Origin: Candidatus Nanopelagicales bacterium | Lineage (GTDB): Bacteria; Actinomycetota; Actinomycetes; S36-B12 | Assembly: GCA_040265115.1 (NCBI GenBank) | Contig: JBDQGZ010000002.1 | Coordinates: 1-38,163 of the forward strand | Direction of reading: 5' to 3' | Length of the DNA stretch: 38,163 nucleotides | Shown: positions 1 to 38,163 of the stretch, in pieces | Layout of the letters: the number at the start of each line of letters is the position of its first letter | Position numbering within the stretch: position 1 is the first letter of the stretch | Notes under the pieces: generated by a model | What the model saw: the letters and a program-made list of their open reading frames with translations, nothing else | Told to the model about the DNA's origin: nothing | Database searches by the model: none | Position numbers and translations under genes: made by a program

Positions 1-755
1 ATAACCCCCGCTGCGGTCGAAGGCAATCGAGTCGACCACACCCGATGATCGGAGATCTTCTCCCGCCGTCGTGGCGGGCAGACGCAGGACCCACTGCCAG
101 GCCCCCGCGGTCGTCATCTTGCCGACGAAACTCTCCTGGGGACCGAATTCCTCGCCCGCGATCGTGATGGCCTCGTTGGTGGTCCGACCGGGGTTAGCAC
201 CTGCGATGATCGCGCCGCCGCTCACCGAGAGGGACGCGGTGATGTCGTACTCGAGGGGTGCACTCCACGTACTTGGCCCGTTCTGCGGAACCGCGGCGAA
301 GGCGGCATTGGGTGTGCGCCCTGTCGTCGCTGGATTCGGGGTCACGTAGTTCGAGTACGTGACTTCCGAGGCACGGCCATATGGGCTCACCGACCACACC
401 CCGAACTCCACGGGAACGCCATTCCTCAATCCTGTGATCTCGATCGAGCCACCGTTGCCACCGGATGCCAGGACCTGCAGGTAGTTGGTCATCCCGATGC
501 CACGGATCCGGTAGGCGAACACGTTGGAGGTGTCCTCGGGTGCGTCCCAGGTCACGGTGGCGCGCTCATTACCGGCGATGGCTCGAACGTTCCTCACCTC
601 CGGCGGGGCCTCGGTGTTCGCTGCCTGCACCCCCTCTCCCGACGTGGCCTCCCCCGGATTCGCCGAGGCGACCCGGCGGGCAGTCCGGCCATGAGGCCCA
701 CGGCGAGGGCGGAGGAGGAGAGCAGTGACACGAGGCGTCGCGCAGATCCGGCCAT
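1..755 (-). pseudogene. Secreted fibronectin-type-III (FN3) domain protein. The 3' end runs off the window, and the signal peptide and mature part lie in different frames.
   Basis: The minus-strand frame with codons 1-3...628-630 is open from 759 to the window edge. It reads ...NTEAPPEVRNVRAIAGNERATVTWDAPEDTSNVFAYRIRG...GGSIEITGLRNGVPVEFGVWSVSPYGRAS, which is FN3-like. It has no ATG/GTG/TTG upstream of GTG 630. A classic signal peptide (MAGSARRLVSLLSSSALAVGLMAGLPAG, ATG at 755) lies in another frame and stops after 53 codons. A 1-nt shift near the GGG run at 672-674 would join them as ...LPAG-VASA/NPGE. Confidence 0.5.
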
Positions 756-835
756 GGGATCAACCTAGGAGGAACCTCAGGGGCGGCGAATGAATTCGGA
801 CAATCCGGGGCACTAGCTCCCCACGAGGAGTGACC

Positions 836-2221
836 TCAGGAGGGGTTGCGCCACCCACCGAGGAAGCGGGTGAAGCGATCCGCCTCATGCGGGCCCCAGG
901 ATCCGGGCTCATAAGCGATCACCGGCGGCGGGGCATCGAGGACCGGCTGCACGATCCGCCAGGTCGCCTCTACCGAGGGCCAGCGCGGGAACAGGGTGTG
1001 ATCCCCCAGCATCGCGTCGTGCAGGAGCCGCTCATAGGGGGTCGGCAGGTCACCGAGCGTGGAGGCGAAGTCGAGGCTCAGCATCTCCGGCTCGACCTCG
1101 TCGACTCCCGGCTTCTTCACCCGCACCCCGAAGGACACCCCCGAAGGCTCCCCGATCCGCAGGAGAACATCGTCATGCCCGGCGACCCGCTGGGTGCGAT
1201 CCCCCCAGGTGAACTTCGGGGCCTTGCGGAACCGCACCGCGACCTCGGTCGCCTTCACCGGCAGCTTCTTGCCGGCCCTGATCACGATCGGCACCCCCGC
1301 CCACCGCCAGGTGTCGCAGTGCAGCCGCACGGCGACATAGGTCTCGGTGTCCGAATCCGGCGCGACCCCCTCGATGGAGCGGTAGCCGTCGTATTGACCG
1401 CGCACGACGTCGTCCGGTTCAAGCGGTCGGATGGCACGGAACACATCGAGACGACGATCCCCGATCGGATCGTCCCCCGCGCCCGGGGGCTCCATCAGCA
1501 CGAGGGCGAGCACCTGCAGCAGGTGGTTCTGGACCACATCACGCAACGTCCCGACATGGTCGTAGAAGCTGCCGCGGTCCTCGACGCCGAAGGATTCGGC
1601 CATCGTGATCTGGATCATCTCGACGTATTGGCGCCGCCACAGCGGCTCCAGCCAGGAGTTCGCGAAGCGCAGAAAAGCGATGTCCTGCACCGGTTCCTTG
1701 CCGAGATAGTGGTCGATCCGCAGGATCTGATCCTCATCGAGAACCTGGTGCAACCGGGTGTTCAATTCGATCGCGGTCTCTAGGCTCGTACCGAACGGCT
1801 TCTCGACCGCGACGCGGGCGCCCTCGACGAGGCCGGCCGCCCCGAGCTGCTCGACCACCGGGCCGAACAGCGACGGTGGGATCTCCAGGTAGAACAGTGG
1901 GTGATGCGCTCCGGTGAGGTGAGCCACCAACCGGGTGTAGAGCCCTGCATCGGTGAAGTCCCCGCCCACGTAGGTCATCCGCTCGACGAGACGCGTCAAG
2001 ACCTGCTCGTCGACATCCGACCCCTCGACGTTGTGGACCGCCTCGCGGGTCATCTCCCACAACTGCTCATCGCTCAGGTCTTGAGCGGCGACCCCGACGA
2101 CGGGAATGGTGAGCATGCCGCGCCGCTCGAGGTGATACAGCGACGGAAGGGTCATCTTGTGGGCGAGATCCCCGGTGATGCCGAAGATGACGAGCCGGTC
2201 GGAGGGAGTGCGATCGGCCAT
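836..2221 (-). CDS. zwf: Glucose-6-phosphate 1-dehydrogenase (stand-alone Zwf, 461 aa)
   Basis: N-terminal dinucleotide motif [18 protein letters not shown] and the G6PD active-site signature RIDHYLGKE. It is a full-length ORF. Confidence 0.9.
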
Positions 2222-2277
2222 CGTGGCCCCTTCGGTCTCGGAGTCCAGATCCCCCGCGGATCCGGACCAGATTCTCC

Positions 2278-2613
2278 TTAGAGATACAGCCCGGTGTGTC
2301 TAGCACCATCGCCCTCGGTAGCGACAGCGTGGATATCGCGTTCGCGCAACAGGACGTATGCACGGCCCTGCAGTTCGACGCTCGCTCGGTCCTCTGGCTC
2401 GAACAGCACCCGATCCCCCACCGCCATAGTCTTCACATTCGGACCGCAAGCGACCACCTTCGCCCAGGCAAGCTTGCGTCCCACCTGTGCCGTGGCGGGA
2501 ATGAGAATGCCTCCGCTGGAGGTGCGCTCACCGTCCTCATCGGCGGAGCCGACGAGGACTCGGTCGTGCAGGAGCTTGATGGGGACCGAACCATCGGCCA
2601 CGGGTGCGCTCAT
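2278..2613 (-). CDS. GroES/Cpn10-like single-domain protein
   Basis: [11 protein letters not shown]...[12 protein letters not shown]...[10 protein letters not shown]...VGDRVLFE follows the GroES beta-barrel pattern. I chose ATG 2613 (MSAPV...) with GAGG upstream. The ORF extends to 2685. Confidence 0.7.
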
Positions 2614-2626
2614 GGAATCTGCGGCC

Positions 2627-2935
2627 TCAGCGGCACATGCAGTAGCGGCGCGCGCGCCGTGAGCGGCGCCAGCGCCGCAGGACAACGAGGGTCACCACAG
2701 CACCCGCCGCCATCGCGACGCGCTCCGGGCGGACCCCGCCGTATTCATCGACGAAGAATCCCGTCACGGCCGCCTTTCCCCGGCGCACGAGCGCCGACGG
2801 GGCTGTCTGCTCCTTCAACTGCGCGATCGAGGCCACCAGGTCATCGCGGGCCGCGGCGATCTCGGCCTGCAATTCGGCTTCATTCGGTTGCCGCTTCTTC
2901 GAGGCTGCTTCGCTCACGGCGCCCACCCTAGCCAT
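2627..2935 (-). CDS. DUF3618-like small membrane-anchored protein
   Basis: N-terminal coiled segment EAELQAEIAAARDDLVASIAQLKEQ plus a C-terminal hydrophobic helix and an Arg-rich tail. The start is ambiguous (ATG 2935 or GTG 2980). Confidence 0.55.
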   Translation of the reverse strand: MARVGAVSEAASKKRQPNEAELQAEIAAARDDLVASIAQLKEQTAPSALVRRGKAAVTGFFVDEYGGVRPERVAMAAGAVVTLVVLRRWRRSRRARRYCMCR

Positions 2936-2984
2936 TCCTTCGCACTCGCGACCCCTTGGACCACGGAATCCCCCAAGCACTCTT

Positions 2985-3003
2985 ATTGCAACTATTTTGC
3001 ATC
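2985..3003. promoter_or_regulatory. Candidate metalloregulator (Zur/MntR-type) operator in the divergent promoter region
   Basis: An AT-rich patch in a GC-rich intergenic region holds the inverted repeat TGCAA(2987-2991)-CTATT-TTGCA(2997-3001). It lies about 30 nt upstream of the metal-SBP start codon. Confidence 0.3.
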
Positions 3004-3031
3004 TACTCCCTTTTCGCCATAGGGTCTCCCC

Positions 3032-4039
3032 ATGCGTCGATCTCTGCTGGCCTCCCTGGCCGGAGCCTCTGCCCTCGTCCTCACCCTCTCCGCCTGCGGC
3101 GGAGATTCCAACTCCGGGTCAGACTCCAGCAGCGACGGCCTCATCGTGGCCACGACGGTCTCACCGCTGACCAATATCGTCTCCGTTGTCGGTGGTGATG
3201 CGGTCACCGTCGAGGGCATCGTCCCCGAGGGCACGAACTCCCATACCTTCGAGCCGGAGCCTTCAGCCGCCGAACTGCTGAGCAAGGCCGACATCGTGTT
3301 CGTCAACGGCTTGAAACTTGAGGACCCCACCATCGAGCTCGCTCAGGCGAACCTGAAGGAGGGCGCGGAGATCGTCGAGATAGGCACCCGAGTGCTGCCC
3401 GAGTCGGAGTACCTCTACGACTTCTCCTTCCCCGAGGAGGAGGGCAAGCCCAACCCCCATCTGTGGACCGATCCGAACTACGTGATCGCCTATGCCGACC
3501 TCGTCCGCGAGGTCTTGAGCGAGCGTGATCCTGACAACGCGGCCACCTTCACCAGCAACTTCGATGCCTTCGTCGTCGAGGTCGACAAGCTCGAGGCGGC
3601 CCTCCTCGCCGACCAGGAGACTCTGTCCCCTGATCAGCGCAAGCTCGTCACCTACCACGACGCCTACGCCTACTTCGCCAAGAACTACGGCTGGACCGTG
3701 GTCGGAGCCATCCAGCCGGACAACTTCGATGACCCGGCACCGGCGGAGGTCGCGAACCTGATCGAGCAGATCAAGGCCGAGGGTGTCACCGTCATCTTCG
3801 GCTCCGAGGTCTTCCCCTCCGCCGTCCTCGAGGCAATCGGCAGCGAGGCCGGCGTTCGGTACGAGGACTCGCTTCGCGATGACGACCTTCCGGGAGCGCC
3901 CGGCGAGGCGGAGCACAATCTGTTGTCGCTGCTGCAATACAACTACCGGACCATGATCACCGGACTCGGTGGGACGACGGTTGCTCTTGACGCCCTGGTC
4001 TTCGAACTCCCCACCGACAACGCCTACTACCCGCAGTAG
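3032..4039 (+). CDS. Metal (Zn2+/Mn2+) ABC transporter substrate-binding lipoprotein, cluster A-I (ZnuA/TroA/MntC family)
   Basis: Lipobox LTLSAC-GG, plus the family motifs NSHTFEPEPS, NPHLWTDP and TYHDAYAYF. It lacks the long His-rich loop typical of ZnuA. Confidence 0.85.
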   Translation: MRRSLLASLAGASALVLTLSACGGDSNSGSDSSSDGLIVATTVSPLTNIVSVVGGDAVTVEGIVPEGTNSHTFEPEPSAAELLSKADIVFVNGLKLEDPTIELAQANLKEGAEIVEIGTRVLPESEYLYDFSFPEEEGKPNPHLWTDPNYVIAYADLVREVLSERDPDNAATFTSNFDAFVVEVDKLEAALLADQETLSPDQRKLVTYHDAYAYFAKNYGWTVVGAIQPDNFDDPAPAEVANLIEQIKAEGVTVIFGSEVFPSAVLEAIGSEAGVRYEDSLRDDDLPGAPGEAEHNLLSLLQYNYRTMITGLGGTTVALDALVFELPTDNAYYPQ

Positions 4040-4040
4040 G

Positions 4041-4811
4041 GTGAAGCGCGTGAAAGCCGCCCCACTGATCTCCCTGCGGGGCGTTGCGGCCGGCTACAAG
4101 GACTCCGTCGTCATCCGGGACGTTGATCTCGACATCGACACCGATACGTTCACGGGAATCGTCGGGCCCTCCGGGGCGGGCAAGACGACGTTGCTGCGCC
4201 TCCTGCTCGGCTCCCTCGAGCCGTCACATGGTGCGATCGAACGCGCACCCGGTGTCGCGGTCTCCTACGTACCCCAGTTGGAGACGGTGAACTGGAACTT
4301 CCCGGTCACCGTCACCGAGTGCGTGCTGATGTCGCGCGGTGGACGTCGCGTGCCGTGGCCGAGTCGCAGCGAGAAGGCCGAAGCCGCCGCTGTGCTCGAC
4401 CGACTCGGGATCGGCGATCTGGGTCATCGACACATTCGCGAACTGTCCGGTGGCCAGCAGCAGCGCATGTTCCTCGCCCGGGCACTGATCCGTCGCCCCC
4501 AGATCATGCTGCTCGACGAACCGACCAGCGGTGTCGATATCTCGACTCGCCACGACGTGCTCCACCTGCTCGCCGAGTTGCACGACGACGGCATGGGCAT
4601 CGTGTTGACGACCCACGACTTGAACGGCATGGCGGCGCACCTACCCGATCTGGTGTGCGTGAACGGACGCATCGTTGCGCATGGCACGCCGGAAGACGTC
4701 ATCACTCCTGCCGTCCTGGAGCAGACTTTCGGCGCACGCATGGATGTCCTGCAGCATCTCGGCATGATCGTCGTCGTCGACTCCTCCGGCCCCGGCCGAT
4801 TGGCGGGCTGA
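4041..4811 (+). CDS. Metal ABC transporter ATP-binding protein
   Basis: Walker A GPSGAGKTT, signature LSGGQQQR and Walker B MLLDEPTSGVD. The start is taken at GTG 4041, just after the SBP stop (alternative GTG 4050). The ORF's upstream extension overlaps the SBP gene. Confidence 0.85.
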   Translation: MKRVKAAPLISLRGVAAGYKDSVVIRDVDLDIDTDTFTGIVGPSGAGKTTLLRLLLGSLEPSHGAIERAPGVAVSYVPQLETVNWNFPVTVTECVLMSRGGRRVPWPSRSEKAEAAAVLDRLGIGDLGHRHIRELSGGQQQRMFLARALIRRPQIMLLDEPTSGVDISTRHDVLHLLAELHDDGMGIVLTTHDLNGMAAHLPDLVCVNGRIVAHGTPEDVITPAVLEQTFGARMDVLQHLGMIVVVDSSGPGRLAG

Positions 4812-4815
4812 TCCC

Positions 4816-5694
4816 ATGGAGGCGCTCTTCGATCCGCTGCAGTACGGCTTCTTCCAGCGCGGGCTGATCGTCGCGACCCTATCCGGCGCACTGCTCGGGT
4901 TCATCGGTGTCTACATCGTCCTGCGCGGCATGAGTTACATCGGTCACGGCCTCTCCCACGCGATCTTCGGCGGATTCGCCGCGATGCAGTTGTTCGCTGC
5001 ATCCTTCTATGTTCTCGGTGCCGGGCTGTGGGGGATCGCGTCCGCCATCGCGATCACGAATGTCGCACGGCGCAGTCGACTCGGGGCAGACGCTGCGATC
5101 GGTGTCATCACTACCGCATCCTTCGCCCTCGGTGTCGCCCTGTTCGCGAAGTTCGGCTCCAGCGGACCGGCCTTCGACAACGCCCTGTTCGGTTCGATCC
5201 TCGGCATCAGCAACTCCCAGATCGTGTGGCTCCTGCTCGTCATCGCCTTCACCGCGATCGTGGTGTTCACCCGCTACCGCGCCCTGCTGTTCACGACCTT
5301 CGACCCCGAGGTGGCCGATGTGTCCGGGGTGAAGGTCGGGCGCACCGAGGCACTGCTGATGGTGGTGCTGTCCCTGTCCATCCTGGTCACCCTGACCGTC
5401 ATCGGCGTCACCCTCGTCGCGGCCATGCTCGTCATTCCCGCGGTCATCGCTCGCATGTTGACTGACTCGTTCGGTCGCATGCTGGTGCTGTCCACCATCA
5501 TCGGTTCGATCTCCGGTCTGGTGGGCATGTATCTGAGCTACTACGCCGGCGTTCCCTCGGGAACGATGATCGTCCTGGTCGGAGCAGCCGCATTCCTCGT
5601 CGTCCTCGCGATCACCGGGGTTCGCGGAATGCGCCGCACGATCGGCCTCGACAGCCACGCCGCCCCTGCGACGAAGGAGTCGATCCGGCCATGA
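4816..5694 (+). CDS. Metal ABC transporter permease (ZnuB/MntB/TroC family)
   Basis: A 292-aa polytopic membrane protein that follows the ATPase by 4 nt. Its family-typical N-terminus is FQRGLIVATLSGALLGFIGVYIVLRGMSYIGHGLSHAIFGG. Confidence 0.85.
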   Translation: MEALFDPLQYGFFQRGLIVATLSGALLGFIGVYIVLRGMSYIGHGLSHAIFGGFAAMQLFAASFYVLGAGLWGIASAIAITNVARRSRLGADAAIGVITTASFALGVALFAKFGSSGPAFDNALFGSILGISNSQIVWLLLVIAFTAIVVFTRYRALLFTTFDPEVADVSGVKVGRTEALLMVVLSLSILVTLTVIGVTLVAAMLVIPAVIARMLTDSFGRMLVLSTIIGSISGLVGMYLSYYAGVPSGTMIVLVGAAAFLVVLAITGVRGMRRTIGLDSHAAPATKESIRP

Positions 5695-6167
5695 CGTCAG
5701 CGGTCCGACTCGAACCTGGCGATATCGCCCCGGCCTTCACCCTCGACGACGATCACGGTCAGAGTGTCTCGCTGTCCGACTTTGCCGGCCGTCAGGTCAT
5801 CCTCTATGCCTATCCGGCAGCCATGACACCCGGGTGCACCACGCAGGCGTGCGACTTCCGTGATTCGCTCGCGTCGATCTCTGCGGCCGGCTATGTCGTG
5901 CTGGGCATCTCTCCCGACGCGGTCGACAAGCTCGCGGAGTTCCGGGAGCACGACGGGTTGAGCTATCCGCTGCTGAGCGATCCTGACAAGGCCGTCCTCA
6001 CCGCATACGGTGCCTACGGCGAGAAGAAGCTCTACGGCAAGGTCGTCGTCGGGGTGATCCGCTCGACGTTCATCATCGGCGCAAACGGCCTGATCGAGGA
6101 GGCCCGCTACAACGTCAAGGCGACCGGTCATGTCGCGAAGCTGCGTCGCGACCTCGGCATCGATTGA
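5691..6167 (+). CDS. bcp: Thioredoxin-dependent peroxiredoxin Bcp
   Basis: PAFTLDDDHGQSVSLSDFAG...YPAAMTPGCTTQACDFRD contains the peroxidatic Cys motif. There is an ATGA overlap with the permease stop (5691-5694), and AAGGAG lies at 5674-5679. Confidence 0.9.
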   Translation: MTSAVRLEPGDIAPAFTLDDDHGQSVSLSDFAGRQVILYAYPAAMTPGCTTQACDFRDSLASISAAGYVVLGISPDAVDKLAEFREHDGLSYPLLSDPDKAVLTAYGAYGEKKLYGKVVVGVIRSTFIIGANGLIEEARYNVKATGHVAKLRRDLGID

Positions 6168-6205
6168 GGCGTTTCCCTGAGCGACTAGGCTGAGGGCCGC
6201 TTCAC

Positions 6206-6288
6206 GCGGGTGTGGCGGAATTGGCAGACGCGCAGGATTTAGGTTCCTGTGTCCGATGGACGTGAGGGTTCAAGTCCCTCCACCCGCA
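6206..6288 (+). tRNA. tRNA-Leu (anticodon TAG), class II with a long variable arm
   Basis: Acceptor stem GCGGGTG/CACCCGC. The anticodon stem CAGGA/TCCTG has loop TTTAGGT, giving anticodon TAG. The variable arm is TGTCCGATGGACGT and the T arm is GAGGG-TTCAAGT-CCCTC. The discriminator is A, and no CCA is encoded. Confidence 0.9.
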
Positions 6289-6291
6289 CGC

Positions 6292-6879
6292 TTAGAGCAA
6301 ATCCGCCAGGTGTCGAAAGGCCTGGCCACGGTGGCTGATGGCGTCCTTCTCCTCCGGCGACATCTCCGCGGTCGTGAGCTGCTCCCCCATCGGAACGAAG
6401 ATCGGGTCGTAGCCGAACCCGCCCTCACCATGAATCTCCTCGGCGAGCCGCCCTTCGAGCACGCCTTCGACGATCTGCTCGGTCCCCGACGACGGATCAA
6501 CGACCACGGCTGCGCACACGAACTGCGCACTTCGACGCGGCGCAGGAGTCTCGGCCAACTGCCCCAGCAGAAGTTCGAGGTTAGCCCGGTCGTCACCATG
6601 ACGACCGCACCAGCGAGCAGAGTGGATCCCCGGCATTCCGTTCAGCGCGTCCACGCACAGTCCTGAATCGTCAGCGATGGCCGGCAGCCCGGTGAATTCC
6701 GCTGCTGATCGCGCCTTCAGTAGGGCATTCGCAGCGAAGGTCGAACCGATCTCCTCGACGTCTGGTGCCTCACCGGGAAGCGGCAGTAGTTCGATGTCGG
6801 CCCCCGAAGCGGCGAGGATTCGCGATACCTCCTCAACCTTGTGCGCATTGCGCGTCGCCATCACATAGGTGCGCGGCAC
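6292..6879 (-). CDS. rdgB: Non-canonical purine NTP pyrophosphatase (XTP/dITP diphosphatase), RdgB/HAM1 family
   Basis: ATRNAHKVEEV...GSTFAANALLKA...DDSGLCVDALNGMPGIHSAR...GFGYDPIF. I chose the GTG start at 6879, 2 nt after the rph stop. The ORF extends to 6936. Confidence 0.9.
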   Translation of the reverse strand: MPRTYVMATRNAHKVEEVSRILAASGADIELLPLPGEAPDVEEIGSTFAANALLKARSAAEFTGLPAIADDSGLCVDALNGMPGIHSARWCGRHGDDRANLELLLGQLAETPAPRRSAQFVCAAVVVDPSSGTEQIVEGVLEGRLAEEIHGEGGFGYDPIFVPMGEQLTTAEMSPEEKDAISHRGQAFRHLADLL

Positions 6880-6881
6880 GG

Positions 6882-7610
6882 TCAGTCTCCGGTGTTGCTG
6901 AGGGCCTCGCGCTGCAACTGGGTCAACTGCGCACAACCGGCTGTGGCAAGGGCGAGCAACTGGTCGAGCAGGGCCTTGTCGAATGGCTCCTGCTCCGCAG
7001 TGCCTTGGACCTCGACGAAACGGCCGTCTCCGGTCATCACGACGTTCATGTCGGTGTCGGCATTGACGTCATCGTCGTAATGCAGATCGAGGCGCGGCTC
7101 TCCGCCGATGATCCCGACGCTGACGGCCGCCACGGAATCGGTGAGCGGGTCCCCGGTCACGTGCCCCTGACGCTTGGCCCAGGCGACCGCGTCGGCGAGG
7201 GCCACATAGGCGCCAGTGATCGCGGCCGTGCGGGTCCCGCCATCGGCCTGAAGCACGTCGCAGTCGAGCACGATGGTGTTCTCGCCTAACGCATCCATGT
7301 CGATGATCGCTCGAAGGCTGCGCCCGACGAGACGCGAGATCTCCTGGGTCCGACCGCCGAGCTTGCCCTTGACCGACTCGCGATCACCGCGGGTGTGGGT
7401 GGAGCGCGGGAGCATCGCATACTCCGCCGTGACCCAGCCGCGGCCGGAGTCCTTCAACCAGCGCGGGACTCCTGGGGTGAAGGAGGCGGTGCACAGGACG
7501 CGGGTGCGACCGAAGCTCACCAGTGCCGACCCCTCAGCCTGTTCGATCCAGCCTCGAACGAAGGTGACCGGGCGAAGTTGATCAGCGGCGCGTCCATCGG
7601 ATCTCGTCAT
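6882..7610 (-). CDS. rph: Ribonuclease PH
   Basis: [13 protein letters not shown]...[17 protein letters not shown]...[14 protein letters not shown]...[16 protein letters not shown] are typical RNase PH motifs. 242 aa. Confidence 0.95.
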
Positions 7611-7648
7611 GAGGACGACCCTAGTCCTGGAGTACTCGGCTGTTGGGG

Positions 7649-8407
7649 TCAGATCGAGAGGGTGAGGCCGGGGGTGGCGATCGTGACCTCGCGCCCGAAG
7701 CCAGCCGAGCCCTGCTCCGCGCTCAGCGCGGGGTCGTTCCAGGCCACCAGGTGGGTGAGCACGAGGTGCGCGACCTCAGCGGCGGCCGCATGTTCCCCGG
7801 CCTGTCGCGCGCTCAGGTGGACCGCATCCTCGGGAGCACCGTCGAGGTAGGACGCCTCGAATAGCGCGATGTCCGCACCCTGCGCCAGATCGACGAGTGC
7901 GCGCGTCGGGGCCGTATCCCCGGAATAGACCACCGACCGACCACCGGCATCAACGCGGATCGCATAGGACTCGACCGGATGCACCGTCGGCGTCGTGGTG
8001 ACGGTGAACGGACCGATCTCGAATCTCGCCGGACCGCCGGCGCCATCTCCCAGGGATGCGAAGTCGAATCGGCGGCGCATCTCGGTGTCGTCCACCATCC
8101 CGTAGGCCCGTGCCAACTGCTCCGCGGTTCCTTCCGGGCCGAAGACCGGGATGGACGGCAATTCACCCTCGGGGTGATAGTTGCGGTACACGTAGAACGA
8201 GGTCATATCGATGCAGTGATCAACGTGCAGGTGCGTGAGCAGCACCGCATCGATGCTGGCTGGAGCAATATGGCGCTGGAGCGATCCGAGGGCACCATTG
8301 CCGAGGTCGAGCACGATCGATGCTCCCTCGTGCTCGACGAGATAGCAGGAGGCAGGGGAATTCGGCCCGGGAAAGGATCCCGCGCAGCCGATAACGGTGA
8401 CCTGCAT
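7649..8407 (-). CDS. MBL-fold metallo-hydrolase, the syntenic equivalent of mycobacterial Rv1339
   Basis: HLHVDHCID (HxHxDH) metallo-beta-lactamase motif. 252 aa, located between murI and rph. Confidence 0.8.
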
Positions 8408-8436
8408 GGCTGAAGCCTACGGGGACCCAGGACGAG

Positions 8437-9270
8437 TCAGGATCGATTGAACGCTGGAGTGTGCTCGACCTCGCCGATCTCCGGGCCGAGGAATCGCTGG
8501 CCCAGACGGGTGAAGTCGCCTGCATCACCCGTGGCAATGAATCGATGCTGTGGCGGCGCATCGTCGGATCGCAGGAGGTCATGCGCCACGAGGGTGCGAT
8601 AGACGTCTTTCGCCGTCTCCTCCGCACTAGACACCAGCGTCACCCCGTCACCCATGACATAGGAGATGACGCCGGTGAGCAGCGGATAGTGGGTGCAGCC
8701 GAGCACGAGGGTGTCCACCCCTGCGTCCTGCAGCGGTGCGAGGTATTCCTCGGCCACCCCGATCAATTCCGGGCCGCTCGTCACTCCCGCCTCCACGAAC
8801 TCCACGAAGCGCGGGCAGGCCTGGCTCGTCACCCGTAGGTCCGGGGCGGCGGCGAAGGCGTCGTCATACGCCCCGCTAGCAATCGTCGCCCGCGTCCCGA
8901 TCACGCCGACACGGCGATCACGGGTCGCTTGAACGGCACGTCGGACCGCGGGATGCACCACCTCGACCACCGGGACGTCGTATCGCTCGCGAGCATCGCG
9001 CAGCACCGCGGCACTCGCCGAGTTGCACGCGATCACGAGCATCTTCACGCCGGAGTCGACGAGGTGATCCATGATGTCGAGGGCATAGGAGCGGACTTCT
9101 GCAATCGGGAGCGGGCCATAGGGCCCGCGAGCGGTATCCCCGACGTAGTAGATCGGCTCGTGGGGCAGTTGGTCGAGGACCGCGCGCGCCACGGTCAGGC
9201 CGCCGACTCCGGAGTCGAAGATCCCGATGGGTCGGTCCCCGATGTCGATTGCCTCGCGCATGTCGCCCAC
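8437..9270 (-). CDS. murI: Glutamate racemase
   Basis: [13 protein letters not shown], the catalytic Cys motifs ACNSASA and GCTHYPLL. 277 aa. Confidence 0.95.
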
Positions 9271-9300
9271 GATCGTTCAGGCTAGGCCTAGGCTGCCCCT

Positions 9301-9759
9301 ATGGGGACGCGACCCGCCCGAACCGGCGCCTCTGCGGCATCGGTTCGCCCTCCCCGCCCGCTCGCTATCCGGCTCACTGTCACATTCCTCATCATCGCCG
9401 CGACCGCCAACCTCGCCGGTGCGATCGTTAGTGCACTCCTGCTGTGGCAGCCCGCAGAGAACCAGTTGCTGTTCGGCTCAGGTGTCAGCGACTGGTTCTG
9501 GGCGCTCTCGGCGGTGCTGTTCCTCGCCCTCGCGCTCGTCTACGCCTACGTCACGCGAGCCGTGCTCAAGCGCGACGCGGGCGCCGGACTCGCGGTGAGC
9601 ATCCTCGGCCTCCTCGGCGTCGGCTACAGCCTGCTGTCCATCACCCACGCCTACGGCTGGGGGGTGCTCATCATCTCCCTGGGGATGCTCGCCTCGAACC
9701 AGGCCGCCACTGCTCAGGGGTACTACACCGGTCACGCGCTATCGATGCGCGACGACTAG
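9301..9759 (+). CDS. Hypothetical integral membrane protein (about 4 TM helices)
   Basis: The ORF has four hydrophobic segments and no recognisable motif. It runs convergent with cysM. Confidence 0.5.
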   Translation: MGTRPARTGASAASVRPPRPLAIRLTVTFLIIAATANLAGAIVSALLLWQPAENQLLFGSGVSDWFWALSAVLFLALALVYAYVTRAVLKRDAGAGLAVSILGLLGVGYSLLSITHAYGWGVLIISLGMLASNQAATAQGYYTGHALSMRDD

Positions 9760-9786
9760 CTCACAGCGCACCGTCAAGCCGAGCGA

Positions 9787-11024
<1,238 letters not shown>

Positions 11025-11103
11025 GAAGTCTCCGCGGGGTGAGAGGACGTACAGAAGATCCGTTTCGGCCCTGCCACTGTACGGGAGCGAGGGCACGGGT
11101 GAA

Positions 11104-11520
11104 TCAGAGGACCTCGACGGGTTCCTCGGTCACCAGACCATCCACGATGCGGAAGGACCTGACCTCGACCGGCCCCTCGTCGATTCCACACTCCCGCGTC
11201 GAGACCAGCAGATAGTGGGCCTCCGGCTCGGATGCGTAGGAGATGTCGGTGCGTGAGGGGTAGGCCTCGGTGGCGGTGTGGGAGTGGTAGATCACCACCG
11301 GCACCTCATTCCGATCGTCCATGTCCCGGTAGAGCGCGAGCAGATCCCGGGAGTCGAACTCATAGAAGGTCGGGGACCTCGCGGCGTTCACCATGGGGAT
11401 GAACCGGGTCGGGGTGTCCGAGCCTTCGGGGCCGGCGATCACCCCGCAGGCCTCGTCGGGGTGGTCGGCCCGGGCATGGGCGATCACCGCGTCAAGCAGG
11501 GTGGAGTCAAGCCTCAGCAT
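11104..11520 (-). CDS. mec: JAMM/MPN+ zinc metalloprotease Mec (CysO-cysteine peptidase)
   Basis: E..CG acid residue (PDEACGVI) and the JAMM motif HSHTATEAYPSRTD (HxHx7SxxD). 138 aa. Confidence 0.85.
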   Translation of the reverse strand: MLRLDSTLLDAVIAHARADHPDEACGVIAGPEGSDTPTRFIPMVNAARSPTFYEFDSRDLLALYRDMDDRNEVPVVIYHSHTATEAYPSRTDISYASEPEAHYLLVSTRECGIDEGPVEVRSFRIVDGLVTEEPVEVL

Positions 11521-11587
11521 CCCCTTAGCCTAGGGGGCAGTTCCCGATCTTTACGCACCGGTAGGGGTCCATAAATCGATTCGTACC

Positions 11588-11616
11588 TTGTTCAACTTGC
11601 GCGAAGTTTCTAATAG
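11588..11616 (+). promoter_or_regulatory. Candidate sigma-70-type promoter for the rhodopsin gene
   Basis: In the AT-richest stretch of the 181-bp divergent intergenic region there is TTGTTC (11588-11593), then 15 nt, then TCTAAT (11609-11614), or 17 nt to TAATAG (11611-11616). This rests on pattern match only. Confidence 0.25.
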
Positions 11617-11701
11617 GTGAACGCTTCGGGGCATGACCCCATCGCGCGGGGTCTGAACATCGGACTCGGGTCCGCCGGACCCACCGTCATGGAGGTACCG
11701 C

Positions 11702-12535
11702 GTGCCAAACGTAGAAATGCTCACCAATGGACAGTTCCAGGCTGTCTATAACGTGCTTTCGCTTGCTCTCGCGTCGATGGTGGCCACCACCGTCTTCCTG
11801 CTCGTCGTGAGCCAGCGAGTGCTCCCCCGCTACCGCATTGCAGTCATCGTGTCGGCGACGGTGACGCTCATCGCCGCCTACCACTACTGGCGCATCTTCA
11901 ACTCCTTCTCCGACGCCTACGTGGCAGTCGAAGCAGGTGCGCCTGGCGTCGCCGACTCCTTCGCCCTGATCCAGGGTGTCGGCTTCAATGAGGGCTACCG
12001 CTACGTCGACTGGTTGCTCACCGTCCCGCTGCTGCTGTTCGAGACGATTGCCGTTCTCGCGCTGCCGGCTTCAACCCGTTCGTCCCTGCTGTGGAAGCTC
12101 ATCCCGGCTTCGGCCCTGATGATCATCCTCGGCTACCCCGGTGAGGTCACCGCTGAGATCGCTCCCAAGGCCATCTGGGGCGCGCTCTCGACGATTCCGT
12201 TCCTCTACATCCTCTACGTGCTCTTCGTGGAGCTGTCGAAGGCGGCCAAGAGCCAGCCCAACCAGGTCGGCAAGGACCTCGCCGGTCTTCGCTGGCTGCT
12301 GCTGGCCACCTGGGGCGTCTACCCGATCTCTTACATGTTCCCGATGTTCGGGCTCGACGGAGCGGATGCGTTCGTCTATCGCCAGATCGGCTACTCCATC
12401 GCCGACGTTCTCGCCAAGTGTCTCTTCGGCCTGCTGATCTTCAAGATCGCTCGCGTGAAGAGCATGAACGACAGCGCCGAGTTCGCCGAGACGGAGATGA
12501 AGGCTGCACCTTCCTCCGAGAAGGCCTCTGCCTGA
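11702..12535 (+). CDS. Type-1 microbial rhodopsin, xanthorhodopsin/actinorhodopsin/proteorhodopsin-like light-driven proton pump (DTE motif)
   Basis: Seven hydrophobic helices. Helix C is RYVDWLLTVPLLLFE (D103, T107, E114). Helix G is YSIADVLAKCLFG (D235, Schiff-base K239). Helix F is WGVYPISY, and helix B carries H61. The GTG start has GGAGG 6 nt upstream. Confidence 0.9.
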   Translation: MPNVEMLTNGQFQAVYNVLSLALASMVATTVFLLVVSQRVLPRYRIAVIVSATVTLIAAYHYWRIFNSFSDAYVAVEAGAPGVADSFALIQGVGFNEGYRYVDWLLTVPLLLFETIAVLALPASTRSSLLWKLIPASALMIILGYPGEVTAEIAPKAIWGALSTIPFLYILYVLFVELSKAAKSQPNQVGKDLAGLRWLLLATWGVYPISYMFPMFGLDGADAFVYRQIGYSIADVLAKCLFGLLIFKIARVKSMNDSAEFAETEMKAAPSSEKASA

Positions 12536-12556
12536 TCTAGTAGTCACTCCCGCGAG

Positions 12557-12588
12557 GGGGCGTTGGTGCCGAAAGGCATCAGCGCCCC
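12557..12588. terminator. Bidirectional intrinsic terminator hairpin between the rhodopsin gene and the convergent DUF2017 gene
   Basis: GGGGCGTTGGTGCC-GAAA-GGCATCAGCGCCCC forms a 14-bp stem (2 G-U pairs) with a GAAA tetraloop. It is followed by TTCGCTGTTTCT on the + strand. Confidence 0.7.
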
Positions 12589-12598
12589 TTCGCTGTTT

Positions 12599-13159
12599 CT
12601 AGCCCCTGGGCATGAGGCAGCGGACCAGGGACTCCGCTAGATAGGTCAACCAGTCGTAGACATGGAACAGGCCGCCGCGAGGATCATCCTCCGGAAGGTT
12701 CGCCAACGTCTCGTGGTTGTCCTCGGTCACCTCGAGGCGCGTGCCGATCGCGAGTCGCAGGTCATTGAGGGCGGTGAGCCACGCGCGCGCCTGGTCCTCT
12801 GACAGCGTGACCTTCTCCCCCGATGACGCGAGCGTGGATATCGCCGTGTTCGCGGCAGCGACCTTCGCCTCGCGCAGGCCTCGCTCGGTGTATCGGCGGA
12901 ACTCCGCCGACGCCTCCAGATCATCGGCATAGGCATCAGGGAACATCCGGACGAGCGCCGGATCATCCGGGCGTTCGGTATGGACGTCGATTCCGACCAG
13001 CGCCGCAAGCGGATCCGCATCCGGATCGGCCTCTGCCGGAGCCACCAGATCGATCATCTGCTCGAGCAGGGTGTTGAGCAGTCCCTTCTCCACGACGTCG
13101 ACCCGCAGCACGATGCGACCGGTGAGCGTCCGGGTGAAGCCGTGCACCTCGGTGCTCAT
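12599..13159 (-). CDS. DUF2017-domain protein (conserved ClpS neighbour)
   Basis: An acidic 186-aa protein whose ATG shares its A with the clpS TGA stop (TGATG at 13157-13161). This gene pair is conserved in Actinobacteria. Confidence 0.7.
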   Translation of the reverse strand: MSTEVHGFTRTLTGRIVLRVDVVEKGLLNTLLEQMIDLVAPAEADPDADPLAALVGIDVHTERPDDPALVRMFPDAYADDLEASAEFRRYTERGLREAKVAAANTAISTLASSGEKVTLSEDQARAWLTALNDLRLAIGTRLEVTEDNHETLANLPEDDPRGGLFHVYDWLTYLAESLVRCLMPRG

Positions 13160-13446
13160 CACTCGTCCTTCGCCATCGTCGCCCACAGCCCATAGGAGTG
13201 CATCGCGCCGACATCGCGCTCCATCTCCTCGCGTGTCCCGTTCGACACGACGGCGCGGCCTTCCTCGTGCACCTGCATCATCAACTGCTCGGACTTCTCA
13301 CGGGGATACTTGAAGTAGGTCATGAAGACATAGGTGACATAGCTCATGAGGTTCACCGGGTCATTCCAGACGATGGTGATCCAGGGCCGATCAAGTTCGA
13401 CGACCTCATCGGTGTCGGGGCGCTCGAGTTCGGTCGGCGCAGTCAT
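13159..13446 (-). CDS. clpS: ATP-dependent Clp protease adaptor ClpS
   Basis: PWITIVWNDPVNLMSYVTYVFMTYF...EKSEQLMMQVHEEGRAVV is the typical ClpS core. 95 aa. Confidence 0.9.
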   Translation of the reverse strand: MTAPTELERPDTDEVVELDRPWITIVWNDPVNLMSYVTYVFMTYFKYPREKSEQLMMQVHEEGRAVVSNGTREEMERDVGAMHSYGLWATMAKDE

Positions 13447-13474
13447 GACCGCTAAGCCTACGCGGAGTGCTCGA

Positions 13475-15373
13475 TCACGAGCCCGAGGTGACCTCGAGAG
13501 TGATCTTCGGGGAGACGCCCCGGATATAGCCGTCGTTATTGCCCGCGACGAATCGATAGACGACCGTCTTCGGCTTCAGCACACGGACGTTGCCCTCGAT
13601 ACGGCCATTCCCGTCAGTGGTGATCTTGCGAATTGTGCTCCACCCGTCATCGGTGAACTTCTGCAACCGGACGGTCACGCCAGCCTGTGCCGGGCTCAAG
13701 GCCGCGGCGAGGGTCACAGTCTCGCGCTTCACCGCGGTGTACTCGCGCGAATCGACCTTCACCTTCCAGCGAACCCGGGTGCGCATCGCATCGCTGGCTG
13801 CCGCAGTCTGCTGGTCAGTCGCGGCGACCTCGACCCAGAAGTAGCCGGTGCGCTCGGGGGAAACGCGGAACTTGCCGGTGCCGTCATCGTCGAGCACGAG
13901 GATGTCGACGACCTCGGCCTTCGCCTCGGCGGCGGTGGTGGCCCCCTCGGCTGTCGGCGACCACAGCAGCGTCGCTGTCGCGCCCGCTGACGGACCCTTC
14001 TCCGAGGTGGTGGCGATCTTGATCGCGGCCTTGCGGCCGTATGTCACCGTGGAAGAGGCCGACGTGGTGAGTGTGGTCTCCGCTGGCGCGAGCTCACGCC
14101 CGTACTCGAGGAGTCGAGGGTAGAAGTCCGGCTGGACACTGCCGAAGTTCCACACCGCGATGCCGGCGATCCCGAGGTCGGGAACCATCTGGGCGTCGGT
14201 GAGCGCGCTTCGAGTGTCGCCGAACCACACCTCACGCTCCACGGTGCACTCGCGCTCCACCTGATCACCCTGCTTGGTGAAACGTCCGTTGATCTGCGTG
14301 GTGTAGGTGAAGGACCACTCGCCCTGCGTGGAGTTCCACTTCGGCTGCTGGTCATTGGCCTTCGCGACGGCTTCGGCTGCCGCCGGAGATGCCATCGACT
14401 GCATCGTGGTGGAAATCCACATCCCACGGGTGTTGTAGTAACCGGGCGTCCAGCCACTGGGGCACTTGTCGTCGATCCCGTACACCGGGTTGCTGTAGGT
14501 GCCCTGGTTCACGACCCACTGCCGGCCGTACTGGGGGTTGCCGACCCAGAGCTTCGCCGCATTCTCCTGGCCCACCGCGGCGATCGCGGCTTGCAGCTGA
14601 CTGCGGGCCCAACCGGTGGGCCCGATGGGACCGGGCACGTTCCAGCTGTAGTCATAGGTCATGAATCTCACCTGATCGGCGAACCCGATCACCTCGGCGA
14701 GGGCATAGACGCCGCCCTCGCCGCCCCAATACGCCTGACCACCGGGAATCGTGAGGGACAGTTCGAGGCCCTGGTCGTGCAGTTCCCGCGACAGCCGCTT
14801 CATCATGGCGATCCAGCGCGGGCGAGTCTCCGCCCAACTGATGCCGAGATCGCGATCGCGGAAGGCGAAGTTCTCCCAATCCAGATCGACGCCGTCAACC
14901 CCGGCGTTCTTCGCGTAGCGGGCGATGGTGCGCGCGTAGTCGCGGCGGTTCGCAGGGTCCTCGAGATAGGGGGACAACTGGCCGGCATAGGTCGAACCGA
15001 GATCCGTGATCGACCCGAAGACCTTGATCCCGGCGTCTTGGAGCATGCGCCGCTGACCGTCGAACTTCGAGTTCGTCCAGGGGGTCGATCCACTCGGGTC
15101 GCAGACGCCGTTGGTCGCGCTGATCACGCAGATGGGATTGTCCGGCCCCGCGAAGGTCCACCAGAAGATGTTGACCTCACCGACGACGCCATCGGATTCC
15201 TCGATGAGGGTCTGCACCTGGGAGTCCTTCGCCCACCATCCGAACCAACCGCTGACGATCGGCTCAGGCTCGACCGCTGCTGAGGCTGCGGATGGGGCGG
15301 CCACTGCTGCGAGACCCGCGACAAGCGCGGAGGCAGCGAAGGTCGCCATCGAGGCGGTGAGTGAGCGTCGCAC
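13475..15373 (-). CDS. Secreted glycoside hydrolase family 18 protein with C-terminal Ig-like beta-sandwich modules
   Basis: GH18 catalytic motif GVDGVDLDWENF (DxxDxDxE). Signal peptide VRRSLTASMATFAASALVAGLAAVAAPSAASA, with GGGAGGG 9 nt upstream of GTG 15373 (the ORF extends to 15478). The C-terminal ~200 aa are beta-rich repeats. Confidence 0.8.
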   Translation of the reverse strand: MRRSLTASMATFAASALVAGLAAVAAPSAASAAVEPEPIVSGWFGWWAKDSQVQTLIEESDGVVGEVNIFWWTFAGPDNPICVISATNGVCDPSGSTPWTNSKFDGQRRMLQDAGIKVFGSITDLGSTYAGQLSPYLEDPANRRDYARTIARYAKNAGVDGVDLDWENFAFRDRDLGISWAETRPRWIAMMKRLSRELHDQGLELSLTIPGGQAYWGGEGGVYALAEVIGFADQVRFMTYDYSWNVPGPIGPTGWARSQLQAAIAAVGQENAAKLWVGNPQYGRQWVVNQGTYSNPVYGIDDKCPSGWTPGYYNTRGMWISTTMQSMASPAAAEAVAKANDQQPKWNSTQGEWSFTYTTQINGRFTKQGDQVERECTVEREVWFGDTRSALTDAQMVPDLGIAGIAVWNFGSVQPDFYPRLLEYGRELAPAETTLTTSASSTVTYGRKAAIKIATTSEKGPSAGATATLLWSPTAEGATTAAEAKAEVVDILVLDDDGTGKFRVSPERTGYFWVEVAATDQQTAAASDAMRTRVRWKVKVDSREYTAVKRETVTLAAALSPAQAGVTVRLQKFTDDGWSTIRKITTDGNGRIEGNVRVLKPKTVVYRFVAGNNDGYIRGVSPKITLEVTSGS

Positions 15374-15532
15374 GCGGGTGAACCCTCCCAGGTCGTTCAC
15401 GAATGAAGAGCAGCGTCCTGCTCTCCACGGTACGACGCGTCGGGGGCGGTTCTGGTTCACCGCGCGGTGATCTGCCACACATTCTCAGGGAGATCTGAAA
15501 ACCCGCCCGAGTGGACGTCCACCAATCCGGGT

Positions 15533-16180
15533 TCAGGAGAGGGATCGGGTGATGTCCGCAGCAGCGCGGGCCACCAGGGGGCCGATCCGGGCCTCATCCG
15601 GCTCGCTCAACATCACAACTCCGACCACGGACTCAACCCCGGGGATTCCGGTCACCACCGCAGCGACCCCGTAGCCCCCGGTCGCGGCGTCCCCGGTGGA
15701 GATCACCCACGGTGGATCCAACGGGCGCCCTCCCGTGGTGCGAGCCGCGAGAATCGCCCGCCCGGCCGCCCCACGTTCCAAGGGCGAGCGGGAGCCGACC
15801 CGGAACGCCACGTGCACCTCCGCTGACGCAGGTTCTGCTCCGGCCACCGAACGCAGCTCCCCCGCAGCGACCACGCCCAGATCCGCGGTCGCGCCCGTGT
15901 CCTCGGCCAGAGTCCGAAGAACAGGGGTCGCGATATCGCGGAGAAGTGGCTGGGCCTGATGAGCGAGGGCGAGAATCCCCAGCCCCAATCGGGCCCGACC
16001 ATCCCCGGCTCGCCGCACGAGGGAATGGGACTCCAGGGTCACCACGAGCCGGTAAACCACGGTCCGGCCGATCCCGAGGGCATGGGCGATCTCGGTGATC
16101 GTCATGCCCTCGGGCGTCCGTGCCAACAACTCCAGGACCGTCAGCCCCCGGTCGAGGGTCTGCGAGGTCTCCGCGGGCAT
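15533..16180 (-). CDS. IclR-family transcriptional regulator
   Basis: N-terminal winged HTH (LDRGLTVLELLARTPEGMTITEIAHALGIGRTVVYRLVVTL) and a C-terminal IclR-type effector domain. 215 aa. Confidence 0.8.
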   Translation of the reverse strand: MPAETSQTLDRGLTVLELLARTPEGMTITEIAHALGIGRTVVYRLVVTLESHSLVRRAGDGRARLGLGILALAHQAQPLLRDIATPVLRTLAEDTGATADLGVVAAGELRSVAGAEPASAEVHVAFRVGSRSPLERGAAGRAILAARTTGGRPLDPPWVISTGDAATGGYGVAAVVTGIPGVESVVGVVMLSEPDEARIGPLVARAAADITRSLS

Positions 16181-16208
16181 CGAACCGGCCGGTGACGGAC
16201 GGAAGCGA

Positions 16209-16802
16209 CTAGGCCTTGGCGGCCCGATCGCCCATCATCTTGACCTGGAAGGCTGAGATGACCTCGAAGATGCCAAGCACGATGAGCCAGATGCCGGCAA
16301 CCCAGACGAAGATCTCCACCGCATAGGGCGTCACGAGGAGGACGATGCCGGCGATGAGGTAGACGATGCCGTTGAAGATCGCCCAACCGCGCCCCGCCTG
16401 AACCTCGGCTGCGCCGAACAGAGAAGCGATACCGGAGAACAGGAACCACACGCCGACGAAGATCCCGAGGATCTCGATCTTCTCGTCCGGGCCGAAGCGC
16501 AACATAAGCAGACCGAGGAGCAGGCCGATGGCACCACCGATGATGAGCAGGGCTCGATAGCCGCCGGGCAGCCCGGAGGCGAATGCTCGGACGAGGGAGA
16601 AGATGCCCGACACGATCAGGTAGATCGCCAGGAGTACGGCGAGAACCCAGGTGGAACCGGCTGGGCGGAAGACGAGCAGAACGCCGACGATGGCGCTGAT
16701 GATGCCGACGAACAGCAGGACCCACCAGGTCTTGCCGATGCCGGCGACGATCTCGCGTTCGTCCGCGGTGGTCATCCCCGTGAGTGGATCGATGCTGGCC
16801 AT
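16209..16802 (-). CDS. HdeD/DUF308-family membrane protein
   Basis: Repeated DUF308-like helices (GIISAIVGVLLVFRP, GGAIGLLLGLLMLRFGP, NGIVYLIAGIVLLVTP). GGGAGGA lies 5 nt upstream of ATG 16802. The ORF extends to 16832. Confidence 0.7.
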   Translation of the reverse strand: MASIDPLTGMTTADEREIVAGIGKTWWVLLFVGIISAIVGVLLVFRPAGSTWVLAVLLAIYLIVSGIFSLVRAFASGLPGGYRALLIIGGAIGLLLGLLMLRFGPDEKIEILGIFVGVWFLFSGIASLFGAAEVQAGRGWAIFNGIVYLIAGIVLLVTPYAVEIFVWVAGIWLIVLGIFEVISAFQVKMMGDRAAKA

Positions 16803-16923
16803 GAGTCCTCCCAATGCCTCGCTGGCCCGCACGGTACGGGCCCCGCTGCCGACGAGACTAGAGGTTCAGTTCGATTATCGGTTGGAGCGACGCGCGCCAC
16901 TGATCGGCTAGTAACCGTCGCAA

Positions 16924-16941
16924 CGGCCGATGGCTCGGCCG
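16924..16941 (-). terminator. Candidate terminator hairpin after the DUF3039 gene
   Basis: CGGCCGA-TGGC-TCGGCCG forms a 7-bp GC stem beginning 3 nt past the stop codon. The T-tract is weak. Confidence 0.35.
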
Positions 16942-16943
16942 AC

Positions 16944-17219
16944 TCAGCTTTCGCCGTCGGACTCCCCAGGCGGGAGACCCTCATAGATCCGCTGGCAGTC
17001 CGGGCAGATCGGGAACTTCGATGGGTCGCGTCCGGGGACCCACTTCTTACCGCACAGCGCCCGCACGGGGGTGCCCGTCACTGCGCTCTCGACGATCTTG
17101 TCCTTTTGGACGTAGTGGGCGAAGCGCTCGTGATCCCCGTCGTCGGTGGAGGCAGTCCGCTCCTCGACGAGAGTGTCGCCACTGGGCAGGGTCTGCGGAT
17201 CATCGAGGGGGGTCGTCAT
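16944..17219 (-). CDS. DUF3039-domain protein
   Basis: HERFAHYVQKDKIVESAVTGTPVRALCGKKWVPGRDPSKFPICPDCQRIY matches the conserved actinobacterial DUF3039 pattern, including CxxC. Confidence 0.8.
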   Translation of the reverse strand: MTTPLDDPQTLPSGDTLVEERTASTDDGDHERFAHYVQKDKIVESAVTGTPVRALCGKKWVPGRDPSKFPICPDCQRIYEGLPPGESDGES

Positions 17220-17277
17220 GGCAGTCCAGTCTAGGACGAGCCGGATTTTGGTTCGTTACGGTGAGGGGGTGGGTGCG

Positions 17278-18030
17278 TTGACGGTGTGGGAGACACTGCG
17301 GGAGCGGGTCCGCCGCGAGCCCGCCCAGCCCCTCATCACGTTCGTCAGCACGCATGAGTTCGACAGCCAGCGGATGGAGTTATCGGCGGCGAGTTTTGCC
17401 AACGCCGTGGCCAAGACCGCCGGCCTCCTGCGCGATGACCTCGACGTCCAGCCCGGGGACAGGATCGCCGCACACCTGCCCCTGCACTGGCAGACCGCCG
17501 TCTGGTTCGCCGCAACCGCCGCCCTCGACGCCATCTGGTGTCCCGGTGCCGTCGCCGGAGCGGTCGGCGTGGCCACCTCCGATCGCCTGGACCTGATCGA
17601 GGGATGCCCAGAACGCGTTGCAGTGTCCCTGGCCGCCTTCGGGCTGCCGGAGGGAAACTCGTTGCCGCCCGGGGTGATCGAGGCCGCCATCGAGATGCGT
17701 GTGCACCCCGACGAGTTCACCCCGTACTCCCCGCCCGCACCGCAGGCACCCCTGTTGAGCCTGCCGAGTGGGGACTGGACCGAGGAGCAGTTACTGGCCC
17801 GCGCGGGCGTATGCGCCGCGAACTGGGGACTCCAGGCCGGTGGTCGACTGCTGCTCACCGATGCCGACTGGGATGAGGGCTCATCGGACTGCTGGGCTGC
17901 CCTGCTCGCCGCCCCGCTGATCCGGGATGCCGCCGCGGTACTCGTCGCTGGCTCCGATCCTGATCAGATCGCGGCAACCACGCGGGCCGAGGGTGTCACC
18001 GCGACCGCGTCGGTTCGAGACATCACCTAG
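17278..18030 (+). CDS. TIGR03089-family conserved actinobacterial protein (degenerate adenylate-forming-enzyme-like)
   Basis: VWETLRERVRREPAQPLITFV...GDRIAAHLPLHWQTAVWFAA, in its conserved position next to DUF3039 and near an LCP gene. The start is uncertain (TTG 17278, GTG 17269 or GTG 17284). The longer ORF from 17146 overlaps the DUF3039 gene. Confidence 0.65.
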   Translation: MTVWETLRERVRREPAQPLITFVSTHEFDSQRMELSAASFANAVAKTAGLLRDDLDVQPGDRIAAHLPLHWQTAVWFAATAALDAIWCPGAVAGAVGVATSDRLDLIEGCPERVAVSLAAFGLPEGNSLPPGVIEAAIEMRVHPDEFTPYSPPAPQAPLLSLPSGDWTEEQLLARAGVCAANWGLQAGGRLLLTDADWDEGSSDCWAALLAAPLIRDAAAVLVAGSDPDQIAATTRAEGVTATASVRDIT

Positions 18031-21000
18031 CGGATCGTGGCCCTGCGGGTCGGGCTCACGGCAACGATCTCATCCCCATCGAGGGCGACCACCCGCCAGG
18101 AATAGGTCTGCCCCGCAGGAGCGATATTGGTGAGCTTAAAGCCGTAGCGGCCCTTGCCATCCGGAACGGTGGTCTCACGCTCCTGCCAGCCCACGCCACT
18201 CCAGGTGACCTGCCGCTGCAGGACGACATCGGCGTCTGCGGGAAACACGCGTCCGCGCAGCACCGCGGTGGAGCCGGCGCTGATCGAACCCAGGGGACGC
18301 CGGATGAGGGACACCGACACCTCCGAGCTCGGCTGTGTCGTCGTGGGCGTGTCAGCGTTGGGTGAATCGGCCGGTGGCTCTTCGGTCTTCTCCGCCTTGA
18401 TGGTGCCCTTGCGTTCTGGACTCATCGCGACGAGCGCGTTGCCCTGATAGACCAGCACACGCCAGTAGTAGGTCATCCCGGCCGGGCCGATATTCGGCAG
18501 ATCGAAACTGTATTTTCCATTCGAATCGGGGGCGATCCGCTCCCGGTTTTGCCAGCCGAGGCTCCCCCAGCGCACCTGGCGCTGCACCTCGAGGGTGGTC
18601 GGCGACGCATCACCGGACGTGACTTTGACCCGCCCCCTGAGTACCGCGGTGGAGCCCTCGGGGATCTGGCCCAGGGGCCGCCGGATCAGGTTGACCTTTG
18701 CCTCGATAGTGGGCTGCGGAGTTGGAGTCACCCCACCACCACCGCCGCCCGAACCGCTCTCCTGATCGCCGAGGACGTACTCGATGTAAGTCGACCGCAA
18801 GCCGAGAGCGGAGCGCAAGGTGCGACCGGAGACCGATGCGGTTCGACCATCGTAAGTCGTGGCGACCAGTGAATCAGCTGCCCCGGAGGTCTGCGAGGGG
18901 ATCACCTCGATCGTCATGATGTCGCTGACGCCGAAGATCTGAGCCATGCGCGACTGCGAAGCCGTGACGGTCCACGTCCGGTAGGGATTGCCCTCGACCG
19001 ACAGGCTCCAGCGGTCATCGACGCTCCTCGACCAGGGGTAGCCGGCTCCGCCCCACACCTCGCTACTGGACTGGGTGCGTCCGCCGGTCGCCGCGGTGTA
19101 GAACGCGGGGATGGGCGAGCCGCCGTAGGTCAGCATCTGGCCTCTGGTCGAGGTTACGGCCGAAACCCATTGCGCCCCATAGGTTCCCGACTCGACGTGA
19201 TAGGCGTGGAAGGTCTGGTCGTAGAACGGGCCGCCGCCGTCGTCCATGTGGCACAGGCACGATGAGCGCACCCCGCTGCGGTACTTCCACATCGCGTAGG
19301 AGCGTGACGCAATGGCCTGTGACTGGACCGCTGGGCTCGGCCAATTCGCCGGCACCTCGGCAATCCCCTTGAGATAGGACTCCATGTCAAGCACATTCAC
19401 GACCGCCAGACGCTGCCCACCATTGGTGGACACACCACTCACCTCGACGGTGCCATAGCGATAGCGATGCTTCGGAGAGGCGAAGGATTCGCCCGGGCCG
19501 ATGACGTTGAGCAGAGTCGGCTGCGTTCCTGCACCGCCGGGGTCCGCCGTGCCTGACCAGCGCAGGGTCACCGTCCGGCCGCGACCGAGGACCGTCTGCT
19601 CACCGCCGAGGCTCTGCGTCACCCGAACGTATTCATCGCTGGGTTCGAGCCGGTAGTTCGCGCCACTGACTCCGGGGAAGGCGGTGTTCCCGATGCTGAT
19701 CTCCAAGCCGCCACCCGCTCCGTTGATGCGCTCGGTGCGCACCTGAGCGAAGCTCGACTCGTAGAGCAGCCCGATGCGCAGATCGGAAGCCTCCGCAGCG
19801 GTCTCCAGCCTCGTGCCCGGGAAATAGTGAGACAGGATCTGGGCGGTCGAGCGGCCCTCACGAGCCTGTCCGAGCGCGCCCCACTGGGACAATCCCACCC
19901 CGTGGCCATAGCCGGTGCCCGTGACGGTGAATTCACTCGGCGGGGAGCAGGGATCCGGGGGCGAACCCGGCGAGGTCGAGATCCGCACGAAGCCGGTCCA
20001 GTCATAGGCCTTCTCGCCACCGACGTTTCCGCTGACGACGACGGTGTAGCGCCCTGGCGGAACGCGCTTGCCCTTGGCATCCGTGCCATTCCACGACAAT
20101 GGCAGCGGCCCTGCCGCGGAGTTGCTGCCCTTGACGACGCGGACTTCGTCGCCGCAAGCCGAACTGAGCGTCATCGTGAGGTTCGCGGCCGCGGTCGTGG
20201 TCGGCGTCACCACGATCGGAGTGCCTGAGCCCCATCCCGATCCAGAGCCGGAGATCGTCGGGGCGTAGAACGTGCTCCCCTCCCGTTCGGCGACCAGCTG
20301 ACGCAACTGCGGAACGTAGGGCCGCAGGAAGGTGCCCGGGCAGGAGGTGTTGCCGATGTCTCCGTGACCGGTGATGGTCGGGGTCGGCACCTTCTCGCCC
20401 GGCCAGTACATCGACGTGCCCGCCCCGATCGGTCCCGGACCAGCGGAGGTGAGAACCGTGGTCGCAGTGGGGTCCACATGGTGGACGGCGAATTTCCAGG
20501 CGATGAGATCGGCGATGGCACCGACGATTCGATTCGCCTCCGCCTTCTTCGGATCAAGGGTGTCGGCGTTGCCGAGGAAGGACACGGCAAAACTCTCGGA
20601 ATTGAATCCCTGTGTGTGGGCCCCGTTGACCGCCTTGTCGATTCCCCCGGCGCGTCCCTCGTAGAGGTTGCCGAAGCGATCGACGACGAAGTTGTAGCCG
20701 AAGTCATTCACGCCCACACCCTGGGTGAACCAGGAATAGACGTTGCGCATCTGCTGGGCGGCCTGGGCCTCGGTGTAGTCGTTGCTGGACACCACATGGT
20801 GGACGAAGGCGACCTTCAACTCATCGGAGTAGGAGGTGGAGCCGCGGCGCAGAGATTCATTGGCTCCCCACTCCGCGCGCGAGATGATGCGCGGTTGCGC
20901 CGCAGCAGCATTCGCCGCATCCACGGGGAGTGATCGGGTGCCGATGAGCGCGTCCTCATCGGTGATCGGGTTGTCAATCATGGTGACGCGAGTGTCGGTG

Positions 21001-21551
21001 GGAACCGAGCCATCGGGGGTGTCGATGCGGACCTGGATTCCGTCGGCACCTGTCGTCACCAGCGGCTCGGTGGCGAACCGTGCGCGCTCGGCTTCATCGG
21101 TTCCCGGGTCAGGGCGATGCTCGCTGACCGGCAGTTCAGCCCAGTCGGTCCAGCCCTGTGGCTCCCGGATGCGCACCACGATGCGTGTGCCCTCGTCGAA
21201 GGGTTCCTGCGCGGTGATCCCCATGAGTCCGAAGTCGCTCGTGTCGGTCTGCGCGGTCACGACGGCCGGCTGCAGCCCCTCGACCTCTTCGGAATGCGAG
21301 TGGAGGGTCGTTCCATCCGGATCCCCAACGACCGGGACCTCCGCCTCGGCGTTCGGTGATTCCGCGAGGCCCTCGGGATCGACCTCGGCTAGGGCCATGC
21401 TCGACACGGTGGGCGTGATCGGGTCTCGGTCGCCCAGAGACAGGCCGGCGGTGAGGGACGAGAAGTCCACGACGGGCAGGGCGAGCGTGGCGGGGATCAC
21501 CAGGGTTGCGGTCGCCAGGGCGAGGATGCGTCGCTGTCCCCGGGATGCCAT
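18027..21551 (-). CDS. Large secreted multidomain peptidoglycan hydrolase: N-acetylmuramoyl-L-alanine amidase (amidase_2/PGRP) + FlgD-Ig-like + SpoIID/LytB domain + two tandem C-terminal beta-sandwich repeats
   Basis: Signal peptide MASRGQRRILALATATLVIPATLALP (ATG 21551). Amidase_2 spans about 20340-20895 (RIISRAEWGANES...VAFVHHVVS...GYNFVVDRFGNLYEGRAG...GHGDIGNTSCPG). SpoIID-like spans about 18930-19915 (GYGHGVGLSQWGA, MESYLKGIAEVPANWP, AFYTAATGGRTQ). The repeats are at about 18396-18699 and 18030-18322. Confidence 0.85.
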   Translation of the reverse strand: MASRGQRRILALATATLVIPATLALPVVDFSSLTAGLSLGDRDPITPTVSSMALAEVDPEGLAESPNAEAEVPVVGDPDGTTLHSHSEEVEGLQPAVVTAQTDTSDFGLMGITAQEPFDEGTRIVVRIREPQGWTDWAELPVSEHRPDPGTDEAERARFATEPLVTTGADGIQVRIDTPDGSVPTDTRVTMIDNPITDEDALIGTRSLPVDAANAAAAQPRIISRAEWGANESLRRGSTSYSDELKVAFVHHVVSSNDYTEAQAAQQMRNVYSWFTQGVGVNDFGYNFVVDRFGNLYEGRAGGIDKAVNGAHTQGFNSESFAVSFLGNADTLDPKKAEANRIVGAIADLIAWKFAVHHVDPTATTVLTSAGPGPIGAGTSMYWPGEKVPTPTITGHGDIGNTSCPGTFLRPYVPQLRQLVAEREGSTFYAPTISGSGSGWGSGTPIVVTPTTTAAANLTMTLSSACGDEVRVVKGSNSAAGPLPLSWNGTDAKGKRVPPGRYTVVVSGNVGGEKAYDWTGFVRISTSPGSPPDPCSPPSEFTVTGTGYGHGVGLSQWGALGQAREGRSTAQILSHYFPGTRLETAAEASDLRIGLLYESSFAQVRTERINGAGGGLEISIGNTAFPGVSGANYRLEPSDEYVRVTQSLGGEQTVLGRGRTVTLRWSGTADPGGAGTQPTLLNVIGPGESFASPKHRYRYGTVEVSGVSTNGGQRLAVVNVLDMESYLKGIAEVPANWPSPAVQSQAIASRSYAMWKYRSGVRSSCLCHMDDGGGPFYDQTFHAYHVESGTYGAQWVSAVTSTRGQMLTYGGSPIPAFYTAATGGRTQSSSEVWGGAGYPWSRSVDDRWSLSVEGNPYRTWTVTASQSRMAQIFGVSDIMTIEVIPSQTSGAADSLVATTYDGRTASVSGRTLRSALGLRSTYIEYVLGDQESGSGGGGGGVTPTPQPTIEAKVNLIRRPLGQIPEGSTAVLRGRVKVTSGDASPTTLEVQRQVRWGSLGWQNRERIAPDSNGKYSFDLPNIGPAGMTYYWRVLVYQGNALVAMSPERKGTIKAEKTEEPPADSPNADTPTTTQPSSEVSVSLIRRPLGSISAGSTAVLRGRVFPADADVVLQRQVTWSGVGWQERETTVPDGKGRYGFKLTNIAPAGQTYSWRVVALDGDEIVAVSPTRRATIR

Positions 21552-21835
21552 CGTCCCAGCGCTCGCAGCGCGACGACGATCAGCCGGGGGGTCCTCCCCG
21601 GCTGAATTCCCGGACCTCACCTCGCCAGGGTCTCCCGCGGGCCCCCGGGCATGTCAAGCCGACGCACCCGTCACACGGGTCACTCTCATCACATTCCCAG
21701 GAAGTCCCCGCGCATGAGGGATATCCCCAGCCGGAGCCGACCGGGCCTCGGGAACCGTACCCGGGGGCCGTCGCGTCCTAGGCTTGGTCTCGTCGCCCCT
21801 CCCTGACCGGGGCTCACCTTCGCAAGGAGTCGCAC

Positions 21836-23341
21836 GTGTCCGAACCGACTACGCCGCCGCGTCGCGGACGTGCGGTGCGCGTCATCGTCGGCCTGGCCGC
21901 TCTCGCGGTGATCGCCACCGCACTGGTCGGTGCCGGTATGGACTTCCTCTATGGGCGACTCCAGGGCAACATCACCTCGGTCGATGTCTCTGGCGTGATC
22001 GGTCGGGCGCCCAACACAACGGTCGTCGATGAGGAGGGCAACTACGAGCCCCTCACCATCTTGCTCATGGGCTCCGATAGCCGTGAGGGCCAGCCCGATG
22101 CACGGTACGGCGATCCCGCCATCCACTCCAATGCCCGTTCTGACACGACGATCCTGCTGCATGTCGCCGCGGACCGGAGTTTCGCCACCGCGGTCAGCAT
22201 TCCCCGCGACACCTGGGTGATGATCCCCGAGTGCCCGCGCACCGGGAGCGGTGAGATGGCCGGCGGCTTCGAGGCCAAGTTCAACACCGCCTTCGAGCTC
22301 GGTGGACCGGGCTGCACCATGAAACTGGTCGAGCAGATGAGCGGACTGCAGATCGACCACTTCGCCGTCATCGACTTCATCGGCTTCACCAACGTTGTCG
22401 ATGCGCTTGGCGGAGTCGAGGTCTGCCTGACCGAATCGGTCAATGACCCCGACAGTGATCTCATCCTGCCCGCGGGGACGAGCACCGTCGATGGCGAGCA
22501 GGCCCTGGCCTTCGTCCGCGCCCGCAAGACCCTCTCCGACGGCTCGGACCTTTCGCGCATCAAACGCCAGCAGGCCTTCTTGTCCTCGATGATCCGAGAA
22601 GCCACCGATGCGCAGATCCTGCTGAACCCGGTGCGGCTCTATTCGGTCCTCGACGCGGCGACCTCCTCCCTCACCACCGATCCCGGCCTCGCCGACCGCA
22701 ACGTCCTCCAGGAAGTCGCGCTGAGCCTTCGGTCGGTGCAGCCCAGCGACATCACGTTCCTCACGATGCCGTGGGTCGAGCGGGGCGACGGGGCGAACGT
22801 CGTGATGGACGATGAGCGAGCCGCCAAGGTGTGGGCATCCATCGCCGATGACGTGCCCTGGAAGAAGCCGAAGAAGTCGACCAAGACCGATGGGAGCACC
22901 ACCGACCAGGGGGCATCGGATGGCGACGCCCTCACCGTAGCCCCGTCGGACATCACACTGCTGGTTCTCAATGGCAGCGGGGTCGCTGGACGGGCCGGCG
23001 ACACCGCTGCAGCCCTGACCAGAGCTGGATTCGCCATCTTCGGTGTGGACGATGCCGATCGACCCGACTATGCCGTCTCGGAGATTCGCTACGCCCCGGG
23101 TTCACTCGAGGCCGCTCGCACTGTCGCCGCCGGCCTGCCAGGTGCCCAACTCGTCGAGGATGCGACCGTAGCGACCATCACCATCGTGCTCGGCCAGGAC
23201 TTCGCCGGAGTGACCGACGTGACCGTGGCGCCCGCGCCGAGCCCGGAACCGCTGACGGATGAGGACGTGGATGCGGTTGCCGACGTAGTCGATGACGCGA
23301 TCACCGACTCCACCACCGCCGATGCCGTTCGCTGCGACTGA
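21836..23341 (+). CDS. LytR-CpsA-Psr (LCP) family cell-wall glycopolymer ligase with a C-terminal LytR_C domain
   Basis: N-terminal TM anchor, then LLMGSDSREG...RSDTTILLHV...SIPRDTWV...DHFAVIDFIGF (LCP core). The C-terminal segment is ITLLVLNGSGVAGRAGDTAAAL (LytR_C). AAGGAG lies upstream of GTG 21836. Confidence 0.9.
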   Translation: MSEPTTPPRRGRAVRVIVGLAALAVIATALVGAGMDFLYGRLQGNITSVDVSGVIGRAPNTTVVDEEGNYEPLTILLMGSDSREGQPDARYGDPAIHSNARSDTTILLHVAADRSFATAVSIPRDTWVMIPECPRTGSGEMAGGFEAKFNTAFELGGPGCTMKLVEQMSGLQIDHFAVIDFIGFTNVVDALGGVEVCLTESVNDPDSDLILPAGTSTVDGEQALAFVRARKTLSDGSDLSRIKRQQAFLSSMIREATDAQILLNPVRLYSVLDAATSSLTTDPGLADRNVLQEVALSLRSVQPSDITFLTMPWVERGDGANVVMDDERAAKVWASIADDVPWKKPKKSTKTDGSTTDQGASDGDALTVAPSDITLLVLNGSGVAGRAGDTAAALTRAGFAIFGVDDADRPDYAVSEIRYAPGSLEAARTVAAGLPGAQLVEDATVATITIVLGQDFAGVTDVTVAPAPSPEPLTDEDVDAVADVVDDAITDSTTADAVRCD

Positions 23342-23356
23342 GCGCGTTTCGCCCGA

Positions 23357-24442
23357 TCAGTTCGCCGAATCGCTTCCCGATGTAGGGACCGTGAACACCG
23401 CGGCCCCCTTCTCGAAGTCGAACTGGCGCAGACTCAAGTGAGGGAAGCGCTGCGCCCAATCCGCGACGATCTCCTGCTCATCGCGTCGGATGAGGTCATC
23501 GAGAACTACCTGGGCACCCGGAGCGAGTCGGGCGCGCAAGAGGGGGAGCGCGGGCCATCGAGCCTGCTCGGTCCCTGACCCCGGTGGCCCATCAATGCTC
23601 AGCAGATCGATTTCATCGAGATCCGCGAGCGCATCGGGATCGTAGAACTCCATGGTGCGCCCCTCAATCGTCACCGACACCAGCGGTGCATGACGAACGT
23701 CGAGCCAGCGCGAGAGACCCTGATCAGCAGCGAGTTGTCGCGTCACTTCTGCGTAATCGGCGTCGTGGTCGATTGCGACAACGCGGCCGGGTGCCCCACT
23801 TTCCTTCAACGCTGCTGCCATCCACACACTTGACTGGCCACTGCCGAGATCAACAATGAGTGCCGGCTGACGGCGCAGCACTTCACCGACCAACCACAGC
23901 AGGAGATCCTCCGAGGCAGCCCACGCGCCAGCACGCGGCATCGGCCGGGGTAGCGGCACCAGTCGCTGCAACTGCAGGTACGACTCCAGCAAAGCGACCT
24001 GATCATCGAGTTGTCGACGGGACGCCTTCGCCGACGTGGTGATCTCCTCGCGAACCTTGCCCAGCGACTTGGCAAGGCGAGTATCTCCGGCCTCCAGCGT
24101 CTTGCGCAGATTCTCGACCGATCGTGACTGGGTTATGTCGCTCGAGGTGACCGCCTCGCGCGTCTTCTTGCTCTCCACGGCGAGGACATCGAACAGCCGC
24201 TGCAGGGCGAACTCGGCTCGGCGGGCCGAGCCGGCACCGGCACGAGCCCAGGCAGCGGTCTGACCGAGGACGCCGCCGATGAACGCTGAGAGCACGACCA
24301 TGAGAACGGCGGGCACCGGATCCCAGGACAGGCTCATCGCGATCGCCAGTGCAAACGCCGCAAATACGACAGCTGCACCGATCGGCAGAAGCCGAGAGGC
24401 AGACAGCACAGCGCGCACCCGTTCCTCACCCTCCTCGATCAA
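23357..24442 (-). CDS. Membrane-anchored class I SAM-dependent methyltransferase with a coiled-coil linker
   Basis: Two N-terminal TM helices, about 100 aa of heptad-like charged sequence, then LIVDLGSGQSSVWMAAAL (motif I), VVAIDHDADYAE and LLSIDGPPGSG (Methyltransf_24-like). Confidence 0.7.
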   Translation of the reverse strand: MIEEGEERVRAVLSASRLLPIGAAVVFAAFALAIAMSLSWDPVPAVLMVVLSAFIGGVLGQTAAWARAGAGSARRAEFALQRLFDVLAVESKKTREAVTSSDITQSRSVENLRKTLEAGDTRLAKSLGKVREEITTSAKASRRQLDDQVALLESYLQLQRLVPLPRPMPRAGAWAASEDLLLWLVGEVLRRQPALIVDLGSGQSSVWMAAALKESGAPGRVVAIDHDADYAEVTRQLAADQGLSRWLDVRHAPLVSVTIEGRTMEFYDPDALADLDEIDLLSIDGPPGSGTEQARWPALPLLRARLAPGAQVVLDDLIRRDEQEIVADWAQRFPHLSLRQFDFEKGAAVFTVPTSGSDSAN

Positions 24443-24486
24443 CGAGCCCTCACGAGGCCCGTGAACTTGGTGCGAGGCTACCCTGC

Positions 24487-25491
24487 ATGGTCATGAGCAC
24501 GCCTGCGCCTGGAACTGCTGCGCCGGGTGTGTCGGTGATCATGCCGGTGCTCAATGAGGAACACCATCTCGCGGATTCAGTAACCGCGATCCTCGCCAGT
24601 GAGTACACCGGCCCGATCGAGGTTGTGCTCGCACTCGGGCCGTCCCAGGATGAGACGGACAAGGTCGCCCACGAGCTCGCCGCGACCAATCCCAGAATCA
24701 CCCTGGTCGACAACCCCAGTGGCCGCACGTCTGCCGGCCTGAACGCTGCGATTGAAGCGGCTCGCCACGACATCATCATCCGGGTCGACGGACATGCCCT
24801 GATCCCAGCGGACTACGTCGCGACTGCCGTCCGCACGCTCGAGGACACTGGCGCGGACAATGTCGGCGGAATCATGGGGGCTGAGGGTGACAGCGACTTC
24901 GAGCGTGCCGTCGCCGCCGCGATGACGTCATGGTTCGGCGTCGGCGGAGCCGCCTTCCACATCGGTGGACACGCGGGACCAGCCCTCACCGTCTACCTCG
25001 GCTGCTTCCAACGCAGCGCCCTCGAGCGAGTTGGTGGCTTCGACGAATCGATGGTGCGAGCACAGGACTGGGAACTCAACCACCGAATCAGAGCGACGGG
25101 CGGCGAGGTGTGGTTCACCCCCGAATTACACGTGACCTATCGTCCGCGCAGCAGCGTCAAGGCACTGGCACGGCAGTACTTCCAGTACGGCCGTTGGCGA
25201 CGCGAGGTCACGATACGTCACCCCGAGACCATCTCTGTGCGCTATCTCGCCGCGCCGGCCACCGTGGCCGGAGTCGCGATCGGCGCCGTGATCGGCGTGA
25301 TCGGTTCGGCCACTCGACATCATCGGCTCGCTGCCCTCGGCTGGGCAGCCCCGATGGGATACACGCTTGGCAACCTGGCGGCCTCAGCCTGGATCGGCCG
25401 CGGGGAGTCGACAGCTGTTCGCGTCCGCATTCCCGCGGCACTGGCGACTATGCACCTCGCGTGGGGAGCCGGCTTCCTTCGCGGGGCCTGA
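24487..25491 (+). CDS. Family 2 glycosyltransferase with C-terminal TM helices
   Basis: VSVIMPVLNEEHHL...IIRVDGHA (DxD-type region), QDWELNHR, and a hydrophobic C-terminus. ATG 24487 was chosen. The ORF's upstream extension overlaps the divergent methyltransferase gene. Confidence 0.85.
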   Translation: MVMSTPAPGTAAPGVSVIMPVLNEEHHLADSVTAILASEYTGPIEVVLALGPSQDETDKVAHELAATNPRITLVDNPSGRTSAGLNAAIEAARHDIIIRVDGHALIPADYVATAVRTLEDTGADNVGGIMGAEGDSDFERAVAAAMTSWFGVGGAAFHIGGHAGPALTVYLGCFQRSALERVGGFDESMVRAQDWELNHRIRATGGEVWFTPELHVTYRPRSSVKALARQYFQYGRWRREVTIRHPETISVRYLAAPATVAGVAIGAVIGVIGSATRHHRLAALGWAAPMGYTLGNLAASAWIGRGESTAVRVRIPAALATMHLAWGAGFLRGA

Positions 25492-25515
25492 CAAGTCCAC
25501 GCTCCGGACCACCTG

Positions 25516-26832
25516 TCACGCGCTGGGACGTCCTAGTCCTCGGTAGGTGAAACCCGCATCACGCCACGACACGACGTCGAGAGCGTTGCGTGCGTCGACG
25601 ACCACGCGCTGGCGCATCGCCTCGGCGATGCTGGCCGGATCGATGTCGAGATAGTCGCGCCATTCGGTGAGCAGCAGCACCGCGTCAGCACCCGCGACCG
25701 CATCCTGGGGCGACTCGGCATAGGCCAGGTGCGGGAACGACTCACGGGCGTTACCCATCGCCCGCGGATCATGCACCACCACCTCAGCACCCTCGGTGTA
25801 GATCGCTGCCGCCACATCCAGCGCCGGCGAATCCCGCACATCGTCGCTGTTGGGCTTGAATGCCGCTCCCCACACCGCAACCACACGATCACGGAACCTG
25901 CCCCCCACCGCCTCACGCGCGAGATCGACCGTCCGGCGACGTCGACGCAGGTTGATCTCATCCACCTCGCGCAGGAACGTCAACGCCTGGTCCACACCCA
26001 GCTCACCCGCACGCGCCATGAACGCACGAATATCCTTCGGCAGGCAACCGCCCCCGAATCCCAAACCCGCGCGGAGGAACTGCTCGCCGATCCTCGGATC
26101 CATCCCCAGCGCCGTCGACAACGTCACCACATCCGCGCCGGTCGCCTCGCACACCTCCGACATCGCGTTGATGAACGAGATCTTCGTCGCCAGAAACGCA
26201 TTCGCCGAGACCTTCACCAACTCCGCGGTCGCCAAGTCCGTCACCAACCACGGCACATCCCTGGCCAGCAACTGCGCATACACCTCTCGCAGCGGCGCTT
26301 CATCCGCTGGATCATCGACACCCACAACGAGACGATCCGGATCCAGGGTGTCTGCAACCGCATGGCCCTCGCGAAGGAACTCAGGGTTCCACGCGACATG
26401 CACGCCCGCACCGGCCGGCGCCAACGCCCGCAGCCGTGCGGTCATCTCAGCCGACGTCCCCACCGGAACCGTCGACTTCCCCACCACCAGCGTCGGCGCA
26501 TCCAGATGTGGTGCCAGCCCGTCCACTGCCGCCCACACCTGCGACAGGTCCGCGGCATAGGCACTCGCACGTTGTGGCGTTCCCACACACACGAAGTGAA
26601 CCTGCGCCCCCGCCGCGTCCGCTGGATCAGTCGAAAAGCGAAGGCGACCCGAGGCCAGGCTGCGCTGCAGCACCTCCGGCAGACCCGGCTCGAAGAAGGG
26701 CACCTCCCCCGCCGACAACGCCGCAACCTTCACCGGATCGGTATCGATCCCCACCACCTCATGCCCCAGCTCCGCCATGCACGCGGCATGCGTCGCCCCC
26801 AGATAGCCCGTGCCAATGACGCTGATGCGCAT
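25516..26832 (-). CDS. ugd: UDP-glucose 6-dehydrogenase
   Basis: MRISVIGTGYLGATHAACMAELGHEVVGIDTD is a Rossmann fold, and GFGGGCLPKDIRAF contains the catalytic Cys. 438 aa. Confidence 0.9.
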   Translation of the reverse strand: MRISVIGTGYLGATHAACMAELGHEVVGIDTDPVKVAALSAGEVPFFEPGLPEVLQRSLASGRLRFSTDPADAAGAQVHFVCVGTPQRASAYAADLSQVWAAVDGLAPHLDAPTLVVGKSTVPVGTSAEMTARLRALAPAGAGVHVAWNPEFLREGHAVADTLDPDRLVVGVDDPADEAPLREVYAQLLARDVPWLVTDLATAELVKVSANAFLATKISFINAMSEVCEATGADVVTLSTALGMDPRIGEQFLRAGLGFGGGCLPKDIRAFMARAGELGVDQALTFLREVDEINLRRRRRTVDLAREAVGGRFRDRVVAVWGAAFKPNSDDVRDSPALDVAAAIYTEGAEVVVHDPRAMGNARESFPHLAYAESPQDAVAGADAVLLLTEWRDYLDIDPASIAEAMRQRVVVDARNALDVVSWRDAGFTYRGLGRPSA

Positions 26833-26866
26833 ACCCGCGAGCGTAGTGGGCGTACCCTGATCGACT

Positions 26867-27388
26867 GTGGCCTACACCGTCTATGACCCTGACCTGACTC
26901 CGCACCCGCCGGAGTCTTCCCGCGTGACGCTCTCTCGGGTCATGGAGGTGATGGACGCCAATAATCTGGGAAATGTCCATGGCGGGGTGATCATGCGCAC
27001 CGTCGATACCACCGCAGGAACTTGCGCCACCCGACACTGCGGCGGTCCTGCGGTCACGGCGTTCATGGACGAGATGGCATTCCTCGAACCCGTCCGCATC
27101 GGAGACATCCTGATCACGAAGGCCTCGGTGAACTGGACGGGAAAGACCTCGCTCGAGGTTGGAGTGCGCGTTGAGGCCCAGCGCTATGGCGAAATCGAGC
27201 CAAGCCATGTCGGTTCCGCCTATCTCGTCTTCGTTGCCATCGATGACGACGGAGAACCTCGCCGGGTGCGCCCACTCGATCCCCTCAGCGAGACTGACAA
27301 TCGGCGCTTCCATGAAGCCGAGATCCGGCGGGAGAGCCGACTCGCCAGGCGTGCGGCGATCCGTGACTACCGCCACGACATCGGCTGA
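26867..27388 (+). CDS. Acyl-CoA thioesterase (hotdog fold, YciA-like)
   Basis: MDANNLGNVHGGVIMRTVDTTAG...VNWTGKTSLEVGVRVEA is the typical hotdog thioesterase core. The start is GTG. Confidence 0.8.
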   Translation: MAYTVYDPDLTPHPPESSRVTLSRVMEVMDANNLGNVHGGVIMRTVDTTAGTCATRHCGGPAVTAFMDEMAFLEPVRIGDILITKASVNWTGKTSLEVGVRVEAQRYGEIEPSHVGSAYLVFVAIDDDGEPRRVRPLDPLSETDNRRFHEAEIRRESRLARRAAIRDYRHDIG

Positions 27389-27417
27389 GGTCTCCCACGG
27401 TCAATGCCGCGACTCGA

Positions 27418-27840
27418 TCAGCCCCGCCATTCGATGACGGGGCACGCATCCATCACCATCACTGCACCCGCATCGACAACCCTCTGCGCCACATCCTCAT
27501 CGATCACATCGAGTTGAAACCACACCGCGCCCGCACCGGCCTCGATCGCCGCATCCGCAAACTCACCTGCACGAGATGACCGGACGAACACGTCGACGAC
27601 ATCCGGGGCTCCGTGGACTGCGACGGCTTCATCGATCGACCGGAAGCCCTGGACCCCATGCACCGTCTCCGCCCTTGGATGGATCGGCACGATCCGCTTG
27701 CCTTTGGCCTGTAGGAAGGCAGCGACGCTGTAGGCAGCCCGCTCTGGTGAGTCACCGAGTCCGACGACGAACCAGGTCTGGGCATCCCGGAGGAGCGCGA
27801 CCTTCGTTGCCCGATCACCGTAGAGGCAAGGGTTACGCAC
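27418..27840 (-). CDS. CoA-binding domain protein (YccU-like)
   Basis: [41 protein letters not shown]...[12 protein letters not shown]...[14 protein letters not shown] 27840 gives 140 aa and overlaps the purE stop by 8 nt. The longer ORF to 28071 lies inside purE. Confidence 0.7.
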
Positions 27841-28345
27841 GATGGCGGACTCGTTCACCCTTGGCCTGCGCCGCCTCACGCATCGAGTCGGCGAAGTCGC
27901 CGAGACGCTCGGACAGATCCGCATCACAGATCGCGAGCATGCGCACCGCGAGCAATCCAGCGTTTCGGGCATTGCCCACACCCACCGTCGCCACGGGAAC
28001 TCCTGCGGGCATCTGCACAATTGATAGGAGTGAATCCATGCCATCGAGCTGGGCGAGCGGAACAGGGACACCGATCACCGGCAGCGTCGTCATCGACGCC
28101 ACCATGCCGGGCAGGTGTGCGGCTCCGCCCGCGCCCGCGATGATCACTCGAAGCCCGCGCCCTGCAGCGGACTCGGCATAGGCGAGCATCTCCCGCGGCA
28201 TGCGATGCGCGGATACGACATCTGCTTCGTAGCCGACCCCAAACTCCTCGCACACGGCCGCGGCTGCTTCCATCACCGGCCAGTCGGAGTCGCTCCCCAT
28301 AATGATGCCGACGCGAGCGGCGGAGGTTGCTGTTGGTTCACTCAT
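27833..28345 (-). CDS. purE: 5-(carboxyamino)imidazole ribonucleotide mutase
   Basis: [14 protein letters not shown]...SAHRMP...[17 protein letters not shown]...PVIGVPV are canonical PurE motifs. Confidence 0.95.
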
Positions 28346-29558
28346 CGATGACTCCCATCAGGTAGTCCGCCCCATGGTGGGCGCGTTCGAGCAGGGTGTC
28401 GAGATCATCTCCCACAACGGTGACATGACCGAGCTTCCGGCGCGGGCGGATGGCCTTGCCGTAGAGATGAACGTGCAGCCCCGGATCCCGGGCCATGATG
28501 TGCCGGAAGGCCTCGTGCAAAGGTCGAACGGGGCCGGGCGGACCGACGACGTTGACCATGACGGCATACGGGGCGATGAGCCGCGGATCGCCGAGCGGCC
28601 AATCTAGGACAGCGCGCAGGTGATTCTCGAATTGGCTCGTAATCGCGCCCTCGAGCGACCAGTGTCCGGAGTTGTGCGGGCGCATCGCGAGTTCATTCAC
28701 CACGATCCGACCATCGACGACGAACATCTCCACTGCCAGCATGCCGACGCAGTCGAGTTCTCCTGCAATGCGGAGAGCAAGTTCACTCGCCTCGACGGCC
28801 AGGGTCTCATCGAGAGCGGGAGCGGGGGCGACCACCTCGGCGCACATGCCGTCGACCTGGACGGTCTGCACCACCGGATAGGCGACGGCCTGGCCATGCG
28901 GAGATCGTGCGACCTGCGCGGAAATCTCCATGTCGAAATTCAAAAACTGCTCCACCAGCCACACGGCGTCCGGGGCCAGAGGGTTGTCCTCCATCACCGC
29001 GATCGCCGATGGCAGGTCGTCGACCACCCACACACCGCGACCGTCATAACCGCCACGCGACACCTTCAACACCAGCGGCCAGCCATGCGCTTCGCCCATC
29101 TCGGCGACCTGCTGGGGTCGCTCGACCCGAGCCCACGCCGGAACGGGGGCCCCAAGTTCGCTCAAACTCGCCCGCATGTGCCACTTGTCCTGGGCATGAC
29201 GCAAGGCACTCGGGCCGGGCCGAACCTGGACACCGCGACTTTGCAGGCCTTCCAACAGCACAGGTGGGACATGCTCATGATCGAAGGTGATGACATCGTT
29301 CACCGCTGCGAGACGTTCAAGTGCCTCAGGGTCATCGTGATGGCCGAGGATCACCCGGCGAATCACCTGAGACGCCGACTCATCCTCGCTCGTGGCCAGG
29401 ACAGAGAAGTCGATACCCAGCGCCGCGGCGGGTGCGGCCGACATGCGCGCCAACTGCCCGCCACCGACGATCCCCACCCGTGGACCGATCCCAACGCTGG
29501 TCGACGTGAGCGGGTTCACAGTCCCCGATGCTAGTGATGACCGGTCCGCCCCCGACAT
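28338..29558 (-). CDS. purK: 5-(carboxyamino)imidazole ribonucleotide synthase
   Basis: [12 protein letters not shown] and an ATP-grasp region ([20 protein letters not shown]) with [13 protein letters not shown]. There is an 8-nt overlap with purE. The exact start is uncertain. Confidence 0.9.
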
Positions 29559-29588
29559 CCGCAGGCCGCGTGAGGGTATCCTTCAGCG

Positions 29589-30143
29589 GTGTCCCAAGAA
29601 CGTCTCACCCATGTCGCAGACCGGTCGCCGGTCATCGCGCGCCTGGCCACATGGCTCCAGGAGACAGGGCGGACACTCCTTCGTGAGATCGCCAAGTTCG
29701 GCGTTGTGGGCCTCATCGCCCTCGTCGTTGACGTGGGCCTGTTCAACATCCTTCGCTATGCCGGTGGCGAGGGCCCGTTCTACGACCGGCCGCTGACCGC
29801 GAAGGCGATCAGTGTGATCGCAGCGACAACCGTCGCCTACTTCGGCAACCGCTACTGGACCTTCCGCCATCGCGGTCGTACAGGCATGGGCCGGGAGTAC
29901 TTCCTGTTCTTCCTCCTCAACGGCGTCGGCATGCTCATCGCGTTGTCCTGCCTGTGGTTCAGCCACTACGCCCTGGGCCTCACCAGCCCCCTCGCGGACA
30001 ACATCAGCGCAAACGTCGTCGGCCTTGCGCTCGGGACCATCTTCCGCTTCTGGTCTTATCGACGCTGGGTCTTCCCCTCGATCCCCCTGAGCGAATCCCC
30101 GCTCACCAACGCTGCGATCCAGCCTGCACCCGCAACCGATTAG
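29589..30143 (+). CDS. GtrA-family membrane protein
   Basis: FGVVGLIALVVDVGLFNIL...YFGNRYWTFR...FRFWSYRRWVF are GtrA-like 4-TM signatures. GTG 29589 is the only in-frame start. Confidence 0.8.
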   Translation: MSQERLTHVADRSPVIARLATWLQETGRTLLREIAKFGVVGLIALVVDVGLFNILRYAGGEGPFYDRPLTAKAISVIAATTVAYFGNRYWTFRHRGRTGMGREYFLFFLLNGVGMLIALSCLWFSHYALGLTSPLADNISANVVGLALGTIFRFWSYRRWVFPSIPLSESPLTNAAIQPAPATD

Positions 30144-31140
30144 GCTCGCTGATCTCGAAGGATCGAATCACCCCGACACCGCGAACTCGGCGGGGTGCCG
30201 TCTGACGAATGACCACCGCGGAGTCGCTGGACAACGCCAGCCCCGTGGCTGCATCGACACGCGTCGTGCCGGGCCTCGCCAACGCTGTCAGACGACTCGC
30301 CAGGTTCACCGTCGGCCCGAAGACATCACCCATCCGTCGCAGCACAGGCCCTGTCGCCACACCGATCCGAAGTTCGGGCAGATCGGGGTGGGCCGCACAC
30401 CTGGCATGGAGCGCGAAAGCAGCATCAGCGGCCTGACCGGCGTCGTCGGCCACGAACAGGATTTCGTCACCCACCGTCTTGATGAGGTTCGCTCCCATCT
30501 CAGCCACGACATCCGTGCTGATCTCCTCGAATCCCTCGACGAGTCGAGCGAGATCGGCATCCTCTAGCTGTCGTGCCAGCCGGGTGAACCCCACGAGGTC
30601 AGCGAAGACGACTGTCGCTGTCGATGAATCATCATCATCAGCGCGAGCCAGTCGCCGCTCCATCACCGCCGCGACATGACGCCGCCAGACGTGGACGAGC
30701 AGCGATTGCATGGCGGGGAGCAGCGCCGCCGCTCGCTGGAACACGATGCCCAGAGCATCATCCTCATCGAGACGATCCAGGGCGTCCGCGTCGAGTTCAC
30801 CACTGTCGACGAGTGCGCGACCGAGCGCTTCAACCTCCCAATCGGCCAGCCGTGCCGTCGTCTGGCCCAGCGCCCGAGCGATCGTGATCGCCACGGTCTG
30901 GTCGATCAACCCTGCTTCGATGAGATCGGCCACGGTGTCCAATGCTTCGAGATCGGCGTCGGTGAAGATGCGGGCCCCACGGGAATCCGGGAAACCCATG
31001 GCACGCCACATCGCACGTGCCACCGGCTCACTGATCCGAGTCCGCGCGAGCAGTTCGTCACGGGTGTAGGCGGGTTCCCCACCTAGCAAGAGCCGATCAA
31101 CGGCCACCATGAGCCGTGTCGCTGGATCCCGTGGCGTCAC
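30103..31140 (-). CDS. Class III adenylate/guanylate cyclase domain protein with an N-terminal helical (regulatory) domain
   Basis: VVFADLVGFTRLARQ (metal Asp), IKTVGDEILFV (second Asp) and GPTVNLASRL are class III cyclase motifs. Confidence 0.85.
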   Translation of the reverse strand: MTPRDPATRLMVAVDRLLLGGEPAYTRDELLARTRISEPVARAMWRAMGFPDSRGARIFTDADLEALDTVADLIEAGLIDQTVAITIARALGQTTARLADWEVEALGRALVDSGELDADALDRLDEDDALGIVFQRAAALLPAMQSLLVHVWRRHVAAVMERRLARADDDDSSTATVVFADLVGFTRLARQLEDADLARLVEGFEEISTDVVAEMGANLIKTVGDEILFVADDAGQAADAAFALHARCAAHPDLPELRIGVATGPVLRRMGDVFGPTVNLASRLTALARPGTTRVDAATGLALSSDSAVVIRQTAPRRVRGVGVIRSFEISEPNRLRVQAGSQRW

Positions 31141-31694
31141 GACCCGTCTCCAGGGGGCACAGGATCGCCTCCCGACTCGACACTGCGTCGCCGTCGGCGA
31201 TCGTCATCCTCTTCGTGCAATCGGTAGACCTCGCGCTGAATCACCTCGACATTCGGTACGTCATCGATGATGAGGTCCTCATCCCCGGCCGATTCGACCT
31301 CGAGGCGGCCGTAATTCAGGATCCGACCGAAGAAACTGATCTCGAAGGAGACGTTGTTCACCTTCGCCAGCGGCATGTCACGACCGCGTTTCGCCACCAG
31401 TCCTGACCGAGTGATGACGCGGCGATTGGTGAAGACGTACTGGGTGGTGATCCAGTACAGGAACGGTCGGAGAGCGAAGACGATGATGAGTGAGACTCCG
31501 ACGACGATGATCACCCACCGCCCGATCGACCCCAGCCCACCGGAGAACCAGGATCCCCACATGATGGCGAGCCAGGTGCCGAGGAAGACGACCGCCACAA
31601 GGAGGAGCGCGGGGATGATCAGGGCGCGCCAGTGCGGCTTGAGTTCGAAGACGATGGTCTCGCCCTCACCGAGGAGTCGTCGGGGATATCCCAT
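31137..31694 (-). CDS. Membrane protein with a bacterial PH domain (bPH_2/YdbT-like)
   Basis: GETIVFELKPHWRAL, two TM helices, then YVFTNRRVITRSGLVAKRGRDMPLAKVNNVSFE. There is a 4-nt overlap with the cyclase start. Confidence 0.75.
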   Translation of the reverse strand: MGYPRRLLGEGETIVFELKPHWRALIIPALLLVAVVFLGTWLAIMWGSWFSGGLGSIGRWVIIVVGVSLIIVFALRPFLYWITTQYVFTNRRVITRSGLVAKRGRDMPLAKVNNVSFEISFFGRILNYGRLEVESAGDEDLIIDDVPNVEVIQREVYRLHEEDDDRRRRRSVESGGDPVPPGDGS

Positions 31695-31757
31695 TTGCGC
31701 ATCGTGCCACGCGGGGACCGCCTAGCGTGGGCGGATCAGCGAGGAAGACCCGCGGAG

Positions 31758-32621
31758 TCAGTCCTCACCTGACGCGAGGGTCACATCCCCGGCGGTGACC
31801 GCCACCGTGTCCGGCCCTAACGCGTCTCGGCCATCCCCTGATGACCGGCGCACCAGCAGTCGCCCGGTCTCGTCGATGTCCATCGCCACGCCACGCCATG
31901 CCGAACCTGCGTCCACCTCATGCACCATCACCGAACGTCCCAGGGTCACGCAACGCTCGCGGTAGTGCGCCATGTCGAACTCTCCGGCGCTCCAGTGCCG
32001 ATAGGCCACCGCGATGGCGTCCAGTACTTCGACGGCGGTCTGCTCACGCGACAGCGAACTCCCCTCCACCAACAGAGATGTCGCCCCGCCGGGAAGGCTG
32101 TCTCGCGGAGTGGTCGCGTTAAGCCCGACGCCGATGATGACCGCACCATCGGGCAGTCGCTCGGCGAGAATCCCCGCGAGCTTCGTCACCCCGGACCGTT
32201 CGCCAGCCCCATCAGCGACTCTGTCATTCTCGACAACGACGTCATTGGGCCACTTCACGGCGGTCAGGACATCGGCCGCGGCGACTATTCGATCGGCGAT
32301 GCCCAGACCGACGAGCAGGGGCAGCATTCCCAGGGCCTCCAGCGGTCGGTCCTCGGGTCGAACGAGAATGCTGGCCTGCACACCCGCCCCCGGAGGCGAC
32401 TGCCACTCCCGTCCGTGGCGTCCACGGCCCTGCGTCTGCTCGTCGGCGAGGATCGACGTTCCCTCCGCCTGTCCCTCCGCTGCCTGCTGCCGCATCCAGG
32501 TCATCGTCGAATCAATTCGGTCGACCACGACGGGCCTGCCCCACGGTGCCCAGGTCGGCCGGCGCGGAAGATCCTCAACAGCACGCGCAAGCAGATGCGC
32601 CCGGGTCGCTCCTTGGCTCAC
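31758..32621 (-). CDS. birA: Biotin--[acetyl-CoA-carboxylase] ligase (class I BirA, no HTH)
   Basis: [11 protein letters not shown]...[24 protein letters not shown] (GRGRxGRxW) and KWPNDVV. GTG 32621 was chosen. The ORF's upstream extension overlaps accD5. Confidence 0.8.
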
Positions 32622-32639
32622 CTGGCTACAGTACGCAAC

Positions 32640-34238
32640 GTGACGACCCCGGACGAAGCATCGGTCGATCCCAGCTCCGCGCCACGGACGACCGCAGAGA
32701 AATCCGCCGATCTCGAACGCCGCCGCGCTGAGGCCCGCGACCGACGATCCGCTGCGGTCGACAAGCAGCACGCGAAGGGGAAGATGACCGCCTGGGAGCG
32801 CATCCAGGCTCTCCTCGATCCCGGCTCGTTCACCCAGGTGGATGGCCTCGCTCGCCACCGCTCCCACAACTTCGGACTCTATGAGAACCGCCCCTACGGC
32901 GACGGGGTCATCACCGGCTACGGGACGGTCGATGGCCGCCCCGTGTGCGTCTTCGCACAGGACTTCACCGTCTTCGGTGGTTCACTCGGTGAGGTCTTCG
33001 GCGAGAAGATCGTCAAGATCATGGACCTCGCGATGAAGACCGGATGCCCGGTGATCGGCCTCAACGATTCCGGCGGCGCTCGGATCCAGGAGGGTGTGGT
33101 GTCCCTCGGCCTCTACGGCGAGATCTTCTATCGCAATGTGCAAGCCTCGGGGGTCATCCCCCAGATCTCACTCATTATGGGGCCCTGCGCCGGCGGCGCG
33201 GTCTATTCACCCGCCATCACCGACTTCACCGTCATGGTGGATCAGACGTCGCACATGTTCATCACCGGACCAGATGTCATCAAGACCGTCACCGGCGAGG
33301 ATGTCGCGTTCGAAGACCTCGGCGGTGCACGTTCCCACAACACCAAGTCCGGTGTGGCGCACTACATGGCTAGCGACGAAGAAGATGCCTTCGACTACGT
33401 CCGAGCCCTGCTGTCCTATCTGCCGAGCAACAACCTCGACGAGCCGCCGATCCTGAACACACCGGTCGATCTCGAGATCACCGATGCAGATCTCGAACTC
33501 GACACGATCGTGCCCGATTCTCCCAATCAGCCCTACGACATGCATGTGGTCATCGAGCACATCCTTGACGATGAAGAATTCCTCGAGACGCAGCCACTGT
33601 TCGCACCCAACATCATCTGTGGCTTCGGTCGCGTAGAGGGCCACCCGGTCGGCATCGTGGCGAACCAGCCGATGCAGTTCGCCGGAACGCTCGACATCGA
33701 TGCGTCGGAGAAAGCCGCACGTTTCGTGCGCACCTGCGATGCGTTCAACATTCCCGTCCTCACCCTCGTCGACGTTCCCGGCTTCCTCCCGGGAACCGAC
33801 CAGGAATGGGACGGCATCATCCGCCGCGGGGCGAAGCTGATCTACGCCTACGCCGAGGCGACCGTGCCGCTGGTCACCGTGATCACCCGCAAGGCCTACG
33901 GCGGCGCCTACGACGTCATGGGCTCCAAGCATCTCGGCGCCGACATCAACCTCGCATGGCCGACCGCACAGATCGCGGTCATGGGCGCCCAGGGCGCCGT
34001 CAACATCCTCTACCGCAATGACATCACGCAGGCCAATGATGCCGAGGCGCGTCGCGCACAGCGAATCGACGAGTACGAAACCACCCTGGCCAATCCCTAC
34101 ATCGCGGCCGAACGCGGCTACATCGATCGGGTCATCCTCCCGAGCGAGACCCGCGAGCAGGTGACGCGCGCCTTGCGTGCCCTGCGATCCAAGCGGGCCC
34201 AGCGTCCGCCCAAGAAGCACGGGAACATCCCGCTGTGA
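32640..34238 (+). CDS. accD5: Acyl-CoA (propionyl/acetyl-CoA) carboxylase carboxyltransferase beta subunit
   Basis: [15 protein letters not shown]...[18 protein letters not shown]...[25 protein letters not shown]...[22 protein letters not shown] 32640 was chosen. The 240-codon ORF extension upstream is antisense to birA and has junk composition. Confidence 0.9.
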
Positions 34239-34459
34239 GCGAGCAGGACAACCCCTCAGCCGCGGCGATTCGCATCTCTGGCGGAGCCACGCCACGAGAT
34301 ATCGCCGCCATCGTGTCGGTGCTGTCGAGCCTGCGCCCCGTCGAATCCCCTCGCGGACCGCAGCGACGCTGGGGATCCCCGGCGTGGGATCTGGGTGTGA
34401 ATCCGTTGCTTACCCCCGGGCCAGGTGCCTGGCAGTCCTCAAGTCTCCCCCGCGACTAA
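34235..34459 (+). CDS. accE5: Acyl-CoA carboxylase epsilon subunit
   Basis: A 74-aa ORF with a 4-nt overlap with the beta subunit stop. [19 protein letters not shown] matches the AccE pattern and its conserved position. Confidence 0.75.
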
Positions 34460-34469
34460 CGAACCGCGA

Positions 34470-35078
34470 CTATCGGACACTGTCCACCAACGACGGCCAC
34501 GCATGGCCCAGGGAGCGCGCGAGGCGTCGCACCGCGGGAAGTGACACCCCGATGACATTGCCCGGATCACCCTCGATGCCGGCGATGAACGGTGCACCGC
34601 GTCCGTCGAGGGTGAATCCACCCGCGACCTCCAATGGCTCCCCCGAGGAGATGTAGTCGGCGATCTCCTCATCATCAGCATCGCCCATCGTGACCGTGGT
34701 GGACACAAGTTCGCTGTCGGTCATTCCCGCAGCGACATCGATGAGGCAGTGGCCCGTATGGAGCACACCGGAGCGCCCCCGCATCTGCTCCCACCGTTTC
34801 CAGGCGACGTCAGGGTGCCCCGGCTTGCCCATCGCCTCGCCCGCGAACTCGAAGACAGAGTCGCACGCCAACACGAGCGCGCCCTCCGCCTCGGGGCGCC
34901 GGGCGACCGCCTGCGCTTTCGCTTCGGCGAGACCGAGTGCGATCCGGGAGGGCGTGGTCGGCGCCCAGGACTCGACGAGGGCGTCCTCGTCGACCCCGCT
35001 CACGATGACGACGGGACGAAGGCCTGCCTGCTCGAGGAGTCGGCGGCGGGAGGGGGAGGCCGAAGCGAGGATGAACAC
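34470..35078 (-). CDS. maf: Maf-like nucleoside triphosphate pyrophosphatase
   Basis: FILASASPSRRRLLEQAGL...LACDSV...GKP...AGGFTLDG are typical Maf motifs. Confidence 0.9.
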   Translation of the reverse strand: MFILASASPSRRRLLEQAGLRPVVIVSGVDEDALVESWAPTTPSRIALGLAEAKAQAVARRPEAEGALVLACDSVFEFAGEAMGKPGHPDVAWKRWEQMRGRSGVLHTGHCLIDVAAGMTDSELVSTTVTMGDADDEEIADYISSGEPLEVAGGFTLDGRGAPFIAGIEGDPGNVIGVSLPAVRRLARSLGHAWPSLVDSVR

Positions 35079-35121
35079 TCCCCCAGCCTGCCACGAACAA
35101 CCACATCCCTAGACTTCGCGC

Positions 35122-36876
35122 GTGCGCAAAGTTCTCATCGCCAATCGTGGCGAGATCGCCGTCCGTGTTGCCCGAGCCTGCCGGGATGCCGGCCTGGAGT
35201 CCGTCGCGATCTACGCCGACCCTGATCGGGACGCCCTGCACGTCCAGGTCGCGGATGAGGCCTACTCGATTCCCGGCGCCACCGCCGCCGAGACCTATCT
35301 CGACATTCCGAAGGTTCTCGATGTCGCCGCACGCAGCGGATCCGATGCGGTCCACCCCGGCTACGGCTTCCTGTCCGAGAACGCTGACTTTGCACAGGCC
35401 GTCATCGATGCTGGGCTCACCTGGATCGGTCCGCCCCCGGCGGCGATCCGGGATCTCGGCGACAAGGTGTCCGCTCGCCACATTGCTGCTCGCGCGGGTG
35501 CGCCTCAGGTGCCCGGCACCCCCGACCCGGTGACCGGAGCCGACGAGGTGATCGCGTTCGCGAAGGAACACGGCCTCCCCGTCGCGATCAAGGCAGCCTT
35601 CGGCGGCGGCGGTCGCGGCCTCAAGGTCGCCCGGACCCTGGAGGAGATCCCCGAGCTCTATGACTCCGCAGTGCGCGAGGCCGTCGCCGCTTTCGGAAGG
35701 GGAGAGTGCTTTGTCGAGCGCTATCTCGACCGACCCCGCCACGTCGAGACGCAGATCCTCGCCGACCGTGAGGGCAATGTCGTCGTGGTGTCCACGCGCG
35801 ACTGCTCGCTTCAGCGCCGCCACCAGAAGCTCGTCGAGGAAGCTCCGGCGCCGTTCCTTACCGACGCCCAGATCGAACAGCTCTATGCCTCCTCCAAGGC
35901 GATCGCGAAGGAGGCCGGCTACGTCAACGCGGGGACCTGCGAATTCCTCGTCGGCGAGGATGGCACCATCAGCTTTCTCGAGGTCAACACTCGCCTCCAG
36001 GTCGAACACCCGGTGAGCGAGGAGATCTCCGGAATCGACCTCGTCCGCGAGCAATTCCGGATTGCCGACGGGGGGCTCATCGACTACCCCGACCCGCCGC
36101 TACGCGGACACAGCATCGAGTTCCGGATCAACGGCGAGGATCCCGGTCGCGGGTTCCTCCCCGCCCCTGGTGCGCTGACCCGCTGGGAACTGCCCAGCGG
36201 ACCGGGCGTGCGGGTCGATGCAGGCTTCCGGTCCGGAGACGTCATCGGCGGCAACTTCGACTCCCTGCTCGCCAAACTCATCGTGACCGGTCGGGATCGA
36301 CACGAGGCACTCCAGCGCGCTCGGCGCGCCTTGCATGAATTCTCCGTCGAGGGCATCGCCACCGCCTTGACGTTCCACCGCGTGGTGGTCGATGACCCGG
36401 CCTTCGCGCCGCTTGACCCGGCCGATCCCTTCACGGTCCACACCCGTTGGATCGAGACCGAGTTCGACAACACAATCCCGGCCTACACCGACACCGCCGA
36501 AGGAGACGATCCGCCGGCGCGCACCTCGATGATCGTGGAGGTCGATGGAAAGCGGCTCGAGGTGAGCCTCCCTGCTGGATTCGCCGCGTCCAGCGCAGCC
36601 CCGACCTCGGAACCCAAGCGGGCGAAGCGCGGCCGCGGCAAGGCCGGCAGCGCAGCATCCGGGAACTCCCTCTCCGCCCCGATGCAGGGCACGGTCATCA
36701 AGATCGCTGTCGAGGATGGCCAGCAGGTGGCCGAGGGAGACCTCATCGTTGTGCTCGAGGCGATGAAGATGGAGCAGCCGCTCACCGCCCACCGTGCGGG
36801 GACGATCACATCGCTGTCAGCCGAGGTCGGCGCCACCGTCCCTGCCGGGACGGTGCTCTGCGAGATCAACGACTGA
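35122..36876 (+). CDS. accA3: Acetyl/propionyl-CoA carboxylase alpha subunit (biotin carboxylase + BCCP)
   Basis: [23 protein letters not shown]-grasp [27 protein letters not shown], and the C-terminal biotinyl motif LEAMKMEQP. Confidence 0.95.
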
Positions 36877-36908
36877 CGTCGATCGCTCGAACGGGGTAAC
36901 GTCGGATC

Positions 36909-38163
36909 ATGACGCCCCTTCGTCGCTTTGGATTTTCCGGTCTGCTCGCTGTCCTAGCAGCCTTGTTCCTCCTGGGGTCGACCGGCGCCGCCCACGCCGC
37001 CACCCTCGATGAGATCGGTGCGGACCTACGTGCCGACAACGTCTACAACGACTACGCGGCTGAGAACGCACTCACCATCTCCCAGACCGTCGACCTGCAA
37101 TTGCAGATCTCGGAGACGGGTCTGCCGATCTACATTGCGGTTCTGCCCGAATCGATGGCGGTCGAGGCCGGGGGGCCCGACGCGCTGCTCGTCGAGATCC
37201 GCGATGCAGTCGGTCGCGGTGGGGTGTACGCGACCATCGCCGGAAGTGCCTTCCGGGCCGGCGGCACTGACTACTCCGTGACCGGGATCGCGGATGCGGC
37301 CTTCGCCAGCCAAGCATCAAATGGCCCCTACGCGGTCCTCGAGGCGTTCGTGGCGGGCGTTGATGCTCAATACGGATCATCCTCAAGCGGAGGGGGTACG
37401 TCTTCGGGCAGTCCTGGATGGGTGTTCCTTGTCATCCTCGTGGTGTTCCTCGGCTTCGCCATCATCGTGACCTTCTTCTCCATCCGCTACTCCCGCAAGC
37501 GCAAGGCCATCTGGGCCGCGCAGATGCGGGAGGTTCTCGATGAGGACATCACCGAACTCGGCGAACGACTCGGCGGTTTCGATCTTTCGGATCCGCGATT
37601 GGACCAGGTCGGACGCGATCAGCTTCAGGTCGCGCTGGATGCCTACGCCCGAGCCGGAGACCGAAGCGCGGTGCTGAAGTCAGACGCCGATGTCATGCAG
37701 ACGACGAAGGCACTCGATGACGGGCGTTACGCGCTGGCCTGCGTCGAGGCGAGCATGAACGATGAGGATCCGCCTGCGCGCAGAGCACCCTGTTTCTTCG
37801 ATCCGCGCCACGGTGTCAGCCTCGACGACGTGATGTTCACGCCCATGAGCGGACAACCACATCCGGTCCCGGCGTGTGCGACCTGCTCTGCGACTGTTGC
37901 CGCCGGTGGATATCCGCAGCCACGCGAGGTCGAGGTCGCGGGGATCCGACGGCCCTACTGGGACGCTGGCGGAGCCTATGCGCCCTACGCGCGGGGGTAT
38001 TTCTCCGGTTTCGGAACCACGATGGTCGCTGCCTTCGCCGGCACGATGATTGCCCAATCACTGTTCGCTCCGACGATGGCCGCGGCCTCCACCACGGGCA
38101 TCGGTGACTCCGGCGGCGGAGGTTTCGGTGGCGGTGACTTCGGCGGCGGCGGCTTCAGCGGTG
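36909..38163 (+). CDS. Conserved actinobacterial membrane protein. It has a signal peptide, an extracytoplasmic TPM-like domain, a TM helix, and a cytoplasmic Cys-motif domain with a Gly-rich tail. The 3' end runs off the window.
   Basis: The frame is open from ATG 36909 to the window end (verified codon by codon), so it is absent from the ORF track. Signal peptide MTPLRRFGFSGLLAVLAALFLLGSTGAAHA. TM helix GWVFLVILVVFLGFAIIVTFFSI. Motifs PCFFDPRHG and PACATC, with tail GGGGFGGGDFGGGGFSG. Confidence 0.7.
   Translation, partial: MTPLRRFGFSGLLAVLAALFLLGSTGAAHAATLDEIGADLRADNVYNDYAAENALTISQTVDLQLQISETGLPIYIAVLPESMAVEAGGPDALLVEIRDAVGRGGVYATIAGSAFRAGGTDYSVTGIADAAFASQASNGPYAVLEAFVAGVDAQYGSSSSGGGTSSGSPGWVFLVILVVFLGFAIIVTFFSIRYSRKRKAIWAAQMREVLDEDITELGERLGGFDLSDPRLDQVGRDQLQVALDAYARAGDRSAVLKSDADVMQTTKALDDGRYALACVEASMNDEDPPARRAPCFFDPRHGVSLDDVMFTPMSGQPHPVPACATCSATVAAGGYPQPREVEVAGIRRPYWDAGGAYAPYARGYFSGFGTTMVAAFAGTMIAQSLFAPTMAAASTTGIGDSGGGGFGGGDFGGGGFSG

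Follow-up and report, generated by a model that had tools for sequence, protein, structure and literature searches.

A predicted actinorhodopsin gene in a conserved chromosomal slot of a high-GC freshwater actinobacterial lineage

Actinorhodopsins (ActR) have been described since 2008 and have been characterised both biochemically and structurally. The ActR of acI actinobacteria absorbs at 541 nm and drives a light-dependent, CCCP-sensitive acidification (Dwulit-Smith et al. 2018), RlActR of Rhodoluna lacicola absorbs in the green, forms pentamers and acts as a proton pump both in cells and in proteoliposomes, and ActR-13023 of Ca. Aquiluna absorbs at 565 nm with a native carotenoid bound. A proline halfway along helix D is the criterion that separates actinorhodopsins from other xanthorhodopsin-like proteins, and a glycine of helix E opens a fenestration for a carotenoid antenna, being necessary but not sufficient in this respect (Dwulit-Smith et al. 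2018). In proteorhodopsin and in xanthorhodopsin-type pumps, a conserved histidine forms a hydrogen bond with the counterion aspartate. Very high levels of actR transcripts have been reported from lakes, and some of the actinobacteria that carry ActR lack blh and depend on outside retinal.

The window analysed here, a stretch of 38,163 nucleotides from a Candidatus Nanopelagicales bacterium, contains on its plus strand an open reading frame of 277 amino acids with a GTG start (positions 11702 to 12535), which a sequence-only reading had described as a microbial rhodopsin with the signature of a proton pump. The frame is present in the ORF-finder list and its translation is as described. The HMM check proposed by that reading yielded a match to the Pfam family Bac_rhodopsin (PF01036, E 1e-38) that spans residues 19 to 250 and reaches 133.5 bits, against a curated cutoff of 24.6 bits. 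The NCBIfam scan of the protein returned no family at E <= 0.01, so that the naming is based on Pfam, on the PDB and on phylogeny. The best solved relative is RlActR (9hfk, 59% identity, E 2e-85), an entry that we assigned to this protein via matching residue numbers and then via its Foldseek description. Next come Gloeobacter rhodopsin (GR, 2e-75), psXR (5e-74) and, both at about 2e-61, xanthorhodopsin (XR) and Kin4B8, with green proteorhodopsin (GPR) at about 1e-22; all of the best PDB matches belong to the xanthorhodopsin-like clade. The phylogeny that had also been proposed was computed by neighbour joining, with support counted as bipartitions over 100 bootstrap trees. The window protein and RlActR grouped together in 97 of the 100 trees, the xanthorhodopsin-like clade that includes the window protein was recovered in all 100, and XR and GR formed a group apart in 98. 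Judged on the PDB matches and the tree, the protein is by descent an actinorhodopsin within the xanthorhodopsin-like clade and not proteorhodopsin-like. We consider it very probable that the product of 11702-12535 is an actinorhodopsin, the actinobacterial branch of the xanthorhodopsin-like rhodopsins, with a pumping activity that is predicted from relatives 59 to 73% identical; the identification made in the sequence-only reading is thus supported. The gene adds little that is new, given that actinorhodopsin is a well-studied pump common among freshwater actinobacteria: an identical protein already exists in public assemblies, and homologs number more than 6,800, many of them in MAGs labelled Candidatus Nanopelagicales.

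A one-by-one check found every residue and codon named by that reading where it had been placed, and an alignment with fragments of solved xanthorhodopsin-type structures and with bacteriorhodopsin (BR) and GPR, whose reference sequences had been verified in the PDB, bore out the equivalences. The helix C signature RYVDWLLTVPLLLFE (11999..12043, plus strand) comprises R100 (11999-12001), at BR position 82, and the DTE set at BR positions 85, 89 and 96: the proton acceptor and counterion D103 (12008-12010; BR D85, GPR D97), T107 (12020-12022; BR T89, GPR T101) and the proton donor E114 (12041-12043; BR D96, GPR E108). L111 (12032-12034) occupies the spectral-tuning position of GPR L105 and predicts green absorption. 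In helix G, the motif D235-V-L-A-K239 (12404..12418), followed directly by C240, provides the second counterion aspartate (D235, 12404-12406; BR D212, GPR D227) and the Schiff-base lysine (K239, 12416-12418; BR K216, GPR K231). H61 of helix B (11882-11884) aligns with GPR H75, XR H62, GR H87 and RlActR H62. The helix F stretch WGVYPISY begins at residue 204, and the retinal pocket is recognisable from W104 (BR W86), W204 (W182), Y207 (Y185) and P208 (P186). All of the functional residues, H61 and the helix G motif among them, are unchanged across the 120 nearest homologs.

The seven helices that had been claimed are present in an AlphaFold2 model (pLDDT 81), at residues 9-39, 42-72, 98-120, 123-149, 153-182, 187-211 and 220-257, which places D103 and E114 inside helix C and D235 and K239 inside helix G. 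Superposed on Gloeobacter rhodopsin, the model gives TM-scores of 0.85/0.95 and an rmsd of 1.6 Å, and the best Foldseek matches are GR, psXR, RlActR, Kin4B8 and XR (TM 0.79-0.95). Since helix A begins at residue 9, there is no space for a cleavable signal peptide, as had been stated; GPR has 17 extra N-terminal residues.

Comparison with the described actinorhodopsins (RlActR, the acI ActR and ActR-13023) shows the same DTE set, helix-B histidine, Schiff-base lysine and green-tuning leucine, and the helix-D proline, the helix-E glycine and the cysteine beside the Schiff-base lysine are also common to both. Identity reaches 72-73% with ActRs of MAGs labelled acI or acSTL. The proline, P135 (12104..12106, plus strand), is shared with RlActR and with 120 of 120 homologs, and places the protein on the ActR side, in contrast to GR, psXR, XR and Kin4B8, which have V, V, F and L, respectively. 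The glycine, G160 (12179..12181, plus strand), at the start of helix E, corresponds to XR G156, GR G178, Kin4B8 G153, RlActR G151 and BR W138, and is invariant in the 120 homologs. Two differences from described ActRs concern the protein itself. The loop between helices B and C, counted from the helix-B histidine to the helix-C arginine, has 39-42 residues in the clade of the window protein versus 27 in RlActR, and this length is peculiar to the clade. The disulfide proposed between helix 1 and helix 7 in acI-A and acI-B cannot form in the window protein, because C240 is its only cysteine and a sequence check accordingly found no cysteine pair. The pair is restricted to acI-A and acI-B and is likewise missing from the acI-C ActR (Dwulit-Smith et al. 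2018), so its absence has no bearing on ActR membership.

XR of Salinibacter (3ddl), GR (6nwd), Kin4B8 (7ytb) and psXR (9wfa) belong to the same superclade, with 46-53% identity to the window protein. They share its proton pathway residues and the fenestration glycine, and the AlphaFold2 model fits them with an rmsd of 1.6-2.2 Å. The carotenoid pocket of XR is conserved only in part: of six residues that we take to form the xanthorhodopsin keto-ring pocket, four are matched. With GPR (eBAC31A08), the protein has in common the DTE motif, the equivalents of His75 and Leu105 and an expected outward pumping of protons. GPR is nevertheless only 30% identical and falls outside the xanthorhodopsin-like clade; its N-terminal signal peptide is cleaved, and it carries Pro150 in the column of the fenestration glycine, where the window protein has G160. 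Proteorhodopsin proper was rejected on the grounds of this identity, of a position outside the GPR/BPR clade and of the lack of an N-terminal extension.

Our working mechanism is inferred from the family, and each residue that it requires is present in the window protein. All-trans-retinal would form a protonated Schiff base on K239 of helix G and would be isomerised by green light. The Schiff-base proton would then pass to the counterion D103, which H61 tunes and which forms the counterion complex together with R100 and D235, and a proton would subsequently be released outside, after which E114 would reprotonate the Schiff base from the cytoplasmic side. The net outward pumping of protons would supplement the proton-motive force of a cell that lives as a photoheterotroph. 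The least certain step is the docking of a carotenoid antenna, which could use the open helix-E fenestration at G160 as the site of a second chromophore.

How such a pump would obtain its chromophore leads to the most probable of the alternatives, namely that the same actinorhodopsin resides in a cell without retinal synthesis, where it would either use retinal scavenged from other plankton or have a light-independent membrane role as apo-opsin, for instance in lipid scrambling. The rhodopsin had been called the only gene of the window with a light-energy function, and indeed nothing else related to light, carotenoids or retinal was found there: crtE, crtB, crtI, crtY and blh are all absent from the 38 kb, as judged by annotation and by Pfam (scans of all ORFs of appreciable size between 17 and 38 kb, precomputed results for identical contigs from 0.8 to 17 kb). 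Furthermore, acI-C, Nanopelagicus and Rhodoluna lacicola possess actR and lack blh, and a recent preprint (PMC12393363) proposes that opsins act as lipid scramblases where the genome has lost or never had the final enzyme of retinal synthesis. Against this, actR is usually a stand-alone gene distant from the retinal pathway genes, as it is here, even where both exist, so their absence within 38 kb tells little. In addition, none of the 120 homologs departs from the window protein at the Schiff-base lysine, at either counterion, at the proton donor or at the tuning residue, and the dN/dS of the rhodopsin is low (0.05-0.22, indicative of purifying selection), which points to selection on photochemistry. 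We therefore regard a cell devoid of retinal synthesis as an unlikely setting for this gene, and favour an actinorhodopsin that functions as a retinal-bound pump. Another type of rhodopsin, be it a sensory rhodopsin, a sodium or chloride pump, an inward proton pump or a heliorhodopsin, is extremely improbable: the fold alone is common to NDQ and NTQ pumps (TM 0.8-0.87), but the motif is D-T-E and not N-D-Q, N-T-Q or F-S-E, each of the closest relatives that have been characterised pumps protons outward, identity to chloride and sodium pumps is just 27-33%, the adjacent genes include no transducer, and the helix G motif is DxxxK, in contrast to the SxxxK of heliorhodopsin.

The rhodopsin gene is flanked upstream by a divergent gene for a JAB/Mec-type protein (11104..11520, minus strand), the first gene of a mec-cysO-cysM group (9787-11520) whose products carry the Pfam domains Prok-JAB, ThiS and PALP in the annotation of an identical contig, and downstream by convergent genes for DUF2017 and ClpS (12599..13446, minus strand; same source). 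The Mec-type gene adjoins the rhodopsin in 53 of the 69 species-level genomes with enough flank, and DUF2017 does so in 52 of 62. Overall, about 80% of the species-level genomes of relatives have the rhodopsin in the slot between mec-cysO-cysM and DUF2017-clpS, and the genomes with this conserved synteny span 52-70% GC. In the closest genomes, the genes that flank the rhodopsin share 79-96% identity with their counterparts in the window; most of these genomes carry Candidatus Nanopelagicales, Actinomycetota or Actinomycetes in their titles. A small number of automatically assigned TPA labels (Bifidobacteriaceae, Rubrivirga, Acidobacteria) contradict these titles and seem unreliable. With a GC content of 65.6%, the window is high in GC as had been claimed, and the host, at about 66%, differs in this from the cultivated Nanopelagicales (40-51%). 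The GC3 of the rhodopsin gene is 0.84 and that of the adjacent genes 0.8-0.88, so that its coding-type composition agrees with theirs.

The earlier description of the gene as unrelated to all its neighbours stands in the functional sense but should not be taken to indicate transfer, since dozens of species keep the gene in the same slot. Movement of rhodopsin genes from one lineage to another is known, and a recent horizontal acquisition of a stand-alone photosystem among unrelated housekeeping genes would fit a gene functionally unlike its neighbours and in a transcription unit of its own, but we accord it next to no probability: the same slot is found in most of 80 species-level genomes, over which the identity of the rhodopsin ranges from 67% to 99%, its GC3 equals that of the neighbours, the neighbouring proteins diverge in step with it, and no mobile-element genes lie beside it. 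Horizontal transfer was thus rejected on synteny and composition. Based on the recurrence of the same slot in related genomes, actR is, as far as comparative sequence data go, a vertically inherited chromosomal core gene of a high-GC freshwater actinobacterial lineage, and not an import.

The gene had been called monocistronic, and this agrees with flanking genes that both lie on the minus strand (11104-11520 and 12599-13186) and with an intrinsic-terminator-like hairpin at 12552..12593 (plus strand), between the convergent rhodopsin and DUF2017 genes. This hairpin, detected in a terminator scan, has a stem of 19 bp, a GAAA loop and a T-rich tail, and folds with -41.6 kcal/mol (z = -6.65). Thus, actR appears to be transcribed alone, up to a strong hairpin terminator. 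Upstream, a block TGTTCAACTTGCGC (11589..11602, plus strand) is invariant across 14 aligned orthologous intergenic regions, and its final six bases, TTGCGC (11597-11602), are a likely -35 hexamer, a role that we propose from the conservation. The core TCAASTTGCG occurs once in the window, and 42 of the 44 loci that contain it have a single plus-strand copy located 60-125 nt upstream of the rhodopsin start. Conservation likewise suggests AACGCT (11620..11625, plus strand), 17 nt past the -35 element, as the -10 hexamer; in a matrix of 37 unique orthologous sequences, the spacing of 17 nt is fixed, and conservation reaches 97% both for A at position 2 and for T at position 6. A scan of 11400-12750 with the sigma-70 consensus called no promoter. 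Taken from this conservation, the promoter appears to be a conserved one of the sigma-A type, about 80-105 nt before the start codon.

Between this putative promoter and the gene lies a structured, GC-rich 5' leader (11630..11701, plus strand) that holds a hairpin GGGTCCgccGGACCC (11668-11682) and the Shine-Dalgarno sequence GGAGG (11691-11695), separated from the GTG start by 6 nt (TACCGC), just as had been noted. The closest orthologs keep the GTG start and a Shine-Dalgarno-like purine run. The RNA of 11630-11710 folds with -40.3 kcal/mol (z = -3.3), a stability equalled by none of 200 shuffled sequences, and GGAGG is predicted to be base-paired. At the same leader position, relatives carry a hairpin whose sequence differs (GGCGCCggagGGCGCC). 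RNAalifold recovered just 3 consensus pairs from ten orthologous leaders because the loop lengths vary, and only the position of the hairpin is common to them. The sole Rfam match in the whole window is a tRNA-Leu; the rhodopsin leader has none, and no rRNA was found.

The extracellular B-C hairpin is 8-15 residues longer in the high-GC Nanopelagicales-like clade than in other solved relatives. Together with the conserved promoter element and, in the gene of the window, a GC-rich leader whose predicted fold would hide the ribosome-binding site, this could define a distinct subtype of actinorhodopsin, a proposal to which we attach little probability. If it were true, the oligomer or antenna interface might differ and translation of the pump might be regulated, for example by temperature or by a factor; no actinorhodopsin has been described with either property. 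If the lineage lacks retinal synthesis, it would join the question of where blh-less actinobacteria obtain their chromophore. The locus adds one further example of the principal light-harvesting device found in freshwater actinobacteria, and documents that relatives of acI with a higher GC content, and probably with less streamlined genomes, retain the pump at a fixed chromosomal position under strong purifying selection. A single conserved promoter element goes with actR across the whole group and may help explain its high transcript levels in lakes.

The rhodopsin encoded at 11702-12535 (+) is, judged by its sequence, an actinorhodopsin, and has the DTE and His chemistry in common with proteorhodopsin. 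The sequence-only reading had described a rhodopsin with a DTE proton-pump signature; the motif and the family both stand, and the assignment is now narrowed by a tree and by a single proline. The Pfam search that it had called for returned Bac_rhodopsin with an E value of 1e-38, while no NCBIfam model matched the protein. When solved structures were ranked by a sequence search against the PDB, the order was 9hfk (E 2e-85), the cryo-EM structure of RlActR, the actinorhodopsin of Rhodoluna lacicola; 6nwd, Gloeobacter rhodopsin (GR; 2e-75); 9wfa, the xanthorhodopsin-type pump psXR (5e-74); 3ddl and 7ytb, xanthorhodopsin (XR) and the related pump Kin4B8 (each about 2e-61); and 5azd, a thermophilic rhodopsin (1e-59). 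Matches to chloride and sodium pumps (~1e-33 to 1e-26), proteorhodopsins (~1e-22) and bacteriorhodopsin (~1e-16) were weaker. Identity to the query is 59% for RlActR, 53% for GR, 51% for psXR, 50% for Kin4B8, 46% for XR, 30% for green proteorhodopsin (GPR) and 28% for bacteriorhodopsin (BR).

In a neighbor-joining tree of 259 columns (BLOSUM62 distances; support given as bipartition counts over 100 bootstraps), the query groups with its database relatives in one clade (100/100) that joins RlActR (97/100), with GR, psXR, XR and Kin4B8 as the sister group (98/100) and with GPR and BR outside the xanthorhodopsin-like superclade (100/100). Dwulit-Smith et al. proposed a proline in the middle of helix D as a separator of actino-opsins from other xantho-opsins. 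P135 provides this proline in the query, as does the corresponding residue in RlActR and in all 120 nearest homologs; the column holds V in GR and psXR, F in XR and L in Kin4B8. Taken together, the tree and the helix-D proline argue for an actinorhodopsin rather than a proteorhodopsin in the narrow sense. The actinorhodopsin family was named in 2008; members have already been shown to pump protons, a structure has been solved, and the exact sequence of the query is already public.

The ORF listing and translation give 277 codons from a GTG start, and every residue and codon named in the sequence-only reading was recovered at its coordinates upon recomputation: the H61 codon at 11882-11884, the helix-C stretch from R100 to E114 at 11999-12043, D235-V-L-A-K239 at 12404-12418 and WGVYPISY from residue 204, all on the + strand, together with GGAGG at 11691-11695, 6 bases before the GTG. 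The G+C content of the window (65.6%) likewise agrees with the high GC reported. Codon-position GC (0.59/0.42/0.84) equals the pattern of the neighbors, which supports a real gene of the host genome. The annotated start is supported by the retention of the GTG and of a purine-rich Shine-Dalgarno sequence in the closest orthologs and by the 8-9 residues that precede the first conserved glycine in most homologs. That the protein has no cleavable signal peptide seems reasonable, helix A being predicted to start at residue 9 and GPR having 17 extra N-terminal residues.

We aligned the query with BR, GPR and aligned fragments of RlActR, GR, psXR, XR and Kin4B8, the two reference sequences having been checked against the PDB (BR identical, GPR one residue off in the signal peptide). 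The proteorhodopsin equivalences proposed for the Asp, Thr, Glu and His hold, and the full mapping is as follows: R100 corresponds to BR R82, D103 to BR D85, GPR D97 and GR D121, T107 to BR T89, L111 to GPR L105, E114 to BR D96, GPR E108 and GR E132, H61 to GPR H75 and XR H62, W204, Y207 and P208 to BR W182, Y185 and P186, D235 to BR D212, and K239 to BR K216 and GPR K231. In RlActR, the residues are numbered D92, E103, H62 and K234 in PMC11790970 as in 9hfk. With 41 homologs as input, AlphaFold2 gave a model (mean pLDDT 81, pTM 0.79) that has seven helices, superposes on GR with a TM of 0.85/0.95 and an rmsd of 1.6 A, and places D103 and E114 in helix C (98-120) and D235 and K239 in helix G (220-257). 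A family match and these helix positions were among the points on which the sequence-only reading had staked its case, and both came out in its favor. According to the alignment and the model, the retinal-pocket and proton-path residues are all present, in the right helices and invariant.

Several features distinguish the query from described members. In its clade, 39-42 residues separate the helix-B His from the helix-C Arg, whereas RlActR has 27 and XR and GR have 31. The B-C loop (11915-11998, residues about 72-99) thereby exceeds that of the solved xanthorhodopsin-type and actinorhodopsin structures by 8-15 residues; AlphaFold2 models it as a longer beta-hairpin with moderate confidence (pLDDT 62-75). 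C240, which lies beside the Schiff-base lysine in RlActR as well, is the sole cysteine, which precludes the helix 1-helix 7 disulfide that Dwulit-Smith et al. proposed for acI-A/B actinorhodopsins. The host has about 66% GC, in contrast to 40-51% in cultivated Nanopelagicales. None of these differences changes the classification as an actinorhodopsin.

A search over 5.8 billion proteins yielded at least 6,848 significant homologs among the candidates scored. The best 120 of these are 71-99% identical to the query, several being named bacteriorhodopsin-like or xanthorhodopsin and coming from MAGs of Candidatus Nanopelagicales or Actinomycetota, and all 14 functional positions checked are invariant among them. 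The identical protein occurs on six public contigs and belongs to a 90% cluster of nine, in which IMG labels one member bacteriorhodopsin. In comparisons with seven orthologs, pairwise dN/dS ranges from 0.05 to 0.22.

A GTDB scan with one genome per species found 572 relatives; the 80 best were retrieved together with their flanks and probed with the window's neighboring proteins. Of the 69 loci with enough flank, 53 have the Mec/JAB gene as the immediate upstream neighbor, on the opposite strand, and the DUF2017 gene is the immediate downstream neighbor in 52 of 62; the syntenic loci range from 52% to 70% G+C, and the divergence of the flanking proteins parallels that of the rhodopsin. This conserved slot and parallel divergence indicate, from sequence comparison, that the rhodopsin is a stable, vertically inherited part of the chromosome region. 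A genomic island is ruled out by the conserved flanks and by neighbors that diverge in step. Nine of the loci (L007, L010, L031, L039, L052, L062, L065, L068 and L076) are titled Bifidobacteriaceae, Bifidobacterium breve, Acidobacteria, Rubrivirga or Rubricoccaceae; they share the actinobacterial synteny block where flank sufficed (L076 has no downstream flank), and their taxon labels therefore look wrong.

Upstream of the rhodopsin lie, in order, G6PD, GroES, ZnuABC, AhpC, tRNA-Leu (6206-6289, +; the window's only RNA family match), Ham1, RNase PH, a metallo-beta-lactamase-fold protein, glutamate racemase and CysM-CysO-Mec. The adjoining cluster of mec (JAB), cysO (ThiS-like) and cysM (PALP), at 9787-11520 (-), encodes the cysteine-forming sulfur-carrier-protein pathway described in Mycobacterium and is the regular neighbor of the rhodopsin in this lineage. 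Downstream follow DUF2017, ClpS, a GH18 glycosidase, IclR, DUF308, DUF3039, a large amidase/SpoIID wall protein, LytR, a methyltransferase, a GT2 glycosyltransferase, UDP-glucose dehydrogenase, a thioesterase, PurE, PurK, GtrA, adenylate cyclase, a bPH_2-domain protein, biotin ligase, acyl-CoA carboxylase subunits and Maf. The chitinase-like GH18 gene beside ClpS (13475-15478, -) encodes up to 667 aa if the first in-frame start is used and is called as 632 aa on the identical public contig; its identity across relatives, down to 25-45% and far below that of the flanking genes, marks it as the gene of the block that evolves fast or has been replaced. The 1197-aa protein at 18027-21620 (-), with N-acetylmuramoyl-L-alanine amidase, FlgD-Ig-like and SpoIID domains, is probably a cell-wall remodeling enzyme. 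Two ORFs of coding-type composition, at 9301-9759 (+; 152 aa) and at 36909-38162 (+; 417+ aa, running past the window end), have no Pfam match. As had been proposed, the rhodopsin is the sole light-related gene here: carotenoid, retinal, heliorhodopsin and transducer genes are absent from the 38-kb window, in agreement with the usual location of actR far from pathway genes (Dwulit-Smith et al.). Several ActR-bearing lineages do not have blh, the retinal-forming gene.

The gene appears monocistronic, as originally read, with both neighbors on the opposite strand and a 19-bp hairpin with a T-rich tail 3' of the stop codon (12552-12593; -41.6 kcal/mol, z = -6.65). Alignment of 14 orthologous intergenic regions revealed an invariant upstream block, TGTTCAACTTGCG, starting at 11589; another conserved patch, aaatcGcg.CA, is found 9-19 nt upstream of it. 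Of the 44 loci containing the 10-mer TCAASTTGCG, 42 have a single + strand copy placed 60-125 nt 5' of the start of the rhodopsin gene, and a hexamer nAnnnT follows TTGCG with a constant spacing of 17 nt (A at position 2 and T at position 6 each 97%, 37 unique sequences). The geometry of these conserved elements, a candidate -35 (TTGCGC, 11597-11602, +) and a candidate -10 (AACGCT, 11620-11625, +), looks like a sigma-A promoter (11589-11625) common to about 40 species-level genomes (L008-L084); a strict sigma-70 consensus scan did not call it. The GC-rich leader of ~70 nt (11630-11701) is predicted to fold stably, its Shine-Dalgarno sequence being paired (-40.3 kcal/mol, z = -3.3), and relatives have hairpins of differing sequence at the same position. 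RNAalifold on the orthologous leaders gave no convincing consensus and no solid covariation, and Rfam has no family in the rhodopsin leader.

G160 aligns with XR G156, GR G178 and Kin4B8 G153, in a column where BR has Trp138. The query shares four of the six residues that line the keto-ring pocket of XR (G160, T164, M212 and M215). The helix-E glycine is necessary, not sufficient, for binding of a carotenoid antenna (Dwulit-Smith et al., among others), and one actinorhodopsin has been shown to bind a native carotenoid; antenna binding by the query is possible. By reference to characterized relatives, which absorb at 541-565 nm, K239 would bind retinal, green light (green owing to L111) would drive transfer of a proton to D103, tuned by H61, a proton would then be released outward, and the Schiff base would be reprotonated via E114. 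The pentameric RlActR has proved an efficient pump both in cells and in liposomes, and by analogy the rhodopsin of this Nanopelagicales bacterium likely forms pentamers and pumps protons in the same way.
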